From a virus (lineage: Duplodnaviria > Caudoviricetes): DNA of 64,000 nt. The notes beneath the pieces were generated by a model that was not told where the DNA came from, searched no databases, and worked only from the letters and a program-made list of their open reading frames with translations. Positions within the stretch are counted from its first letter, which is position 1. Each line of letters starts with the position of its first letter. The position numbers were made by a program, and so were the translations under genes. Shown here one piece after another: positions 1 to 64,000 of the stretch. The DNA is taken from IMG/VR virus record IMGVR_UViG_3300038393_000457, positions 1-64,000 of that record. The stretch is one strand, 5' to 3'.

Positions 1-46
1 CTGCTGCTTTCGGGCACGGTGGGTTCGAACCCCACACTTCCAACCA
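1..46 (+). tRNA. 3' part of a class II tRNA (Tyr/Leu/Ser-like), truncated by the window edge
   Basis: variable arm gctttcgggc, T-arm gtggg-ttcgaac-cccac, ACCA end. Confidence 0.75.
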
Positions 47-54
47 GTTTTTAT

Positions 55-126
55 GCCTTCTTAGTTCAGCGGAAGAACGTCGCTTTTACACGGCGAATGT
101 CGGTGGTTCGAACCCGCCAGAAGGTA
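55..126 (+). tRNA. trnV: tRNA-Val(TAC), no encoded CCA
   Basis: gccttct/agaaggt acceptor; tcgct-tttacac-ggcga anticodon arm; ttcgaac T-loop. Confidence 0.9.
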
Positions 127-131
127 CTTAG

Positions 132-188
132 ACCGGAAGTTTCCCTAAGTAAGCATATATAAGACTTGCTTAGAGGGAACTTCCGGTG
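132..188 (+). promoter_or_regulatory. hairpin sequestering the RBS and GTG start of the GIY-YIG gene, with late-promoter-like CTAAGTA in the 5' arm
   Basis: accggaagtttccc-taagtaag / cttgctta-gagggaacttccggt; second copy at 39381. Confidence 0.7.
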
Positions 189-827
189 TTTTTTACGATA
201 TACAAAACAACCAATAAAATTAATGGTAAATATTACCACGGTAAACATCAAACGGAGATTTTGGATGATGGTTATCTTGGTTCTGGAAGGCTTTTGCAGA
301 GAGCCATTAAGAAATATGGTTCAGAGAATTTTGTGAAAGAAATCCTGTTCATTTACGATAATGAACAAGAGATGAATGATAAAGAAAAAGAATTGGTTGA
401 AATAGGTAATCACACATACAATTTGTGTGAAGGTGGTAAAGGTGGGTTTAGTTATATTAATCGTGAAGTAATGACTACAGAAAAAAGAAAAATTTATGGT
501 TATATTAACGGTAAGAAGACAAAACCAAAAAGAGAAGGTGGTCTAAAGAATGTTTCTCTAGGATTAGGAATATGGAATCCTATCTATAAAGACAAAAGAA
601 GTTTCTGGTGTAGTAAAGCCTTTCTTGGGAAATATCATTCCGAATCTTCTAAAGAAAAAATGCGAGAAGCAAAAATAGGTAAATATACAGGCAAAAAGAA
701 TTCTCAGTATGGTACTTGTTGGATTTACCATCCACAATTAGGTAATAAGAAGATTGACAAAACAGAATTGAAGAAGTATATTGAGTTAGGTTATTCAAAA
801 GGTCGAAAGATCAAAACATCTCAATAG
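186..827 (+). CDS. Seg-like GIY-YIG homing endonuclease
   Basis: IYKTTNKINGKYYHGKH...YLGSG...AIKKYG.ENFVKEIL; NUMOD3-like C-terminal half. Confidence 0.9.
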   Translation: MFFTIYKTTNKINGKYYHGKHQTEILDDGYLGSGRLLQRAIKKYGSENFVKEILFIYDNEQEMNDKEKELVEIGNHTYNLCEGGKGGFSYINREVMTTEKRKIYGYINGKKTKPKREGGLKNVSLGLGIWNPIYKDKRSFWCSKAFLGKYHSESSKEKMREAKIGKYTGKKNSQYGTCWIYHPQLGNKKIDKTELKKYIELGYSKGRKIKTSQ

Positions 828-934
828 AGGTTATCATGATCGAAGCATTGTGTTGGATTGTTTTCTTTGGTATCCCAGCGGCTGTTCTTTATTTCGGTAT
901 CCGTTACCGAAAGAACCGTCAAGGATACTAAGTT

Positions 935-1032
935 CCTGAGGTAGCTCAATTGGCTAGAGCGTTGAAAGCTTGAACGGATGTTCGATTAAAGTGATTAGAA
1001 GGTTGGGGGTTCGAGTCCTCCCTTCGGGGCCA
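935..1032 (+). tRNA. tRNA-like RNA with expanded anticodon arm and no assignable anticodon
   Basis: cctgagg/cttcggg acceptor + GCCA, canonical D and T arms, about 22 extra nt in the anticodon region. Confidence 0.65.
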
Positions 1033-1045
1033 TAATTTGATTTGT

Positions 1046-1167
1046 GTCGTGATAGCTTAAATGGTAATAGAGCACGCAAGTATTGGAACTGGTTGCAACC
1101 GCCATATAGCTTGTATGGTTTAATGATCCGAGAAAGTGGTATCCAAGTTCGATCCTTGGTCGCGACA
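1046..1167 (+). tRNA. 122-nt tRNA-like RNA with greatly expanded anticodon/variable region
   Basis: gtcgtga/tcgcgac acceptor, D arm gctt..gagc, T arm ccaag-ttcgatc-cttgg; no CCA. Confidence 0.65.
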
Positions 1168-1175
1168 GGAATTTA

Positions 1176-1250
1176 GTCCATCGAGTAGGTTGGGAATACG
1201 TCTGGTCGACATCCAGAAGAGGCAAGGTTCGATTCCTTGGATGGGCACCA
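1176..1250 (+). tRNA. trnV: tRNA-Val(GAC), C33 variant
   Basis: tctgg-tcgacat-ccaga; gtccatc/gatgggc; ACCA. Confidence 0.8.
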
Positions 1251-1262
1251 GATTTTGAGATA

Positions 1263-1336
1263 CGGAGTATAGGATAATTTGGCATTCCGCATGGTTTGGG
1301 ACCATGAGACTCACAGTTCGAATCTGTGTACTCCGA
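1263..1336 (+). tRNA. trnP: tRNA-Pro(TGG)
   Basis: catgg-tttggga-ccatg; cggagta/tactccg. Confidence 0.9.
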
Positions 1337-1365
1337 CATTGAGCAATGATGAATTGTTCCACAAG

Positions 1366-1397
1366 AAACAGCGGACCCTTGAGGTCCGCTGTTTTTA
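1366..1397. terminator. intrinsic (likely bidirectional) terminator
   Basis: aaacagcggacc-cttga-ggtccgctgttttt. Confidence 0.75.
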
Positions 1398-1430
1398 TGT
1401 TATACTAAGTCAATTCGTTATGAGGTTTAT

Positions 1431-2021
1431 ATGAAGGTCACTCTGACAATATATGTCCACGATGAACGAAAATTGTTTCATGTGGCAGTTAATAAAGTTG
1501 GTACTACCGCCCATATAGGATGGGAGAATGCGGCTTCTCATGCTCGTGGAATGTATGAGAGAGGTATAGTTGGTAGAGCATGTGATGGTATTGTAATTGC
1601 ACTGATCAATACCAATTACACTGGATGGAAGAACGTTTTTCTGAAAAATGAATTCGATAAAGAATCTTTGGAATATCTCAATAAAAAACTTGAGGTAATT
1701 GAATATTGGGAAAAGAATGGTTATACCAATGTTGGTGTAAGATTGCATGTTTCCAATGGCCATGGTACAAGCGAAATTCCTGCCGGTTGGACTAGGAAAT
1801 TTAATGTTTCGAATATGCCTAAGAAAAAGATTTATGAAAAGATTAATTTCATTAATCGTAGTTTGCAAATGGATATCCCAGACAAGGTGAAAAATCTAGC
1901 ATATCGTGAAGTTGTTTCAATTCGACCAACAATCAATTTTATTATCGATGATATGATTTCCCTTCTCCGGTTTGTTCGTATTAAAATGGGTCTTGAAACA
2001 AATCTTTCTTTGGCAGCTTAA
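1431..2021 (+). CDS. hypothetical protein
   Basis: 196-aa ORF with RBS (gaggt). Confidence 0.6.
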   Translation: MKVTLTIYVHDERKLFHVAVNKVGTTAHIGWENAASHARGMYERGIVGRACDGIVIALINTNYTGWKNVFLKNEFDKESLEYLNKKLEVIEYWEKNGYTNVGVRLHVSNGHGTSEIPAGWTRKFNVSNMPKKKIYEKINFINRSLQMDIPDKVKNLAYREVVSIRPTINFIIDDMISLLRFVRIKMGLETNLSLAA

Positions 2022-2030
2022 GGATTAAGG

Positions 2031-2618
2031 ATGTTTGGAATGGGTAAGAAAAAGGAACGTATCCGTCAGCTTGAAGAGTTGGCGGCAGATATGCATCAAA
2101 TTTTTGGGGCAATGGCTTTCGAGCTTGGTATCTTTAATACCAAGACCGCGACATTGATTCTCGATAAGTTGTCCGCAGCATCGAATAGCCTTGAACTGCC
2201 GGATACCGATCTGCTTCCATTTGATCCTATGCACGTATTGATGGTTGATCAGCGTAAGAGCAAACATTGGGGATACCATGCGGTCTTTGATTGTCGTGGT
2301 GGTGCTCTTGAGGTGATCACAAATGGATCAATGATCCAGAAATTCATTCGTGAGCTTGTCAACAAGATCGACATGAAGGCTTATGGTGAACCTGTGTTGG
2401 AACATTTTGCAACACATGATCCCGACAAGGGTGGCTATACTGTGATGCAGATGATTGAAACATCGTCAATCACGGGACATTTCGTAGACAAGACAGGTGA
2501 TTTCTATCTTGATGTATTTTCTTGCAAACCATTTGATCTTGAAATTTGCCAGGTCTACATCGATGATTTCTTCAAGCCAAAGAATATTTCATCTCGTTTC
2601 ATCAAGAGGCAAGCATGA
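2031..2618 (+). CDS. speD: S-adenosylmethionine decarboxylase proenzyme with N-terminal extension
   Basis: WGYHAVFDC...QMIETSSITGHF...YLDVFSCKPFD (pyruvoyl AdoMetDC family). Confidence 0.85.
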   Translation: MFGMGKKKERIRQLEELAADMHQIFGAMAFELGIFNTKTATLILDKLSAASNSLELPDTDLLPFDPMHVLMVDQRKSKHWGYHAVFDCRGGALEVITNGSMIQKFIRELVNKIDMKAYGEPVLEHFATHDPDKGGYTVMQMIETSSITGHFVDKTGDFYLDVFSCKPFDLEICQVYIDDFFKPKNISSRFIKRQA

Positions 2619-2866
2619 GCGATCTTGATAAACCTAGAAAGCTGATTGATTGGAAGCTTTACAAAAAGACAGATACCCATGAAATCTATATGGGATTTGA
2701 TCCGAATAAGAACGAATATTTGGCGGCATCTGATGGACCACCGTATTTCTATTTTGTTGGTGGAACACTAGATGATGTTACAAAACAAGTAAATCTAGCC
2801 ACGGAATTTTATAAGAAATATAAGGCTGAGAAAGATGCCACTGACAGTAAAAATTCCACCTCTTGA
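2615..2866 (+). CDS. hypothetical protein
   Basis: coupled ORF (ATGA overlap). Confidence 0.55.
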   Translation: MSDLDKPRKLIDWKLYKKTDTHEIYMGFDPNKNEYLAASDGPPYFYFVGGTLDDVTKQVNLATEFYKKYKAEKDATDSKNSTS

Positions 2867-3605
2867 ATCGATTGCTCATATCACGATTTTGAATAAAGTT
2901 TGTCTAAATGAATTTAATCCTTTTGTTTCAACCATATCACATTCATTAGGATATGATTTGGATCGGATAGCTGAAATATTAAACATCTCCTATCCGAATC
3001 TATCATTTACTATTGGGTTTGAGGAATTCGAATTCAATGGTATTGATTCCAGAGACAATATTGATCATGTGATTCTGCATAATATCTCGGAACGTATCAA
3101 GATGATATTCTATGGTATCCAAGAATATTCACTGCACAATTATCCAACTATCATTTCTGGTGGGTTCTTGTCGGATATGATTTGGAGATTTTTTATTGGA
3201 TCACCTGATAAATCTCATAATACTGATATCGATTTCTTTATCTATGGTGATAAGTTAAATATGAAGAGTCTGAAGCAACATCCAGATTATTATCTATCTT
3301 CTAAAGATTATGGTCAAATAATAGATTTTGCTTCTTACTATCACAATGAGAAATTTTCTCCAGAAACTCAGTGGGGAGAATTGAATGTAATTGTCACGGA
3401 AAAGAAGGACCCATTTGAAATCGTTTCAAAATTCGATTTTGAACATTGTAAGCCATTTTGGTCAAACCAAGACAATAAATTGTATATCAGCCCCGAACAA
3501 CTCGACCTTATCAAAAATAAAAGACTATATTGGAGTGATATTGAGCCCAGTGAAGAGAGAATGCAGAAATATATAGCTAGAGGATGGACGCCATGCAGAC
3601 ATTGA
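2835..3605 (+). CDS. Pol-beta superfamily nucleotidyltransferase (CCA/poly(A)-polymerase-like head domain)
   Basis: ISGGFLSD...TDIDFF and FDFEHC motifs. Confidence 0.6.
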   Translation: MPLTVKIPPLESIAHITILNKVCLNEFNPFVSTISHSLGYDLDRIAEILNISYPNLSFTIGFEEFEFNGIDSRDNIDHVILHNISERIKMIFYGIQEYSLHNYPTIISGGFLSDMIWRFFIGSPDKSHNTDIDFFIYGDKLNMKSLKQHPDYYLSSKDYGQIIDFASYYHNEKFSPETQWGELNVIVTEKKDPFEIVSKFDFEHCKPFWSNQDNKLYISPEQLDLIKNKRLYWSDIEPSEERMQKYIARGWTPCRH

Positions 3606-4333
3606 GAGAGATATTCAGTTCTTTGGATAAACTTTGTGATAAGTGGGAACCCTATTTCCCGGTCTATGAAACATGGTTTTCGAGGTTTCGTAACCAGGCA
3701 CCACGAATTTTGGAAATTGGTGTCTATAAGGGTGGTTCAGCCGAAATGTGGTTGAAATATTTTGGTAATGGTACAACGATTACTGGAATCGATATTAATC
3801 CAGATTGCGCACAATATCAAACAGATTATTTAGATATTATTATTGGCGATTCTGGAGATTTAAATTTCTGGATGAATAAGCCGCAATTATTGAATAGGAA
3901 ATTTGATATCATCATTGATGATGGTGGTCATCATATGGACCAACAGATTTTCACTCTTCAGCGCACATGGCCAATGTTAAATGAAGGTGGGGTTTATCTC
4001 TGTGAAGATACTCACACTTCATATTGGGATCATTGGCCTAATTCTGGGTATGGAAAAGCTTCCAGTTTCATGGAATATTCAAAGGGCATTATCGACGGTT
4101 TGAATGCTGATCATACCACCAAGGGTCCTGATGGGGAAACATTCCAGGGTCCCATCATCAAAAGACCACTCGGAAATACTGTTGGCGGAATCCATTATTA
4201 TGATTCCATGGTTGTTCTTGAGAAGAAAACTCCACTTCCTTTCAAGCGAGTATTCAGCAAGACTCCAGAAACTATGACACCGGAATTGATTTCCGAGCTA
4301 TCTAGTGATACAATACTAACATTCAAAACCTGA
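3584..4333 (+). CDS. class I SAM-dependent methyltransferase (sugar O-methyltransferase-like)
   Basis: ILEIGVYKGGS, GIDINP, IIIDDGGH motifs. Confidence 0.85.
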   Translation: MDAMQTLREIFSSLDKLCDKWEPYFPVYETWFSRFRNQAPRILEIGVYKGGSAEMWLKYFGNGTTITGIDINPDCAQYQTDYLDIIIGDSGDLNFWMNKPQLLNRKFDIIIDDGGHHMDQQIFTLQRTWPMLNEGGVYLCEDTHTSYWDHWPNSGYGKASSFMEYSKGIIDGLNADHTTKGPDGETFQGPIIKRPLGNTVGGIHYYDSMVVLEKKTPLPFKRVFSKTPETMTPELISELSSDTILTFKT

Positions 4334-4340
4334 GGATAAT

Positions 4341-4658
4341 ATGGACAAGAAGATTGTTGTTGTAAGAATGCTTACTGGTGAGGAATTGCTTACTACTCAT
4401 GTAGGAACAGATTCCGATACGTTTGAATTTCATAATACGATTCAGTTGATGGCGGGAAATATTCCTGATCCTCGTTCTGGTAAGGCTCAATCACTTGGTT
4501 TGCTGCCATGGATGACTTATACCAATGCTAGAGAGAAGGTGTATATCAACAAGAATGCTGTTGCATTCATGGCTGATCCAGCTGATTCTCTTCGTGTCGA
4601 ATATCAGAAGGCTACAGGTAGTATTGTCACACCAAAGACTGGATTGATCCTTCCTTAA
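4341..4658 (+). CDS. conserved T4-like phage protein upstream of gp43
   Basis: VVRMLTGEELL N-terminus, typical position. Confidence 0.55.
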   Translation: MDKKIVVVRMLTGEELLTTHVGTDSDTFEFHNTIQLMAGNIPDPRSGKAQSLGLLPWMTYTNAREKVYINKNAVAFMADPADSLRVEYQKATGSIVTPKTGLILP

Positions 4659-7171
4659 TGTCAGATTCCCAGTATACCTCAGTCGAGGTTGATAGAAATA
4701 AGATTTGTTACCGTGGTAGGGATGAAGAGGGGCGGGAAATCCGGAAACAGGTTTCCTATCGCCCCTCTTTGTTTGTTCCAGCGGAACTTGGTCATCATAA
4801 GACCTATGAAGGTCAACCATTAGCTCGTATTGAGTTTAATGGTATCAAAGAAGCACGTGAATACGTAAAACGGTATTCTGAAATTGGCAACTTTGATTTC
4901 TACGGTAACACCAACTATCAGTATGCATTCATTTCAGATGTTTTCACCGGTAAAATCCCTTGGGATGCTCGCCGTATTTCTGTATGGAAAATCGATATTG
5001 AAGTTGGATCAGAAAATGGTTTTCCTGATCCCGCATTTGCGTCGGAAGAAATTACTGGCATAACGATCAAGACGAATACCGATATTGTATGCTTTGGATG
5101 CGGCAATTTCACACCAAAGAATGGTGAAATCTATATCAAGTGTCGCGATGAATATGATCTAATCGAGAAGTTTATCCAGTATTGGGAAAAGAAGACACCA
5201 GACGTGGTGACAGGTTGGAATATTCGTTTCTTCGATATTCCTTATATTATCAATCGCATCAAGAGACTGACAAGCGAAGATAACGTAAAGCGTCTGTCTC
5301 CATGGAGGAACATCCGTCAACGTGAATTGACGATGTTGAACAAACAGAGTCAAGTCTATGAAATCCTTGGCATATCGGTTCTGGACTATATTGATTTGTA
5401 TCGTAAATTCGCAAAAGATGGTACATCTCGCGAATCATACGCTCTTGGCTATATCGCTCAACTAGAAATCGGTAAAACCAAGCTTGAAGGAACTGACGAG
5501 GCTGCAGCTTACACGCTTTACAAGACCGATTTCCAGAAATTCATGGAGTACAACATCCAAGACGTGATGTTGATCCAGTGGTTAGACGATAAGCTTAAGC
5601 TTCTGGAATTAGCATTCCAGATGGCTTATACAGCCAAATGTAATTTTGACGATGTTCTGTTTCAGACTCGTATGTGGGATTGCCTTGTTTTCAATCAATT
5701 CGTGGAAGATAAGATTGCAATGCCTCAGAACAAGCGGTCAGAGAAGACGGCCTTTGAAGGTGCATTCGTTAAACCACCTCAAGTTGGTATGTTCAAGTGG
5801 CTTACATCTTGGGACTTGACGTCCCTGTATCCTCATTTGATCATGCAATATGGAATCTCACCAGAGATGATATTCAACAGTGCTGATCCCGAATTGATTA
5901 AGATCAAGGGATCAGTTTCTGTTGAAGTTCTACTTGGACAGCAAATTGATCTTTCACCACTAAAGAAACATAATGTTTGTGTAACACCCAATGGTATGTT
6001 CTTTAGAACTGATCGTGGTATGGGCTTTATGCCAAAGCTCATGCATCGCATGTTCAACACTCGTAAGCAAGCAAAAGACGAAATGTTGAAATTGCAACAA
6101 AAACTTGAAACGTGTGATCCAAACGAAAAATCCGCACTAGAGTCGAAAATTGCAAGTCTTGATAATCTTCAATTGGCAATCAAGGTAACTCTTAATTCGG
6201 CATATGGTAGTTTCTCAAATCCTGGGTTTAGATTCTATGATTATAGAATTGGTCAAGCTATCACAAGTGCGGGTCAATTGTCGGTCCTTTGGTCTCAAAC
6301 CAACATCAATAGGTTCCTGAATGATTCTATGAAGACGGTATCCGAACGCGACTTTATTGTGGCATCTGATACTGATTCAATGTATATTGACATGGGTGAT
6401 ATCCTCAAGAAATTCTTTGGCATCAGCAACGATGTTCAAGAGAATATCAAGAATATCGACATGATTTGTAAGAAGGTATTGGCCCCCAAGATCAACAGTA
6501 TCTTCGAGGAACTTAAGGAATACACAAACGCTTATGAACAGAAAATGATCATGAAGCGTGAAGTTATTGCGGATATTGGTATTTGGACTTCAAAGAAACA
6601 CTATATTTTGAACATCTGGAATTCTGAAGGTGTTCAATATAAGGAGCCAAAGCTCAAGATCGTTGGTCTTGAAGCAGTGAAAGCATCGGCATATCCTAAA
6701 ATATGCCGAGAAGCAATGAAGAAAATCTTCAAGGAACTTGTAACTTCTCAATCAGAGGAGAAGGTGCAGGAAATGATTGCAAACTTCAAAGGTGAATTCT
6801 TCAAGATGCCATTGCAGGATATAGCAACTCCTCGTGGTGTAAGTGATGTTTCGGGATTTGTTGGACAGACAAAATCTGTTCCTATCCATGTCAAGGCTGC
6901 ACTCATTCACAATGAACTAATTAAGAAGAAGGGATTGACCAAAGAAATTAGAGAAATCAAGGACGGAGAAAAGCTAAAGTTTGCATATCTGAAGTTTCCT
7001 AATCCCATGCAAGCTCATGTGTGTGCGTTTCAGAACAAGCCACATAAGGCATTGGAATTAGAACAATGGGTAGATTATAATATGCAATACGAGAAGATGT
7101 TTCTTGGTCCCATGAATAATGTTTTGAATGTGATTGGTTGGTCGTCAGAAGCAAGGAATACATTATGGTAA
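4658..7171 (+). CDS. 43: family B DNA polymerase (T4 gp43-like)
   Basis: DIEV exonuclease, SWDLTSLYPH, KVTLNSAYG, SDTDS, C-terminal clamp-binding W. Confidence 0.98.
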   Translation: MSDSQYTSVEVDRNKICYRGRDEEGREIRKQVSYRPSLFVPAELGHHKTYEGQPLARIEFNGIKEAREYVKRYSEIGNFDFYGNTNYQYAFISDVFTGKIPWDARRISVWKIDIEVGSENGFPDPAFASEEITGITIKTNTDIVCFGCGNFTPKNGEIYIKCRDEYDLIEKFIQYWEKKTPDVVTGWNIRFFDIPYIINRIKRLTSEDNVKRLSPWRNIRQRELTMLNKQSQVYEILGISVLDYIDLYRKFAKDGTSRESYALGYIAQLEIGKTKLEGTDEAAAYTLYKTDFQKFMEYNIQDVMLIQWLDDKLKLLELAFQMAYTAKCNFDDVLFQTRMWDCLVFNQFVEDKIAMPQNKRSEKTAFEGAFVKPPQVGMFKWLTSWDLTSLYPHLIMQYGISPEMIFNSADPELIKIKGSVSVEVLLGQQIDLSPLKKHNVCVTPNGMFFRTDRGMGFMPKLMHRMFNTRKQAKDEMLKLQQKLETCDPNEKSALESKIASLDNLQLAIKVTLNSAYGSFSNPGFRFYDYRIGQAITSAGQLSVLWSQTNINRFLNDSMKTVSERDFIVASDTDSMYIDMGDILKKFFGISNDVQENIKNIDMICKKVLAPKINSIFEELKEYTNAYEQKMIMKREVIADIGIWTSKKHYILNIWNSEGVQYKEPKLKIVGLEAVKASAYPKICREAMKKIFKELVTSQSEEKVQEMIANFKGEFFKMPLQDIATPRGVSDVSGFVGQTKSVPIHVKAALIHNELIKKKGLTKEIREIKDGEKLKFAYLKFPNPMQAHVCAFQNKPHKALELEQWVDYNMQYEKMFLGPMNNVLNVIGWSSEARNTLW

Positions 7172-7286
7172 AGATGCCAGAAGAAGATCGTGAAGAATTA
7201 CAGGTTCGTGATGAAGCATCGCGAGGTAATATGGATTGGCTACCAGAAACAGAAAGAATTGGTAGCATGATAGATTTTGATCACAC

Positions 7287-8591
7287 ATGGGACGGATTGT
7301 CATGATAAAATGGGAATTGAAAGAGGGTGACTGTCTAAAAGTAATGGAACAAATGATCAAGGATGGTATTAAAGTACATTCGGTGGTAACGGATGCTCCT
7401 TACCATCTAGCAAGTATTGTAAAGAGATTCGGAAAGGAAGGATCCGCACCAACAGTAGATGAAGGTGTATTCCGTCGTTCATCTAAAGGCTTCATGGGCA
7501 AGGAATGGGATGGTGGCGACATTGCTTTCCGCAAAGAGACTTGGGAGCTATGTCATGAATTATTGTTGCCTGGCGGACATTTGTTGGCGTTTGCGGCAAC
7601 AAAGAATTATCATAGAATGGCAGTAGCGATTGAAGATGCAGGATTTGAAATCCGTGATCAAATAGGGTGGGTCTACGCAACCGGATTCCCCAAATCACAT
7701 GATATTAGTAAGGATATTGATAAAATGTCGGGAATTGGGAGAGAAAATAAATTTGAAGGTCTAGGTAGAGGATATTCTGGTCCATCAGGAAATAAACGTT
7801 GTGAAATCTGCAATAAATGGTTGGTTAGTGGCAATCCATGTAGATGTCCTCGACCACAAGACAAATCACAATCCGAATATGCTAAAAAATGGGAAGGTTG
7901 GGGAACTGCACTCAAGCCAGCATGGGAGCCTATTTGTGTTGCTCGCAAGGCATTGGAAGAAAATACAATTGCTAAGAACGTTCTTAAGTATGGAACAGGT
8001 GGATTGAATATAGATGATTGTAGAATTTCAACAGATGAAATGATAACTAACCATTCTAGAGGTCATGAGTCATCAAAAAGTAAAGGTATATATGGTGATA
8101 GTAAACAACAGGAAACTCACCAAACAGAAGGGCAAAGCCTTGGTCGTTGGCCCGCCAATGTGATTCATGATGGATCAGATGAAGTGATTGATGCATTTCC
8201 TATTTCCAATAGTACAAGGATTAATAATCCAAACAATAATATCGGAAAAGGAAATCATGATGCAACATCTTTTTCATTGGCTGCTGAACGCGAATATATT
8301 GATTATCGTGATTCTGGTTCTGCCGCTCGTTTCTTTTATTCTGCCAAAGCGTCTAAGGAAGAACGTAATGGATCAAAGCACCCAACTGTCAAGCCAGTAG
8401 CTTTGATGCGCTATCTCGTTCGTCTGGTTACACCTAAAGATGGTATTGTGCTTGATCCGTTTTGTGGAACAGGAACAACACTAGAGGCCGCATATCTGGA
8501 AGATATTCAATCTATTGGTATTGAACGTGATCCAGAATATGCACAAGATATTCGAAAGCGCATGTCTAAATTTGCAGGAGCATTGTTCTAA
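7287..8591 (+). CDS. beta-class N6-A/N4-C DNA methyltransferase with DAPY variant motif
   Basis: VTDAPY, HPTVKP, DPFCGTGTT. Confidence 0.85.
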   Translation: MGRIVMIKWELKEGDCLKVMEQMIKDGIKVHSVVTDAPYHLASIVKRFGKEGSAPTVDEGVFRRSSKGFMGKEWDGGDIAFRKETWELCHELLLPGGHLLAFAATKNYHRMAVAIEDAGFEIRDQIGWVYATGFPKSHDISKDIDKMSGIGRENKFEGLGRGYSGPSGNKRCEICNKWLVSGNPCRCPRPQDKSQSEYAKKWEGWGTALKPAWEPICVARKALEENTIAKNVLKYGTGGLNIDDCRISTDEMITNHSRGHESSKSKGIYGDSKQQETHQTEGQSLGRWPANVIHDGSDEVIDAFPISNSTRINNPNNNIGKGNHDATSFSLAAEREYIDYRDSGSAARFFYSAKASKEERNGSKHPTVKPVALMRYLVRLVTPKDGIVLDPFCGTGTTLEAAYLEDIQSIGIERDPEYAQDIRKRMSKFAGALF

Positions 8592-9064
8592 TGTCAGATA
8601 ATCCATTCGATACACAACATGAAAATTGGTTCCTAAGGTTTTGTAGAAGATTTATTCTAGCCATCTTGCTATTGGTGGCATCTATGTGTATAATACTGTT
8701 GGCTGCTAATGTTTCACATGCTCATGGCTATGCAATGTGGTTCAATCAGCCATACTATGTATCGAAGAGTGGGATACATTGCTGTGGGCCGGATGATTAT
8801 AAGTATCTAGAAGAGTGGCACGCTACTGTCGTGGAAGATGAATTTGGTTATACGGTAGATGTACCGAAGCGTAAACAGATGGTTGATAATGAATTTGGTG
8901 GGCCGGTCGAAATTGAATGGCCAGCCGATCATCATTATTTTTCGAAGAAAGAAGACTATAAACACGGTCTCTACTTCACCGAAGACCCTGACAATAAATA
9001 TGTACTATGCCTATATGGAGGCAAAATTAAATGTTTGGCAGTACCAAGAAAAACTGGAATATAA
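8591..9064 (+). CDS. membrane-anchored/secreted Cys-containing protein
   Basis: hydrophobic N-terminal segment, AHA signal site, CCGPDD. Confidence 0.6.
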   Translation: MSDNPFDTQHENWFLRFCRRFILAILLLVASMCIILLAANVSHAHGYAMWFNQPYYVSKSGIHCCGPDDYKYLEEWHATVVEDEFGYTVDVPKRKQMVDNEFGGPVEIEWPADHHYFSKKEDYKHGLYFTEDPDNKYVLCLYGGKIKCLAVPRKTGI

Positions 9065-9230
9065 AGATTGAAACGAGTATATTTCGATTGGAAATTTTGG
9101 ATACCGCTTACAATCGAGATTTGATCCATGATTTAAAAGGTGTAATGGGTCTTGATCCACAAGAAGAGTATATAAAAATCATACTAACAGAAATCGAAAA
9201 ACAACTAAGAGAATATAAGGAATAATAAAA

Positions 9231-10334
9231 ATGGACTTTCTAAAAACAATCCTAAAACAAGCAGATAACGAATATGCATCAATCGCTGAAGATGGAATTG
9301 CCGCAGGTGATATCATTGGTTGGGTGGATACTGGAGCTTACACTCTCAATGCGTTATTATCTGGTAGCATTTATGGTGGACTACCATCCAATAAAATTAC
9401 TGCTTTAGCGGGTGAGCCATCAACTGGTAAGACTTTCATTGCAATCGCAACAATCAAGCAATTTCTGGATTCCGATCCGAAAGCTAGAGTTGCATGTTTC
9501 TTGACAGAATCAGACATTTCAAAGGATGTTCTCGTTGCTCGTGGTGTTGATGTATCACGTGTAGCTATTTTTCCAGTTGAAACTGTGGAAGAATTCAGAA
9601 CACAATTGATGCGTGTTGCTGTTGCATATGAAGCTTTGGATGAAGAGGATCGTCCTCCATTTTTCTGTCTTCTTGATTCGCTTGGTATGCTTTCGACTGC
9701 CAAAGAAATGGCAGATATTGAAAGCGGTTCCGATAAGCGAGACATGACAAGAGCCGCTTTGACCAAGGGTGCTTTCAGAGCTTTGACTCTTAAGCTTGGT
9801 AAAGTAAATATTCCTCTTTTAATGACAAACCACGTATATGATGTTGTCGGTGCCTATATTCCAACAAAGAAAATGGGAGGAGGAAGCGGACCCGTCTACT
9901 CTGCATCCCAAGTTGTCTTTCTTTCGAAAAAGCGCGCAAAAGACGGGGAAGGTAAAGACGCGGAGCACATTGGTTCTATTATTACCTGTGTTCTTGAAAA
10001 ATCACGTTTCACCATTGAACGCAAAAAAGTCGAAATTCTCCTCCGATTTGACTCTGGACTATCCCGATTTTATGGACTTCTTGATTTGGCTGAAAAATTC
10101 GGGATTGTCGTAAAGAAAAAGAGTGACAAGGATGCCCGCAAGACAGTCTGGGCATTCCCTGGTGGTGTTGAGGCGACTTCAGAGAAAGAGGTTTATGAGA
10201 AACCAGAAACCTATTTTACCAAGGAAGTGCTTGACTCCATTGATGAAAAATGTAAAGATGAATTCTTGTACGGCAACACAAGCCTCACTGATCTGAAGGA
10301 GGAGGAAGTTCCCGTAACCAACAAGAAAAAATAA
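9231..10334 (+). CDS. uvsX: RecA-like recombinase UvsX
   Basis: AGEPSTGKT Walker A, LDSLGML, TNHVY, KMGGGSG. Confidence 0.95.
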   Translation: MDFLKTILKQADNEYASIAEDGIAAGDIIGWVDTGAYTLNALLSGSIYGGLPSNKITALAGEPSTGKTFIAIATIKQFLDSDPKARVACFLTESDISKDVLVARGVDVSRVAIFPVETVEEFRTQLMRVAVAYEALDEEDRPPFFCLLDSLGMLSTAKEMADIESGSDKRDMTRAALTKGAFRALTLKLGKVNIPLLMTNHVYDVVGAYIPTKKMGGGSGPVYSASQVVFLSKKRAKDGEGKDAEHIGSIITCVLEKSRFTIERKKVEILLRFDSGLSRFYGLLDLAEKFGIVVKKKSDKDARKTVWAFPGGVEATSEKEVYEKPETYFTKEVLDSIDEKCKDEFLYGNTSLTDLKEEEVPVTNKKK

Positions 10335-10343
10335 GGGACTTCT

Positions 10344-11738
10344 ATGACGACTAGAATTGAAACGACAATTCTTCGTAATTTGATTGATGATGAAAACTAT
10401 GCTCGCAAAGTATTGCCTTATCTGAAAGCTGATTATTTTCGAAACGAATCAGATAAGGCAATCTTTGTCCAAGCAACTGAGTTTTATAGAACGTACAATA
10501 AGAAACCAACCATTGAAACTCTCAAGATCGACCTGAATAATAACAAGAAGATAACGGGTCCAGTCTTAAAGGATGCAGACGCAATCCTGGAGAGTTTCAA
10601 GTCTTCTCAGACTGCACCAGACTTAAATTGGTTGGTTGATCGGACAGAAACTTTCTGTAAAGACGAGGCAATTTTTATTGCCATGATGAAGTCTATTGAG
10701 ATTGCAGAAGGTAAGACAAAATTCGATAAAGGTATGATCCCCGAGTTATTGAAGGAGGCTCTTGCAGTCACCTTCGATCCTAGGGTTGGACATGACTATA
10801 TTGATGAGTCTGACGAACGTTTCACCTATTATACAAACGTGGAAGAGAAGCTTCCATTCGATCTAGCTATAATGAACAAGCTGACGAATGGTGGTGTTGC
10901 AAACAAGACTCTCAATATGCTTCTTGGTGGCATTCATGCCGGCAAGACTTTAAATCTGTGTTCGTTCGCAGCATCATATCTCCTACAAGGAAAGAACGTT
11001 CTCTATATCACACTTGAAATGTCTGACAAGGAAATTGGCAGACGTATCGACGCTAATTTGCTGGATATTCCGATTGCTGATTTGGGAATATCTTCGAAGA
11101 ATTTCTTCGATTCAAAAATTGGTCTTTTGAAGGCAAAGACGACAGGCAAGCTCAAGATCAAGGAATACCCAACGGGTGGAGCCAACGTCAATAATTTCCG
11201 TGGTCTGCTCAATGACCTTAACTTAAAGGGGAACTTTCAACCAGATGTTATCATCATTGATTACCTTAATCTATGCACATCCGTTAGATTTAAGTCTGGC
11301 GATCATAATTCTTACACTCTTGTTAAGTCGATTGCGGAAGAGGTTCGAGGTTTGGCGATTGAACAGGACGTACCGATCTGGTCTGCGACACAAATGACCC
11401 GTTCGGGTATGTCAAGCTCTGATCCAGAAATGACAGATACCTCAGAGTCCATTGGTCTTCCGGCCGTCGCTGACTTAATGTGGGCAATCTATCGAAATGA
11501 AGACTTGGATAAACAGAATCAGTTGATGTTCAAACAATTGAAGAACAGATACCACGATATGTCGGTAATGGGTAAGTTTATTGTTGGACTTGATCGTGTT
11601 AAGATGCGTTTGCATGAAGTGGTTGACAAGAGCGCCACTATCATTCAAGACCCTAGCAATGTCGTTCCAATGTCTATGTCAAAGCCGAAACTAAGTACAG
11701 TACCAGAAAAAAAGGTTGTGTGGAATGTCGATGAATAG
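10344..11738 (+). CDS. 41: DnaB-like replicative helicase gp41
   Basis: GGIHAGKT, TLEMS, IIDYLN, SATQMTR, TSESIGLPAVAD. Confidence 0.97.
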   Translation: MTTRIETTILRNLIDDENYARKVLPYLKADYFRNESDKAIFVQATEFYRTYNKKPTIETLKIDLNNNKKITGPVLKDADAILESFKSSQTAPDLNWLVDRTETFCKDEAIFIAMMKSIEIAEGKTKFDKGMIPELLKEALAVTFDPRVGHDYIDESDERFTYYTNVEEKLPFDLAIMNKLTNGGVANKTLNMLLGGIHAGKTLNLCSFAASYLLQGKNVLYITLEMSDKEIGRRIDANLLDIPIADLGISSKNFFDSKIGLLKAKTTGKLKIKEYPTGGANVNNFRGLLNDLNLKGNFQPDVIIIDYLNLCTSVRFKSGDHNSYTLVKSIAEEVRGLAIEQDVPIWSATQMTRSGMSSSDPEMTDTSESIGLPAVADLMWAIYRNEDLDKQNQLMFKQLKNRYHDMSVMGKFIVGLDRVKMRLHEVVDKSATIIQDPSNVVPMSMSKPKLSTVPEKKVVWNVDE

Positions 11739-11925
11739 CTATCAAACGATGACTACCAATAATTTGAAATTTGGTATTAAGGAACAATCTACGAATTTCT
11801 TCGTAGCGGTTTCCTTGTTCCCAGATGATTGTAAGAAGTATACCAAGAAACTAAATAAAGGAACAGGTTTCAATGGGAACACCCCTAGGTTTTTCTGTGA
11901 CCCACCATTGAATTTGGATAAATAG
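11716..11925 (+). CDS. small conserved T4-like hypothetical protein
   Basis: LNKGTGFNGNTPRFF motif downstream of gp41. Confidence 0.5.
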   Translation: MCGMSMNSYQTMTTNNLKFGIKEQSTNFFVAVSLFPDDCKKYTKKLNKGTGFNGNTPRFFCDPPLNLDK

Positions 11926-12545
11926 TGCCAATACTCTCTCAAAGGACGATCAATAAGAGAATACGTAAAGCCTTTGATGGATTAGGAAATACAGTCATTG
12001 AACCGAAGAAATTGGCTATAGAATTAAGAAAATTATTTAAAAAGTCTAAAATTGGGTTTTCGATAATTAATGAACCAGATGCTGTGTTAAATTATATAGA
12101 AACAACAGGGTTTTATTGCCCTGATAGTCCGATCAATACGATTATCATACAATTCAATGTGAATCCTAATACAACGTTTGTCGAATTAACAGAAAGTTTG
12201 CTTGTTGATATTTCGATGACAATTCAACATGAATTGGTTCATAAAAGACAATTCCATAAACGCGGCAAGAAGTTTTTCGACTCATACGATTTCAATCCAA
12301 ACATAACTTCAACCGAAGAATTGAAGCAATATTTTGAGACACCGGATGAAGTGGATGCATATGCTCTAAATATCATACTTGGATTGACATATACCTTTCC
12401 TGGGCTAGAAGCTAAAGACATAAATAAATTCCTAATTTTTTCGGATATTTGGTATATTTACGACATTACCTCTAGGAAAACCAGGAAACGACTACTCAAA
12501 AAGGTCTATAAACTACACCAACAAGGCGTCCACTGGGACATATAA
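11925..12545 (+). CDS. HExxH (zincin-like) hypothetical protein
   Basis: IQHELVHKRQ...DEVDAYA. Confidence 0.55.
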   Translation: MPILSQRTINKRIRKAFDGLGNTVIEPKKLAIELRKLFKKSKIGFSIINEPDAVLNYIETTGFYCPDSPINTIIIQFNVNPNTTFVELTESLLVDISMTIQHELVHKRQFHKRGKKFFDSYDFNPNITSTEELKQYFETPDEVDAYALNIILGLTYTFPGLEAKDINKFLIFSDIWYIYDITSRKTRKRLLKKVYKLHQQGVHWDI

Positions 12546-12564
12546 ATAGCTCCGTAGTCACAAC

Positions 12565-13215
12565 CTACGGAGTTTTATTTTGTCTGTATATACTTTGAAT
12601 TCCATATGTTATTAACAAGTGTTCATTATTTAGTTTTCTTATTTTTGTTATACAAGACAGACTGATACCCAATTTTATAGACAATTCCTTTAGAGTCGTG
12701 ATGGTTTCTAATCCATCAGAGAATGTGATGGAATAAATTCCAGTTTTATTTTTTGATAATTTTTGACGACTTTCAATTGATTTCATAGGATTCTTATAGC
12801 CCTGAAGATATCTATTTTTCATTTTTTGGCTTAAGATGGCTCTCGTTTCGATGGAATGTTGTTTACCATAAAAATGATTTTTTATGCCAATATTAGATTC
12901 TGAATTCTTACGTCTATGTTCTTGTGTCTGTTTCTTTCCGAACATTGGGTTACCAGAACCTTTATTGCGTTCACGAGCTTTAGTCTTCCATCTCTCACTT
13001 TTTGGTGCTTTTTGGATTAATTTAATTGCTTCGGCTTGTGAAATTTGACTAGTTAATGATAACCAAGCTATTCTATCTTGTTCCTTACCATGTTTTTCAT
13101 ATAGAGCCTTATGACGCTCGGCATGTTCCTCAATTGTGATGCGTTCAATATTTGATGGAACATCAGTTCCATTCATATGTCTTGGTACAATATGATGATT
13201 ATGGTAGATTGACAT
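12565..13215 (-). CDS. HNH homing endonuclease with NUMOD3 repeats
   Basis: HHIVPRHMNGTDVPSNIERITIEEHAERH; NPMFGKKQTQEHRRK; start placed at MSIY behind aggaagga RBS. Confidence 0.9.
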   Translation of the reverse strand: MSIYHNHHIVPRHMNGTDVPSNIERITIEEHAERHKALYEKHGKEQDRIAWLSLTSQISQAEAIKLIQKAPKSERWKTKARERNKGSGNPMFGKKQTQEHRRKNSESNIGIKNHFYGKQHSIETRAILSQKMKNRYLQGYKNPMKSIESRQKLSKNKTGIYSITFSDGLETITTLKELSIKLGISLSCITKIRKLNNEHLLITYGIQSIYRQNKTP

Positions 13216-13237
13216 AGCTGTTATTCCTTCCTGGATA

Positions 13238-13270
13238 ATAGAGTTGGTGGGACTGGCATCCGCGACCAAC
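13238..13270 (-). promoter_or_regulatory. conserved structured leader motif upstream of a homing endonuclease (copy A)
   Basis: gttggt-cgc-gga-tgccag-tcc-c-accaac-tctat on the minus strand. Confidence 0.7.
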
Positions 13271-13307
13271 ATTTGATAAGTATACTTATCAAATGTAAGG
13301 AATTAAG

Positions 13308-13871
13308 ATGCCAATTATAAACGCATACCATGGCACAAATGCCATCTTCAATAAATTTTCTATGGATTCTGCTAAAATCCAGAATGATTATTACGGTGGA
13401 GGGTTTTATTTCACACCTAATCTTGAAGTTGCTAAAATCTATGCAAAGTCGGCTGTGCGCAAGACGGGTGGGAAAGAGGTAATCTATCGCGTCCAATTGA
13501 ATTTAAAGAAAACCTTTGACGTTGATAAAGAATATACTGGTGATGAATTGAAAAAATTGATTATTCCCAACTTTGAAACATTTGCAAGATCAGCTGGACT
13601 TCTTTCTCTTGGCAAAGATCGATATGCAATTATGGCAGATTTGAAGGATGGTAATACTGTTATGACGGGAGCAGAGGTTTTCAAGGGTATGTCCAATGGA
13701 ATGGTAAATACAGCCAAAGCTCGTGATCATCTAAAAAGACTTCATTATGACTCACTGCGCTATAATCCAGTACAGCATTCAGATAGGATCAAACATGAAG
13801 TATACATCGCGTATAACGCCGCAAGTGTCCGCATCATTGGACAATATGGAAGCCCCGCTCATGAACAATGA
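13308..13871 (+). CDS. ADP-ribosyltransferase-fold protein (H-G-T type)
   Basis: YHGT...YGGGFYFT....AKIYA. Confidence 0.65.
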   Translation: MPIINAYHGTNAIFNKFSMDSAKIQNDYYGGGFYFTPNLEVAKIYAKSAVRKTGGKEVIYRVQLNLKKTFDVDKEYTGDELKKLIIPNFETFARSAGLLSLGKDRYAIMADLKDGNTVMTGAEVFKGMSNGMVNTAKARDHLKRLHYDSLRYNPVQHSDRIKHEVYIAYNAASVRIIGQYGSPAHEQ

Positions 13872-14676
13872 TTTCAAGGAAGTAGTTGTATTTCTGGAAG
13901 ATAAGAAACCTAAACCAAAAAAGAAAACCCCAGAAGAAGAAGCAAAATCAAAGGGATTGACCCATCTGGGAATGGGCAGATTCGGAGACGGTAAATCGAT
14001 TAGTCATATCCTTCATAAAGGAAAATTGGTGAATGTCCATAAGCCACCAAAGGTCAAGGATGAAATGGATTATACTGGAAAGCGTCGTGTCACCGTTGAA
14101 GTCCAGAAAGAACATCCATTGGAAAGTGTTCGTTCCGATAAAGAAGTCAAGCAACTAGACAAGACGCTGAGAGATTACAACAAGGAATTTGTTGCGAAAC
14201 TGGATAATGATCACAAAGATTCTATTGGTCATCTGATATCAGGTAAACTTGATACCGCTCTATCAACATTCAAACGTGGTCAAAATCCACGAGATGGAGA
14301 AACTCAGAAGAAAATCGGGAAACTTGATGAGGTTATGAAAAAATCGAAAACCCCTATTTCAATGTCTGTCTTTAGACCTACAAATATGGATAATTTCGAG
14401 AAGGGTAAATCATATGAATATTCGGGGTATCTCCACACAACTCTTGATCCAAAAGAAATCGAAAAACACGGTAAACATTTGTTACACATTGAAATCCCGA
14501 AAGGGCATCCTGGAATATATAATGACCGTAAAGCTGGCAAAGAATACATTCTACCGCGACGTTCACAAATTCATATCGTATCTGATCCAGTTGCAATTTC
14601 AGTACCTGACTTTGATAAGAAAGGTGGGATAACATCCCCCACCCTTTTGTGGAAAGCCATAGTTGTCCATAAGTAG
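13747..14676 (+). CDS. Alt/VIP2-like ADP-ribosyltransferase domain protein (true start probably 13846 or 13861)
   Basis: VFRPT...GYLHTTLD...IEIPKG...KEYILPR. Confidence 0.65.
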   Translation: MTHCAIIQYSIQIGSNMKYTSRITPQVSASLDNMEAPLMNNDFKEVVVFLEDKKPKPKKKTPEEEAKSKGLTHLGMGRFGDGKSISHILHKGKLVNVHKPPKVKDEMDYTGKRRVTVEVQKEHPLESVRSDKEVKQLDKTLRDYNKEFVAKLDNDHKDSIGHLISGKLDTALSTFKRGQNPRDGETQKKIGKLDEVMKKSKTPISMSVFRPTNMDNFEKGKSYEYSGYLHTTLDPKEIEKHGKHLLHIEIPKGHPGIYNDRKAGKEYILPRRSQIHIVSDPVAISVPDFDKKGGITSPTLLWKAIVVHK

Positions 14677-14703
14677 TTACTCACTCATTTTAAGGATTGT
14701 CAT

Positions 14704-15330
14704 ATGCCACGTTATTCTGAAGATTTGTTGAATGAAGCTAAGAAACTTGGTCATTCTGCGGAAGATTTGAACAAATACTATAATCATGGACTTTTGTCTT
14801 GGCACACACATAAGGAATCTATTCCTGGAACTACTCCAGAACAGCTAGGAATGGCTCTTGTTGAAGAGTTTATTTTGAGCGAAAAGGCTCGCGTCAACAC
14901 AATCCGGAAGGATTTGATTGTTGAACAGGAGCAAGAAATAGTTGGTCTAAAGAAACCTTCTCAGTTGAAGAGAAAGACCACTGTTGAAGGTGATCTATAT
15001 AACGAAGAATTTCTGGATGCTCTACCAGACGATGAAGTCATTGTGGAATGGGCAACCAGTGAGAAAATCCTGTCTTCCTATGAAAAACGTTATGGAAAAG
15101 ATGCTCCCCAAAAGCTCCTAGAGGCTGCCAATCTATTTGTGAGAAAATCTGAATGGTCTCCTTCGGAAGAACCCGCTTCTGAATCCCGTCGAGGCTCAAA
15201 GCGTCATTCGTGGGATATGAAGACTTGGCATGAAAGCAAGCTTGAAGAAGCCAAGGAACAGAACATCCAGGAAGCTATAGAGTATCATTCTGAAAAGATC
15301 GAAGAATATAACAAAAAAATCAAGAAATGA
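14704..15330 (+). CDS. hypothetical protein (possible internal virion protein)
   Basis: charged 208-aa ORF in late-type block. Confidence 0.5.
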   Translation: MPRYSEDLLNEAKKLGHSAEDLNKYYNHGLLSWHTHKESIPGTTPEQLGMALVEEFILSEKARVNTIRKDLIVEQEQEIVGLKKPSQLKRKTTVEGDLYNEEFLDALPDDEVIVEWATSEKILSSYEKRYGKDAPQKLLEAANLFVRKSEWSPSEEPASESRRGSKRHSWDMKTWHESKLEEAKEQNIQEAIEYHSEKIEEYNKKIKK

Positions 15331-15833
15331 GCAAACCTGAACCAAAATGGTTCATTCGCGTAACGTCAATCGACAAAGCGAATGGTCCTACTCATAACAT
15401 GGTAACCACTCATGGCACGTACAGCCAGGCATCATTACATTTGACTAATGTGATTGGCGCTGAACGTTCTTCTGAGCCAATGAAACATTATACAAAAGGC
15501 AAGCTTCGCTTTGACATTCTACCTTTGAAAGGTTCTAAAAACAAACTCAAGAAAGACACCAGAACGGAGTCATTGATGGAAGACGACAATAAAGATGATG
15601 ACAAGGTAAAACCTCGTGATAAGAAACAGATTGTGACAGATGCGTCAAATAGAGCCAAAAAGAAGGCAGGTCTTGAAAAAGACAAGGATGTAGAAAAAGT
15701 TACTGGAAACAAGACAATGGCGGGCGGTCCAGTCAATAAGATTGATGATGACCCTGAATTGGAAAATAGTCAGTCTTCCGCAGGTGAAAAGCCGGTAATT
15801 CAACCATCTCCGAGAAATGTTGGTTCATCTTGA
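15327..15833 (+). CDS. hypothetical protein (possible internal virion protein)
   Basis: coupled ORF, highly charged C-terminus. Confidence 0.5.
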   Translation: MSKPEPKWFIRVTSIDKANGPTHNMVTTHGTYSQASLHLTNVIGAERSSEPMKHYTKGKLRFDILPLKGSKNKLKKDTRTESLMEDDNKDDDKVKPRDKKQIVTDASNRAKKKAGLEKDKDVEKVTGNKTMAGGPVNKIDDDPELENSQSSAGEKPVIQPSPRNVGSS

Positions 15834-16417
15834 TAACGACATTTCCAGCCAAAATTGGATGTTTTATTTTTACCCTTGGTTGATTGAACCATATTACTAT
15901 TATTTAAATCGTGTTCACGACAAAATTTACGTAAGTTTTGAACTATCATTACATTTCCTAGAGGGTCTGTAACAATATATGTTTTCCATTTACTCTTAGC
16001 GTTTGACAATTTTGTTTTATGTTCATCGGTCAATTTTCTACCTTTTTGGGATCGTGATATTGCTTGGTTATGTTCTTTTGTTCTGAATTTCATCGCTCGG
16101 AACACTCCATCACTGGCGGTATTTTCATTTTGATTTAGCCATTTTGGATTATTGGCTACCTTCATCCTCTTCAGAACTTTATCCTCCCATTCAAAGCATT
16201 TCCGAGGATCATTGAAAGTTTTACGTATTTGATAGGTAAAACTGTCTTTACCTGTCTTTTTTATCAATTCTTTTATTAAATTTGAAGATGTAAAATAAGT
16301 AGTCCAAAGAGTGCTAGGATGAACATCTTTACCATACCGGCAACCGTAATAACGTTGCCCAGTTGGAAGATATGTTAAGCAATAAGTAAAATATAATGGA
16401 AATTGAGACTGTGACAT
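15800..16417 (-). CDS. GIY-YIG/Seg-like homing endonuclease with NUMOD3
   Basis: YFTYCLTYLPTGQRYYGCR...YFTSS; KGRKLTDEHKTKLS. Confidence 0.85.
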   Translation of the reverse strand: MSQSQFPLYFTYCLTYLPTGQRYYGCRYGKDVHPSTLWTTYFTSSNLIKELIKKTGKDSFTYQIRKTFNDPRKCFEWEDKVLKRMKVANNPKWLNQNENTASDGVFRAMKFRTKEHNQAISRSQKGRKLTDEHKTKLSNAKSKWKTYIVTDPLGNVMIVQNLRKFCREHDLNNSNMVQSTKGKNKTSNFGWKCRYQDEPTFLGDG

Positions 16418-16442
16418 TTAGGGAAACCTTTGAATTTGTGTC

Positions 16443-16478
16443 ATAGAACCAGTGGAAGTTGCAACCTTCGCGACTGGT
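16443..16478 (-). promoter_or_regulatory. conserved structured leader motif (copy B)
   Basis: accagt-cgc-gaag-gttgcaa-cttc-c-actggt-tctat. Confidence 0.7.
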
Positions 16479-16486
16479 AACCTATA

Positions 16487-16500
16487 TATTTATATAAATA
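16487..16500. promoter_or_regulatory. palindromic pair of T4-type late promoters (TATAAATA on both strands)
   Basis: tatttatataaata between divergent genes. Confidence 0.75.
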
Positions 16501-16554
16501 CTGGCACCAATTTAATGGTATTTCCATTAATTAACAAAATTTAGGAGAAATCAA

Positions 16555-17055
16555 TTGTCAGCCTGGTCTAACACAGATACATCACAATCAAAACCAACAT
16601 GGACAAAGACTGGCAATAGGAATTTGTCCGCCGCCAATACCTATGGGGTTAGCTCACTAGAAAAGCAACAGACCGCAAATACAAGCTCATTTGCTCGCTC
16701 TGCTGGTCACCAGGGTTGGGTACGTATTCAACCACAGTATACCGATTCTTCTGGTAATATCCGCCGTAAAGCGGAAACATTGGTGGTTATGTCCACATCA
16801 ATTACCGGCAATGCCAATGTACAAATTTCTGGCACTTCAAATACAACAAATGGCAGTGTCAATGTCGTTGGAACAAATACAAAATATACAACTGAATTGA
16901 AGGTTGGTGACGTTATCAATGTTGGTCCTGGGTCTTCTGCAAGAGTTGCCACCCTGGTAAATTCCACATTCCTGACAGTTAACACCGCATTTTCGAGCAA
17001 CACAAATACTCAAAATGTCTTCGTTGGTGATTCCGTTTGGTTCCCGATCCAATGA
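16555..17055 (+). CDS. late, probably structural protein (beta-rich)
   Basis: TATAAATA promoter, aggag RBS, S/T/N/G-rich sequence. Confidence 0.55.
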   Translation: MSAWSNTDTSQSKPTWTKTGNRNLSAANTYGVSSLEKQQTANTSSFARSAGHQGWVRIQPQYTDSSGNIRRKAETLVVMSTSITGNANVQISGTSNTTNGSVNVVGTNTKYTTELKVGDVINVGPGSSARVATLVNSTFLTVNTAFSSNTNTQNVFVGDSVWFPIQ

Positions 17056-17059
17056 TTCT

Positions 17060-17782
17060 TTAATTTATTATCTTTGCTTTCCAACCTCTATGTGGGAGAA
17101 TTCGTTCTCCCCTACATAGCTCCCTTATTCGACATGTATTTAAATTGTGATTTTTACAGAATTTATCAAGCCCATCATTAACAATATAAATTTCATTATT
17201 TGGTGATATTAACTCATAAGTTTTACATTGTCTTAGACGAAATTCTTCATTGTATAGCGCTTTACGTCTTTTTTCATTCCAAGGTATACCTTTTTTAATT
17301 TTTGATTGATAATCACACCATTCCTTTGTTTGTTTAAATCTCTTACCATACATGGGATTACCCTCACCGGAATATTTTATTGAGGCGGCTTGTTTTTGTT
17401 TTTCGGAATGTTTTCTACCATAATTTGGACTATTTTGACCTGTTATGGATATAACAAATTTAGAACGTAGATTTTGATAAAGACGGCTATTTTTTACTTG
17501 TTTCGTCCTTGTACACATGAACCAAAAAGCCTGTAACATTTTATTTTTATGGTTGTTGTTAATATAACAACATTTGGTAAGAATTAGGTGTGCTAGATAA
17601 TGTTCACGAAATGTAAGATTGACAATATTTTGATCATCGTCGGTACCACCCATTGATTTTGGAATAATATGATGAGCTTCAGTAATTCCTTTTAATTTCG
17701 GACGACCGATGGCTCTTGTAATGATTTTGTTGTACCTATCCATATATTTGGAAGGTATAAATATATCTGATTGCTGTAACAT
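17060..17782 (-). CDS. HNH homing endonuclease with NUMOD3
   Basis: EAHHIIPKSMGGTDDDQNIVNLTFREHYLAH. Confidence 0.9.
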   Translation of the reverse strand: MLQQSDIFIPSKYMDRYNKIITRAIGRPKLKGITEAHHIIPKSMGGTDDDQNIVNLTFREHYLAHLILTKCCYINNNHKNKMLQAFWFMCTRTKQVKNSRLYQNLRSKFVISITGQNSPNYGRKHSEKQKQAASIKYSGEGNPMYGKRFKQTKEWCDYQSKIKKGIPWNEKRRKALYNEEFRLRQCKTYELISPNNEIYIVNDGLDKFCKNHNLNTCRIRELCRGERILPHRGWKAKIIN

Positions 17783-17796
17783 TTTAACCCTTTGTT

Positions 17797-17830
17797 ATAG
17801 AGTTGGTGGGGAACCGACTCCGCGACCAAC
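17797..17830 (-). promoter_or_regulatory. conserved structured leader motif (copy C), downstream of ACTAAATA
   Basis: gttggt-cgc-gga-gtcggt-tcc-cc-accaac-tctat. Confidence 0.7.
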
Positions 17831-17859
17831 ATCATTTATTTAGTAAAGGTTAAACCCTA

Positions 17860-18810
17860 ATGAAGTCATTTAAATCATATCTGGCAGAAAACTACGACGT
17901 TCCAGTTACTCATTTTACGGCAGATGGTGCTCACGAGAGTCTTGCTAGCCAGAATTTGTCTAACAAGGAAACACGTGACGAAATCAACGTCCAGTTGTTG
18001 CGTGCAACCGCCGGACAGTTCACAAATCCATATCTTTCTTTGATGAAGGTTGCGAAGCTTCTTGCTGTTTACGGTGTATTGCTTCCAAGACCTTATTTCC
18101 CTGCTGTAGATGGTGGTGAAATGATCTGGGTTATCAACCCAGATGGTCAAATGCACGACTATAATACGTCTGTTCCTGCAAGTGAAAAGGATGTTCCAAA
18201 GTGGTTCCTATACTTCGAATATGGTGTAGACACTGACGGGGCTTATGTCTGCTATTCTGAAATCTGTGACATGGATGGATTGGATGATCTTCTAGAAGAA
18301 GAATTGGATGAAGAAAATCTAGACGAATCTCTTCCTAAAAATGCTTCAGCCGGCGATTATGTAAAGGATTTTGTTCATTCTAAGAATTCCAAATTTGATG
18401 GAGATTCCAAGAAAGAACGTATTCGCAGAGCACTCGGGGCTTATTATAGTAAAAAAAATGAGGAATTGGATACAGAAAAAAAAAGTCTGAATGAAAATCT
18501 TTTAACTGAAGATAACGAATTACATTTTTCTTTGAAAGGTTTTGGTTTCAAACACAAAAATAAACATGGCGGATATCATTCATTCAATCATGATAAGGGT
18601 GTAAGTCACGAAGACCTTCATAAACATTTGGTAAACAATGGTTATCGTTTAACTCGTTCAGACAGGTCTATGGGTGATAGACATGATGAAAAAACACATG
18701 TTTATACCAAAACTACACCATATGAAGAACACGGTGTTTCAATATCTGGTCATAAACATGGTGAGAAGATTAGAAATATTCAATCCAGTCACCAGGTTTC
18801 AAGAGATTAA
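17860..18810 (+). CDS. T4-like hypothetical protein (possible internal virion protein)
   Basis: MKSFKSYLAE start; DFVHSKNSKFDGDSKKERIRRALGAYY motif. Confidence 0.55.
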   Translation: MKSFKSYLAENYDVPVTHFTADGAHESLASQNLSNKETRDEINVQLLRATAGQFTNPYLSLMKVAKLLAVYGVLLPRPYFPAVDGGEMIWVINPDGQMHDYNTSVPASEKDVPKWFLYFEYGVDTDGAYVCYSEICDMDGLDDLLEEELDEENLDESLPKNASAGDYVKDFVHSKNSKFDGDSKKERIRRALGAYYSKKNEELDTEKKSLNENLLTEDNELHFSLKGFGFKHKNKHGGYHSFNHDKGVSHEDLHKHLVNNGYRLTRSDRSMGDRHDEKTHVYTKTTPYEEHGVSISGHKHGEKIRNIQSSHQVSRD

Positions 18811-18824
18811 GTGCCAATTATATA

Positions 18825-19208
18825 ATGTTTGAGGATTTGAACGAAAGTAATTTCACTCTTTATGCAGCTAAGGCCTACGATACACCAAATTGTATCAAAA
18901 GTGAATTTGCGGAAGATATCAACAGAGTGCGATATATCAGACGAATGTTTAGAACGTATCGTAAGACCGGTGAATTAAAGGAACGCAATCTCGTCAATCA
19001 TCTTGTGGTCACATATAATGTGTTTGGACCTGCTGCCACAAGAATGTTGTTCTATATGGTAGATAAAGAAAACCATGTATTGTTGAAGACGTTCCTTTTG
19101 TTTATTGGAAGAATGCCAGAAAGAATTGCCAAAGTTAGAGGGGAAGAAATCATCTCTTCTGACATAGGAATAGACCTAAAGATCGTTGAATTGTTGAGGA
19201 AGCTATGA
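18825..19208 (+). CDS. conserved T4-like hypothetical protein
   Basis: LNESNFTLYAAKAYDTPNC...NHLVVTYNVFG. Confidence 0.65.
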   Translation: MFEDLNESNFTLYAAKAYDTPNCIKSEFAEDINRVRYIRRMFRTYRKTGELKERNLVNHLVVTYNVFGPAATRMLFYMVDKENHVLLKTFLLFIGRMPERIAKVRGEEIISSDIGIDLKIVELLRKL

Positions 19209-19381
19209 AAAATAAACAACTCAAAGAAGATGCTCCACTCAATTCAGTTGGTAATGGTATGGGTGTACAAGGTATTGGTGTAGGTCCAAATGGTGAACCA
19301 GGCGGACCAAAAAGTAAACTTATCAAGAGAATTCTAAAGCGAAGACAAGATAAGGATTATAAACATGTCACTGACTATTGA
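19205..19381 (+). CDS. small Gly-rich conserved protein (EDAPxNSVG motif)
   Basis: 58-aa ORF read manually, overlaps both neighbours. Confidence 0.55.
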   Translation: MKNKQLKEDAPLNSVGNGMGVQGIGVGPNGEPGGPKSKLIKRILKRRQDKDYKHVTDY

Positions 19382-19922
19382 TGAAGTATTGGATATGATC
19401 ATCCGTAATGAGGGTGGTTATGTTTCAAATCCTGCGGATCGTGGCGGCCCTACCAATATGGGTGTAACTCAAGCAACCCTTTCACAATATCTTGGTCGCC
19501 AGGCATCAATCCAGGATGTTAAGAATCTTACTATGGATCAGGCCAAGGAAATCTTTGCTCGAAACTATGTTTCTGGCCCTCGCATTGATACATTACCAGC
19601 TGATATAGTTCCAGTTCTCGCAGACGCCTCCGTCTTGTTTGGTCCAAAACGTGCTATCATGTTTCTTCAGACAGTTTTGAATAAGTCTGGATATGGCCCT
19701 GTGGATGTAGATGGTGTTATTGGACCTATTTCTAGACAGAAGGTGATTGATGCTTATGGGGATGGTACACCATCAAAGACCGTTCCAGGTAAATATCTCG
19801 TAAATGCTATTGTTCATGAACGTATCGCATTTTGTCAACGGATTGTTGCAAATGATCCAAGTCAAGGTATCTTCCTTGATGGTTGGAATAATCGTTCCAA
19901 TCGTTTCCTAGTGGAGGTTTAA
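19365..19922 (+). CDS. GH108 family endolysin with peptidoglycan-binding domain
   Basis: EGGYVSNPADRGGPTNMGVT; VDGVIGP; FLDGWNNR. Confidence 0.9.
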   Translation: MSLTIDEVLDMIIRNEGGYVSNPADRGGPTNMGVTQATLSQYLGRQASIQDVKNLTMDQAKEIFARNYVSGPRIDTLPADIVPVLADASVLFGPKRAIMFLQTVLNKSGYGPVDVDGVIGPISRQKVIDAYGDGTPSKTVPGKYLVNAIVHERIAFCQRIVANDPSQGIFLDGWNNRSNRFLVEV

Positions 19923-19923
19923 A

Positions 19924-20514
19924 ATGGGTATCCTGTCTGGTCTTAATCCAGTATCAGCCATTGTCGATTCAGTCTCCGGCGCTGTACAAGGTGTCGGAAA
20001 AGTTTTCTTTGGATCAACCGAGGAACGTGACCAACAGGCTTCCGATGAAATCAAATCAGTTCAAGCTGGCTACCAAGCTGAATTTATGGCACCTGAGAAG
20101 AAGGGTAAATTCAACCAGTTTGTTGACGGAGCTAATCGTCTTGTAAGACCATTCTTCACTTTTGGTGTTGTTGCTTTGTTTGCATGGTGTGTTTATGATC
20201 CGGCTCAGTTCTCGGTCGCGATGCAGGCATTACGATTGATGCCCGATAATCTCTGGTATGTGTTATTTGCAATCATCACTTTCTGGTTTGGATCCAGAAC
20301 ACTTATCGATCATGCTGCAGCAAAAGCTCAAATCACAGGCCCAACAGAACAGCAAGTCTCTGATGTTCTCAATAGCCAAAGGCAATTGCAGGAATTGCGG
20401 GCTGCGGCACAACAAGATAAGTATGCATCCAAGATCAAAGACGGCGCTTCTACGGTAAACACTACGGATAATCCATCTATCCAGGATTGGATTAATAAGT
20501 TCAAGGGTCTATAA
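19924..20514 (+). CDS. holin-like membrane protein (3TM holin family-like)
   Basis: VRPFFTFG, two hydrophobic helices, FWFGSR; adjacent to endolysin. Confidence 0.65.
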   Translation: MGILSGLNPVSAIVDSVSGAVQGVGKVFFGSTEERDQQASDEIKSVQAGYQAEFMAPEKKGKFNQFVDGANRLVRPFFTFGVVALFAWCVYDPAQFSVAMQALRLMPDNLWYVLFAIITFWFGSRTLIDHAAAKAQITGPTEQQVSDVLNSQRQLQELRAAAQQDKYASKIKDGASTVNTTDNPSIQDWINKFKGL

Positions 20515-21212
20515 TGACCCCGGATTTCTGGGTGACACTTCTCCAGGGTGGAAATATTATGATCGCCGCTATTATTGCGGAAGGTCTTATTATTGTCTAT
20601 TTGGGTCGTTATGTTGCCAAGTTGGTTGACAAGATCATTGATATGTCTCAAAAGACGGCGGAGGTGATGGAAAAGCTTTCGAGTGACTATAGAGAAAGGA
20701 ACAAACATTGAAATTCCTTCCTTTTTTGTGTCCCAAAAAAATAAAAGACCTGGATAAATGTCTAGAACGCTTTGATCATGCTTTTGATGACATAAGTAAT
20801 TTTCTCCCCATTGATTTATTACCCGAAAATACGGTTGGTTCATTAATTCAACAGCTACCAGACCATAAGAAGGAAACCAAGAATGGTTGAACCATTTTCC
20901 TTTAATATGATACTGATAGTAACAACCGCACTATTAACAGTTGTTGCAATTCTTTATACATTAATGCGCCAAAGAATCACAAAGCTGGATCGACGTGTCC
21001 GCTTGTTTCTTTTTGGCATTTTCGTTACATGGACAGGATTCATAACAATACCTTTCCTTACAACTTCCGTTGCATTTATATCCTCTGGAATGATCGTGAT
21101 CGGAAGCTTGATCACGGTCCAAATTCTTTTGGAATGGAAGTATGGAAGAATGGTTTGGTTAAAATTCCTTGGATTGATCCTATTGATATCTCTCCTGATC
21201 TTCTTCATGTAA
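20514..21212 (+). CDS. three small ORFs (20514-20711, 20708-20890, 20883-21212), two of them membrane proteins; possible lysis accessories
   Basis: coupled ORFs with TM segments after the holin. Confidence 0.5.
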
Positions 21213-21241
21213 TTGACAAAACCATAGGTTAATGCTATAAC
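21213..21241 (+). promoter_or_regulatory. sigma70-type early/middle promoter
   Basis: TTGACA-N17-TATAAC; similar sites at 25788, 28328, 32303, 35073, 36978, 40700 (N16-17). Confidence 0.7.
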
Positions 21242-21247
21242 CTATGA

Positions 21248-22273
21248 ATGTCCGTATTCATTTGTAGAAAATATGCAAACGCTCTAGGCACTCGCCTAGA
21301 GCGTTTTTCACCTAAAGGCAACGACACTTGGATGTTTCGTTGTCCGCTTTGCGGCGACTCCAAGAAAAACAAATACAAAGCTCGTGGTCATATCTATCGC
21401 AAGAAGGATAGTTTCTACTATCGTTGCTTCAATTGCAACGTCAGCACCACTTTCGAGTCTTTCCTAAAACAAGTTGCACCTGATCTTAACAACGAATTTC
21501 GATATGAGCGATTCGCAGAAATGCGTGCTGATCGCAAGACATTTGAAGTGGACCAGGTAATCGAGAAAATGAATGAGCGCAATGAAAGACTTAACAATCT
21601 GTCATTGAAAAATGTGTTGACTCCTTTGAGTGATCTTCCCAAAGATCACAAGGCACGATTGTATATCGAAAAACGAAAAATTCCTCAGGATGCTTGGAAG
21701 TATTTGTCTTATTCAGATGATTTCCGGAAAGTTGTCCGGGAGCTTGATCCTGAAAAAGCGAACAAAATGCCCGATAATGATGAACGTGTGGTGATCACAA
21801 CATTTGGTCCTAATCACGAAATCATCGGTGTTGCCGGCCGTTCACTCGATCCGAACAATGAGAAGAAATATATTCATATCAAGGCCTCTGACAAGTACCC
21901 GAAGTTATTTGGGATGGATCGTACACCATTTCATCATGGTGCTTTGGTATTTGAAGGGCCGATTGATGCATTGTTTTTTGACAATGGCATAGCAACTTGC
22001 GATTCCGATTTGACATTTGCTTGCAGATATTACAAAGATGTTATATTGGTCTATGATAATGAACCAAAGAATCCATATATCGTCAAAGGAATAAAGAACG
22101 CAATTGACAGGGAGTTTCGTGTCTGTATTTGGCCTTCAGATATCTCTTTCAAAGATGTTAATGATATGGTTATGGGAGGAATGTTGATTCAGGATATCAG
22201 AAGAATTATCCTGGACAATACAGTTGAAGGTATGCGAGCACAGATATATTTCAATCGCTGGAAAAAAGTATAA
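21248..22273 (+). CDS. 61: DNA primase gp61
   Basis: RCPLCGDS..K.KARG zinc finger; VFEGPIDALF; YDNE TOPRIM. Confidence 0.95.
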   Translation: MSVFICRKYANALGTRLERFSPKGNDTWMFRCPLCGDSKKNKYKARGHIYRKKDSFYYRCFNCNVSTTFESFLKQVAPDLNNEFRYERFAEMRADRKTFEVDQVIEKMNERNERLNNLSLKNVLTPLSDLPKDHKARLYIEKRKIPQDAWKYLSYSDDFRKVVRELDPEKANKMPDNDERVVITTFGPNHEIIGVAGRSLDPNNEKKYIHIKASDKYPKLFGMDRTPFHHGALVFEGPIDALFFDNGIATCDSDLTFACRYYKDVILVYDNEPKNPYIVKGIKNAIDREFRVCIWPSDISFKDVNDMVMGGMLIQDIRRIILDNTVEGMRAQIYFNRWKKV

Positions 22274-22447
22274 AAATTCCCCGAGTAATGTTAATGGAAT
22301 GGAGTGCTGAAACCTCAATAGGATCAGCACTCTATTAGGCCTATATGGTTCCGAAAATCTCGCAATAGATAGTATGGCTATTGCCTTTTTAGGCAAAATG
22401 AGATAAATAAAAAATCAAACAATAAGAAGAAGAGAGAGTATCAAGAA

Positions 22448-24397
22448 ATGCCGGATAATGTCGCGGGCAAGCGCAATAATTTTTTCCCAACCGATCTACA
22501 AAATTACGTTCACATTTCGAAATATGCCCGTTGGCTACCTGATGAAAACAGACGTGAAAACTGGCCAGAAACAGTTGGACGCTATTTCAATCATTTCGAG
22601 AAGCATCTAAAAGGGTCTACACTTTACACCTTGACTCCAAAGGATCGTGCTGAACTGGAAGATGCTGTATTGAACCAGAAGATCGTACCATCAATGCGTG
22701 CGTTGATGACTGCTGGTCCAGCCATGGAGCGTTGTGGTGTTTGTGCCTATAATTGTGCATACGTTGCCGTTGATTCACCCCGCACTTTTGATGAAATTGT
22801 GTATGTTCTCATGTGTGGTACTGGCGTTGGTTTTTCTGTCGAAAAGAAATATGTAAGCAAACTACCAATAATCGAAGAGGAATTCCACGAAACCGATACG
22901 ACTATCAAGGTACGTGATTCCAAGATCGGATGGGCGAAAGCTTATCGTGAGCTTGTTCATTTGCTTTATGGTGGACAGATTCCCAAGTATGATGTATCTG
23001 CTGTACGCCCTGCTGGTGCACCTCTAAAGACATTTGGTGGTCGTGCATCTGGACCGGAACCTCTTGTCGATTTGTTTGAATTCACAATCAAGATGTTCCA
23101 ACAGGCCGCTGGTCGCAGACTTAAGCCAATCGAATGTCATGATATCGTGTGCAAGATTGCTGAAATTGTTGTTGTTGGCGGCGTTCGTCGTTCCGCTTTG
23201 ATTTCTTTGTCTGATATGGATGACAGAGAAATGCGCGATGCAAAGAGTGGCAAGTGGTGGGAAACCCATCCGCATCGTCGTCTCGCAAACAATTCCTGGG
23301 TAGCTACAGAGCCAGAAATCAATCCTGGCATCTTCATGGAAGAATGGTATTCTCTTTACAAGTCCAATTCTGGTGAAAGAGGCATCTATTCCCGTTATGC
23401 TGCGCAACAACAGGTAGAGAAGATTGGTCGTCGCAAGATGGATGATGATTTTGGTGTCAATCCTTGTTCTGAAATCATCTTGCGCAATCGTCAATTCTGC
23501 AACCTCACCGAAGTGGTTGTCCGTTCAACTGATGGACCAAAGGAATTAAAGGAAAAGGTTCGTCTTGCAACTATTCTCGGCACATTCCAATCTACTGTGA
23601 CAAACTTCAAATACATCACAAAGAAATGGTCCGAGAATTGTAAGGAAGAAAGATTGCTTGGTGTGTCCTTAACAGGCATCTTGGATAACAAGTATCTCAA
23701 TGGTCGTCATAATGGTTTGAATGAAACCATAAAGCTTCTAGAAGAGATGAAGCAAGTAGCAATTGACACAAACAAGGAATGGGCGGCAAAGCTTGGTATC
23801 AATCAAGCAACAGCCATCACTTGTGTCAAACCATCTGGTTCTGTTTCTACTCTTATGGATACTTCTGCTGGCATCCACACTCGTCATTCGCAGTATTATA
23901 TTCGCACTGTGCGTAATGACAAGAAGGATCCATTATATTTCATGATGGCAGATTCTGGTTTCCCAGTTGAAGATTGCGTTATGAATCCAACTCAAACTGC
24001 GGTGTTTTCTTTCCCAGTAAAAGCCCCGAAGGATGCTGTATTCCGTAAGGATTGGGATGCTATTGTTCAGTTGGAAGTGTGGAAGGTTTATCAGGATCAT
24101 TGGACAGAACACAAGCCATCTGTGACAATCTCAGTCAAGGAAGACGAATGGGTCAAAGTTGGCTCTTGGGTCTATGATCACTTTGATAATATTTCTGGTG
24201 TGTCGTTCCTGCCTTATTCCGATGCTGAATATAAGCAAATGCCTTATCAGGAATGCAGCAAGGAAGAATACGAGGAACTCCTTGCGAAGATGCCCAAGGA
24301 TGTTGACTGGTCACGACTTCAGATGTATGAAATGTATGACCAGACCACGGGCATGGCCGAGCTTGCGTGCACCGGTGGAAGTTGCGATATTACATAA
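22448..24397 (+). CDS. nrdJ: class II (adenosylcobalamin) ribonucleotide reductase, monomeric RTPR type
   Basis: PSMRAL, NCAY, GVRRSA, NPCSE, TCVKPSG, C-terminal CxGGxC. Confidence 0.95.
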   Translation: MPDNVAGKRNNFFPTDLQNYVHISKYARWLPDENRRENWPETVGRYFNHFEKHLKGSTLYTLTPKDRAELEDAVLNQKIVPSMRALMTAGPAMERCGVCAYNCAYVAVDSPRTFDEIVYVLMCGTGVGFSVEKKYVSKLPIIEEEFHETDTTIKVRDSKIGWAKAYRELVHLLYGGQIPKYDVSAVRPAGAPLKTFGGRASGPEPLVDLFEFTIKMFQQAAGRRLKPIECHDIVCKIAEIVVVGGVRRSALISLSDMDDREMRDAKSGKWWETHPHRRLANNSWVATEPEINPGIFMEEWYSLYKSNSGERGIYSRYAAQQQVEKIGRRKMDDDFGVNPCSEIILRNRQFCNLTEVVVRSTDGPKELKEKVRLATILGTFQSTVTNFKYITKKWSENCKEERLLGVSLTGILDNKYLNGRHNGLNETIKLLEEMKQVAIDTNKEWAAKLGINQATAITCVKPSGSVSTLMDTSAGIHTRHSQYYIRTVRNDKKDPLYFMMADSGFPVEDCVMNPTQTAVFSFPVKAPKDAVFRKDWDAIVQLEVWKVYQDHWTEHKPSVTISVKEDEWVKVGSWVYDHFDNISGVSFLPYSDAEYKQMPYQECSKEEYEELLAKMPKDVDWSRLQMYEMYDQTTGMAELACTGGSCDIT

Positions 24398-24767
24398 TTG
24401 AGGATTTACTATGTGGAAACCAATTTCTGAATGTCCAGAAGATACTAAAGGTGTTTTTGGATATTGGGATCAATTTGATAGTTGGGTATTCAACATTTTC
24501 GGGTCAAAAGACCAACCCGAAAAGTATGGATATACTCATTGGCTTGATATGAATCCTCCACAAAGGGATGTGTAATGCCTGCTGAATATAGAAATCCAGA
24601 TGGTACTTGGTCGCAAGGATACTATTGCATGACTTGCGGTGAATGTTGCAACATGTACGCTACTGGTCATGGTGATGGTAAGTGTAAGCCAAATCCAAAG
24701 TTGGTTGCAGCATTAATTGAAGTAAATAAGAGAGAAAATGATTATCCAAGACACTCTGGTATGAAAA

Positions 24768-25217
24768 ATGTTGACACTACTAGAACAAGCTAATCATAGT
24801 AAAGGTACATATTTCGCGTTGCAGCCATCTGGGGCGACGCGAAATCGCCTGCAGGATTTGGTGTCAGAATTGAACATCGACAATGCAGTCAAACCTATGG
24901 AATATCATTGCACGGTGATTTATTCCAAGACACCTTGCCCGCAAATGAGAAATTTCAGACCTAAACTGCCGGTTTGGGCAATGGGTGTTGAATTTCTGTT
25001 GTTCGGGGAAAACAAGAATATTTTGGTATTGAAGTTGGAGTCCATCTCTCTCCATAAGTTATATGATGATCTTCAAGTCTATAATCCATCAAGTGATTAC
25101 GATCAATACAATCCTCATATCACTCTTTCATATAATTGGGAGGAAGAACTTCCTAAATTGAAGGAGGTAATTCCAGTGTGTTTTGATACGTTCCTTTGCA
25201 CTCCTTTGGAGGACTAA
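24768..25217 (+). CDS. 2H phosphodiesterase, T4 57B/Acb1-like
   Basis: YHCTVIYS and PHITLSY HxT motifs. Confidence 0.8.
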   Translation: MLTLLEQANHSKGTYFALQPSGATRNRLQDLVSELNIDNAVKPMEYHCTVIYSKTPCPQMRNFRPKLPVWAMGVEFLLFGENKNILVLKLESISLHKLYDDLQVYNPSSDYDQYNPHITLSYNWEEELPKLKEVIPVCFDTFLCTPLED

Positions 25218-25240
25218 GTATCCAGACTTAAGGAGTCTGG

Positions 25241-25807
25241 ATGTCAACAAATTTACTAGTCGGAATTGATTATAGTCTTAGCTGCCCGTGCATTGGTTTT
25301 CTTGATGGAGGACAGATGCATTTTCGGTTCCTAACAGACACCAAGAAATACATCAATAAATGGAAATACAAGAACCTGATCATAGAAGGAATTGAACATA
25401 AGAATTGGAGTCATCCACTAGAACGCTACAACAATATTGCTGTTCAGATACTTGGTGACACTGATTATGAAGTCAAGACTTTAAGAAATGCCAAAAACAT
25501 TAACATCGAAGATTATTCTATGGGCTCTAAGGGAAAGGTATTTGGGATTGCAGAGAATACGGCAATCCTTAAGAACCATCTTTGGTCAAAAGAAATAACA
25601 TATGGAACAATCCCACCAACTGTTGTGAAGAAATTTGCAACCACAAAGGGTAATTCCAAGAAAGAACAGATGTATGAAGCATGGTTAGATCAAGTTGGGA
25701 TCGATCTAAAGAAGCTCATGGATATTGAAACTGATAAAGTAACTTCACCTTTGTCAGATTTAGTAGATGCGTTTTTCTTAGCTAAACTTGACAAGTGGCA
25801 TAAGTAG
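25241..25807 (+). CDS. RuvC-like (RNase H fold) nuclease/resolvase
   Basis: GIDYSL, IEDYS, PTVVKKFAT.KGNSKKE, DLVDAF. Confidence 0.75.
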   Translation: MSTNLLVGIDYSLSCPCIGFLDGGQMHFRFLTDTKKYINKWKYKNLIIEGIEHKNWSHPLERYNNIAVQILGDTDYEVKTLRNAKNINIEDYSMGSKGKVFGIAENTAILKNHLWSKEITYGTIPPTVVKKFATTKGNSKKEQMYEAWLDQVGIDLKKLMDIETDKVTSPLSDLVDAFFLAKLDKWHK

Positions 25808-25870
25808 TATATAAGTAAAAGGAGAACGACAGACGTTCTCCACAAATATAAGAAGTTAGGGGTTCTAACG

Positions 25871-26929
25871 ATGTATGAATTAGCTGTGTTTATCGGCAGA
25901 TTTCAGCCGTTTCATTTAGGTCATAAGCTCGTTCTAGATAACGGCTTCAAGGTCGCCAAGAATGTCTTGGTGTTCCTCGGTTCGCATGATTCTCCTCGCA
26001 CGATGGTCAATCCGTGGACGAGTGAAGAACGTGCCGGACTAATCAATTCGATCTATGCAAAGACTGAATTTGCTCATAGAATCGACTTCAAACCAATTGT
26101 AGATTTCCCATATAACGATACACTTTGGATGCGTCAAGTCCAGCAGGAAGTATATTCTCGCGGATTGACTGACGATCAGGTTTGTCTAATTGGTGAAAAG
26201 AAAGATGAAGGAACATCCTTCTATCTCAAGATGTTCCCACAATGGGATTATGTCGGTGTTCCTGATGTTCCAGACATCAATGCGACCGATATCCGTGAGT
26301 CATATTTTGAATATGAGAAGGCTCGAAATCATATTGGTTATTTCGACGGGTTTCAAAAGAATGTGCCGAAAGAAACTTTTGATTTCTTGGTTGATTTTTT
26401 CTCAGCAGAGGAAGATTATGAATATGTTAAGAACGAATTTGAATTCCAGTACCAATACGACAAAAAGTGGGAAAATTCTCCTTATCCACCGATGTTCATT
26501 ACTGTTGATTCCGTTGTTGTGCAAAGTGGACATGTGTTATTGGTCAAACGCCGTGCCCATCCTGGAAAAGGGCTTTGGGCTCTTCCAGGTGGTTACCTAA
26601 ACAAAAATGAAAAGTTGTTTGATGGGGCTATTCGTGAATTGATGGAAGAAACAAAGATCAAGGTGCCAATTGATGCACTCAAGGGATCATTCGTTGAAGT
26701 CCAAGTTTTCGATGCACCAAATAGATCAACTCGCGGCCGTATTGTAACTCATGCTCATTCCTTCAAACTGAAGGATGGCGGTAAGCTTCCCCGCATTAAA
26801 GGAAGTGATGATGCAGAGAAAGCAAAATGGATACCTTTCTCTGATATCAAGCGTAGTGAACTTTTTGAAGACCACCACGCGATTTTAGAAACAATGATAT
26901 CCAGACTTAACGGCGATAGACGCCAATAA
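25871..26929 (+). CDS. nadM: bifunctional NMN adenylyltransferase / Nudix ADP-ribose pyrophosphatase
   Basis: IGRFQPFHLGH; PGG...AIRELMEET Nudix box; GSDDAEKA. Confidence 0.95.
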   Translation: MYELAVFIGRFQPFHLGHKLVLDNGFKVAKNVLVFLGSHDSPRTMVNPWTSEERAGLINSIYAKTEFAHRIDFKPIVDFPYNDTLWMRQVQQEVYSRGLTDDQVCLIGEKKDEGTSFYLKMFPQWDYVGVPDVPDINATDIRESYFEYEKARNHIGYFDGFQKNVPKETFDFLVDFFSAEEDYEYVKNEFEFQYQYDKKWENSPYPPMFITVDSVVVQSGHVLLVKRRAHPGKGLWALPGGYLNKNEKLFDGAIRELMEETKIKVPIDALKGSFVEVQVFDAPNRSTRGRIVTHAHSFKLKDGGKLPRIKGSDDAEKAKWIPFSDIKRSELFEDHHAILETMISRLNGDRRQ

Positions 26930-26953
26930 TAACGAAAGGTTAGGGGTTCTAAC

Positions 26954-28327
26954 ATGACAAATCCTATTCTAAATGTTGACAGTTACAAGCATTCTCATTT
27001 TCTACAGTATCCACATGGCACGACCGAGGTGTATTCCTATATTGAGTCACGTGGTGGAGAATTCGGCAAGTTTGTATTCTTTGGTTTACAAGCTTATCTC
27101 AAGAAGTCTTTGAGTCGTGTTCCGACTCTTGATGAAATCGACCAGGCAGAAAAGATTGTTGTTGCCCATGGTCTACCTTTCAATCGTCAGGGGTGGGTCG
27201 ATCTTCATATCCTCGGATATTGGCCTGTTGAAATCAAGGCACTTCCAGAAGGTATGGTTGTTCCTACACATGTGCCTTGTGTGACTATTTGCAACACCGA
27301 TCCTCGCTTCTATTGGATTACTTCGTTCTTGGAAACCGCATTGCTTCGTGCTGTTTGGTATCCATCAACAGTGGCGACTATTTCATATAATGCAAAGAAG
27401 ATCATTTCTAAATATTTGGAAGAAACCTGTGATGTTCCTGATTGGAAGACAAACATTCTTCCTTTCCGTCTGCATGACTTTGGTGCTCGTGGTGTAAGTT
27501 CGGAAGAGTCTGCTGCTCTTGGTGGTCTTGGTCACCTTGTGAATTTCATGGGCACAGACACCATGTCGGCGCTTATTGCGGCCATGGAATTCTACAATGC
27601 CAAGGATGTTGTTGGATATTCCATTCCTGCCGCCGAACATTCCACCATTACTTCATGGGGCGAATCTGGTGAACCTGATGCATATCAGAACATGATTACA
27701 CAGTTTGGTGGTGGTCTGTATGCGGTTGTGTCCGATTCTTATGATCTTGACTTTGCGGTAAGGTCTATCTGGGGAGAAGAATTGCGGCACGATGTTCTGG
27801 ATGCAAAAGGTACCTTGGTTGTTCGTCCTGATTCAGGCGATCCTGCAACGATTGTTGTCAATACCTTGAATATCCTTGGTACCAAATTTGATTATACCAC
27901 AAATTCTAAGGGGTATATGGTACTTAATCCGAAAGTTCGCGTAATTCAGGGTGATGGTATCAATTTGAAGAGTATTCCTCAAATTCTAGAAGCTGTTAAG
28001 CAATCTGGATGGTCAACAGAGAATTTGGCCATGGGTATGGGTGGAATGCTCTTGCAGGGCTGTAATCGTGACACTCTCAAGTGGGCAATGAAGGCCTCAA
28101 GTGTCACGATCAATGGAAACGAGAAAGGTGTTAACAAGAATCCTAAGACTGATCCAGGAAAGGCTTCCAAGAAAGGTAAGTTTTCTGTGGTTGCAGAAAA
28201 TGGTACTCTTGTCTGCAAGCCACGCAATGGCTTTGCTGCATGGGATACAATGCAGACAGTCTATCGTGATGGTAAGCTTTTGGTGGATTGGACGTTTGAT
28301 GATGTGCGTTCTTTTGCTAATAGATGA
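26954..28327 (+). CDS. nadV: nicotinamide phosphoribosyltransferase
   Basis: DSYKHSH, LHDFGARG, IPAAEHS, VRPDSG, QGDG. Confidence 0.95.
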   Translation: MTNPILNVDSYKHSHFLQYPHGTTEVYSYIESRGGEFGKFVFFGLQAYLKKSLSRVPTLDEIDQAEKIVVAHGLPFNRQGWVDLHILGYWPVEIKALPEGMVVPTHVPCVTICNTDPRFYWITSFLETALLRAVWYPSTVATISYNAKKIISKYLEETCDVPDWKTNILPFRLHDFGARGVSSEESAALGGLGHLVNFMGTDTMSALIAAMEFYNAKDVVGYSIPAAEHSTITSWGESGEPDAYQNMITQFGGGLYAVVSDSYDLDFAVRSIWGEELRHDVLDAKGTLVVRPDSGDPATIVVNTLNILGTKFDYTTNSKGYMVLNPKVRVIQGDGINLKSIPQILEAVKQSGWSTENLAMGMGGMLLQGCNRDTLKWAMKASSVTINGNEKGVNKNPKTDPGKASKKGKFSVVAENGTLVCKPRNGFAAWDTMQTVYRDGKLLVDWTFDDVRSFANR

Positions 28328-28353
28328 TTGACAACACGATTAAATAAGATATG

Positions 28354-28385
28354 ATGCTCCGGAGATAGTCTCCGGAGCATTTATT
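28354..28385 (+). terminator. intrinsic terminator
   Basis: atgctccggaga-tag-tctccggagcat-tt. Confidence 0.7.
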
Positions 28386-28614
28386 ATGATTGTTGCATTT
28401 GTCCATATCATGGAAGATGAAAGACTACCACAATTTGGGGTGCGAGATATTCAGCCTGGAAATCCTCTCTTTGATAAGATTAGACAGTGTAAGGTGAGGC
28501 AGGAAATTCAAATTAAGATCGAAAGTTTGGAATTCTTTCAAAACAATTTTATCAACCTACCGGAAGTTGATCTTCCGGCGACTGTTGAAAAATTTTTAAC
28601 TATTTGGTCATAAC

Positions 28615-29178
28615 ATGAGATATTATGCAGGGATAGGCTCCCGAAAAACACCAAAAGATGTTCTGTTCATCATGGAACGGATTGGTCAGAGTCTCGCCTC
28701 CAGATTTGTTCTTCGATCTGGTGGTGCCGGAGGTGCTGATACCTCCTTTGAAAGAGGGGCCAATCGAGGTCAAGGTGTCACAGAAATCTTCCTTCCATGG
28801 AAAGGTTTCAATGCGGATGACGAGGACCGTGAGTTTCTTCCGGTATCTGATTTGTTTCTTGACAATCTGCCTCAGAAAATACAATATGAGGCTGCTGAGA
28901 TTGCAAAGCAGTTTCATCGCCATTGGAATGAATTGACTATCGGAGGAAAAAAGCTTCATACCAGAAATGTTTTACAAATTCTTGGTCGTGATCTAAATAC
29001 CCCAAGTGAATTTGTTATCTGTTGGACAAAAGATGGTAAAGCAACCGGCGGAACCGGTCAGGCAATGCGTATTGCGAAATCTAAGGGAATTCCAATCTAT
29101 AATCTAAAGAATAACGATGACAGGGATTCTTTGGTGAAGTGGTGGAATATGGAATATGGGTCTGATCCCATCGTCTGA
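28615..29178 (+). CDS. SLOG superfamily (DprA/YpsA-like) protein
   Basis: YAGIGSR, LRSGGAGGAD, GGTGQAMRIA. Confidence 0.8.
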   Translation: MRYYAGIGSRKTPKDVLFIMERIGQSLASRFVLRSGGAGGADTSFERGANRGQGVTEIFLPWKGFNADDEDREFLPVSDLFLDNLPQKIQYEAAEIAKQFHRHWNELTIGGKKLHTRNVLQILGRDLNTPSEFVICWTKDGKATGGTGQAMRIAKSKGIPIYNLKNNDDRDSLVKWWNMEYGSDPIV

Positions 29179-29383
29179 TCTTGAAACTACTCGTTGGCCA
29201 GAAGATCATCCAAATCTTCGTCCTGGCGGTCAACATGTCGGTAGTGGCCCTTTCGGAATCAAGGTAAAACACATTCCTTCTGGAATTGAAGCATGTGTGG
29301 ATATTGGGTCTTCACAACATCGCAATAGACAGATTGCCATAGAGATGATAGAAGCAGCATTAACAAGTGAGTGGTACAGATGA
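29156..29383 (+). CDS. minimal class I release-factor (GGQ) domain protein
   Basis: PGGQHV...IKVKHIPSGI...SQHRNRQIA aligns to RF1/RF2 domain 3. Confidence 0.75.
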   Translation: MGLIPSSDLETTRWPEDHPNLRPGGQHVGSGPFGIKVKHIPSGIEACVDIGSSQHRNRQIAIEMIEAALTSEWYR

Positions 29384-30391
29384 TTGTTTATTTCTTCACA
29401 GCCTTATGGGTATTAACTTGGGCCCATTTTTTCCATGCATCTGTCACGATACACAATTTACCAAAAGGTATTGGATATCTTGGTATGATTGTATTAATGA
29501 TTATTGGCGGTTTTATCGCTAATGGTCTCTTGTCTCTTTAATTTTAGTGGTTAATATGATTGATATTACAGAAAAGTACGGCAAGGATGTTTTCGATCTT
29601 ATTTGCAAGATTGATGATTTCATTAAGAAGGGTTTGGAACATCGTTCCTTTGGGCAAGGAGTGTATGCAAAGGATAGTGGTTTCAAGATGACAGGTATTA
29701 TGGATTATGGATCATTCTATGTCCAATTTCCTGAATCGGCTCCGGTTTCTCTTGCTGTTATCGATCTCAATTCCGGTGAATATTTCTTTGAGTCGTTTGA
29801 AATTCTTGGTAAGAAACTAAATATCTATGCTTTGGACGATTTCAATATTGAACGTGTGATCAAGCGTGCTGAGGCTGAATGGGCAATGGATTCACAGGAG
29901 AACGTTTAATTGCGTGCGTCTTATTTGGCGGCTTTCGTTTATTGGTTGTTTAAGAAGTTTTGGTTTCCGTTATTCCGAGATACCAGACTTCTGGCAATTT
30001 TCTTATCAGAAATAGAGGTATATAGAAGTATCCATGGAACCATCAATAATGAACCAGAAGAAGAATGAATGGGAACATTGGTGTCATTGTAATGAGATGT
30101 TTATAGTCCTGGAAGTAGGACTTTCATGTGAAACGTGCCATAGAACAGAACCAGAAAAGCCTCCTTTACAAACACAAGAGACTATGATAAGGTCAGAACT
30201 ATGAAAAGGATCATTACGGCTATTCTTTTAGCTATTGGTTTGTCGAGTTGTGCCTATTATGGCCCGGCTCCGATTTACTCTGTGCCGGTCGCCGTATATA
30301 CGCCACCGGTCGTTGTATATCACTATCCCAGTTATCCAAGGTATTATTACCACTATCGATATTGTCATCGTTGCTATTAAGGACGTAAATT

Positions 30392-30676
30392 ATGGATGAA
30401 GATAAGAAACAAGATATCTTAAATCTCCTCAAGACCGGAGAGGTCAAGGTAGTTTTTAAGAAGGTTGATGGTGGTGAACGTGTAATGCGATGCACTCATG
30501 CATTGCACCTAATTCCGGTACGAGAGGAATCTTTCCAAGATAAGGAAAGAACAGAAAGAAAGAAGAATCCGGATGTTTGTCCGGTATTCGATCTTGACAA
30601 GAATGCTTGGCGCTCTTTTCGTTGGGACTCACTTACTCGGGTTTCTGTAGAAATCCAAATGGATAAAGTAGCATGA
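30392..30676 (+). CDS. WYL_2/DUF2693-like SH3-fold protein
   Basis: VVFKKVDGGERVMRCT...VFDLDKNAWRSFR. Confidence 0.75.
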   Translation: MDEDKKQDILNLLKTGEVKVVFKKVDGGERVMRCTHALHLIPVREESFQDKERTERKKNPDVCPVFDLDKNAWRSFRWDSLTRVSVEIQMDKVA

Positions 30677-30855
30677 ATGCTTTCATTCTGGCAATTGCCA
30701 TTCTTACAGCTTCCCATGTGATTGTATATCCTGACAAGCCTGAATATCCAACTATTGAGGCTTGTCAGCAGGAGCAACTTACCTTGATTGACAAAAATCG
30801 TGACCTGTATTATGAAGGTCGCTTGATTTTGGTGTGTCAACCTAAGTAAAATTCT

Positions 30856-31075
30856 GGTGGATGGCACCGGCGCGCGGCGGGGACTAAGGTATGAATTGGT
30901 AACATCTTACATGGAATAAATTTGCTTCTATGGTGTAACGGCAGCACGGTGTCCTTATAAGACATAAGCGGTAGATGACCGCGCGGAACAGGTTCGAATC
31001 CTGTTAGAAGTACCAATCCTGGAGATCGGCTAGATTAGCTGGAACGGCACGGTTCGAAACCGTGATCCACTACCA
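30856..31075 (+). pseudogene. Sec/Ser-like long-variable-arm tRNA split at the anticodon by a 129-nt insert containing tRNA-Ile
   Basis: ggtggat (30856) pairs with atccact-ACCA (31075); ggggact...aatcct anticodon stem flanks the insert. Confidence 0.6.
30924..31015 (+). tRNA. trnI: tRNA-Ile(TAT) with long variable arm
   Basis: gtgtc-cttataa-gacat; gcggt-agatg-accgc variable hairpin; ACCA. Confidence 0.85.
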
Positions 31076-31354
31076 AAATTGAGGATACAATGAATATATA
31101 TTTGGTTTGGGGTAGATATTGCGTTCAATATGAAGGATGTGAGGAATGGTTTGTCTGCGCCTATTTCTCTGAGAAAGATGCTGAGAAGCATGTAGAATAT
31201 GCAAATAAATGGGTATCTGAACATATTGACTCTAGGGTAAAGGATTTCCCTAATCCTTATGATTCATATTGCACCGAATATTTTTGGCGTAGTGAGACCG
31301 AGTATCATTACAGCCCCATCCTCATAAAAAATTATTTTAAACCAATGTTGGAGC

Positions 31355-31861
31355 TTGACATTGAGTGTATCTAAAGTGCGAATTGGTGATGAATCCAAAG
31401 GAAAACCAGAATTTGAAGGACTATTTGGTCCGGGAATTTATGGGTTCTTTGGTGAATATAGATGGCTCTCCAATTTTTATGGATTTTCCATTGAATATAA
31501 TGGAAACAAATTTCGATCAACAGAACATGCTTATCAAGCTGCAAAATGCCTTGATCCGAACGATATCAATTTGTTTTCTGGATGCACAATGGCAGAAGCC
31601 AAGTTATATGGTCGCAAAGTTGCTAGGCGTCCTGACTGGGAACAGGCCAAAGATGGTGTTATGCTTGACGTACTCCGGATTAAGTATATGAATCCGGAAT
31701 TGAAACAGAAGTTAATCGACACCAATGGCCTTTATCTTGAAGAGACAAATTGGTGGGGAGATCAATATTGGGGTGTTTGTGAAGGCAAAGGTCTAAACAA
31801 ACTTGGTAAACTGATTATGCGAGTACGAGATGAAATCGATTCTGGACAATTACACGGATGA
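31355..31861 (+). CDS. NADAR (YbiA/RibX-like) family protein
   Basis: WLSNFY, STEHAYQAAK, EETNWWGDQYWG, NKLGKLIM. Confidence 0.9.
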   Translation: MTLSVSKVRIGDESKGKPEFEGLFGPGIYGFFGEYRWLSNFYGFSIEYNGNKFRSTEHAYQAAKCLDPNDINLFSGCTMAEAKLYGRKVARRPDWEQAKDGVMLDVLRIKYMNPELKQKLIDTNGLYLEETNWWGDQYWGVCEGKGLNKLGKLIMRVRDEIDSGQLHG

Positions 31862-32006
31862 AGTGTTCAATAACCTGGCTATCCAGGTTGGAGTAAAAGC
31901 TGCAGATACTCTCTGCACATTAGAAAATATGGTTCATTACTTCCTTGAAAATATCAGTCCTGAGGAGGCTGCCAAGGAATTAGTAATACAGGTAGTGGAG
32001 ATTTGA

Positions 32007-32294
32007 TTGGCTAAGACTAGACGACATGAGGAATATGAAGATAGTGGTTACAACCAACTATCTTTTGCGCCTTTTTGTGATGATTTCAGACATTTAGTTT
32101 GTCTACCATATTCAGTGGAAAACCTACATATTATAGCAAAAGAACTTGGTATTGGTAGGTCTTGGTTCCACGAAGGTAGACTTCCTCATTATGATATTCC
32201 AAAGAAGCGCGTTGATGAAATCACATCTCTGTGCAATGTCATTTCAACACGTGATATTGTGAGGATTATCAAAGGTCAAATTGGTAATACCTAA
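32007..32294 (+). CDS. DUF4031-like protein
   Basis: HLVC...LH..A..LGI.RSWF...HYDI. Confidence 0.7.
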   Translation: MAKTRRHEEYEDSGYNQLSFAPFCDDFRHLVCLPYSVENLHIIAKELGIGRSWFHEGRLPHYDIPKKRVDEITSLCNVISTRDIVRIIKGQIGNT

Positions 32295-32336
32295 AAAAGG
32301 ATTTGACAAAAATTAAGAGTGGTGTATAAGTAATAC

Positions 32337-32431
32337 GGATGCTGAACTGGACAAGCGCGCCGGCCACGACTTGAAATCGTGTGGAGCCTCAGAGATGGGG
32401 TTTGGAGGGCAGGACTACCCGGCATCCGCCA
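32337..32431 (+). tRNA. trnS: tRNA-Ser(TGA), non-canonical T-arm, 8-bp acceptor possible
   Basis: cacga-cttgaaa-tcgtg; ggatgctg/cggcatcc; GCCA. Confidence 0.7.
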
Positions 32432-32433
32432 TT

Positions 32434-32522
32434 GGAAAGTAAATTGCTCGGGCGGGCAACCACGCTTGGAAAGCGTGTGGTTCTTTAAAAGGAATACGGA
32501 TCAAGACCGTTGCTTTCCTCCA
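32434..32522 (+). tRNA. trnS: tRNA-Ser(GGA), 8/4-type fold
   Basis: ggaaagta/tgctttcc; cacgc-ttggaaa-gcgtg; acgg-atcaaga-ccgt; TCCA. Confidence 0.7.
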
Positions 32523-32548
32523 TTTTCTAAACCAAAAGGTAAATTGTT

Positions 32549-33145
32549 ATGAAGTCTTTGATGAACAAGATTCCTTGCACTTCTGCAACGAAGATGATGA
32601 TGTGGCATTTCATGGATGCCCCTGAGAAGTTTGCTACGGAAGACCATAAGAAGCTCTTCCATAGAATGGCTATGGCTGATGAATTTTGTCTGATGGACCT
32701 GCTGTCCTTGATGGATTATATAAATCGGCACCCTGTTACTGGAAATTATGACTATTCCAATCTTGGTGGGGCAGGACCTGATTTCATCATTGGTCAGTTG
32801 GAAGTCATGTTCCAGACAACTGCAATGACCGAGAGTATGCATTATTATGATGTTCTCGTTGGTTTTGCGGAGAATCGTGCTACGAGTTATCAGGAATTGG
32901 TTGATTACCTTGCAACTAATCCTATTCTCCCTTCTCCGACTGAGATCAGGGCTCAGTCGGATAAGGTTACCCGTGACACCAAGAAGATTATCTTGGATAA
33001 GATTGCCAAGCTCGACCCTTCTCTCGTGAACCAGTTCGGTTTGGATGATATTGCAGACAAGTACCTGGACGATGTTGGTGGTCAGGAAGGAAGTGATCTT
33101 TCTGATTGGGGCAGCGCAGAAGGAATGAAGAGAAAGCTTCACTAA
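32549..33145 (+). CDS. hypothetical protein
   Basis: 198-aa ORF with highly-expressed-type codons. Confidence 0.6.
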   Translation: MKSLMNKIPCTSATKMMMWHFMDAPEKFATEDHKKLFHRMAMADEFCLMDLLSLMDYINRHPVTGNYDYSNLGGAGPDFIIGQLEVMFQTTAMTESMHYYDVLVGFAENRATSYQELVDYLATNPILPSPTEIRAQSDKVTRDTKKIILDKIAKLDPSLVNQFGLDDIADKYLDDVGGQEGSDLSDWGSAEGMKRKLH

Positions 33146-33210
33146 CACAGTTACATTGCTTTCTCTCTGAGGTGATGATATAAAAGAGAAGAGTAATGTA
33201 AAGGTGTTAT

Positions 33211-33798
33211 GTGCAAATTCTTTCACTTGACAAGTCTGGGTATCCTAGAGGGTTTATTACGATCCAAAATGCAATCGAAATGATTGCGAAGGATAAAATC
33301 CTTTGGAGTCTTGGTAACCCAATTGCAACTTATCGTGGTGGTTATAACAATGATGGTGTGCGTTCCGTAATCGAAACGCCACCTATCATTGCTATCACCG
33401 GAACAGAGTTTGCAAAACAAAAGCGTTTTCCTAAAGTTATCCTGACGAACAATTCGCTTTTTAGTAGGGATCGTCATATTTGCGCTTATTGTGGTGGAAA
33501 ATTCATGCCACGAAAGCTATCACGTGATCATGTAATACCTGTTTCTCGTGGTGGTCCGAATACCTGGAAGAATGTGGTGACTGCATGTATCCCATGTAAC
33601 ACCAAGAAGGATAATCGGACCCCAGAAGAAGCTGGAATGAAACTTCTGTATGTTCCTTATGAGCCCTCTCATGCGGAACATCTAATATTGAAGAATCGCA
33701 ACATCACAGAAGATCAAATGGATTATCTATCAAACCATGTGTCGCCGGAGTTTCTCCGGCGCATGACGGATGTAGAATTATTTGGTGAGGATAAATAA
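33211..33798 (+). CDS. HNH endonuclease (McrA/HNH_5-like)
   Basis: RDRHICAYCG...DHVIPVSRGG.NTWKNVVTACIPCN.KK. Confidence 0.9.
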   Translation: MQILSLDKSGYPRGFITIQNAIEMIAKDKILWSLGNPIATYRGGYNNDGVRSVIETPPIIAITGTEFAKQKRFPKVILTNNSLFSRDRHICAYCGGKFMPRKLSRDHVIPVSRGGPNTWKNVVTACIPCNTKKDNRTPEEAGMKLLYVPYEPSHAEHLILKNRNITEDQMDYLSNHVSPEFLRRMTDVELFGEDK

Positions 33799-34919
33799 TG
33801 AAACTCGCTTTCTATAAAGTCGCACCTATGGCTGATGATGTGGACAATCTTGTTCCAATCAAATATGCTTACATGGATGGATATGTCTTTGGTGATCGTA
33901 TACTTGAAGATGTAATGTTCAAATATTGGATTGATGACAAAGGTAAATTGAAGTCTGATTTTGCTAAACCGAATGGTTATACCAAAGGTTTGAATAAAAA
34001 GAAATGGCTCAAGGAATCTATTGGTTATGTTACCGCCGTGGAAGGTGTTGTTGAATTTCAGTTAATTGAGGATGTGCTTTCTGAAGCGGTATTGTGGGAC
34101 CATGATAGATCATGGAATGATCAACCATATACATTCTTTGATGAAGAACCACGATTTGTGACTAAGTAAGGAATTATTCCCTATTAGACTAACTGGAAGG
34201 TCGCTAGACTCTGAATCTAGAAGTCCTGGTTCGAATCCAGGGTTGGGAGCCAATTCGAGGTTATCATGGAATATGGTTATCGTCTAATTAATCCATCATA
34301 TACAGAAGCCGCCGAATTGTGGCTCGCTAAATTGAATGTCGATTATGATTATGTAGATATTGGTTATTGGCGTCTCTATCGTATTCATTCGGATCAATTC
34401 AACAAGTTACCTGATGACAGAGGCCCATATATCCCGGTTGATGAAGATCAAGGTTTCGGTCTGATGGATGACCAGATAGCAGAATCTGAAGCGGAAGAGG
34501 CTGGTGGATGGATTAAGGTAGCACAATGAGAAATATATTGGAATATCCTATAACCAAAGAAGAAGTAGAGACTGTTTTTGTTGATGCTTTCAATGACCAT
34601 AATGGTGAAGTTGGTGGTCATCAACAAATGGTAATCCAGGACTTACTAGATAACTTTGATGAAATTTGGGAAAAGTATTATAAAGACAAGTTTGGATATG
34701 CCAATCAATAGTGATACATTCCTGGTAAATTCCATTATTGATTTATTGGAAGATCATGGTTTCAAAGGCTTGGACGGTCCAGCTATTGTATTCGAAATGC
34801 AATCCAGACATTGGACCGCTGAGGAAACCAGAAAAGCATATATTGAATTGTGTAATGAAGGTATTGTAACTTACGTGCCTTCTGGTCGCTACAAATTGAC
34901 TAAGTTTATACCAAGATAA
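33798..34919 (+). CDS. four small hypothetical ORFs (33798-34169, 34266-34529, 34526-34711, 34656-34919)
   Basis: ORF track with RBS/overlap coupling. Confidence 0.45.
34178..34252 (+). tRNA. trnQ: tRNA-Gln(CTG)
   Basis: ctaga-ctctgaa-tctag; GCCA. Confidence 0.9.
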
Positions 34920-35012
34920 GGATGGTTGTCAGAGTGGGTTATTGTCCGACTTTGCTAAAGTCGCGAGTGTCTGAAAAGGCCTCCATGGGTTCGAATCCCA
35001 TACCATCCTCCA
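34920..35012 (+). tRNA. trnS: tRNA-Ser(GCT)
   Basis: cgact-ttgctaa-agtcg; long variable arm; TCCA. Confidence 0.9.
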
Positions 35013-35120
35013 TTTTTTTAATTTATTTTTGTAATTTTGGTAAAAAAGAATACTAAGTAAACTCTCAAAGGCTTGACTACCTCAAATATTCTGATATTAT
35101 ATAGAAATGAAGCATTGATT

Positions 35121-35312
35121 TAGGCAGATTCATTCGCCTGTAAAGAGCATTATCGCTCACCGCTGTAAGGTTGGTTATTGAATGAATCTTCCTAAATTAA
35201 TGAATCCTCGATGCTAGTTTGTAACTGAGATTGTATCAAGAAGTGCAGGAATGATTGCAAAATTCCTGAAAAACAAACGACCCATCGGCTCCAGAGTCGT
35301 AATTCTGGAGAC
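35121..35312 (+). ncRNA. structured RNA(s) directly downstream of a sigma70-type promoter
   Basis: taggcagattcattc/gaatgaatcttccta stem and further hairpins; no ORF. Confidence 0.45.
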
Positions 35313-35320
35313 TTTACAAT

Positions 35321-35395
35321 GCACCGTTCGTCTATAGGAAGGACACTTGGCTTTCAACCAGGGCAGCAGGGGTTCGAATCCCCTACGGTGCACCA
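35321..35395 (+). tRNA. trnE: tRNA-Glu(TTC)
   Basis: cttgg-ctttcaa-ccagg; gcaccgt/acggtgc; ACCA. Confidence 0.95.
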
Positions 35396-35453
35396 ATTAC
35401 TACCCCTACCAAGGGATCGAATAAAAGATCATAACTTTGGTAGTTTCATTTAT

Positions 35454-35503
35454 GCTCGCTCGCCGTAAGGTGTGCAACTGATCGAAAGATCAAGCGAGCA
35501 CCA
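35454..35503 (+). ncRNA. 50-nt CCA-ended tRNA-minihelix mimic
   Basis: gctcgct/agcgagc + ACCA with two GNRA-capped hairpins. Confidence 0.6.
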
Positions 35504-35539
35504 ATTATAATGTCCCTATAGTGAAACTGAATAGTCAAT

Positions 35540-35617
35540 GGTGCTGTATCCCTCGACGCTACGAACGTCGTGAAAGGTAATTGGATCATGCAGGTTCGAC
35601 CCCTGTCAGCATCTCCA
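35540..35617 (+). tRNA. D-armless tRNA-Arg(ACG)-like RNA
   Basis: ggtgctg/cagcatc TCCA; cgacg-ctacgaa-cgtcg; only 7 nt between acceptor and anticodon stems. Confidence 0.7.
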
Positions 35618-36194
35618 TTATTCTATTAGGTTCTCCATATAGAAGCTTAATAGATTTTTTTACTTGATCTAATTTCTCCTGTTGTTTGATGACAACGATT
35701 GGATTCTTTGGATCAAGAAATATGTTAAGATTAGGAAGATAGAAATCTGGAAAGTATTTGTGTTCTTTCCCATTTTTATCGATCCAAGGAATTGATGTTT
35801 TTGGTTGTTCCCAAATAATATTGGCTTCATCAAGTAATTGGGCCATTTTTACTTCCCAACCAGAATCAAAGATAAAGTTTTTGTAAATTTGACGTTTTAT
35901 ACCGGAAGCATTCTTTCTTTTGACCGCGATGAAACATTGGTCAGAACAAGTTGTTCCAATTTTCTTTTGTGACGCAAAATATTTTTGGCATACAGAACAT
36001 TGTCGAAAATATACCTTGGAATTGGGTCCACAAACATGTCTCTTGCTGAAGAAGCCTCTTTTACCAATTGTTGTTGATTTTATCCTTGTATAATTACGAC
36101 CGCGTTTAAGGTTATTGTATGTTGCGGAACAAGATGAACCACAGAATTTTCTTTTTAATGGTATAAGTAAGTTGCAATTTAAACAATTATGCAT
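35586..36194 (-). CDS. PD-(D/E)XK-type homing endonuclease with N-terminal Zn-binding motifs
   Basis: CxxC repeats; DSGWE...KYFPDFYLP..NIFLDPKN. Confidence 0.8.
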   Translation of the reverse strand: MHNCLNCNLLIPLKRKFCGSSCSATYNNLKRGRNYTRIKSTTIGKRGFFSKRHVCGPNSKVYFRQCSVCQKYFASQKKIGTTCSDQCFIAVKRKNASGIKRQIYKNFIFDSGWEVKMAQLLDEANIIWEQPKTSIPWIDKNGKEHKYFPDFYLPNLNIFLDPKNPIVVIKQQEKLDQVKKSIKLLYGEPNRIMEMLTGVEPA

Positions 36195-36526
36195 TATAAA
36201 TCTCCTTCTAAATGCTAATTGTATTTAGTAAAATTTCGACTCAAGATGTGGGTTCGAGTCCTGCTAGGGACGCCATTTAAGAGGTTGTTATGACAGATTG
36301 GGGAACAGGTTGCACAGAGACGAGTGATGATTGTACTCTTCACAACCTTCATTGTGGTTATCCAAATTATCCTAAAGGTAAAAGGGATAAAGCAAAGATC
36401 AAAACTCCAACGGAGTTGATCGTGGAAAGAATGAGAAGTCTTGGTCTAGCTATCAATGACGCTCAGAGAATCGCCAATGAAGTTGTTCATGTACTTGGAC
36501 AAAATGGTTATTTGAAATAGAAATTT

Positions 36527-36606
36527 GGGGGACGGGACTGCTTGGGGTGGTCGTCGCACTTGCAATGCGAATATTCAGCAGGGTTCAAATCCCTGGTTCT
36601 CCACCA
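36527..36606 (+). tRNA. trnA: tRNA-Ala(TGC)
   Basis: G3-U70 pair; tcgca-cttgcaa-tgcga; ACCA. Confidence 0.9.
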
Positions 36607-36608
36607 AA

Positions 36609-36727
36609 ATTAACATACACCAGCGCCGCGTGGTTATACTAATCACCTAAGACGTGAAAGCATTCGAAAGAATGGGCCTGTTGGAGCAAAATACGGTGCG
36701 GATAAACTTGCTTTCATGTATGTTAAT
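36609..36727 (+). ncRNA. compact pseudoknotted RNA candidate
   Basis: 11-bp closing stem; crossing gcgccg/cggtgc and tgaaagca/tgctttca helices. Confidence 0.55.
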
Positions 36728-37018
36728 ATTCTAGAAATAGTCAGCTAACAACTTCCCCGTAGAAGGGGTGGCCAGTCACAAATCGACGGCCTGACAAATG
36801 GTTAGCACAATTCAGAGCTTAGACCGGGATCGATTCACTCAGAAGCTATCAGTGACCGGCTATGTGGTTGTTGTCTCGCAATGCTTCTGGCACGCAACCA
36901 GAAATTATGCAGGTACCATTCGCGTGAAGATTTGGCTAAGCTAATGTGATAATCTGAGGCCTGCACCACATTAGATGTTGACAGTAAGTAGAGTTTTTGT
37001 TAGTATGTGTTTGTTCGT

Positions 37019-37331
37019 TCTTAGAGAAATGCCGTGACAGAGTGATCACGTTTTACTTTTCGGACGGAATGTGCCCTGGTAAACAACTACGGGGCGGGAG
37101 TAGGAGTGAGAAGGATAAAGTCCTTGAAGACTGGAAAGTATGTTGTAGCGTCCAGTTGGAGAGAGCAACACGACAGAACATAGTCTAGAAAAGCGTGTTG
37201 TATCCGTTAATAACGGATGAGTCGTTGATAATGTACTAAGCGGCCACTTGGTAAGTTTGAGACTCTGACTGATTAATCCCCTCATGTTTGAAACTCGGAG
37301 GCCTTGACAGCCACCCGGCATTTCTCTAAGA
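37019..37331 (+). ncRNA. 313-nt multi-hairpin RNA candidate
   Basis: perfect 16-bp terminal helix; TTGACA-N17-TAGTAT promoter upstream. Confidence 0.7.
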
Positions 37332-37454
37332 TCGAATGATTGTAGACGCTAAGGTTTAATTTGACCTCAGAAGTGAAAACCAATAAAGATTGTTGGTGAT
37401 AGTATCTTCGATTACGAGACGATTTGAAAGGGTCGGTTCTACATTTGTTTTTAT

Positions 37455-37529
37455 ACGGGAGTAGCTCAGTGAAAGAGCGTCTGGCATCAGGTCAGAAGGT
37501 CGGTGGTTCAAGTCCATCCTTCCGTGCCA
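37455..37529 (+). tRNA. tRNA with apparent TCA anticodon (A33, G37); suppressor-like or degenerate
   Basis: tctgg-catcagg-tcaga; acgggag/cttccgt; GCCA. Confidence 0.6.
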
Positions 37530-37534
37530 ATTAT

Positions 37535-37589
37535 GGAGGGCTTCCTAAGGGTATGGGAGCTAAGTGCGCTAGAGGTGCAACCTCCACCA
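37535..37589 (+). ncRNA. 55-nt CCA-ended two-hairpin mini RNA
   Basis: ggagg/cctcc + ACCA. Confidence 0.45.
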
Positions 37590-37656
37590 GTTTTTGATAT
37601 AGACAACGACGATGATGATCTTACCTGTATTTGGAGAAATTTAATTTCTTCTTAGT

Positions 37657-37729
37657 ACACCAGTGTTCCGACAGGTAAGGGAGACGTCTTTTAAACGTCT
37701 ATATGTGGGTTCAAATCCCACCTGGTGTA
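37657..37729 (+). tRNA. trnK: tRNA-Lys(TTT) within a 21-bp inverted repeat, no CCA
   Basis: gacgt-cttttaa-acgtc. Confidence 0.8.
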
Positions 37730-38442
37730 CTAAGAAGAAATTTTTTCTTTACAGTATTATAATTAGCACCTCTTGGACTTTTTCCTTGTGCAATAAGATA
37801 TTGACGAATAGAAGGATATCCTTCTATTTCAATTTTCTTGGTGTTCTTTCTACGTCTTATATTTCTACCTCTCCATGTATCTGTTTGTGAATGACAATTT
37901 GGGCATAGAAATTCCACATTTTCTCTTGTGTTATTATGATGATTACCATCCTTATGTTCAAATTCCAATGTAATTGGTTTACCTAACCAAGTGTCATTAT
38001 GACATTTATTGCACCTATTTTCTTGATCTCTTAATACCTGTTCTTTAAGTTCTTTGACATATGATAATGGATTTCTTTCTCGTCTTTTTGCATGTTCTAT
38101 TTTCCATTTAAGACCATCCATTAATCTTTTATGTTCCATTGAACAAAATTTCTTTTGTTTTCTGCTAAGTATATTATAACAACCATCAATTCCACAATAA
38201 CAATTTTTATTATCTAAATCCTTTAGACGTTGGAAATTGTTGACTCTGGTGGAACAACTATTGCAGCAATATTTTGGATTTCTTGTGTTTTTGTTGCATT
38301 CTTGGTTCATACATTGATGTGGTTGTCTCATTATTTGACTTTCATTTTTTGTTATGTTAGTATTTACCATACTAAATAATTGATCAAAAGTCAATTGGAT
38401 ATTATAAATAGGATTTCCGGCACGATGTAATGGTGCCGCCAA
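37711..38442 (-). CDS. HNH homing endonuclease with Zn motifs (true start probably internal)
   Basis: RCNKC..W.GKPITLEFEHKDGNHHNNTRENVEFLCPNCHSQT. Confidence 0.9.
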   Translation of the reverse strand: MAAPLHRAGNPIYNIQLTFDQLFSMVNTNITKNESQIMRQPHQCMNQECNKNTRNPKYCCNSCSTRVNNFQRLKDLDNKNCYCGIDGCYNILSRKQKKFCSMEHKRLMDGLKWKIEHAKRRERNPLSYVKELKEQVLRDQENRCNKCHNDTWLGKPITLEFEHKDGNHHNNTRENVEFLCPNCHSQTDTWRGRNIRRRKNTKKIEIEGYPSIRQYLIAQGKSPRGANYNTVKKKFLLSTPGGI

Positions 38443-38760
38443 GAACGTCGGTCAGATATGGCCGATTGGATCGCTCAGGTGGTCCTAGGTTCTTGGACAA
38501 GTTTTGCGGTAGCTTACGGATGTTTGTCTAGGTCGAAAGACTAAATTTCGGAGTGTGAAGGAAGCACGGTGGTCTTTTAGACGACCAGAATCGGATCGTT
38601 ACCGGTCGAAATTTTCCGCAACTAAATAGACAACCGTAGTGTGAAGAACACGTAAATCGGATGAATTTTTGGCATTGAGTGTTTGGGAAAGTATGATATC
38701 TGACTGCACTGGTTGATGCATTCCAGACGGTCTAACTCAACTATCACCGTTGGTTATCAT
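38411..38760 (+). ncRNA. ornate structured RNA candidate downstream of late promoter TATAAATA (38403)
   Basis: more than 10 helices, multibranch junctions, one pseudoknot; no ORF. Confidence 0.7.
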
Positions 38761-38843
38761 GGTACATGGTGGAAATGGTATACACGCACGTTTTGAAGAC
38801 GGGCGCTCGAAAGAGATTGCAGGTTCGAATCCTGTTGTACACT
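38760..38843 (+). pseudogene. degenerate class II tRNA (Leu-like D arm, TGA in loop)
   Basis: D and T arms intact, acceptor mispaired, no CCA. Confidence 0.6.
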
Positions 38844-38870
38844 GTGACGATCCATTCACTTGATTTTTGT

Positions 38871-38944
38871 TGCTCTTTCGTCTAACGGCAGGACCGGTGC
38901 CTTTGACTCACCAGATTGAGGTTCGAATCCTTGAAGAGCAGCCA
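38871..38944 (+). tRNA. trnQ: tRNA-Gln(TTG)
   Basis: loop ctttgac; tgctctt/aagagca; GCCA. Confidence 0.85.
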
Positions 38945-39002
38945 ATTCTCGTTTTAAGGTAAGGGTTTTCCTCAGCGTTAAAAATCCTTCCAACAGGATT
39001 AT

Positions 39003-39077
39003 ACTCTCGTCGTCTAGTGGCTAAGGCGCGCGCTTGATAGGCGTGAAAACGGGGATCGAAACCTCGCGGGAGTACCA
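39003..39077 (+). tRNA. trnI: tRNA-Ile(GAT)
   Basis: cgcgc-ttgatag-gcgtg; ACCA. Confidence 0.8.
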
Positions 39078-39093
39078 ATTTAAGAGGTATATT

Positions 39094-39300
39094 ATGTCTG
39101 ATAATAGCAGTAGTTCTAGTAGCGGTGGTATTGGTGTTTTCGGTTTGCTTGGTGTTGCATTCGTTGTTCTCAAGCTGACTGGATATATTGATTGGTCTTG
39201 GTGGTTAGTCACTCTACCATTTTGGGGTGGATTGGCTTTTGTTATTGCCTTTCTACTGATTATCTTCCTCGGTGCGGTTTTCTTAGAAATGAGAAAATAA
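39094..39300 (+). CDS. small two-helix membrane protein
   Basis: GIGVFGLLGVAFVVLKLTGYIDWSWWLVTLPFW. Confidence 0.7.
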   Translation: MSDNSSSSSSGGIGVFGLLGVAFVVLKLTGYIDWSWWLVTLPFWGGLAFVIAFLLIIFLGAVFLEMRK

Positions 39301-39303
39301 GTA

Positions 39304-39375
39304 GTCTCTCAGGTGTTGCAGGCGGCACAAGACTGTGGTATAGTTTAGGGCGCGTTTCGATTACGCGGAGAGGCA
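39304..39375 (+). tRNA. trnT: tRNA-Thr(GGT)-like, atypical loop, no CCA
   Basis: agact-gtggtat-agttt; gtctctc/gagaggc. Confidence 0.65.
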
Positions 39376-39380
39376 CATAG

Positions 39381-39437
39381 ACGGTGGATTTCCCTAAGTA
39401 AGCATAGGTAAGACTTGCTTAAAGGAAATCCACCGTG
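39381..39437 (+). promoter_or_regulatory. second copy of the RBS/GTG-sequestering hairpin
   Basis: acggtggatttcc-ctaagtaag / cttgctta-aaggaaatccaccgt. Confidence 0.7.
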
Positions 39438-40064
39438 TTCTATACGATTTATAAGATAACTAATAAAATTAATGGAAAATATTACATTGGTAAACATCAA
39501 ACTGAAAATTTAGATGATGGTTATTTTGGTTCTGGTAAATTAATCAAAAAAGCCATTAAAAAATATGGCATAGAAAATTTTATTAAAGAAATCTTGTTCG
39601 TGTATGATAATGAACAAGAAATGAATGAGAAAGAAAAGGAATTAGTAACCTTAAGAGAAGATAGTTATAACCTTTGTCCTGGTGGACAAGGTGGATTTGG
39701 TTATATTAATAAAATAATATCGAAAGATGATAGATCAAAATATGGTAAAATTGGCGGCATCAAAATATCCACAGAAATTCAAACAAAAGGATTGTTCTTC
39801 AAAAATCTTACCAACAAATTTTCTAAAGGAAATCCATACCGATTTACTAAAGAAAATAATTACATGGCAGGTAAACAACATTCCTTAGAAGTGAAGAAAA
39901 AAATTGGTGAAGCGAATTCTTTACATCAGTCTGGTAAAAAGAATTCTCAATATGGTACTTGTTGGATATATCATCCACAACTAGGTAATAAGAAGATTGA
40001 CAAAGAAGAACTAAATAAATATATTGAATTGGGCTATATTAAAGGCCGTCAAAAGTGGTATTAG
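39435..40064 (+). CDS. Seg-like GIY-YIG homing endonuclease, paralog of 186-827
   Basis: IYKITNKINGKYYIGKH; shared C-terminus QYGTCWIYHPQLGNKKIDK. Confidence 0.9.
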   Translation: MFYTIYKITNKINGKYYIGKHQTENLDDGYFGSGKLIKKAIKKYGIENFIKEILFVYDNEQEMNEKEKELVTLREDSYNLCPGGQGGFGYINKIISKDDRSKYGKIGGIKISTEIQTKGLFFKNLTNKFSKGNPYRFTKENNYMAGKQHSLEVKKKIGEANSLHQSGKKNSQYGTCWIYHPQLGNKKIDKEELNKYIELGYIKGRQKWY

Positions 40065-40085
40065 AGTTTGTAGAATGAGATTTGC

Positions 40086-40160
40086 TCCATCCGGACGATC
40101 AAGGTGAACGTGCTCGCCTGTTAAGCGAGATTAAGACAGGTTCGATGCCTGTGGATGGAG
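40086..40160 (+). tRNA. trnN: tRNA-Asn(GTT), no CCA
   Basis: ctcgc-ctgttaa-gcgag. Confidence 0.85.
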
Positions 40161-40361
40161 CTAATCTCATTCAATAATTTTGGAGTTGTGATGAATAAGT
40201 TGTTGAATGCCTTTGAACGTTGGATGTGCGAATATCCACCCCTGTTGGATGACACCAAGGATATGAATGAACGTCCTGGTGGTTTTTGGACCTATCGTGC
40301 GAAGAAAGCATATCCACCTGGTCGCGGTCCAGAAAAATATTGGGATGATTTAGAAAAGAAT

Positions 40362-40434
40362 GCCTAGTGGTCTCGGGTACCAATCTGGTCTCATAAGCTG
40401 GATGTGATTGGTTCAAATCCAATACGAGGCACCA
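40362..40434 (+). tRNA. tRNA-Met/Ile2(CAT) with shortened D arm
   Basis: loop ctcataa; ACCA. Confidence 0.75.
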
Positions 40435-40531
40435 AAATTGCGGAAAGACTACCATGGATGTCGTCACAGGGACCGTGACCTTGCGCGTTGAGGATAGACT
40501 GTTGACCCGCAATAGTATTTGTGTATAATTT

Positions 40532-40613
40532 GCCAAGTTCGCATAGCGGCGATTGCAGCACTTTTGTAAAGTGCCATTCCACATCGGGGGTTCGAGTCCC
40601 TCACTTGGCTCCA
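40532..40613 (+). tRNA. trnT: tRNA-Thr(TGT), enlarged variable region
   Basis: gcact-tttgtaa-agtgc; TCCA. Confidence 0.9.
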
Positions 40614-40887
40614 ATTAATGTTGACCTTGTGACTATGCCGGTGGAAGTTGATAGCCCCATAGATATGGAAGAATCAGCGACTCAAGGAAGCCGTCAACAT
40701 TGACAAGATTTTGTATTATGGTATAAATAGATCATGTTTAGAGTTTTAGTTAGTTGGGCAGTTATTGCAGCTTTTATATTGGGATTGATGGATTGGGCGT
40801 ATGATCTATCTGAACGTTACAATCAACCAAACCCAAATAGAGCAGTAATTGTGGTTCCAAAGGAGCCAATAAAATATTAATTGTAAT

Positions 40888-40960
40888 GCGGGTGTTCTCC
40901 TGGGAGAGGACATTGCCTTCCAAGCAATTGAAGAGGGTTCGAATCCCTTCACCCGCTCCA
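40888..40960 (+). tRNA. trnG: tRNA-Gly(TCC)
   Basis: attgc-cttccaa-gcaat; TCCA. Confidence 0.9.
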
Positions 40961-40971
40961 TTATTTCTGAA

Positions 40972-41523
40972 GTGATGTTAAATAAAATAGAATGTCAAAA
41001 ATTATATGACCAAGGTTTCTCTTTAAAAGAGATTGCAGAAAAATTTGGTACCTATAAATTGAAGATTCAAAGACTTGGTCTGGATATTAGGACAAGTCAT
41101 GAGTCAAGAGAATTTCGTAATAACCACAAGTTAACAACGGAACAAAAGAAAAAATTATCATTGATAGCCATCAAAAGAGGTTTTGGTGGTACAAACAGAA
41201 GAAAGACATTTCTATACAAAAATGTTATTTTGGAAAGTTCTTATGAATTGAAAGTGGCTAAAGAATTAGATAATAATGGAATTTTGTGGGAACGACCCAA
41301 AAGATTTCATTGGATTGATAATTTTGGAATTAAGCACCATTATACGCCAGATTTTTATCTTCTAGATTATGATCTATATCTTGATCCCAAAAATGATTAT
41401 CTAATTAAAAAAGATAAAGACAAAATTGAAAGAGTTCAAAACCAAAACAACATAAAGATATTTGTTATTGATAAGTATCATTTGACGTGGAAAGATATTT
41501 CTGTTATAATAGGTAAATCTTAA
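40972..41523 (+). CDS. PD-(D/E)XK-type homing endonuclease, same family as 35586-36194
   Basis: ESSYE...HYTPDFYL..YDLYLDPKN. Confidence 0.8.
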   Translation: MMLNKIECQKLYDQGFSLKEIAEKFGTYKLKIQRLGLDIRTSHESREFRNNHKLTTEQKKKLSLIAIKRGFGGTNRRKTFLYKNVILESSYELKVAKELDNNGILWERPKRFHWIDNFGIKHHYTPDFYLLDYDLYLDPKNDYLIKKDKDKIERVQNQNNIKIFVIDKYHLTWKDISVIIGKS

Positions 41524-41536
41524 ATAGAGGTGTATT

Positions 41537-42288
41537 GTGATGGTATTTCTTGCTTGGATTGTTGTTGCTTTTGTCATTATCGGAGGTGCCCTTGCTATGA
41601 TGAAGGGTTTCAATAAGGGTCCAGACTATTCGTCTGAAACCGACGGTAAGGTTCTGGATACTTCTGACAATACCTGGAAGACACCAGAAGAACTGATGTC
41701 GTCTGCTAATTCTTTTACGCAAATTGTAAATTCGGTTCAATAAGTTTGAATGCCGCTTTGGCTGTGATGGTTCAAGCACCGCGCTGAAGACGTGGATATC
41801 TCGGTTCGATCCCGAGGGGCGGCTCCATTTTCTATGAGGTTAAAATGGTAATTGTTGGTCTAGTTTTGATTCTTGGCATTCTTGGTTGGATCGTATATGA
41901 AAAGATTGTCAAGAATGAAAGGATTGCAGCACAAGTAATTCGTGAACGTGAATTGGATGAAGAAGTTGTCCGAGATAGGGTTTATGATCCGGTACTGAAT
42001 GATATTGTTTTGGATCGTATCAATAAGCTTCGTGTCTACAATGGACGTACTCCATTGACAATGGAACAAGCAAAGTCTGCGATCGATATGCGTAAACTTC
42101 ATTCCGTAGACACCATTATTTCAAGTGCTCCTGGTGGTAAGCGTCAATGTGTTGACACCAATGAGAAATTTTTGGAATATTTGAATCCTGATTATGCTGT
42201 TGAAATTGAAAAGCCTGGTACTCCTTTGAATAAAGGAATCTTTGCTGCTATTGACAAAGATATGCAAAAGAATAAGAAGACTAAGTAA
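41537..42288 (+). CDS. two membrane-anchored hypothetical proteins (41537-41743, 41845-42288)
   Basis: N-terminal TM helices, RBS. Confidence 0.55.
41752..41827 (+). tRNA. trnF: tRNA-Phe(GAA)
   Basis: ccgcg-ctgaaga-cgtgg; TCCA. Confidence 0.9.
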
Positions 42289-42297
42289 AGAGTAATT

Positions 42298-42382
42298 GCG
42301 GGTGTCGGATAGCGGCTATTCCGCTTCCTTGCCAAGGAAGAGCCGAAAGGCATCATGGGTTCGAGTCCCATTACCCGCTCCA
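42298..42382 (+). tRNA. trnG: tRNA-Gly(GCC) with long variable arm
   Basis: cttcc-ttgccaa-ggaag; gcc-gaaa-ggc arm. Confidence 0.9.
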
Positions 42383-42632
42383 ATCCCTCCCATCTAACGT
42401 GTCTCAATGGATGGTGTATGATTGCTGGTTCAATTTTCTGTCAGATGCGGCACGCGACTTTGGCAGTAAACGGTAGTCTCTCCAGCTATAAAAAGGATGA
42501 AACCGAATATTTCTTTGTGTGATCAGTAGTGAATTTTGCGACACGTAAGTCTAGCTATTGGTTCCACCTTGTATGATCTGTGTCGAGGAGTGGCGGATGC
42601 TTAAACTTGACAAGTGTGAATATGAGTTTTAT

Positions 42633-42716
42633 ATCGGTGCTAGGGTAGTGGGATACCTAACTGTCTCCAAAACAGTCGCCTAGAGCTAGGGGGTTCGATT
42701 CCTCACACCGGTGCCA
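42633..42716 (+). tRNA. trnW: tRNA-Trp(CCA) with enlarged variable region
   Basis: actgt-ctccaaa-acagt; GCCA. Confidence 0.85.
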
Positions 42717-42960
42717 TAGCGTGCTAGACGTTATCTAGCCTGGTCCTATGACAGTTCCATAGGAAGGGATTTGTTGATTGTTCCTGGAACAATACAATCA
42801 TCGCGAAATTCTCTGCCCCTATAGTTTACTTTAGGGCCCCCCGAGTCCTTCGTGACACGGGACGATGCCTGCAAGTGTGACCTTGCAGGGACCAATGGAG
42901 TAATCTGTTGGTATAGGGTAGCCAGCGTTCCCCATGTCACAGAAACGCTGGGTTTATTTT

Positions 42961-43036
42961 GGTTCCGAAGAGCAAAGGATAGAGCCTCTTCCCTGTCTAG
43001 GAAGAGTAGGGGGTTTGAGTCCCCCCGGAATCGCCA
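42961..43036 (+). tRNA. trnD: tRNA-Asp(GTC), weak D stem
   Basis: cttcc-ctgtcta-ggaag; GCCA. Confidence 0.8.
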
Positions 43037-43213
43037 TTTTCTCCACGCGGCAGGAAGCGGGGTCCACTGAAACAGCCCGTAAGGATAAAAGGAATTAGGA
43101 GTCCAGTAGAATAAGATTTCATTTGAAAGTTGCCGTCTGAGACGGATTTGGTATAACTGCGGTGGATATTATTCGTGAAGCTTGTCCCTTGGTCCTTGGA
43201 GAAAGTTATTGAC

Positions 43214-43286
43214 GTGGGCGTGGTGTAGTGGTAGCACAGGAGATTGTGATTCTCCAGGGATGGGTTCGAACCCCAAGCTCACCCCA
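43214..43286 (+). tRNA. trnH: tRNA-His(GTG)
   Basis: ggaga-ttgtgat-tctcc; CCCA. Confidence 0.85.
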
Positions 43287-43294
43287 GATTTTTA

Positions 43295-43745
43295 TGATGT
43301 TTGGAAAGACTGTATAATGAGTAGGAATAATTTGAAGGCGACCTAAGGATAGGGTAGTCCCGCGTGTAGTCACAGGTCCAATTAAAGTCTCCCATCTTAT
43401 TGAAAATTATACATCTTCTCCGACTGCCTGCACATTACGGTGTGTGATTGGAGCATCTGGTATTCCAATGTCTAGAAATAGGCGGCAGAGCAATTGAACA
43501 AATAAGTAGAATAGGAAATTCCCAACGGAGGGTGAGTGTCAACCACTGGAATGACATTTGCAAGTCTAGTATACATGAGTGGCCAGCCGTAAGGTAAAGC
43601 GCACGTGAAGGTCGACAACAGCCCGTATGTACTCTTTTGAAGTGCTATGCTACCCAAGAGTGGTAGGAAAGTAATAAGAAGGATGATGACGGTCCCCTGG
43701 ATAACCGAAAGCCGAAGAACGTCAGACTTCCAACGTGTATATTAG
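43295..43745 (+). ncRNA. about 450-nt ornate ncRNA candidate between tRNA-His and tRNA-Cys
   Basis: multiple nested domains, no credible ORF. Confidence 0.65.
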
Positions 43746-43769
43746 AGACTGCAAGGGAATATTTTTTTT

Positions 43770-43847
43770 GGTGCCGTGGACTGAATGGATTTAGGCACGA
43801 GACTGCAAATCTCGTTTATGTGGGTTCAAGTCCCACCGGCTCCTCCA
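43770..43847 (+). tRNA. trnC: tRNA-Cys(GCA)
   Basis: cgaga-ctgcaaa-tctcg; TCCA. Confidence 0.9.
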
Positions 43848-43868
43848 ATTTATATAATAAGGAAGATA

Positions 43869-44513
43869 ATGAAAGTAGCGTTGAAGGCTATTACCAAGCC
43901 AGTTGATGATACCATGACAGTGGAAGACTTCGTTGCATATGTTGCACGAGTCTCCAATCCAGATAATCAAAACAACAAACTCACTTCCAAGAAGCTTCTA
44001 AAATATCTTCGGAAAAATAAGCATTTTTCCCCATTTGAGATGGTTAGTTTGGTAATAGAAGTCAATACTACTCGTGATATTGGTCGTCAGATTTTGCGTC
44101 ATAGAAGTTGCCATTTCCAGGAATTTTCCCAGCGATATGCTGATCCAACTAAAATGGAATTTGTTTATCGAGAAGCCCGATTACAAGATAATAAAAATCG
44201 TCAAAATAGCATTGAGATTGATGACCCAGAATTGCAAAAAGAATGGGAAGCAATCCAATATGATATAATCTCTCGCGCAAAGGCAGGTTATCAATGGGCT
44301 GTTTCTAAAGGTATTGCCAAGGAACAAGCTAGAGTTGTATTACCGGAGGGATTAACAGCATCAAAAATGTATATTAGTGGCACTCTAAGAGATTGGTATT
44401 TTTATTGTCAACTTCGTATGTCCAACGGTACCCAGAAAGAACACATGGAAATTGCAAAAGCATGTTGGGATATCATCATTCAACAATTCCCTTCTTTGGC
44501 TGAAACAGAATGA
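43869..44513 (+). CDS. thyX: FAD-dependent thymidylate synthase
   Basis: ARVSNP, HFSPFEM, RQILRHRS..FQEFSQRY; start moved to MKVALK. Confidence 0.95.
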   Translation: MKVALKAITKPVDDTMTVEDFVAYVARVSNPDNQNNKLTSKKLLKYLRKNKHFSPFEMVSLVIEVNTTRDIGRQILRHRSCHFQEFSQRYADPTKMEFVYREARLQDNKNRQNSIEIDDPELQKEWEAIQYDIISRAKAGYQWAVSKGIAKEQARVVLPEGLTASKMYISGTLRDWYFYCQLRMSNGTQKEHMEIAKACWDIIIQQFPSLAETE

Positions 44514-44941
44514 AGATTGATCCAGAACGTCTAAATAGTATGTTCCAGTTTGCTGGAATTGATAAAACCAAATTATATGATGCTCTCAGGACTATGGGCA
44601 TCAAGCAACTCAAGAAAGAAATGAGAGAGGGTTGGAGTCCTGACAATCCGACAAGGTGTTTCTGCTATGTGGTTTCGGAATTTGTTTACTGGTATGTCGC
44701 CCCTAACGGCTCAATTCCTTACTCTGTTGGCGTTCCTGGTGATCCTTGGATTCATCGGTATCTTCGGTGGCCTGATGGTACCGTTGTCGATCTAACAGCG
44801 GAACAATTTGACAACCATGAATTGGTAGATTATAATCTTGGTAAAAGGAGAATGTTTCTCCAAACTGGCTGTAAAGGCCCAAGCAAGCGCGCAAGAATGC
44901 TTGCAGAATTGATGGGATATGACACTATTATCGCAAAGTGA
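44510..44941 (+). CDS. YunG-like Cys-His-Asp (transglutaminase/papain-like) protein
   Basis: WSPDNPTRCFCY...H.YL...VDLTAEQF. Confidence 0.55.
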   Translation: MKIDPERLNSMFQFAGIDKTKLYDALRTMGIKQLKKEMREGWSPDNPTRCFCYVVSEFVYWYVAPNGSIPYSVGVPGDPWIHRYLRWPDGTVVDLTAEQFDNHELVDYNLGKRRMFLQTGCKGPSKRARMLAELMGYDTIIAK

Positions 44942-45731
44942 AGAAGCTTCCGAATTTTTGAAATCTATTGGTAATTGGAGAGACCCTAATCCTGATCCAG
45001 TCATTACCGTACATGAAGGCATCCATGTTGTTCGGGATGATCTTCTAAATGCCGGCACCAAAGTAAGAGCAATTGACTATATCATTGGTCATATGAATCA
45101 TGAAGTCAACGAATGGGTAATGGGATCATGCCCTGCCATTGGTTATGCTCAAATTTCACTTCCAATAGTTTGTGCAAAACATGGAAAAAAGGCCGTAATC
45201 TTCGCTGCCAAAAGAGGGATGAATAATCTCCACCCATATCAGAAACGTGGAATTGAATTGGGTGTTAAATACTATTGGGTGGACAACGGAATGTTGACAG
45301 TTACCCAGAAGCGTGCTAGAGATTATGTCAATGCAAGTCCTGAGACGCGCAAGACTCTTCCGATGGGTCTTGAACATCCAACAGTATTTGGGTCGTTCAT
45401 CAAAGTAGCGAGAAGTCTGCCAATCAAACCAGATTATGTCTGGTCGGCAGGGTCTTCTGGAACAGTCAATCGTTCTTTGCAGATGGCTTGGCCTGATGCT
45501 GAAGTTCATGTTGTTTCAGTTGGACATAAAATGTCTGAACGGGAAATTGGAAGAGCGATTCATCATCGTTCATCCTATGCTTATACAGCAAGCGTAAAGG
45601 AAGTAGATAAACCACCTTTTCCGTCTGTTCCCGAATATGACGCTAAAGTATGGCCTGTATTGAGAGAGTGGAAGTTGACAAACAAGATACCTGATAGTAA
45701 AATTGTGCTTTTCTGGAACGTAGGCGGATAA
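44919..45731 (+). CDS. fold-type II PLP-dependent enzyme
   Basis: VRDDLLNAGTKVRA; SAGSSGT; YDAKVW; FWNVG. Confidence 0.8.
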   Translation: MTLLSQSEEASEFLKSIGNWRDPNPDPVITVHEGIHVVRDDLLNAGTKVRAIDYIIGHMNHEVNEWVMGSCPAIGYAQISLPIVCAKHGKKAVIFAAKRGMNNLHPYQKRGIELGVKYYWVDNGMLTVTQKRARDYVNASPETRKTLPMGLEHPTVFGSFIKVARSLPIKPDYVWSAGSSGTVNRSLQMAWPDAEVHVVSVGHKMSEREIGRAIHHRSSYAYTASVKEVDKPPFPSVPEYDAKVWPVLREWKLTNKIPDSKIVLFWNVGG

Positions 45732-45945
45732 GCAAAAGACAACCCTTAAAAAGGAATCTCAAATGGTAGACGTAGTAAAGACTGCTCAAGATGCGGCTAA
45801 CACCGTAAATCAGACTGCACAGACTGTAGAAACCAAGGTAGAGGTTTCCGAAAGCTGGGTGAAACAGCACCCTCTTATCACTCTAGCTATTGGTGCTGGT
45901 CTAGTTCTATTGGTTCTAGCTCTGGTTCTTTAATCAATTTTTTAT

Positions 45946-46030
45946 GCGGGTATGGCGGAATTGGTAGACGTCCCGGCTTCAAACTCCGGCGAGGAAACTC
46001 ATGGGGGTTCAAGTCCCTCTACCCGTACCA
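45946..46030 (+). tRNA. trnL: tRNA-Leu(CAA)
   Basis: Leu-type D loop; ccggc-ttcaaac-tccgg; ACCA. Confidence 0.85.
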
Positions 46031-46049
46031 GTTTTGTATAAAGGTAATT

Positions 46050-46220
46050 ATGAGTAATTTGTGGAAGACAGATACCGAATATAAAGTCGGTGATAGAGTT
46101 ATGGTCCTTGGTAAGGAATATGAATGTACCAAGGATCATAAATCTAACGTCTTCGCAGACCAATTCTTTGGAAAGAACACCTCTCATAAGATAGAGGAAA
46201 AGGTCTGGAAGAAGGTTTAA
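46050..46220 (+). CDS. 56-aa CBM5/12-like (chitin-binding type) microprotein
   Basis: W....YKVGDRV...GKEYEC...H.S read manually. Confidence 0.5.
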   Translation: MSNLWKTDTEYKVGDRVMVLGKEYECTKDHKSNVFADQFFGKNTSHKIEEKVWKKV

Positions 46221-46229
46221 AAATATTTT

Positions 46230-46306
46230 GCTACCGTAGCCCAACGGCAGGAGGCACGAGTCTTAGGAACTCGCCAGTGTCAGTTCGAATCTGACCGGTA
46301 GTACCA
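46230..46306 (+). tRNA. trnL: tRNA-Leu(TAG) with short variable loop
   Basis: cgagt-cttagga-actcg; ACCA. Confidence 0.85.
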
Positions 46307-46549
46307 ATTTTGGTTTATTATGCAATCTTTGATTGAAAGCTTCTTCAAGAATTTTAAATCAGCCAATATCTTATTGGAATGCATTCTTGACGGAACACAT
46401 GTGGGATATTGTGTTATTCACATCCCCAAGACAAAGAGACCAGATGATGGTGTGTCGTATAAACCCATCTGGCACGGTGAATGTAAGTATTGCAACAAAC
46501 CAATCCAATGTAATGAATTCGGAATGTGGGAATTAGAGAAGGATAAAAA

Positions 46550-46855
46550 ATGAAAGTGAATGATAATGTTGGTTTCCGTCCAATTGGAAACCAAGTATTG
46601 ATTAGAGCAGAAGCAAATGCTTCGAAGAGTGCCGGTGGAATTTTAATTCCAGATAGCGCACAAGGTAGACCGACTGAAGGTGTTGTATTGGCAGTTGGTC
46701 AAGGTTCACGAAACGACAAGGGTGAATTGATCCCTCTTGACGTTAAGCCTGGCGATAAGATCATGTTTGGTAAGTTTACTGGCACCGAGCTTTCCTTGAA
46801 TGGAAATCGCTTGCTAATTATGAAAGAAACTGATATATTGGGTATTCTTAGTTAA
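46550..46855 (+). CDS. groES: co-chaperonin GroES
   Basis: RPIGNQV...SAGGILIPDSAQ...DVKPGD..FGKFTGTE...KETDILG. Confidence 0.95.
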   Translation: MKVNDNVGFRPIGNQVLIRAEANASKSAGGILIPDSAQGRPTEGVVLAVGQGSRNDKGELIPLDVKPGDKIMFGKFTGTELSLNGNRLLIMKETDILGILS

Positions 46856-46933
46856 AGAAAAGTGGTATAGCGGAGAAATCGTAGCCACCACTCCTTCGAC
46901 CAAAGGCGCTACATAAAGGTCGAAACAATTCAT

Positions 46934-47016
46934 GCACACGTCCCATAGCGGCCATTGGAGCAGACCCTTAATCTGTCGCGAAAGCATCGTCGGTTCGAGT
47001 CCGACCGTGTGTACCA
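46934..47016 (+). tRNA. trnK: tRNA-Lys(CTT), C33 and long variable arm
   Basis: gcaga-cccttaa-tctgt; ACCA. Confidence 0.8.
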
Positions 47017-47024
47017 ATTCTAAC

Positions 47025-47101
47025 GTCCTTGTGGTATAAAGGAATAGTGCCCCTCTTTCCTAAAGAGGTGTATGCAGGTTCGAATCCTGTCAAGGGCACC
47101 A
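47025..47101 (+). tRNA. trnR: tRNA-Arg(CCT)
   Basis: cctct-ttcctaa-agagg; ACCA. Confidence 0.9.
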
Positions 47102-47116
47102 AAAAGGTATTTTATT

Positions 47117-47506
47117 ATGAGCAAGATGAATAGACTGGGTAATGCCCACAACAAATATCAGAACTTCGATATGTATCCACGCGCACTATCCGTATGTTCT
47201 GCGGGTATGCTTCGCTCTCCAACAGCAGCTTGGGTTCTCTCAAATGACCCTTTCAATTTCAACACGCGCGCTGTTGGTGCCAGTGACGAATATGCATTGA
47301 TGGAAGTTGATGATGTTCATTTGGAATGGGCTGATTACGTCTTCTTTATGGAGGAGAAACATCACCGAGTTGTTAGTGAGAGATTTCCTAGCGTTCTTTC
47401 TGCCAAGAAATTTTTTGTATTGGATGTGCCGGACGATTTCCCGTATCGCCATCCTGAATTGGTGAAGATGATCACCGATAAGGTTAAGGGTGTTTTAGGT
47501 ATCTAA
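47117..47506 (+). CDS. low-molecular-weight protein-tyrosine-phosphatase-like protein
   Basis: VCSAGMLRSPTA CX5R loop; LDVPDDF. Confidence 0.8.
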   Translation: MSKMNRLGNAHNKYQNFDMYPRALSVCSAGMLRSPTAAWVLSNDPFNFNTRAVGASDEYALMEVDDVHLEWADYVFFMEEKHHRVVSERFPSVLSAKKFFVLDVPDDFPYRHPELVKMITDKVKGVLGI

Positions 47507-48435
47507 TGCCACACAAAACGCCATATCTTGTCAGGACCGAAGTAATAATCCATCACGATTGGAATCCAGAATTCGATCAAGATGCCTTATGTGTTTGTGG
47601 TCATCCATATGAGCGACATTTCGATGGTTACGAAAATATGGAACCTATTGGTTGCAAATATTGCCATTGCCATATGTTTGGCGATACCGTTGAAAAATGG
47701 GAAGAAAGAAATAGACTGAAATATTGGAATGAACCTGAAAAAGAGAATTTGTACAGAGTCATCTCACTTCAGGATTATAAAGAAAAGATTGAGAAAAACA
47801 GACAAGGTAATTGGAATCTAAAATTGGGTCATGGATATCCAATGAAAGACGGTAAGGTCTGTTACTTGGTTTTCTTGGGTGCATATGATATAAAGAAGCT
47901 ACCGTTTGAACCAGATGCATATTATTGGGTGGAGGAGGATTGATTATGCCGTGGCCAAAGAAGTGTGGAAATGGACGCCGTAAGAAGGGTAAGAAGAAGC
48001 GACTAAAGGCCTGGAGAAACAGGAACAAGAAGTCATGATGGATCACGAAAAGAACAATCCTTATATGCAGGAAAAGTTTGATTACTTTCCTCCTGCGTAT
48101 AAGATGACTCCACAAAGTCAGATAGAATCATTTCAGAAACGGTTCAGATATTTTAACCCAAAGTGTTCAGAAACAATTTTGGTGAATGAAACCTATAAAT
48201 TTTGTGTGGATTATGTTCAGGATACATTGGAAGACCGGATTGGAATGATATGATAAACATGCTTAATTCTGAAGCATATAAGAATGCACCAAAATTAATT
48301 CAACGTATTTGGGATAGATTCCCTGATAAGTCGGAATTGGAACTCTGTGATATCCTTATCAAAATGTGGTCCGAACAACCAACCTATGAAGATTGGAAAT
48401 GGTTTGATGAAACAGTTAAACGATATTCCAAGTAA
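47506..48435 (+). CDS. hypothetical proteins (47506-47943, 48035-48253, 48202-48435)
   Basis: ORF track, coupled. Confidence 0.45.
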
Positions 48436-48817
48436 TGAAATCTTTGTGTTCGGCAGCAACCTGCGGGGGATTCACGGTGCCGGGGCGGCGTTGTATGCCA
48501 AACGCTACTATGGAGCCGTTTATGGTGTTGGTGAAGGACGTACTGGTCAAGCTTATGCACTTCCAACTAAACGGACTCCATATCAATCATTGACATTGGC
48601 TGAAGTGGAAAATCATGTAACAAACTTCATCACATATGCCTATGAAAACCTCGATTTGCGTTTTATTGTAACACCTGTCGGATGTGGCCTAGCAGGGTTT
48701 CGTCATGAAGAAATTGGTCCCATGTTCACTTGTTCTCCAGACAATTGTATCCTTCCCAAAGGTTGGTGGCCATATAGTCTAGGTCAAAGATTGGAATATC
48801 ACGATAGGTCTGAATGA
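48347..48817 (+). CDS. macro-domain-like phage protein
   Basis: IFVFGSN..GIHGAGAA...YALPTK...TPVGCGLAG. Confidence 0.7.
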   Translation: MISLSKCGPNNQPMKIGNGLMKQLNDIPSNEIFVFGSNLRGIHGAGAALYAKRYYGAVYGVGEGRTGQAYALPTKRTPYQSLTLAEVENHVTNFITYAYENLDLRFIVTPVGCGLAGFRHEEIGPMFTCSPDNCILPKGWWPYSLGQRLEYHDRSE

Positions 48818-49001
48818 GAAGTAATCATCTGATACCACCAAACGCTCAACCAGGTGATTTCAACCTAAAAGGAAAACGAGGACCATTTCTTTTGAGTTGT
48901 GGTTGTTGTACAATCAGAAATCTCAAATGCCGTGAGCTAAATAAGATTGCCAAGAAAGAGTTGAAACAAGATTTGAACGAATATCATAATAAGGAAAAAT
49001 A

Positions 49002-50051
49002 ATGAGTCGTAATGTTCTTATTTCCGGCGGAGCCGGCTTCATTGCCCATACAGTTATTGGCCATCTGTTGAAGAATACAGATTGGAATATAGTAGCATTA
49101 GATAGGTTGGATTTTTCTGGCAACCTAAATCGTCTAGCAGACATGATGCAGGATTTTGATCCAGAAACACGTAAGAGGGTTCGTGTTGAGTTCCATGATC
49201 TAAGAGCGGAACTAAATCCTCAACTCATTCATCAAATTGGTCCCGTAGATATCGTGTTGCATTTGGCAGCAGGATCACACGTTGACCGCTCTATTGAATT
49301 CCCGATGGAATTCGTTCAGGACAATGTTGTTGGTACATGCAACATCCTGAATTATGCACGACAACAGGATAAGTTGGAACGCTTCGTCTATTTCTCTACC
49401 GATGAAGTGTTTGGTCCTGCTCCAGATGGGATTGCTTACAAGGAACGTGATCGTTACAATTCAACGAATCCTTATTCAGCATCAAAGGCCGCCGGCGAGG
49501 AGCTTTGTGTTGCTTTCGAGAACACTTATAAGATGCCGATCTTTGTCACCCATACAATGAACGTCTTTGGTCAGAGGCAACATCCGGAAAAATTCATCCC
49601 GATGGCTATCCAGAAGGTTCGTGACGGAGAGACTGTCAGCATCCATTCCGATAGCACTAGAACAAAGCCAGGTTCTCGTCATTACATCCATGCAGAAGAC
49701 GTAGCGAGCGGTCTCCTTCATCTTCTGCATCTTCCAGACAATTGGAATAATAGTTTGGCAGCACAAGCAAACTGGGATCTTGGCGGTGCGCATTGTCCTA
49801 AGTTCAATCTTGTTGGCAAGGAAGAGATTGACAATCTTACACTAGCACGTTATATTGCTGAGGCTCAAAACAAGCCATTGAACTATGAGCTTGTTGACTT
49901 CCATTCATCAAGACCCGGACATGACTTGCGTTATGCATTGTCTGGTGACTATATGCGTAAGCTTGGATGGGAACCACAAATTTCTCTCAAGGAACGCATT
50001 ACGGAAGTGGTTGATTGGACCCTTAAAAACCCTCGTTGGTTACGTCGTTAA
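49002..50051 (+). CDS. rmlB: dTDP-glucose 4,6-dehydratase (RmlB-like)
   Basis: GGAGFI, AAGSHVDRSI, STDEVFG, YSASK. Confidence 0.9.
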   Translation: MSRNVLISGGAGFIAHTVIGHLLKNTDWNIVALDRLDFSGNLNRLADMMQDFDPETRKRVRVEFHDLRAELNPQLIHQIGPVDIVLHLAAGSHVDRSIEFPMEFVQDNVVGTCNILNYARQQDKLERFVYFSTDEVFGPAPDGIAYKERDRYNSTNPYSASKAAGEELCVAFENTYKMPIFVTHTMNVFGQRQHPEKFIPMAIQKVRDGETVSIHSDSTRTKPGSRHYIHAEDVASGLLHLLHLPDNWNNSLAAQANWDLGGAHCPKFNLVGKEEIDNLTLARYIAEAQNKPLNYELVDFHSSRPGHDLRYALSGDYMRKLGWEPQISLKERITEVVDWTLKNPRWLRR

Positions 50052-50097
50052 TCCGCGACAGACAAGCTTTTAACGTATTATTTATGGTTTCAGATAA

Positions 50098-50805
50098 ATG
50101 AAATATACATTCATAGTAACAAGCGCGGTCAATTCCAAATTCGGCAAGTTTAGTCCTGCCGAACGTTTGATCGACACTGAGAAGACAATTCAATCAGTCC
50201 AGGAAAAAGCACCTGAGGCTGATATTGTTTTGGTTGACATGTGTGGTGACCCTCTAACTGAGGATCAGAAGAAACGTCTTGCGGCACAAGTCACCGAAAT
50301 TGTAGACTATTCTGGTGTTCCTGATGTACAGGCAATCTATCAGATTCCAAATCATGATATCGTGAAGAACCTGACGGAAATGCTTTGCTTTGAAAGCCTG
50401 CTTCGTTCCAAGAACTGGAAGAAGTATGACCGCGTGTTCAAGATTTCTGGACGCTATCAATTGACCGACAAATTCAACATCGATGATTACAAGACTATGG
50501 GAACCCGGATTGTATTTTCTGGTATTCACAAAAGTCAATTCGACCCCGCAGTCACCGGTAATCCTCCAGAAGATAACTTTCAGTTTATGAGTCGCCTCTG
50601 GTCGTTTCCAACATCATTGATAAATGAAATCACTGACGCATATTCCGCTATGGTGAAGAACATGGTGGAACGTATCAATTCTGGTGGATATATTGATATT
50701 GAACACCTGTTATACAAGCATATGCCAATAAACAATATCTCCTTTAAGATTCCGATTGGTTTGACTGGTGGCATTGCCCCTAATGGAATGGTTGTGAATG
50801 ATTAA
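50098..50805 (+). CDS. hypothetical protein, glycosyltransferase-like
   Basis: FKISGRY motif, position in sugar cluster. Confidence 0.5.
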   Translation: MKYTFIVTSAVNSKFGKFSPAERLIDTEKTIQSVQEKAPEADIVLVDMCGDPLTEDQKKRLAAQVTEIVDYSGVPDVQAIYQIPNHDIVKNLTEMLCFESLLRSKNWKKYDRVFKISGRYQLTDKFNIDDYKTMGTRIVFSGIHKSQFDPAVTGNPPEDNFQFMSRLWSFPTSLINEITDAYSAMVKNMVERINSGGYIDIEHLLYKHMPINNISFKIPIGLTGGIAPNGMVVND

Positions 50806-51832
50806 GAAACGTATTCTTATTGTTGGTGGTGAAGGTTATATTGGTTCTTATCTTTGTAATAACCTTCAGTATCAGTATGATATACTATCAATCGACCTTG
50901 GCTGGTTTACACCAGATTCATGGAGAGCCTCAAGCCGTAGACCATCTGCTAAGAAAGTAACTTTTGTTCATGGTAGGATAACAACAGATTTAATTTTACC
51001 AATAGAAAGTTTTGATGCAATAATTTGGGTGGCAGGTCATTCCAGCGTCAAAATGTGTGAAAATGATTTCAATAGCGCCTATGAAAATAATGTCGTTGAA
51101 TTTACTGGTTTTCTCGATGAATATATTAATACGTATAGAGATAGACGGCCACTTTTGATATTTACATCAAGTTCAAGTGTGTATGGTAATGTGGATCGTA
51201 TGGCAATTGAGACTGAAGTTGACGATGGAAACATCCGAGGTCCATATGATCAGACAATGCGCCTGCGTGAAATTGATGCCAACAAGACGATGAAGAATGG
51301 TTGCAATAAAATTATCGGTTTAAGACTTGGCACCGTTTGTGGGTTTTCTCCAAACCAAAGAGAAGAATTGATGCTCAATAGCATGGTGCATTCTGGTCTC
51401 ACAGAAGGTAAAATCTACTATTCGAATCCAGACACAAAGAGAGCTATTCTAGACCTGGATGATTTATCTGATATCATTGATACGATTCTCGACAAATATT
51501 TCGATGACGAATATCAGGCAACCATTGATGATGGAAATTTTGCAGGTCTGTATAATACATCATCCTACAATTCTACAGTCGGTGAATTAGCTGAAATTTG
51601 TTTAGATACCATGAGGAATAGAGGATTTAAGGTTGAATTGGTAGAATCTGATGCTCCAGCTTCCCCCTATTCATTTCATTTGGATCGATCTTTATTCCGA
51701 AAAAGATTGGGATTTATTAATAATTCTATAACTCCTAAAAATACAATCAATACCATCATTGATGGATATCTGAATAAGCCTTCGTACTATAATTTTGGTG
51801 ATAGAAATGAGCCACGACACTTCCGATACTAA
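50798..51832 (+). CDS. extended SDR NAD-dependent epimerase/dehydratase
   Basis: GGEGYIG, SSSSVYG, GLRLGTVCG. Confidence 0.85.
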   Translation: MIKKRILIVGGEGYIGSYLCNNLQYQYDILSIDLGWFTPDSWRASSRRPSAKKVTFVHGRITTDLILPIESFDAIIWVAGHSSVKMCENDFNSAYENNVVEFTGFLDEYINTYRDRRPLLIFTSSSSVYGNVDRMAIETEVDDGNIRGPYDQTMRLREIDANKTMKNGCNKIIGLRLGTVCGFSPNQREELMLNSMVHSGLTEGKIYYSNPDTKRAILDLDDLSDIIDTILDKYFDDEYQATIDDGNFAGLYNTSSYNSTVGELAEICLDTMRNRGFKVELVESDAPASPYSFHLDRSLFRKRLGFINNSITPKNTINTIIDGYLNKPSYYNFGDRNEPRHFRY

Positions 51833-53093
51833 ACATTTGCTGAATTGCCTTGCATGTGGATCAAACAAGCTCAAGAATATCCTTGATTTGGGGGAGCAAC
51901 CTCTAGCCAATTCATATGTCAAGAACATCAATGATCCAGAATCAAAATATCCTCTGGCATTGAATGTTTGTGAAGAATGTTTCCACTGTCAGTTGTCTCA
52001 TGCCGTCAATCCAGATTTGATGTTCAAACATTATCTCTATGTTTCTGGAACATCTCAGACGCTCAAAGATTACTTCAAGTGGTTTGCCCAGTTTGCTTAC
52101 AATGTATGCTATCAACGCAATACGTTATACAAACCAAAGACTTTCCTCGATATTGCGTGTAATGATGGAACACAATTGGATGTTGTCAGAGAAATCTATC
52201 CTACACAATTAATGACTTTTGGTATTGACCCAGCAAGGAATCTCTTTGAAAAGACTTCAAAGAACCATGTTGTGATTTGTGACTATTTGAACGAAAATAG
52301 TGTAAAGGCTCTTCTTGGTGAAGCAAAGAGTTATGGTGAAGGACCATTTGATATTATCAATGCTCAGAACGTCTTTGCTCATAATGACAATCCAATGAAA
52401 TTTCTGGAATGTTGTCGTGAAATGATGCATGGTGATAGCTTCTTGTTCATTCAAAATTCACAGACATACATGATCGAAAATGGTGAATTCGACACCATGT
52501 ACCATGAACACATTAGTTTTTGGAATATGTCTTCAATGTCAATGGTAGCAGCCATGGCAGGTTTGAGAGTTGTTGATCGAATTCGAGTCCCTGTCCATGG
52601 AGTTTCCGATCTCTTCATTCTCCAGAAGAAGAATATCTTTGAACCATTCGGTTATTTTAGAGCCGATAACGCTCTTGCAATGGAGAATCTTGATGGAATG
52701 CATAATCTTAGTAAATATGTTGCATTTGGTTATAAAGCGGATGAAGTAATAACAGAATTTGCTGCTGCATTAGAAATGATGCGGCAGAAGCATCCTAATT
52801 TCCTATTTGTTGGATTTGGTGCCGCTGCTAAAGGAAATACATTTCTTAATGCTGGAAATTTCAAGTTGGATTATGTAATCGATGAAAATCCATTGAAACA
52901 AGGACTCTATACTCCTGGTACTCACATTCCGATTGTTGGTCCAGAATTACTACAGACAAACAACAATCTTGTCGTTATCCCTCTTGCCTGGAATTTCAAG
53001 GAAGAAATTTTCAAGAAAATCAAGGCGGCAAGACCAAATCGCATTGATCATTACATCACCTATTTCCCTAAAGTTAATACTGGAATTATTTGA
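51795..53093 (+). CDS. NDP-hexose C-methyltransferase (zinc-binding Methyltransf_13/14 type)
   Basis: CLACGS...DLGEQPLAN...CEEC; DIACNDG; NVFAH; YHEH; GAAAKGNT. Confidence 0.9.
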   Translation: MVIEMSHDTSDTKHLLNCLACGSNKLKNILDLGEQPLANSYVKNINDPESKYPLALNVCEECFHCQLSHAVNPDLMFKHYLYVSGTSQTLKDYFKWFAQFAYNVCYQRNTLYKPKTFLDIACNDGTQLDVVREIYPTQLMTFGIDPARNLFEKTSKNHVVICDYLNENSVKALLGEAKSYGEGPFDIINAQNVFAHNDNPMKFLECCREMMHGDSFLFIQNSQTYMIENGEFDTMYHEHISFWNMSSMSMVAAMAGLRVVDRIRVPVHGVSDLFILQKKNIFEPFGYFRADNALAMENLDGMHNLSKYVAFGYKADEVITEFAAALEMMRQKHPNFLFVGFGAAAKGNTFLNAGNFKLDYVIDENPLKQGLYTPGTHIPIVGPELLQTNNNLVVIPLAWNFKEEIFKKIKAARPNRIDHYITYFPKVNTGII

Positions 53094-53851
53094 TGGAAAA
53101 GACACTTTTATGTCATTTTTTTAATGAGGAATTTCTTTTGTATGATTGGTTAGAACATCATACCAAGATATTCGATAAGATCATTATGATTGACTACCAA
53201 TCGACAGATCAATCTACTGATCTTATCGAATATTGGTATAAACACAGCCCAAAAGCGGATATCAAATATGTTGAATCTAGCAATAAAGATTTTGGTGCCA
53301 TGAATGTTGACTTAGAAGTAGAACGTTACGAACATACGTTAGATGGTTGGCGTATGTGTCTCAATGTAACAGAGTTTCTCCATGGGGATTTCTCCGTGTT
53401 GACTGAACAACCCAGCCAGCATGTGGTTCCAAGCTTTATGGTAGTCGATGATCAGTTTCGGGATTATCCAGAAACTTTGAATCTCGACAATGCAAATAAT
53501 GGGATACCACATTGGGTTTGGAACGAACGTGCTGGTAGGTCGTTCCACAATTTCAACAATACCTACCCAAAACCAGGTAGACACTACTTTGTTGATCCAT
53601 CACAATATTCAAAGGATTTTGTCATTTTCCATTATGGTTGGTATCCAATGTGTGATGCCACACTAAACCGTAAACTTCAAATCCAAACAAGGATACCAGA
53701 AACAGATAAAAATAATCGTTTGGGATGGCATCATATCACAGATCGTGAATCATTACTAAATAAATGGAAGAATGATTATCTCACTAAAATAAAGAACCAT
53801 TCTGAATATTTAGATTATTGGAGAAAAAGGACCAAAAAATGTGCGTCGTAA
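53090..53851 (+). CDS. GT-A fold glycosyltransferase (GT2/GT92-like)
   Basis: FFNEEFLL..WLEHH...IDYQSTD. Confidence 0.7.
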   Translation: MMEKTLLCHFFNEEFLLYDWLEHHTKIFDKIIMIDYQSTDQSTDLIEYWYKHSPKADIKYVESSNKDFGAMNVDLEVERYEHTLDGWRMCLNVTEFLHGDFSVLTEQPSQHVVPSFMVVDDQFRDYPETLNLDNANNGIPHWVWNERAGRSFHNFNNTYPKPGRHYFVDPSQYSKDFVIFHYGWYPMCDATLNRKLQIQTRIPETDKNNRLGWHHITDRESLLNKWKNDYLTKIKNHSEYLDYWRKRTKKCAS

Positions 53852-56800
53852 GTATGATTTCCGATCATTATGATAAAAAATGGGATGAAGAATATAAGAA
53901 AATTATTCAACAACCACATCCTGGTACATTATATCCACCAACTACTATTATGCCAATTGATACGAGTGGAATGGCACCAATTTTTACTCAAATCTCTCGC
54001 ACAGAATTTGAAAACCTCAAGAAACAAGTTGAGGAGATGCGGGAATTATTGACAAAGGCACTTGCCTATGACAGAATGACTAATCAAGCCGAATGCTCAA
54101 ACGAGGAGAAACTTGATCGGTTGGAAAAGGTTGCTAAATTTGTAGGGATCGATTGTGATGATCTATTCAAGGAACTCCGAAAGGTCCATGCAAAGAAGCC
54201 AAGGAAACGTAGACGTAAGACAACAAGGAAGACACTTCCGAATCTATAAATTTGTCCCTGTGCTCGGAATTGGTAGACGGCACAAACTTAAAATTTGATG
54301 GGCTTCGGCCGTGGGGGTTCAAGTCCCTCCAGGGACACCAAAAATTGCGCCTGTCGGCAACTGGAAAGTCGGCTGGTCTTCTAAACCGGCATAGTATCCG
54401 TTCGAATCGGATCAGGCGCACCATTATTAACTTTAAGGTTACATGTGGCAAATAGCAATTCTTTATTTTGAGTTAAATAAATGATAACACCAATAAATTC
54501 AAATGAAAAATGTTATATTAATCTAACCATTGCTGATTTTGGTCATGGTGTATCACTCAATTTAGATAGTGATGGAAGACTTCGTATCTACAAAAATTGT
54601 GGAACTATTGTGATCGATTGTAATCAGGGTCAATATGGTAAAGCTTTTGCGGAAATGATCCGAAAAGCCTTGTTGGTAACCCATGAACCAGAAATTGATG
54701 ATGAAGTTATTGTACGTACTCGTGTAGGTACAATTCATAAGGTGATCAATTCTGGAATAAAGAAGTTTTATCTTGTGAGATTTGGTGATAATATGTGCCG
54801 TGAGATTATCAATTGGCACGACAAATGGAACGTGTTTATCAATCCAGCAGAATCTATAATGGTAAATCGTGAGCAGATTACGCTTGTCAAGTCACCTAAA
54901 GTTGATACGGCGGCAACATTAGAGACAATGCAATTGATAGCCGATCCTAAATTATACCTAACAAAGAATCCACAATGGGCTAGTCTCCATGCCTTCTAAA
55001 AACGATCCTGTAATCTTTACCCCTGTCTTTCCATCTTCTCTATTTGATTGGTTTCCAGATATTAAAAAAGGACTTACATCTGTTCCAAAGATCGTTGAAT
55101 TTTATCAAAAACGAGGCTCCAGGAGAACGCCAATTGATTTGAATGGTCAAATCAAAATCGAATCTATTGAAACCAAAAAAATTATTGTAGGATTTGCAGA
55201 AGGTGGCGCAAAAGATTATACCTCTTATCATATCAAGGAAGATGACCTTATGGATGACCTTATGAAAGGTTGGTTTATTTTTGTAATGCATAATGAGGAG
55301 CGATATCAACAAGAAATCGACCTCCTTAACGAACGCTTGACATGTGGTCAGAGTTGCCGTAAAGTCGCGAAAGATCAATAAGAAAGCGGGAAACATGGCC
55401 AGACAGAAAAAAATGGGCAAGCTTGCTATTGCCATGACAGAAAGGCAGTTTGTTGGTCCCGAGCCAATGTGGTCTGGAATGGCCACCCAAAACCAACTTG
55501 TTCACTATTACAATTGGTGCAGCTACCGCTTCGAAGCAAAGGAAACCAAGGAATTTGTCATCTCCTATCTTGAGAAGAATGGAGAGGATACAGGAAGACT
55601 CCGGGAGCTTCCTGCGGAACTGTTCATGACGCTCGGCGCTACAGCACGGCTACATGACTCTGGCAGGCAAGTACCTCTTGATGTGATGGAACGCTTCAGA
55701 GACAAGATTACGACGCTCCGCGAGCGGTCCCCAAGTGTCGAGACTAGCACAAAACGTGCGACCTCTGTTGCCAATGACAATAACTTTCGGGAAGCCTGCA
55801 TCTTTGCTGATCGCGTCTTTGATCAGTTGGTGATCCATTATGATTACACGGAAGAGATGCGTAAAGATGTGGATAATGGAATCGTGACCAAGAAGGTTGC
55901 AGATTCCTTGATTCCTCAGTATCGCAAGGAACTTGCCGAGATTGAGCTTGCATTGTCTGGCAAGGACCCAGAAATTGCGGAAGGTTTCATGCATTACGAC
56001 CGAAAGGACCTCAAGCGTCTTTGTGTCGGAATGGATGACTTCATTTCACATCTTAGTGTTCTGGCTCTCAAGGAAGAACCGAAGATCAAGAAAGCGCGCA
56101 AGCAGCGGATCAGTCGGCCGAAGTCTCCCGACAAGCAAATCAAGAAATTAAAATTCGCCAGAAATGACGATAAATATAAATTGAACAGTATCGATCCTCG
56201 CTCTATCGTCGGAGCAGCAGAGTTGTGGTTGTTCAATGGAGAATATCGAAAGCTAACGGTTCTCCGAGCCGCTGATAATATGCAAGGTCTTTCTGTCAAA
56301 GGCTCCACAATTTGTGGATTTGATGACAAGAATTCCTTTTCAAAGCGTGTTCGTAAGCCGGAAGTCATCCTGCCTGAGATAATGAATGGCGGTAAAGTCT
56401 CTGCCCGCAAGGCTTTCGAGGGGTTGAAGACGCAATTGATTGAAGCGAAAGGCCGTGTCAACGCCGATACAATCTTGATGCGAGTCTTCCGATAGGAGAA
56501 TAATGGAAGAGACTACTGAACAACAAGAACAAGAAACCAAAGTAGTACAATTCAATAGAATTGGTAAGAAAAAACCTCAAGAAAAGAAGTTGATAAACTG
56601 GTCGGCTTCTAATGAAGAGGAAGCAATCTATAACAGAGCCGTCAATGTTATTGACGCACATACGGACAATATGATTGACGTTCTCGCCTCCTATATGAAG
56701 GAGAACGAGATCATTGACCCAGAAAAATTGAGTGTCGGTGAATTCAAGGATATGGTGCTTGTCAAAGAGGCACTAAAATCCTTGATGTTTCGCGTCTTGG

Positions 56801-57664
56801 GTTTCGAGCATGAATTGCAAACCATCGTGGAAAATTTTATGGAAATTCCTCTACCAACCGAAGAGGAATTAAATGGTGAAGAAAATAATGAGTGATTCAT
56901 ATCATGATGGCTATATCTCCAATTATATAATGACTGGGGGTACATTTGAAGAATACAAGAAATTTCTGGTTAATGTTTCCAAATTAACCAAAGATTTGGA
57001 AACAGCCAAACCATATATCACCAAAGCTATTGAAATTGCTGAAAGTCTGGAATCTCATAGAGGTTTCGAGGAATACAAATATGAAGGCCCAAATATGACC
57101 GATTTGTTGCAACTGATCAAGTATCAGTTGTACGATCTAGCTAAGTATACCGATGTGAAATTAGAGGATTAATCAAAACCAATGAAACAGTTTAGTGAAG
57201 TATTTGACGAAATTAAAGCTGCCAGACGTAAGCATGATAAGATTGCCGTTATGGTAAAGTATGGAACCAACGATTATAACTACCCTTCAGCAAGGACGTT
57301 TCAGGCTATGTTGCTTGGCAACTTCCATCCTGGAGTTAGATTCGATACACCGATCCCTGACTATAAGCCCATGGATGTACCGGTGACGTTCGGCTACACG
57401 AGCCTTTACGATGCTATGCAGCGTATCTATATCTTTCAGACTAATGACTCGGTCATTCGTGATCTATGGCGACCACAGAACCCAAGATCATCCGTTCTCC
57501 CTGTTACCAGAAAGACGGAAATTTTGATCCAGATATTGGAAGGTCTCCAGAAAGATGATGCGGTTGTGTTGTCAAATCTCTTGACCAAGAATTTCCAGAA
57601 AGCTTATGGTATTACGGAAGCGATGGTCAGAGAAGCATTTCCGGGTCTACTTGGACCGAACTAA
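53818..57664 (+). CDS. run of hypothetical proteins (53818-54249, 54481-54999, 54989-55381, 55344-56495, 56503-56895, 56873-57172, 57182-57664)
   Basis: contiguous same-strand ORFs; 55344-56495 and 57182-57664 resemble conserved T4-like hypotheticals. Confidence 0.55.
54254..54340 (+). tRNA. trnL: tRNA-Leu(TAA)
   Basis: loop cttaaaa; class II; ACCA. Confidence 0.9.
54347..54423 (+). tRNA. trnR: tRNA-Arg(TCT)
   Basis: ctggt-cttctaa-accgg; ACCA. Confidence 0.9.
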
Positions 57665-57752
57665 AGATTATTCGGCTCAGAGACGTTTTAATAATGGAAG
57701 GTGCCGAATAAGCATTTTGTCATGATATATCTTACCAACACTAGGAGTATCC

Positions 57753-58163
57753 ATGACAAAGAAAAAGCTCAAAGCTCTAAAGCGTGCATACGAAGAATGT
57801 GAGGATGATACCGACGTATTCTTTCCAAGAAAATCTGATATAAAGCATTGGTTTGATTTCATAAATGAAATGATGTTCAATGGTCTCGTGGAACGTCCAT
57901 CGTATATAGAGATCAAAAGGATGCGAGATTTGGGGCAGGCAGAAGGGGATTTAGATACCGGGGTCACCTACATGAGACTCAGGGATCGCTTCCGTGCCGT
58001 ATCTCAACGTAACCTCATCGCTTCCGCGTCACAGATGTTCATCTCTACAGTCGCACACGAGATGGTCCATTTATGGCAATTTCAAACTGATTATACCATG
58101 AATCATGGTCGAGGTTTTCAAGAATGGAAAACCAAATTTAAAAAAATTGGAATCATCATATAA
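57753..58163 (+). CDS. SprT-like zinc metalloprotease
   Basis: TVAHEMVHLWQ...HGRGF..W. Confidence 0.8.
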   Translation: MTKKKLKALKRAYEECEDDTDVFFPRKSDIKHWFDFINEMMFNGLVERPSYIEIKRMRDLGQAEGDLDTGVTYMRLRDRFRAVSQRNLIASASQMFISTVAHEMVHLWQFQTDYTMNHGRGFQEWKTKFKKIGIII

Positions 58164-58165
58164 AG

Positions 58166-58204
58166 AGAACCCCGGGAGTCTAAGAAGTCCCGGGGTTCTT
58201 TTCT
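58166..58204. terminator. bidirectional terminator at the strand switch
   Basis: agaaccccggga/tcccggggttct with U-runs on both sides. Confidence 0.8.
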
Positions 58205-58606
58205 TTAGTGTAAAATCATAGCGTCACTGACTTCAGGAAAAAGACCTTCCTCGAATTCATCAATCTGTTCTTCCTCGGGATTCCATTCTACCCAACCTGG
58301 CATTCCACTACCGTCATCTTTCGACCAAATCTGGAGACCACCATGATTTGTGTAGTCCCCTTTAATCTTGTTTTCAAACTGGAACAAATCATACTTGGCA
58401 AGCATGTCCAACATAGACACTGCATGTTCTAGAGAATCCACAGGATATGTGAACATCTTTCCACCAACCTGAGGGAACCAATATATTTGGAGGGAACCAA
58501 CAAGCGGGACCTCCTCACTTTCTGTCTCAGACACGTTTTGCATACGACCCACATCCCTGTCCTTGATGATAATTTGATTTCTGTTTGTGTGATCAAACAG
58601 TGACAT
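58205..58606 (-). CDS. P22 gp17-like (exclusion-escape) protein
   Basis: LQIYWFPQV...YDLFQFENKIKGDYTNHGGLQIW recalls P22 gp17; start reset to MSLFDH. Confidence 0.65.
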   Translation of the reverse strand: MSLFDHTNRNQIIIKDRDVGRMQNVSETESEEVPLVGSLQIYWFPQVGGKMFTYPVDSLEHAVSMLDMLAKYDLFQFENKIKGDYTNHGGLQIWSKDDGSGMPGWVEWNPEEEQIDEFEEGLFPEVSDAMILH

Positions 58607-58635
58607 AATAGTAACACGATTCATCACAGACGCAA

Positions 58636-58674
58636 CAAAAAACCGGCGAGGAAAAACCAATCTCCTCGCCGGTT
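58636..58674 (-). terminator. intrinsic terminator
   Basis: aaccggcgagg/cctcgccggtt followed by a U-run on the minus strand. Confidence 0.7.
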
Positions 58675-58695
58675 CTTTTGTGCGGAGCGGACTGA

Positions 58696-59043
58696 CTACG
58701 CTTCCGTACGAGCATCCTTCAACGGCACGATCTTGGCCGTTTTGGAACTCCCCCTCACCGCGAACCGCGACTTGGGGATCGACCGACTGCCAAGCGTTCC
58801 GCTGCCCCTCTGCAGCGAAAAACCCAGGAGCTTGCGCCCCTCGCGCACAGGCACGATATTGTGGGTCATCTTCACTGCTGCAAGCGAACGACGGACCCAC
58901 TTTTTACCCGTCGCTTCCTGCATCTCCTTGAGGGAGACGACCTTCTTGCGCTTCATCGCGCCGAGGATCGCTTCCACGTTGTCTGCGGTGGTCTTCGGAA
59001 AGGCCCGACCGCTATACGCAATAACGTTCTTTTCCTTCGTCAT
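58696..59043 (-). CDS. small basic, HTH-like DNA-binding protein
   Basis: K/R-rich 115 aa, aggagag RBS, own promoter. Confidence 0.5.
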   Translation of the reverse strand: MTKEKNVIAYSGRAFPKTTADNVEAILGAMKRKKVVSLKEMQEATGKKWVRRSLAAVKMTHNIVPVREGRKLLGFSLQRGSGTLGSRSIPKSRFAVRGSSKTAKIVPLKDARTEA

Positions 59044-59198
59044 GTTGAACTCTCCTTAATGATGATTAACTTGTGTTAAGTTGTCAATAGCAATTACGTC
59101 CACTGACAACGAATATAACACCTACCCTCATCGGAAGATGCAGAACAAATATTGCGTTGTTGGGTGTGAATGTGAACTTTTATTATAACGTGGAAATG

Positions 59199-60278
59199 CT
59201 ACCCTTCTCCTCTGTATACTTTGATGGTGTTTCCAGCTTCGGTATGTACAGTTTCTTGAATGATCAATTTAGTAATTGGACCAATCGGGGTAATCCGACT
59301 TCTACCCCATCTATAATGATTGAGGTCTGAATATTGGATAACGCCATTGTTAACCAGTGCAGCTTGATCTATTTCATAAAGATCAAGGCTTCCGTAATTC
59401 TGATAGTGATAGTATTTACCATTATATTCACAAATACCATTGTATTGTCGATCAACGGGACGATTATCCGTAACCAGGTCAATTTCACGCTTGACGATAT
59501 TGCTTAGATAGAAAGCGTAACAGTTTCCCTTTGCAATATCTTGGACAATTTGATTTTCAAGATATTTCTGAGTTTGTTCAGCAGTATCGAGGATTTCCGA
59601 GGCTTTAACCTCTGTACGAGTGTAGACATATTCGACACCATCTTTATTGGTACAAATGAATGTATGGCTTGGCTTTTTGGTCCGTCGATATTCCGAATAA
59701 CCATTCATACGACCACAATAAATGCCAGTGATTCCGTTTTCCAGGATCACTTTGTTGCCAATCTTTACATTCTTCATTGGAATGTAAGCCTTCTTGGCAC
59801 CATCAATTGCCTTGGTGGCCTTCACCGCATTCTTGTATTCATCTGAATTGACAGACAACAGGATGTTGTTCCCGCCACGTCTTGCCCAGATACACTCTCC
59901 CGAAATATCTCCCTTGTCAATCGCGCAATCCATCATCAATTCGGCAAGATTTTCATTCTTGATTTCCAGTTCGAAACCACGAGGATCAAGCACCCGCCAT
60001 GAGTCGGGACCACTATATCGGTAGGCACGTCTTACATCCAACGTGAGCTTGAAGCCCTTCATTGGATGGTTGTTCAGGATTTCAGGAGCCTTGTTCTTCG
60101 CATTTTTTGGATTGTTCTGCCAAGAATAACCATTGACCCAACGATCAACAGTCTCCTTGCGCTTGTCAAACGCCTTCGTCTTATCATATGGCGTCATGAA
60201 ACCAAGTTGTGGTTCACCATCACCACGATGCTTGTAGCCAATATAACAGCTTTCAGGAATCTTGGTAATCTGGGTCAT
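59199..60278 (-). CDS. conserved phage hypothetical protein
   Basis: 359-aa ORF; GFMTPY, DPRGFELEI motifs. Confidence 0.6.
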   Translation of the reverse strand: MTQITKIPESCYIGYKHRGDGEPQLGFMTPYDKTKAFDKRKETVDRWVNGYSWQNNPKNAKNKAPEILNNHPMKGFKLTLDVRRAYRYSGPDSWRVLDPRGFELEIKNENLAELMMDCAIDKGDISGECIWARRGGNNILLSVNSDEYKNAVKATKAIDGAKKAYIPMKNVKIGNKVILENGITGIYCGRMNGYSEYRRTKKPSHTFICTNKDGVEYVYTRTEVKASEILDTAEQTQKYLENQIVQDIAKGNCYAFYLSNIVKREIDLVTDNRPVDRQYNGICEYNGKYYHYQNYGSLDLYEIDQAALVNNGVIQYSDLNHYRWGRSRITPIGPITKLIIQETVHTEAGNTIKVYRGEG

Positions 60279-60285
60279 CGAAAAT

Positions 60286-62819
60286 CTACTTTTTCAACAC
60301 ATAGAATAGACCGGCATCCTTGTACATCTTGTAGATGCCAACATTCAGTCGATTTTTTGTTTTAGTGGGAATAATAAAAGGCGTATAATGTTTATCATAA
60401 CCAGTCCAAAAATCTCCCTTATGAGCCCACCTTCTATTATTGGCAGGCAAGGAATCATGTTCTGCCATTACAAGATCGGCATTTTGTTTCAAGATGTCAC
60501 CTTCAGTGAAGATTTTAGACTTCAACATTTAAGCCATGCTCCCAACCTTCGGTGCCCCAATAATCCTCGGCTGCAAGTGGATCCAAAACTTCTTCCACAA
60601 GCATCTTGAGGAATTCCTTGCAGTTCTCAGGATTGTTCTCAAAGAACATCTTGAGACCATCGCAGATTTCATTGATGGTGTCAACCGCACCCTCGTCAGA
60701 CATTTTCTTTATATTCATTTCACTATAAACCTAACCATGATTGCAACAAATAATTCTGTAAATACCACAGTCAACAAAAGATCAAATCCCATCAGGGCCT
60801 ATATTTCTTGGTCGTCTTGAGGTAAGCAATTCCCAATGGAGTGATTTCGAGCTTAGTTTGACAAGGGCTACTAATTTTGGATGATTTAGAACTACCGTGG
60901 TTTTTAGGATATATTTTAGGTGTTCTCGTCACCTTAGCATAACCTTTTTTGACCAATTCAAGATGACGTTTGGTCATTCTTGGTTGATATTTGTTATTGA
61001 CATAACCTCGATCTTTATAAATTAAATCAAGGATATCATCCAATTCTTCTCGTCTGGTTTTCTTTGCTTGGACTGGAATACCGTATAAGGGAATAAGTTT
61101 TTTCATGGTTCAAAGAACAACCAATGTGTCACCATTAGGTCCAATTTTCTGGAGCTTTTCTTCAACTTTGATGGACAATTCAACCAACTGTTCACCGACT
61201 ATAAGACCCGGATTATGTTTATAGATCTTTGGAATAGCGGTCTTGCCGGTTCCTGCCCGGAACTTACCAGTCGCCTTCTCCCGGACAAGGTAGACCTTGT
61301 CCGGCATGTTGACATAATTTGTCATGATTAATTGGCTTCATCCAAAGCAAGAGCCAAGATAATAGTACCGGTCATCATGATTTCCTCAAGACGAGCCCTG
61401 GTGTTCGGATATTTCGTCCAATCACTCTGTTTGAGATGCGCGCCGACTGCACCAAGAAGTTGCGCAAGCATGGCAGCATTGATCTCGACAGTGGTGTTCT
61501 TCAGAACCTCATAGGTATTGGCGGCTTCAGGGTCTATCGCCAAGAATTCCTCGGTTGTCAGTTCATCTCTCTTCATTTGGTCTATCCTCATTAATTGGGA
61601 ACAAAGGATCGGAATTTATCACATTTGAGATGGCTTCCTTTAGGAAGGCTCGATCCGTATCGTTGAACCCATCGATTTTTTCTTCTGACATGCCGGCCAC
61701 AACAATACCAGCAGTCAACAGGATCGATAAGTCATCCGCATGAACCTTGACATAGGCATCAGTTGGCAGGCCAGTAGGATTGATTTGATCCAAATATGTT
61801 CGCATGGTTTCACGAGACATTGGAAGAGTCCTCGTAAGCATCGACGGCATCCTGCGCCAACGATTCGATGCGATTCACCGTGTCAATAAGTGACTGGGCG
61901 TTGTGACTGCCGTTCATGATTGCAACGTCGCAACCGCCCAACATGATCGAAACAGTGGCACAATCAACTTCGACCGTCATTGGATCACTTGTTGGCACCA
62001 AGCAAAGCGCCTCGACGTGCTTGATAACGTCGCTCACCAGTTCCGGATGCATACAGCCGAAGGAAATCGCTTCCCGGCAGCCCATCAGAAGCATGGAAAT
62101 ATCGTAACGATCAATCTTGACCTTGATCTTTGAAACCCTCGCGGCGGCAGCCGCGATATGTGGCGGAGCCTGATCAAAAAGAGGAGACAACATGAAAACT
62201 TCCCATAAAATGTTTATTGACTACGACCACAATCTCACAGAAATTCAAATTGTCAAATCGACTTCATCTTATCAAAGGAGTCTCGCATTTCCTTGAACGT
62301 CTGTTCCAATCCCTTGATCATCTTGTCGAATTCCGCTCTTTCCTCGTCTGTCATCTCACGACCAGAAGTCTTGACCGTTCGTTTGCCGTCGGCGTCTACT
62401 GTGTAGGTGACATTGGAAATAGTGGTCGTCCAAAGTGGAGAAGGGTCTGGGATATAGTCTACCCTCCAGTTTCCGACAAGAGCATTCCAGAAAGACTTGA
62501 AAAATTGAATCATCTTGGTTTCCTTAAAATTTGGTGGAGCTAGTCAGAGTGCGTAACGTCCTGACACACCGGCAAATCCCCGGGCCCGATTAGCCGCTTT
62601 CGGGTTAGCCCCCTAACGTTGTGCCGTTCGATAAGTCAGACAATGAAAGCGCGCCGTTTCTTCTGGAATGATCACCCACTCACGACCACCACCTTGTGGA
62701 TAAACCTTGACCGAGATTTCATGGCAAGTCGGGCACTCCAGGACATGGCCATAAGGGATATGCTCTCCCTCAGTCTCGTGGCCTTTGCTGCAAACATAGG
62801 TGACTTTCATGTTTCCCAT
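60286..62819 (-). CDS. cluster of small early hypothetical ORFs (60286-60528, 60515-60718, 60792-61106, 61110-61325, 61328-61591, 61563-61850, 61810-62193, 62253-62513, 62613-62819)
   Basis: tightly packed minus-strand ORFs with RBS. Confidence 0.55.
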
Positions 62820-62895
62820 TCCGTCACAGGAAAGACATAATCGACCTGCATAGTCAGCCTGACGACCTGATACCTCTGTTTGTCCGTCATCATAC

Positions 62896-63222
62896 TCAGA
62901 ATGCTCCGAGTTGCGCGGACAGGAAAACGAGTGTCGCTATGAACAATACAAACCAGATAATGTCAAGAAGTCTCATCCCCAAACCCCGGAAACCGTCAGA
63001 ATGAAAACTTGGAAGAACAACACCACCAAGAGAAAGCGATAGAACATCACATCCACCGGAAGTCAAGAACCATGGCACAGAACACCACCGTCACACCAAG
63101 AGTGACACTGGCAACCGCCAACCAGTCAAGCCAGAAACGAGTCAACGTACCACAACTTTCAGGAGGCAGCACCCGGTCCAGAAAATGGCAAGACTGCCAC
63201 CGAAGACGAGTAGATTAGTCAT
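62896..63222 (-). CDS. four coupled single-TM microproteins (63142-63222, 63047-63145, 62973-63047, 62896-62976)
   Basis: manual translation; stop/start overlaps TTGA, TGATG, ATGA. Confidence 0.65.
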
Positions 63223-63253
63223 GCCACGAGACTAGCAGAACATGACTAGAGCG

Positions 63254-63475
63254 TCAAGGAGAAACCGGCAGCAAGCCCGAAATTGCATCTTCCTTGGCTT
63301 TGATCGCCGCTTCCACCTTGTCAATTGCCGCCCTAGTCAAAATCACGACATGTTCTCTTGTATCGACTTCGGAGATCGCCTGCTCCGATGCCGCAACCAA
63401 CAACACCAACGATTTGGCATCAATGGTGATTTCCACCTTCTCAAGGAAGTCAAGCATGTCAAGAAGTTTCATCAA
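63254..63475 (-). CDS. small helical hypothetical protein
   Basis: 73-aa ORF with gaggt RBS and an upstream TTGACT promoter. Confidence 0.55.
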   Translation of the reverse strand: MMKLLDMLDFLEKVEITIDAKSLVLLVAASEQAISEVDTREHVVILTRAAIDKVEAAIKAKEDAISGLLPVSP

Positions 63476-63925
63476 AATACCTCAAAGTTAAGATGTCATA
63501 GCTCTAACAGCGACCACAAAGAAAGTCAAGAAGAACGATATGCCTCAGAAACCTCCTGCTCAGTATGCGTCCTGTCGGGGTTCCTCCGGTAAATCGCCAT
63601 GACTTGATCGTGTGTCAAGGCGCCTTTCATGGCTCTTGCCCAAGTCAAGGAATCAGGGTAGGGTATAAAAGAAGTGTTCTTGGCGACTTCCACCGACGGC
63701 TTCTTGGCAGGAGCCAGCATCATCTCACGACAGCGGTTGACTTTCATCCGGTCCATGAAAGTCTCCTTTCGAGACTTGTCTACCTTGGAGGTTTCCCTAA
63801 AAGAAAGGGGAAGAAAGAAAAAGAGAAAAAGAAAGAAGGGGAAAGAAAGTGCGGAGCATAACTCCACGGAGTCCAAAAGTCAACCCCTTGTCAAGGCCTC
63901 CACGCAAATAAATCTGTGGGTAACT

Positions 63926-63999
63926 TCCTATGCGTAGTATTCCTATGCGCAACAATGGCGCTCTATACGCAATTCTGGTCTCCAATCTTGCGCATAGGA
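63926..63999. repeat. iteron-like TCCTATGCGCA repeats in both orientations
   Basis: copies at 63926, 63941, 63962 (degenerate), 63989 (inverted). Confidence 0.55.
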
Positions 64000-64000
64000 C

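Follow-up and report, generated by a model that had tools for sequence, protein, structure and literature searches.

A segment of 313 nt (37019-37331) in the tRNA district of a T4-like phage is bounded by a perfect inverted repeat, and the question that it raises is whether it is a gene for a noncoding RNA (ncRNA) or an element of another kind. A preliminary description had taken it for a discrete, early-expressed ncRNA with its own promoter. The window analyzed here (64,000 nt) covers the first 64 kb of a virus contig from IMG/VR that is 83.8 kb long and, by CheckV, 47% complete. Genes including those for DNA polymerase and ribonucleotide reductase assign the virus to the T4-like myoviruses; the DNA polymerase has no relative of >45% identity in the phage collection or IMG/VR. 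The window carries 31 tRNA genes, all on the + strand, and most of these lie within an RNA district at ~30.9 to 47 kb, where HNH and other homing endonuclease genes are interspersed among them. The element sits in an 848-nt ORF-free gap of this district, between tRNA-Ala (36527-36606) and a tRNA with the anticodon UCA, tRNA(UCA) (37455-37529). Elsewhere in the contig, a stretch at ~63500-66000 (G000; 63500-64000 of the window plus positions 1-2000 of L212) is GC rich, reaching 56% compared with ~40% for the genome, and contains neither a credible standard-code ORF nor anything matched by Rfam.

Inspection of the segment ends confirmed the terminal repeat of the preliminary description: TCTTAGAGAAATGCCG at 37019-37034 recurs without mismatch on the - strand at 37316-37331. 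This 16-mer has no further site in the window at ≤3 mismatches and no other copy in the 83.8-kb contig. The arms lengthen outward past one T/T mismatch by 4 extra pairs, giving a 21-nt 5' arm (37014-37034, + strand) around the perfect core and, as its partner in the inverted repeat, a 21-nt 3' arm (37316-37336, + strand); over this length, they are 95% complementary. A perfect 16-bp inverted repeat within 500 nt was found in 0/100 dinucleotide-preserving shuffles of the 64-kb window, and the repeat exceeds chance. At the RNA level, the arms would form a closing helix of 20 pairs in 21 positions, and the predicted pair probability was at least 0.95 in all transcript contexts tried (328 to 1,234 nt, with the 3' end at 37340 or 37840 or with the 5' start at 36607). 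The predicted duplex is about two helical turns long and lies within one transcript, which is the size expected of an RNase III processing stem. It has no G-U pairs. A helix that has neither G-U pairs nor comparative support leaves selection at the RNA level unproven, and the perfect repeat could just as well be young and neutral.

The interior of the element (37035-37315, + strand; 281 nt) is ORF free; it contains local hairpins, but its folding energy is equal to that of shuffled sequence. The whole 313 nt folds with -102 kcal/mol, corresponding to z = -4.2 on the + strand and z = -3.4 on the reverse strand, whereas the interior alone yields z = -0.60 (+ strand) and -0.14 (- strand) against shuffles. 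The z score of the whole therefore comes from the closing helix. The six internal hairpins that had been listed earlier are all present in the sequence, and five of them appear in the minimum-free-energy fold, but no meaning was borne out for them, since the interior folds like its shuffles. Perfect hairpins of at least 7 bp occur twice in the interior; the genome-wide rate is ~1 per 281 nt, and one-quarter of 281-nt stretches hold two or more. The hairpin loops, read by eye, contain no recognizable stable motifs.

The segment is noncoding. A - strand ORF (37046-37321; 91 aa) spans nearly the whole interval between the arms, and the almost exact fit of this open frame to that interval is what speaks for a small protein gene, which could otherwise be sought in the + strand ORFs of 25 to 48 aa. 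The latter are unconvincing, and the antisense ORF has a codon log-odds of -0.24 per codon, compared with -0.02 for shadow ORFs and +0.2 to +0.47 for real genes of the phage. It has no Pfam or PHROG match, its only match among 5.8 billion protein clusters is to itself, and gene callers left the interval empty on sister assemblies. On this evidence, we find a protein product hardly credible.

The Rfam scan suggested in the preliminary description assigned the element to no family: the Rfam 15 gathering-score matches in the window were tRNAs only. The Rfam 15 models searched took in group I intron, RNase P RNA, tmRNA, 6S, GOLLD, ROOL, and HEARO, and at E ≤ 10, the interval 36600-37500 gave only noise, consisting of CssrA at 16.9 bits (cutoff, 93) and two snoRNA models. 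ARAGORN reported no tmRNA. Several known RNA types were also considered individually and rejected. The sequences GAAGACUGG ... ACAGAACAUAGUCU look like P7/J8-7 of a group I intron by eye, but a single hairpin stands in the place of P4-P6, Rfam returned no match, and neither a split tRNA (ARAGORN, introns of ≤900 nt) nor a split ORF surrounds the element. In bacterial RNase P RNA, CR-I (GGAAAGUCC) pairs with CR-V (ACAGAAnnnGGCUUA) as P4, near the 3' end; the element contains AAAGUCC and ACGACAGAAC, but these lie ~55 nt apart, are not complementary, and are followed by another 150 nt, and the model gave no match. A retron msr-msd RNA was dismissed on the basis that the 83.8-kb contig has no RVT_1 match and that the neighbors are tRNAs and HNH endonucleases. 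Motifs resembling the 1067 and 1095 loops, as in a mimic of the 23S GTPase-associated center, were absent from 37014-37336 at ≤3 mismatches, although this is a weak test.

As for the promoter ascribed to the element, TTGACA-N17-TAGTAT is indeed present at 36978-37006 on the + strand. This sigma-70-like site, here called P1, has a TG extension one base ahead of the -10 hexamer, and its predicted start (~37013) lies 1 base 5' of the 5' arm. Sigma-70-like sites are not enriched in the surrounding 7-kb region (20 observed and 20.7 expected), and since consensus-like promoters are as frequent in shuffled sequence, P1 is a candidate only. The term "early-expressed," which was derived only from the match to a sigma-70-like consensus, thus denotes a putative property. 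A second site of this type, P2 (TTGACA-N17-TAAGAT; 37304-37332, + strand), has its -35 hexamer in the interior and its -10 hexamer inside the 3' arm, and its predicted start (~37339) lies three bases beyond the helix. Downstream of P1 and P2, the first terminator-like site is at 37806-37839 (+ strand; hairpin, 37806-37829), after tRNA-Lys; it resembles an intrinsic terminator, with a 10-bp stem and a T-rich tail. As no terminator directly follows the helix, an RNA of just these 313 nt could arise only by processing. ORF-free sequence also fills the 407 nt from tRNA-Ala to P1 (36607-37013), which show no folding excess (z = +0.26) and have nothing similar in relatives. Two homing endonuclease paralogues in the window (186-827 and 39435-40064) share near-identical internal sequence, and the TTGACA-N17-TATATT found within both reflects coding similarity, not a promoter.

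Homologue searches gave no second, divergent version of the element. No blastn match was obtained in phage or plasmid collections, scans of IMG/VR with 16-mers and 14-mers returned chance matches only, and neither a neighbor-protein scan nor a scan with the P1 29-mer found the element in metagenome contigs. The pattern of arms plus gap has no copy in 185,579 species genomes, and the contig contains no paralogue. Relatives were reached through ThyX (thymidylate synthase), which is encoded 6.5 kb downstream of the element. An identical ThyX is present on 12 to 13 contigs from several samples. One of these, an independent assembly from another sample, was read as DNA and proved to be 100% identical over 33290-39520, in the same orientation. 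In the next relatives, ThyX identity is only ~70%; among them, only L202 and L203 are syntenic, their tRNA genes and flanking genes being arranged in the same order. In L202, the gap between tRNA-Ala and tRNA-Lys(UUU) is occupied by a gene for a membrane protein of 92 aa, which has a good ribosome-binding site, and in L203, the corresponding gap contains ~570 nt of other ORF-free DNA and a homologous 93-aa gene. By nhmmer, blastn, and tblastx, L202 and L203 contain no element, no closing helix, no tRNA(UCA), and nothing similar to 36607-37454. The tRNA-Ala-to-tRNA-Lys slot differs in all three related phages.

These comparisons bear directly on the ncRNA proposal. Covariation among homologues had been named as a way to check it, and no homologue with compensatory changes was found, the element being absent from L202 and L203 and the other copy being 100% identical. 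A lack of conservation of the terminal helix had been named beforehand as grounds for refutation, and the helix is missing from both of the closest syntenic relatives, so that the ncRNA gene proposal fails on this count. A degenerate-gene remnant was also considered and rejected: tblastx against the relatives and against the phage's own genome revealed nothing, and the 92-aa gene of the relatives is not detectable in the contig. Two further observations concern L203. Its tRNA district encodes a 114-aa protein with a release factor (RF-1) domain (8808-9152), and the ORF-free part of its tRNA-Ala-to-tRNA-Lys gap contains, at ~1420-1505, a noncanonical tRNA-like sequence, not called by ARAGORN, in which a T arm (GGTTCGACTCC) and a terminal CCA can be recognized.

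The element is not the only helix-forming sequence in its surroundings. Of the five best inverted repeats in the 64-kb window, four, including that of the element, fall within 35.1 to 40.2 kb. The other three are RNA helices of 21 to 25 bp, formed around tRNA-Lys, around tRNA-Asn, and in a hairpin that relatives conserve. This hairpin, of ~90 nt, lies 2 kb upstream of the element, between tRNA-Ser(GCU) and tRNA-Glu (35113-35202), and occurs also at L202 2830-2916 and L203 552-639. Its stem of 21 to 23 bp (23-nt arms) is conserved in the three phages: 97% of cells are paired, and in six pairs both partners have changed. These values were reached in no more than 1/500 shuffles, and slid controls collapsed. 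Its recovery in both relatives means that the comparison can detect conserved RNA at this locus. The hairpin has no Rfam match. Its inner hairpin appears to covary (GAGC/GCUC, GAAC/GUUC, and CCAA/UUGG), and its loop is loosely 23S H44-like, AGCATTATCGCTCAC having 3 differences from the motif used for comparison.

Downstream, tRNA-Lys(UUU) (37643-37742, + strand) lies inside a perfect 21-bp leader/trailer helix that prolongs its acceptor stem, and the acceptor stem of tRNA-Asn(GUU) (40068-40177) runs into a 25-nt, 88% leader-trailer helix. Unlike most other tRNAs, these two have no encoded CCA. The tRNA-Lys helix is missing from L202 and L203 and is thus likewise lineage specific, so absence from relatives alone does not rule out a role at the RNA level. 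A leader-trailer extension is borne in L202 by tRNA-Gln(UUG) (5203-5309), which indicates that the helix feature moves between tRNAs in different lineages. Taken with the long inverted repeats of the district, the helices around tRNA-Lys and tRNA-Asn indicate that helices some two turns long recur at the RNA level in the RNA district. The motif T[TA]AGA(A)GAAAT is common to the arms of the element and of tRNA-Lys, which account for four of its six occurrences in the contig; both arms are rich in TTC/GAA, and we treat this sharing as no more than an observation. Past the element, the first gene is tRNA(UCA) (37455-37529, + strand), which is opal suppressor-like and scores 50.9 bits to the tRNA model. 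In its anticodon loop, read by eye, A replaces U before the anticodon. Between tRNA(UCA) and tRNA-Lys, at 37535-37589, there is a short stem-closed RNA ending in ACCA (GGAGG...CCTCC-ACCA).

Our preferred reading, to which we assign a tentative probability of about 40%, is that a short RNA operon lies in the hypervariable tRNA-Ala-to-tRNA-Lys slot, with the element as its lineage-specific noncoding leader module. The operon would comprise, in order, P1, the element, tRNA(UCA), the small spacer RNA, tRNA-Lys(UUU), and the terminator. Host RNA polymerase would initiate at P1 (~37013) and stop at the terminator-like site at 37806-37839. The first 21 nt of the transcript would pair with 37316-37336 to form a 20-bp duplex, which may bury the 5' end and thereby protect the RNA. 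The duplex has the length of an RNase III substrate, and a cut there would separate the leader from the tRNAs. P2, with its -10 hexamer in the 3' arm, may offer a leaderless route to the same tRNAs. No function is implied for the excised RNA.

This leader reading builds on features that are seen directly, namely, the repeat and its statistical excess, the promoter- and terminator-like sites, the noncoding status, and the absence from relatives. Transcription, helix formation in vivo, and cleavage are inferred. In favor of the leader reading, the predicted start of P1 immediately precedes the 5' arm, that of P2 comes just after the 3' arm, and tRNA-Lys is followed by the sole terminator-like site; the clustering of long RNA helices in this 5-kb district points the same way. 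Variable regions in T4-like genomes have been described as undergoing promoter-flanked modular shuffling (PMC4122927), and the turnover of the slot between lineages fits such shuffling. Against the leader reading, promoter-like sites occur at the shuffled frequency, and the interior is free of any sign of selected structure. No RNase III gene was found in the 83.8-kb contig. Overall, the element looks like a lineage-specific transcribed spacer and not like a conserved RNA gene; the sequence observation in the preliminary description is sound, and its reading as an ncRNA gene is not established.

Two other explanations address the same repeat in different ways. In one, the segment has no selected function but is a young insertion, a MITE-like remnant, or the product of a template-switch duplication, too recent for its terminal repeats to have decayed. 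Perfect Watson-Crick arms around an unremarkable interior, lineage specificity in a slot that turns over between relatives, and homing endonuclease genes on all sides are in keeping with such an insertion. A MITE or transposon remnant would be expected to do more than carry terminal repeats, but we found no clear target-site duplication at the element ends and only the single copy in the contig, with none in the 185,579 species genomes, plasmids, and phages. Furthermore, the long inverted repeats found elsewhere in the vicinity form RNA helices. We regard a neutral origin as rather unlikely on balance. The discrete ncRNA of the preliminary description, a trans-acting phage RNA of ~310 nt made from P1, stabilized by the terminal helix, and having its own function, keeps several of its premises: the segment is noncoding, lies on the tRNA strand, begins near the P1 start, and has ends with a predicted pairing probability of at least 0.95. 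This architecture of repeat, P1, and predicted helix is common to the ncRNA and leader readings. Apart from the setting among tRNA genes, in which T4-like phages have stable RNAs without an assigned function, it is the only positive evidence. What found no support is the standing of the segment as a discrete functional RNA, as the interior has no excess structure, no Rfam family matches even at E ≤ 10, no homologue was found in any collection searched, and the two syntenic relatives lack the element but do keep the neighboring RNA hairpin. Such a gene is, in our judgment, unlikely.

The remaining explanations place the function of the arms in DNA or in control of the neighboring tRNA. In an invertible promoter switch, the arms would recombine and the 281-bp interior would be flipped together with the -35 hexamer of P2, turning off P2 and hence tRNA(UCA) and tRNA-Lys. 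A 16- to 21-bp inverted repeat bounding a ~300-bp segment that holds half a promoter has the geometry of such a switch, and flipping would bring TTGACA together with TAAGAA at the opposite side, with a 3/6 match left over at the -35 position of P2. Nevertheless, the 83.8-kb contig, which represents 47% of the genome, encodes neither a serine nor a tyrosine recombinase (Resolvase and Phage_integrase domains), and the independently assembled contig from another sample, 100% identical, shows the segment in the same orientation. Invertible promoter switches are not known from T4-like phages, and we consider inversion improbable. An even slighter chance attaches to the notion that the arms are paired operators, with the same 16- to 21-bp sequence placed at P1 (+2 to +22) and at P2 (-24 to -4) for one looping repressor. 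Each arm does overlap a promoter-like site, and the arm sequence is found nowhere else in the contig, but the arms differ in position and are opposite in orientation relative to P1 and P2, no regulator was identified, and there is no dyad symmetry inside an arm.

A bolder proposal is that the segment is a switch gating the adjacent tRNA(UCA), either by DNA inversion of the half-promoter P2 or by a closing helix that decides tRNA maturation from P1 transcripts. If this were true, the phage would gain timed control of UGA read-through, but we rate it as improbable, on a par with inversion itself. The related possibility that the phage reads TGA as sense is not supported. Stop-to-stop ORFs of at least 150 aa cover 36% of the 58- to 84-kb region under the standard code and 78% with TGA read through. 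However, the long read-through frames overlap each other and have no family matches, the standard code resolves the region into a - strand block with ORFs of 50 to 140 aa and good codon usage, and TGA is the stop codon of 23/69 credible genes.

The main value of the analysis is negative: a perfect closing helix and a consensus promoter are insufficient for calling an ncRNA gene when the interior is random-like and relatives are without the element. If the helix is a signal for RNA processing or stability, the element would be another case of phage tRNA districts assembled from helix-closed modules that are gained and lost between close lineages. This would be useful for the annotation of tRNA districts and would introduce no new principle; the element would matter more only if it controlled the neighboring suppressor-like tRNA.

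Several known systems can be compared with the element. The tRNA gene cluster of phage T4 has small stable RNAs, known as species 1 and 2 (rnaC/rnaD). Like these, the element is ORF free, co-oriented, and located inside a T4-like tRNA cluster; unlike them, it is about twice as long and lacks processing signals (an encoded CCA, for example). A DNA comparison with the phage collection, in which T4 should be represented, gave no similar record. GOLLD and ROOL, the large phage ncRNAs beside tRNA genes (Rfam), share with it the phage genome, the tRNA neighborhood, and the lack of an ORF, but the element is much shorter, lacks their conserved ornate structure, and matched neither model at E ≤ 10. 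It also resembles fimS and the invertons of gut bacteria, in which inverted repeats of 16 to 21 bp bound ~300 bp with promoter sequence. The fimS switch, at 314 bp, is comparable in size; unlike these systems, the element has no invertase that we could find in the 83.8-kb contig and has been seen in only one orientation.

RNase III cleaves the leader-trailer stems of stable-RNA operons, as in rRNA operons and in phage T7 early RNA. The element's stem is not conserved in relatives, its cleavage is predicted only, and the RNA it encloses has no recognizable function or excess structure; in common with rRNA leader-trailer stems, however, it would place a duplex of ~20 bp between the flanks of an RNA module, within a longer transcript and beside tRNA genes. 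A further parallel is provided by PeSL cassettes, promoter-plus-stem-loop motifs that are repeated at many sites of T4-like genomes and flank variable modules (PMC4122927, PMC2839356). Unlike PeSL, the repeat of the element is inverted and unique to one site, and no repeated stem-loop consensus was found, but here, too, a variable part of the genome contains a lineage-specific module with sigma-70 promoters close to consensus (TTGACA-N17-TAnnAT) on both sides.

Follow-up and report, generated by a model that had tools for sequence, protein, structure and literature searches.

The tRNA array of this phage raises the question of what occupies the roughly 350 nucleotides of non-coding DNA at positions 38411–38758 (+ strand), between a divergent HNH homing endonuclease gene and a gene for tRNA-Ser(UGA). 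The original prediction read this stretch as one large, ornate RNA with a pseudoknot, transcribed from a late promoter and belonging either to a new class or, as a divergent member, to a known class such as GOLLD or ROOL. We favor a different reading, to which we assign a probability of a little over one half (roughly 55%): the stretch would be a composite pre-tRNA region, consisting of a leader, a divergent tRNA-Lys-like cloverleaf, and a decayed copy of that cloverleaf, rather than one large RNA.

The window analyzed here is the initial 64 kb of a viral contig from IMG/VR, which has a length of 83.8 kb and an estimated completeness of 47%. The family-B DNA polymerase encoded on it is 41–45% identical to gp43 of T4-like cyanophages, and further genes on the contig encode a DnaB-like helicase, RNR, NAMPT, and ThyX. 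Judged by this level of polymerase identity together with the gene content, the phage is a distant member of the T4 type. With default settings, ARAGORN identified 31 tRNAs in the window, 25 of which are co-oriented between 30.9 and 47.1 kb. Endonuclease genes of the HNH, GIY-YIG (related to T4 segB), and PD-(D/E)XK types are scattered through this array. The HNH gene that borders the target stretch (37711–38331, − strand; phrog_14736, E = 6.5e-22) has a GC content of 31%, compared with 46% for the target stretch and 40% for the genome and window. The class II tRNA-Ser(UGA) on the other side (38759–38844, +) was called by ARAGORN and scores 28.5 bits with the Rfam tRNA model, slightly below the 29-bit gathering score. 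Its 5′ processing site would set the 3′ end of the target stretch, and tRNA-Gln and tRNA-Ile follow it in the array. The predicted location, in a co-oriented tRNA array and behind a promoter-like site, was therefore correct.

A canonical tRNA-Lys(UUU), identified by both ARAGORN and Rfam, lies at 37657–37730 (+), beyond the HNH gene and approximately 800 nt upstream of the cloverleaf described below. The 3′ end of the HNH ORF (−) overlaps the 3′ end of this tRNA (+) at 37711–37730, so that Lys(UUU)-type cloverleaves stand on both sides of the endonuclease gene. The array also contains a tRNA of normal length with the anticodon UCA (37455–37529, +; 50.9 bits with the Rfam tRNA model), which is of the opal-suppressor type. 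Met, Tyr, and Asp tRNAs are absent from the default ARAGORN set; a call for tRNA-Met(CAT) at 40362–40434 (+) appears at the 90% threshold, at which shuffled controls yielded 0–3 calls, and is uncertain. Non-coding DNA between the tRNAs of the array is far above the usual phage level, and further ORF-poor blocks of 250–850 nt are found between array tRNAs (36195–37454, 40162–40531, and 42383–43769).

The target stretch had been proposed to lack an open reading frame, and this held: its longest ORF is no more than 41 amino acids in length (genetic code 11). When TGA, TAG, or TAA was reassigned in a search for hidden ORFs, only frames that run through tRNA genes were opened. All of the complementary segments listed in the original prediction were found in the sequence (+ strand), with helix pairs at 38418–23/38433–38, 38439–46/38489–96, 38504–09/38616–21, 38516–19 plus 38524–30/38627–33 plus 38634–37, 38544–50/38607–13, and 38675–80/38735–40; the 8-mer loop motif that had been described as repeated occurs at 38553 and 38639. 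The expectation of real, strand-specific RNA structure was likewise confirmed, the whole stretch folding at −111.6 kcal/mol with z = −2.62 on the + strand and z = −1.41 on the − strand. When parts of the stretch were folded separately and compared with shuffles, the signal proved uneven, residing in the 5′ domain alone, with none in the 3′ third. Two Rfam 15 scans were run, a check that had been proposed together with the original prediction: one covered 18 kb with a cutoff of E ≤ 1, the other 481 nt with relaxed filters and a cutoff of E ≤ 10. Even the latter matched no family within the 350 nt. Across both scans, tRNAs were the only matches on the + strand, and a single − strand match over tRNA-Ser (E = 0.16) is at the level of chance.

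A promoter-like site at 38380–38410 (+) precedes the stretch and can be read from the sequence in two ways. One reading rests on the octamer TATAAATA at 38403–38410; the other combines a −35-like hexamer at 38380–38385, a 17-nt spacer, and a −10-like TATAAA. The late promoter of the original prediction thus stands in part: the octamer is present, but its designation as late is unproven because the same octamer completes a sigma-70-like site, and the TTGATC-17-TATAAA reading fits as well. Six copies of TATAAATA were seen in the window versus 3.6 expected, which is not an enrichment, and a −35-like hexamer lies 17 nt upstream of two of the six (38403 and 40722). Three of the copies precede co-oriented ORFs by 55–100 nt, and for this reason TATAAATA may be a genuine T4-type late promoter in this phage. 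In a separate region of the array (40700–40880, +), a second TATAAATA with a consensus −35 hexamer 17 nt upstream is followed by a 48-amino acid hydrophobic ORF and then by tRNA-Gly.

The 5′ part of the stretch begins with hairpin H1 (38418–38438, +), which has a 6-bp stem and a 9-nt loop and lies approximately at the expected transcript start (z = −2.93, 0 of 200 shuffles). It abuts a compact three-way junction (38439–38496, +) that is followed by A-CAA. An 8-bp closing stem of the junction holds two hairpins, one of 8 bp and one of 7 bp and each with a 4-nt loop, and the connecting strands are 0, 1, and 3 nt long. Folded alone, the 58-nt junction has a z score of −5.69; its minimum free energy (MFE) structure coincides with the centroid and accounts for 77% of the ensemble. 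The entire 5′ domain (38418–38496; 93 nt folded) gave z = −4.44 on the + strand (0 of 200 shuffles) and z = −1.86 on the − strand. The junction contains four G-U pairs that render the fold specific to the + strand and explain why the − strand folds more poorly. A 93-nt sliding scan of the first 51 kb of the window placed the 5′ domain among the lowest MFEs, with the caveat that about 3% of the windows score z < −4 against mononucleotide shuffles, so that a strong z score is not rare in this genome. The most extreme 93-nt windows in that scan (z of −6 to −8.5, mononucleotide shuffles) lie near 32881, 33121, 33321, 6681, and 121 (+), several of them in or beside ORFs.

Two mini-modules on the + strand of the window, at 35453–35503 (51 nt) and 37535–37589 (55 nt), consist of an acceptor-like stem that closes two hairpins and is followed by A-CCA. 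Each folds into one dominant structure (z = −3.47 and −1.81, respectively). The junction at 38439–38496 has the same architecture as these modules but ends in A-CAA. Downstream of the junction, a linker (38504–38542, +) carries the 5′ strands of two long-range helices, designated A (38504–09) and B (38516–30), and a 4-bp hairpin with a GAAA loop (38531–42); folded alone, it has z = +0.37.

The next element had been described as a 7-bp stem enclosing three hairpins and had been listed among the helices of the proposed RNA. A partial match of the core covariance model on tRNA-Ile(UAU) prompted its re-reading, and both ARAGORN and the arm lengths identify it instead as a tRNA-shaped cloverleaf. 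At a threshold of 95% (-ps), ARAGORN called a tRNA-Lys(ttt) at 38543–38617 (+). The 64-kb window gave no other additional call, and its five shuffled copies gave none at all at this threshold. The cloverleaf is composed of an acceptor of 7–8 bp, a 2-nt link, a D arm of 4 bp with a 7-nt loop, 1 nt, an anticodon arm of 5 bp, a 4-nt variable region, and a T arm of 5 bp with a 7-nt loop, all of which are standard tRNA arm and loop lengths. One G-G mismatch is present in the anticodon arm, and the 7-nt loop CUUUUAG provides U33, the anticodon UUU, and A37. The D and anticodon arms are similar to those of the phage’s own tRNA-Ile(UAU). The cloverleaf lies below the thresholds of the detectors: it was called neither by ARAGORN with default settings nor by the Rfam tRNA model at E ≤ 10. 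Its folding energy alone corresponds to z = −0.87 relative to shuffles, a value that is ordinary for a tRNA.

Position by position, as read from the ARAGORN drawing and the sequence, the cloverleaf retains G18-G19, U33, a purine at 37 (A37), G53, U55-C56, and C61. It lacks U8, A14, T54, and A58, in place of which it has G8, G14, A54, and U58. The identity elements of tRNA-Lys are divided, the anticodon UUU being present and the discriminator at position 73 being U, not A73; CCA is also absent. The loss of U8, A14, T54, A58, and the lysine-identity A73 makes it improbable that the cloverleaf works as a lysine tRNA; it is most likely either a recent pseudogene or a tRNA mimic that has been exapted.

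Local self-alignment revealed that the cloverleaf is followed immediately by a decayed partial duplicate of the same unit (38618–38674, +). The segments that begin at 38531 and at 38604 have four collinear blocks in common: an 8-mer at the 3′ end of the T stem and acceptor, a 7-mer in the spacer, the D arm (15 nt), and an 8-mer that opens the T arm. Their alignment score of 30 compares with 16.3 ± 3.1 in shuffles, of which 2 of 500 scored as high (about 0.004), and the shared 8- and 9-mers, which are words of the D and T arms, are absent elsewhere in the 84-kb record. The period of the repeat, 66–86 nt, equals a tRNA gene plus a short spacer. The duplicate keeps the spacer motif, the D-arm hairpin (38639–38651), and the start of the T arm (38655–62), and the 3′ strands of helices A and B also lie in it; it has no anticodon arm, and its acceptor pairing is lost. 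The repeated loop motif of the original prediction is therefore present as a repeat, but it is not a feature of a new RNA: it corresponds to the D arm shared by the cloverleaf and its decayed duplicate, and it recurs because the cloverleaf unit was duplicated in tandem. The GAAA hairpin of the linker opens with the same 8-mer that ends the cloverleaf and, by virtue of that 8-mer, may be the remnant of a still earlier copy. What is left, up to the 5′ end of tRNA-Ser (38675–38758, +), is a spacer for which folding indicates an irregular long hairpin (38675–38740). The 3′ 141 nt of the stretch have z = −0.15, and 83 of 200 shuffles fold equally well.

Homologues of the stretch were sought in several ways. 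None was found by blastn and megablast against 50,697 phage records, by blastn and nhmmer against 1.95 Mb of loci of polB and ThyX relatives, by covariance models (R1 and R2) applied to 1.06 Mb of such loci, or by R1 alone in 38 whole viral records from these relatives. Pattern searches likewise returned no homologue: two motif patterns in viral contigs gave 50 matches to one of the patterns, all of which are unrelated; one motif pattern in metagenome contigs gave five matches, attributable to chance; and a D-arm/anticodon pattern was negative in viral and genome contigs. A sequence search of the phage’s own genome and an unfiltered search of 27 kb of the window with R1 did not find a paralogue. 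Synteny was approached through two proteins. A 71-amino acid membrane protein is widespread but occurs in unrelated contexts, and a 147-amino acid neighbor has no homologue but itself. A search of 5.8 billion proteins with this 147-amino acid ORF (41845–42288, +) recovered only the ORF itself, which was seen on 12 contigs belonging to the phage. The other readable contigs of the phage carry identical DNA.

These observations suggest a model for a composite pre-tRNA region. Transcription would start from the promoter-like site at approximately 38380–38410 or reach the stretch by read-through from upstream. The 5′ end of the transcript would consist of a very stable hairpin and the three-way junction (38418–38496); the transcript would then cross the tRNA-Lys(UUU)-shaped gene (38543–38617) and a 140-nt spacer that is mostly a wrecked tandem copy, and run on into tRNA-Ser, tRNA-Gln, and tRNA-Ile. 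Cleavage by RNase P at tRNA-type 5′ ends is part of general pre-tRNA maturation, and we infer that the host enzyme would process the 5′ ends of both the cloverleaf and tRNA-Ser and so release a leader of approximately 125 nt. The structure at the 5′ end of the leader might shield the leader from 5′-end-dependent decay or allow it to persist as a small stable RNA. The region itself would have originated when a tRNA unit was duplicated in tandem and then decayed, within an array rich in homing endonucleases. Three observations count against this reading. All four stems of the cloverleaf are intact, unlike the outcome of random decay, and could reflect a function. In addition, the retention of 350 nt of non-coding DNA by a streamlined phage hints at a function beyond debris. 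Finally, helix B, considered below, might unite the elements of the stretch.

A reading that we consider unlikely takes the opposite direction and regards the stretch as debris throughout, the scar of homing-endonuclease traffic and tRNA duplication, in which even the junction is a by-product such as a former tRNA-like unit or the remnant of an inverted repeat. Signs of such traffic are present in the adjacent HNH gene, which is AT-rich, foreign-looking, and overlaps a tRNA, and in the decayed duplicate itself; the neighboring ORF is an ORFan, the lineage lacks close relatives, and folding scores below −4 with simple shuffles are reached by some 3% of the windows of the genome. The junction, however, is exceptionally well defined for a by-product, with its z score of −5.69, a single structure that makes up 77% of the ensemble, and G-U pairs that are strand-specific. 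The intact stems of the cloverleaf also argue against debris, as does a GC content that stands above that of both the genome and the endonuclease gene (46% versus 40% and 31%).

Whether the stretch forms one large RNA depends in part on the pseudoknot. Helix A comprises 6 bp, and helix B pairs the cloverleaf’s leader with its trailer. The strongest duplex of the two 40-nt flanks, which corresponds to helix B, has an energy of −20.0 kcal/mol, compared with −14.2 ± 3.4 kcal/mol in shuffles, 5.5% of which are as good; the flanks of 1 of 25 real neighboring tRNAs match its strength. In the crossing order, nearly all of the sequence lies between the 5′ strand of helix B and the 3′ strand of helix A. 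The helices of the proposed pseudoknot thus exist, but they do not rise above chance (p of about 0.05 for helix B and a length of only 6 bp for helix A). Helix B, of borderline significance, encloses the cloverleaf and could join the separate parts of the stretch in a single fold.

In that event, a tRNA-like domain would be embedded in a common fold with the junction and helices A and B, giving a single stable non-coding RNA of approximately 220–340 nt that represents a new class, an interpretation we regard as distinctly improbable. Its role could be that of a scaffold, like tRNA-adjacent phage RNAs, or of a decoy or sponge for host enzymes that recognize tRNA-Lys(UUU), such as PrrC-type anticodon nucleases. 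The z score of −2.62 for the whole stretch, with its strand asymmetry, speaks for a large RNA, as do the bracketing of the cloverleaf by helix B and the preservation of the cloverleaf’s stems while positions for normal tRNA function have changed. Nested tRNAs have been reported in GOLLD RNAs. Phage tRNAs with altered anticodon loops have been proposed to counter host tRNA nucleases, and the target of PrrC is tRNA-Lys(UUU) (PMC10264068). Against a large RNA stand the 3′ third, which lacks a structure signal, the two helices, which are within chance, and the duplication, which accounts for the repeated motif; the searches made returned neither an Rfam match nor a homologue nor a genomic paralogue. 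The single ornate RNA of the original prediction is therefore unsupported, its core being a tRNA-shaped cloverleaf, its 3′ third folding at z = −0.15, and its crossing helices falling within chance. As a long shot, H1 and the junction could combine with helices A and B and with the cloverleaf in one stable tRNA-embedding RNA of a new class, a decoy directed at host tRNA-Lys nucleases; alternatively, the junction and the CCA-ended mini-modules at 35453–35503 and 37535–37589 could form a phage-specific family resembling tRNA minihelices.

The least probable reading, in which the cloverleaf works, despite its oddities, as a tRNA-Lys(UUU) that adds to or stands in for the host tRNA and withstands a host nuclease, with the remainder of the stretch as leader and spacer, can draw on the canonical arm lengths, U33, the UUU anticodon, A37, G18-G19, and U55-C56 and on the proposal that loop changes let phage tRNAs evade tRNA-targeting defenses (PMC10264068), but it is undermined by the missing U8, A14, T54, and A58, by U73, by the G-G mismatch in the anticodon stem, by the unmatched Rfam tRNA model, and by the fully canonical tRNA-Lys(UUU) located 800 nt upstream.

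Comparison with known systems places the stretch outside all curated RNA families; nearest to it are the tRNA genes and pseudogenes of phages and the stable RNAs, as yet unexplained, that the T4 tRNA cluster encodes. With phage tRNAs and pseudogenes in T4-like arrays it has in common a cloverleaf of canonical size, a Lys(UUU) loop, and a position in a co-oriented array that contains SegB-like and HNH genes. It differs from them in that the cloverleaf lacks four near-universal tertiary positions and A73, fails both the Rfam model and default ARAGORN, and has a long structured leader on one side and a decayed duplicate on the other. The T4 RNAs rnaC and rnaD (stable RNAs species 1 and 2) are likewise non-coding, have no assigned function, and are encoded in a T4-type tRNA cluster beside a GIY-YIG gene (segB in T4), and rnaC has a tRNA-like T arm. 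They are 119 and 139 nt in length and follow tRNA-Arg, whereas the stretch described here precedes tRNA-Ser. A relationship to rnaC or rnaD was rejected on the basis of alignment scores of 30 and 28, compared with shuffle means of 27 and 24.

GOLLD and ROOL resemble the stretch in being phage-borne, adjacent to tRNA genes, and non-coding; both are much longer. Membership in these or similar classes, the second possibility raised by the original prediction, found no support, since neither Rfam model matched at E ≤ 10, and the 3′ third of the stretch lacks a structure signal. The bacterial Y RNA YrlA, whose tRNA-like domain is borne by a long stem, likewise has a tRNA-shaped module with an acceptor end that runs into flanking sequence. 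A Y RNA was rejected because Rfam yielded no match, genes for Rsr/TROVE and RtcB are absent from the 84-kb record, and the cloverleaf has a full 7-nt anticodon loop. For tmRNA, default ARAGORN and the Rfam tmRNA models were negative, and a permuted call that appeared at the 80% threshold only is not credible. A group I intron was rejected in view of the lack of an Rfam match, a crossing order that is not P3-[P4-P6]-P7-P3′-P8-P7′, and the intact flanking tRNAs. RNase P RNA likewise had no Rfam match, and the consensus of CR-I and CR-V (around P4) is not seen in its sequence.

On its own, the stretch is a modest finding, and the surrounding RNA-rich district is of greater interest. The most notable features of the stretch are the three-way junction and a cloverleaf whose stems are preserved while its tertiary positions have been swapped. 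If it is indeed a composite pre-tRNA region, it would constitute a record of the turnover of a phage tRNA array through tandem duplication, decay, and endonuclease traffic, and would add to such arrays a very stable leader module with a possible role in the stability or processing of the transcript. Having kept all of its stems and lost the U8-A14 and T54-A58 positions, the cloverleaf is naturally a candidate tRNA mimic instead of a decoder, and such a candidate bears on the idea that phage tRNA genes answer host defenses that cleave tRNAs.

Follow-up and report, generated by a model that had tools for sequence, protein, structure and literature searches.

Few large RNAs of complex fold are known from bacteria and phages (ribosomal RNA, RNase P, group I/II introns, OLE, GOLLD, ROOL and raiA), and nearly every one of them brought unusual biochemistry or architecture. 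Two of them, ROOL and GOLLD, are large RNAs found near phage tRNA islands (PMC5737381; 10.1101/2024.12.08.627333). ROOL is a multi-junction, pseudoknotted RNA of phages and prophages, which often has tRNA islands as neighbours and may be transcribed together with them (PMC5737381; 10.1101/2024.12.08.627333). GOLLD adjoins tRNAs, sometimes contains a tRNA, and its expression goes up at lysis; both RNAs assemble as homo-oligomeric RNA-only nanocages (10.1101/2024.12.08.627333). [quoted passage not shown]

Here we describe an element that lies between two tRNA genes in a 64-kb stretch of phage DNA, referred to below as the window. The initial annotation of this DNA proposed a large structured non-coding RNA within a phage tRNA array, a proposal that conservation and covariation now support, and judged its size and setting to fit the GOLLD/ROOL class, with membership left unconfirmed; the tRNA-array setting matches, while family membership and size fail. 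As with ROOL (RF03087), the RNA is phage-encoded, near a tRNA island, large, multi-junction and pseudoknotted; however, the ROOL covariance model does not match it, it measures ~460 nt against a ROOL average of 581 nt, and with two pseudoknots and about four junctions it does not reach the size and complexity described for that family. Few ROOL nucleotides are conserved at 97% or above; in the window RNA, by contrast, a block of 34 nt and many junction strands are invariant. GOLLD (RF01998) is likewise an ornate phage RNA next to tRNAs, but its covariance model gives no match either, it exceeds 800 nt compared with the 483-nt interval found here, and its universally conserved part is the 3' half, whereas in the window RNA it is the 5' third that is most conserved.

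T4 RNAC and RNAD offer a different likeness, being non-tRNA RNAs inside a tRNA cluster that share the orientation of the tRNAs and have tRNA processing sites at their borders. They are only ~120-140 nt long. RNase P RNA, tmRNA and group I/II introns resemble the window RNA in size (350-500 nt), long-range pseudoknots and GNRA loops; however, the window RNA has no Rfam match, is not called as a tmRNA by ARAGORN, lacks the P4-type CR-I/CR-V pairing of RNase P RNA and, unlike the introns, interrupts no gene.

Genomic setting of the element

The window makes up the first 64 kb of an IMG/VR phage contig that is 83.8 kb long and was judged to be 47% complete. It carries a module for replication and nucleotide metabolism, encoding a DNA polymerase, a DnaB-like helicase, a primase, a UvsX-like recombinase, ribonucleotide reductase, NAD salvage enzymes and ThyX. 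ARAGORN predicts 31 tRNA genes, all on the + strand, with 27 located within 30.9-54.4 kb and four at the window start. The element sits inside this array, on the same strand as all 31 tRNAs, and its 483-nt interval (43287-43769) is bounded by tRNA-His(GUG) (43214-43286, +; ARAGORN, and 43.1 bits with the Rfam tRNA model) and tRNA-Cys(GCA) (43770-43847, +; ARAGORN and Rfam). By synteny, tRNA-His is the upstream neighbour in all five lineages in which the element was found, and tRNA-Cys the downstream neighbour, also in five of five (in L090 at 1023-1095). Other tRNA pairs of the array are spaced by 6-60 nt only, and the gap between tRNA-Cys and the thyX start is 13 nt.

Dispersed among the tRNAs, at 33211-33798, 35586-36194 (-) and 39435-40064, are endonuclease genes that lie in AT-rich patches (GC 0.29-0.33); the types at these places are HNH, PD-(D/E)XK-like (endonuclease I/TnsA-like) and GIY-YIG/NUMOD3. 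A tRNA-Asp(GUC) at 42961-43033 was missed by ARAGORN and scores 32.6 bits with the Rfam tRNA model (gathering threshold 29); a tRNA-Asp occupies the equivalent place in L087, L088, L092 and L093. The 180 nt that lie between this gene and tRNA-His (43034-43213) are GC-rich (0.505), conserved in L088 and L090, and include a terminator-like hairpin at 43133-43145. This spacer has in common with the RNA the 11-mer AACAGCCCGTA (43071 in the spacer, 43617 in the RNA) and the 12-mer AGTAGAATA[A/G]GA (43105 and 43505), and it could be a second small RNA or a duplication remnant.

Two further peculiarities of the array concern the tRNAs themselves. A 75-nt tRNA with the anticodon UCA (37455-37529), labelled tRNA-SeC by ARAGORN, could be an opal suppressor, so that some phage genes may undergo TGA readthrough or recoding. 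Unusually long tRNAs of 92-98 nt, with large variable regions or inserts, are present at 935-1032, 30924-31015 and 35523-35617, examples being Phe-GAA (98 nt), Ile-UAU (92 nt) and Arg-ACG (95 nt).

Homologues and their distribution

Homologues were obtained from the contigs of four close syntenic relatives (68-73% identity), found by searching 5.8 billion proteins with ThyX, together with one metagenome match to an invariant 20-mer; the set leaves out 12 contigs that carry an identical thyX. Full-length copies are present at L088:5130-5596 (identical to L089), L090:584-1022 and L092:1719-2272 (identical to L093), and a shorter, rearranged copy of 266 nt at L087:5639-5904. With the window phage included, the known family thus extends to five lineages, comprising four full-length sequences and one reduced form. 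In every homologue the element lies between tRNA-His and tRNA-Cys, upstream of thyX, yunG, a gene for a 270-aa protein and cpn10. In L088 a NUMOD3 homing-endonuclease gene (L088:4520-5131) is inserted exactly between tRNA-His and the conserved leader of the element, and the RNA is unchanged.

No RNA homologue was found at 80 thyX loci and four loci of the 270-aa neighbour from IMG/VR. Further relatives of ThyX (P0006, P0009-P0011) and of the 270-aa protein (P0125, P0126) are not syntenic, and relatives of the 147-aa upstream protein were not detectable. Viral, metagenome and genome collections were also scanned with the invariant 20-22-mer and with the pattern GCAGAGCAAT..ACGGAGGGT. L092 is the sole real match; the others (L091, L099 and L104-L147) fall by chance in DNA that is unrelated and for the most part GC-rich.

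Conservation, coding potential and searches against known RNA families

Over aligned positions, the RNA is 79-84% identical to its homologues, while the third codon positions of thyX are only 57% identical between the window and L088 and 44-46% identical for L090, L093 and L087. Within the RNA, the 34 nt at 43347-43380 are 100% identical across the five lineages. Substitutions lack a 3-base periodicity (p = 0.25-0.55) and indels among homologues are mostly not multiples of three. The span between the two tRNAs had been described as free of open reading frames, and indeed the longest in 43287-43769 are of 49 aa (+) and 61 aa (-) with translation table 11, or 65 aa if TGA is read as tryptophan, and the longest frames occupy different positions from lineage to lineage. 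Taking into consideration that (i) the RNA is more conserved than thyX third positions, (ii) periodicity is absent, (iii) indels break the frame and (iv) the open reading frames are not fixed in position, the interval is subject to strong purifying selection, and the target of that selection is not a protein.

A cmscan of 43287-43769 against all 4227 families of Rfam 15 gave no match at the gathering threshold. At E ≤ 10 over 18 kb only tRNAs were recovered, none of them inside the interval, and with the laxest filters on a 1.1-kb slice still no family was matched there, at the same E-value limit. The four homologous loci (E ≤ 1) gave nothing but tRNAs. A search with the GOLLD and ROOL models had been recommended for the class assignment, and cmscan finds neither, down to E ≤ 10 in the window RNA and to E ≤ 1 in its homologues. 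By blastn, the RNA has no match in 50,697 phage records, among which T4 should be included, and it has no paralogue within the window. In a non-exhaustive search of the literature on large phage RNAs of such a kind, no description of this RNA was found.

Short resemblances to other RNAs were considered and rejected. RNase P-like GGAAAG/ACAG motifs have no model match and a wrong strand logic, an 11-nt GAAA receptor (CCUAAG...UAUGG) occurs in the window phage only, and the resemblance to 16S rRNA (GGUAGUCC, GCCGUAA) is limited to 7-8-mers. The 10-mer GAGACTGCAA is present twice, in the tail of the RNA (43745-43754) and in the anticodon arm of tRNA-Cys (43799-43808); as a mimic of that arm it was discarded, being not conserved in L092 and expected by chance.

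Comparative support for the secondary structure

The folding energy of the single sequence is ordinary (z = -0.21 on the + strand and +0.88 on the - strand), no better than chance, so the case for structure rests on comparative evidence. Structure positions are numbered from 43287 = 1, and the main alignment, A10, is the unedited whole-length MAFFT alignment of four sequences (window, L088, L090 and L092). On A10, a model of 72 pairs has 95.8% standard pairs, as opposed to 35-46% when the partners are slid. Covariation analysis, the check that had been proposed for this locus, also favours a real structure: both sides changed in 25 pairs (2-5 with slid partners), a number that none of 500 shuffles reaches, with a covariation score of 0.463 against 0.202 ± 0.031, statistics that are fragile because they come from few sequences (four full-length and one reduced form) and from a shuffle control that ignores the relatedness of the sequences.

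An unbiased scan of A10 for stacks, each with four or more column pairs and canonical pairing in every one of the four sequences, found six stacks with at least two covarying pairs, where 0.03 would be expected from column shuffles; the sixth (156-160/342-346) was set aside as a likely alignment artefact. For positions 128-275, a covariance model was built from the window, L088 and L090 only. It aligned the left-out L092 over its full length with 75 bits (E = 1.6e-14) and no non-standard pairs flagged among the pairs that were aligned, and had no second match in the window. Paired cells in the alignment of positions 128-275 amount to 95.7%, against 30-47% with partners slid. RNAalifold mispredicts P3a and P3b on raw MAFFT slices, the cause being 1-nt register shifts.

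Conserved G.U pairs in P5, P1, the invariant junction and delta would be A.C mismatches on the opposite strand, and therefore the RNA is assigned to the + strand. For several pyrimidine-rich strands there are alternative purine-rich partners; one case is P1, which is in competition with a 3-bp YGG pairing in the 3' domain. In total, the model contains 17 helices, two pseudoknots, about four junctions and GNRA loops.

Architecture of the RNA

All features given here are on the + strand. A conserved leader, TTTATGATGTT (43291-43301), opens the element and is seen in the alignments, even in L088 despite the endonuclease gene inserted upstream; a processing site or a -10-like box are its candidate roles. 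The motif is neither repeated nor enriched elsewhere in the window, and its reading as a repeated promoter motif was dropped. P1 begins 14-20 nt after tRNA-His and pairs UUGGAA (43301-43306) with UUCCAA (43728-43733). This helix (helix 1 of the A10 model, 15-20/442-447) is 100% paired, with one pair that is U-A, U.G or C-G depending on the lineage. P1 crosses the alpha-delta stack described below and adjoins delta, which gives an H-type pseudoknot geometry with domain-sized loops.

The P2 domain (43311-43413; outer arms 43311-18/43406-13) is a long, irregular stem, variable in sequence, with the invariant junction as its cap. Because this stem cannot be aligned column by column, its support comes from separate folds of each lineage, in which the closing stems have unrelated sequences (UGUAUAAU/AUUAUACA, AAUUUCGC/GCGAAAUU, CGAAU/AUUCG and ACCGUAC/GUACGGU); L087 also supplies a fully compensated P2. 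The cap is a three-way junction of 34 nt (43347-43380), identical in L087, L088, L090 and L092 and present in a single copy in the window. It is laid out as GGAU-A-GGGUAGUCCC-GC-GUGUAGUCAC-AG-GUCC, in which GGG/CCC and GUG/CAC are predicted to form two 3-bp hairpins with UAGU loops. As P3 and the junction never vary, their pairing is predicted without covariation; a role of the junction at the RNA level is suggested by its place at the tip of the covarying P2 stem.

A conserved pyrimidine-rich joining strand, UCUUCUCCGA (43414-43423), follows. It was identified from the alignment and the folds, does not covary, and may pair with CGGAGGG at 43526-32. The P3 domain (43424-43488), closed by CUGC/GCAG in both the A10 and the three-sequence models, contains P3a (43431-33/43439-42), P3b (AUUGGA/UCCAAU, 43447-52/43464-69), which is fully compensated as ACCAAGA/UCUUGGU in L087, and P3c (43471-74/43479-82), which has a GAAA loop. 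The stack scan adds S1 (43443-45/43453-55; 157-159/167-169), which forms a classical H-type pseudoknot with P3b.

The 5' strand of alpha, UUCCC, is followed by the invariant ACGGAGGGU (together 43519-43533), which includes a Shine-Dalgarno-like GGAGG. Alpha (43519-23/43755-59; 233-237/469-473) has a U-A pair that becomes C-G in L090 and L092, and a local CCC/GGG hairpin is an alternative to it. Next comes the P5 hairpin GUGUCA/UGACAU (43536-43557; 250-255/266-271), 100% paired, with compensatory changes in three of its six pairs (RNAalifold, unedited MAFFT slice, alignment A3) and a conserved 10-nt loop, ACCACUGGAA. No conserved palindromic loop was seen in the RNA: CCACUGG of the P5 loop is only imperfectly self-complementary, and a U-to-A change in L092 breaks this.

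Three helices found by the stack scan bring the 3' tail back onto the strand that follows P5: beta (43558-62/43750-54; 272-276/464-468), gamma (43565-68/43743-46; 279-282/457-460) and delta (43570-77/43734-41; 284-291/448-455), the last being the best stack in the scan, with six of its eight pairs covarying. Their 5' strands span 43558-43577, and the 3' strands, including that of alpha, which continues the delta stack, span 43734-43759. Beta, gamma and delta correspond to helices 13-14 of the A10 model, where all 17 pairs are formed (100%) and 11 changed on both sides. The 3' tail thus pairs back over ~22 bp, from alpha to delta, and encloses P5 and the 3' domain. The latter (43578-43727), closed by delta, has a junction topology that is in part modelled; it comprises a 2-bp closure (G293-C314 and Y294-G313; 43579-80/43599-600), P6 with a GNRA loop (43586-88/43593-95), and P7 (43650-54/43662-66), enclosed by P8, together with conserved junction strands.

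In the window, L088, L090 and L092, base-pairing of the tail ends 8-11 nt short of tRNA-Cys +1, and what remains is an AU-rich linker (43760-43769, 10 nt; 8-11 nt in homologues) that adjoins this +1 position. The 3' limit first given for the RNA, 43745, was consequently too short: the tail is paired up to 43759, conserved sequence reaches tRNA-Cys at 43770, and the boundary moves to 43769. Between the helices there are invariant joining strands, namely UCUUCUCCGA, AGAGCAAU, ACGGAGGGU, the loop ACCACUGGAA, AGYGGYCA, GAAGC and GAACGUCAGAC. Such strands, combined with GNRA loops and pseudoknots, are typical of RNAs that have a tight tertiary fold.

Nine helices had been proposed from the window sequence, and the four homologues bear out four of them: ttggaa/ttccaa, the suspected terminal helix, is P1; ctgcc/ggcag with its three hairpins is P3 with P3a, P3b and P3c; gtgtca/tgacat is P5, with its three covarying pairs; and ctacc/ggtag is P7. 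The other five are specific to the window phage. For all five (agact/agtct, gacct/aggtc, cttatt/aataag, tacat/atgta and tgacg/cgtca) the partners are absent or non-complementary in L088, L090 or L092; in addition, gacct clashes with GGAU/GUCC of the invariant junction and tacat with the covarying delta helix.

The 266-nt form of L087 folds well alone (z = -2.66). It retains P2 with the junction, P3, P3a, P3b and a terminal helix, AAUUC/GAAUU, and keeps the CCCUACGGAGGG hairpin relocated to its 5' end; P1, P5 and the 3' domain are missing. Because the 5' elements are kept without the rest, this form suggests that the 5' core is a separable module.

Discussion

Large phage RNAs near tRNA islands are a known category, and we read the element as a new family belonging to it. 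The explanation that we consider likely, taken as a whole, is that it is the gene of an uncatalogued RNA family, the product of which is excised from the tRNA transcript and acts in trans. The gene would occupy 43296-43769 (+) and encode a conserved, non-coding, highly folded RNA of ~460 nt, so far not catalogued, in a small clade of large lytic phages. In the predicted fold, a long P2 stem carries the 34-nt junction as its cap, a four-helix P3 domain holds an H-type pseudoknot, and hairpin P5 follows; the 3' part would be a domain closed by the 22-bp alpha-delta stack with the 3' tail, to which the 6-bp P1 pseudoknot would tie the 5' end.

The RNA would be transcribed together with the tRNA array and freed by tRNA-processing nucleases. 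RNase P generally matures the 5' ends of tRNAs, and its cut at tRNA-Cys +1 would create the 3' end of the RNA, while the 5' end would arise from trimming of the tRNA-His 3' trailer or from an endonuclease cut in the conserved leader. By analogy with T4 RNAC and RNAD, the precedent for excision from a tRNA transcript, the RNA is probably cut from the tRNA transcript by RNase P. During infection the pre-folded RNA would then act in trans, which is the weakest step of the proposal and is modelled on how RNAs of the GOLLD/ROOL type are thought to work. The invariant junction and the conserved junction strands may provide a specific binding or active surface for a protein, an RNA or further copies of the RNA itself.

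This trans-acting, pre-folded RNA is the reading we favour, and its main rivals are a ribozyme and a processing role in cis. A ribozyme, whether it cleaves itself or works on a different RNA (a tRNA or rRNA, for example), would account for the many invariant unpaired junction nucleotides, the pseudoknots and GNRA loops, and a core more strictly conserved than the neighbouring protein genes. We nevertheless regard it as unlikely, since the Rfam models of hammerhead, twister, HDV-like, group I/II intron and RNase P RNAs are all unmatched, and a hammerhead-like CUGAUGA...GAAA stretch (43683-43713), rejected as a candidate, is missing in L092 and kept only imperfectly in L088 and L090.

We attach a similarly low probability to a purely cis-acting element, that is, a spacer that guides or times the processing of the neighbouring tRNAs, or an exonuclease block, with no function once excised. 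The element is always found between the same two tRNAs and adjoins tRNA-Cys, and both leader and linker are conserved, as this reading would predict. However, a spacer needs no 17 helices, two pseudoknots, 34-nt invariant junction and many invariant joining strands; 6-60 nt suffice between the other tRNA pairs of the array; and in L088 an endonuclease gene parts the RNA from tRNA-His and leaves the RNA unaltered.

That the RNA is a divergent true homologue of GOLLD or ROOL appears very improbable. The genomic habit, a large structured RNA beside phage tRNAs, is the same (PMC5737381; 10.1101/2024.12.08.627333), and GNRA loops and pseudoknots are present, but RF01998 and RF03087 stay unmatched at E ≤ 10 with lax filters on the 1.1-kb slice, and at E ≤ 1 in the homologues, and ~460 nt is short of both the ROOL average and the GOLLD size given above. 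Slightly less credible still is the absence of any functional RNA, the interval being a neutral spacer, a decayed gene or a DNA site (an origin, a homing-endonuclease target or a recombination site). An ordinary folding z-score agrees with this, homing endonucleases are scattered in the array, and the 34-bp invariant block could be a DNA recognition site; yet thyX third codon positions have diverged further than this sequence, the helices are maintained through dozens of compensatory changes, the strand is set by the G.U pairs, and the stem that carries the invariant block at its tip has covarying closing arms, so that covariation largely refutes it. Least probable of all is a coding function of the interval, for a single small protein or several and perhaps with an altered genetic code. 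In its favour, four of four lineages have a short frame starting AUGAUGUUUGGA at the conserved leader, and the array holds the UCA-anticodon tRNA, but these frames end after 7-14 codons at different places with no upstream Shine-Dalgarno sequence, and codon periodicity is absent, indels shift the frame, and the longest frames, at most 65 aa with TGA as tryptophan, are not positionally conserved.

Returning to the favoured trans-acting RNA, a bolder version of it is possible, and we offer it tentatively: a third independent class, beside GOLLD and ROOL, that has its own sophisticated function (catalysis, self-assembly, or the capture of a translation- or tRNA-related factor as a decoy or sponge), with the twin-UAGU junction as active or recognition site and the 266-nt L087 form as minimal functional core.

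The known distribution of the family is narrow, covering five uncultivated lineages with no cultured host. To the short list of large RNAs with complex folds, the window RNA would be a compact addition, of ~460 nt with two pseudoknots, and its 34-nt core has stayed unchanged while the neighbouring proteins diverged to ~70% identity. As a second-generation hint, non-tRNA RNAs may be regularly carried by phage tRNA islands. Since the RNA is of a size that suits probing and cryo-EM, and nature provides a 266-nt form for comparison, it would offer a tractable way into the role that such an RNA plays during infection.
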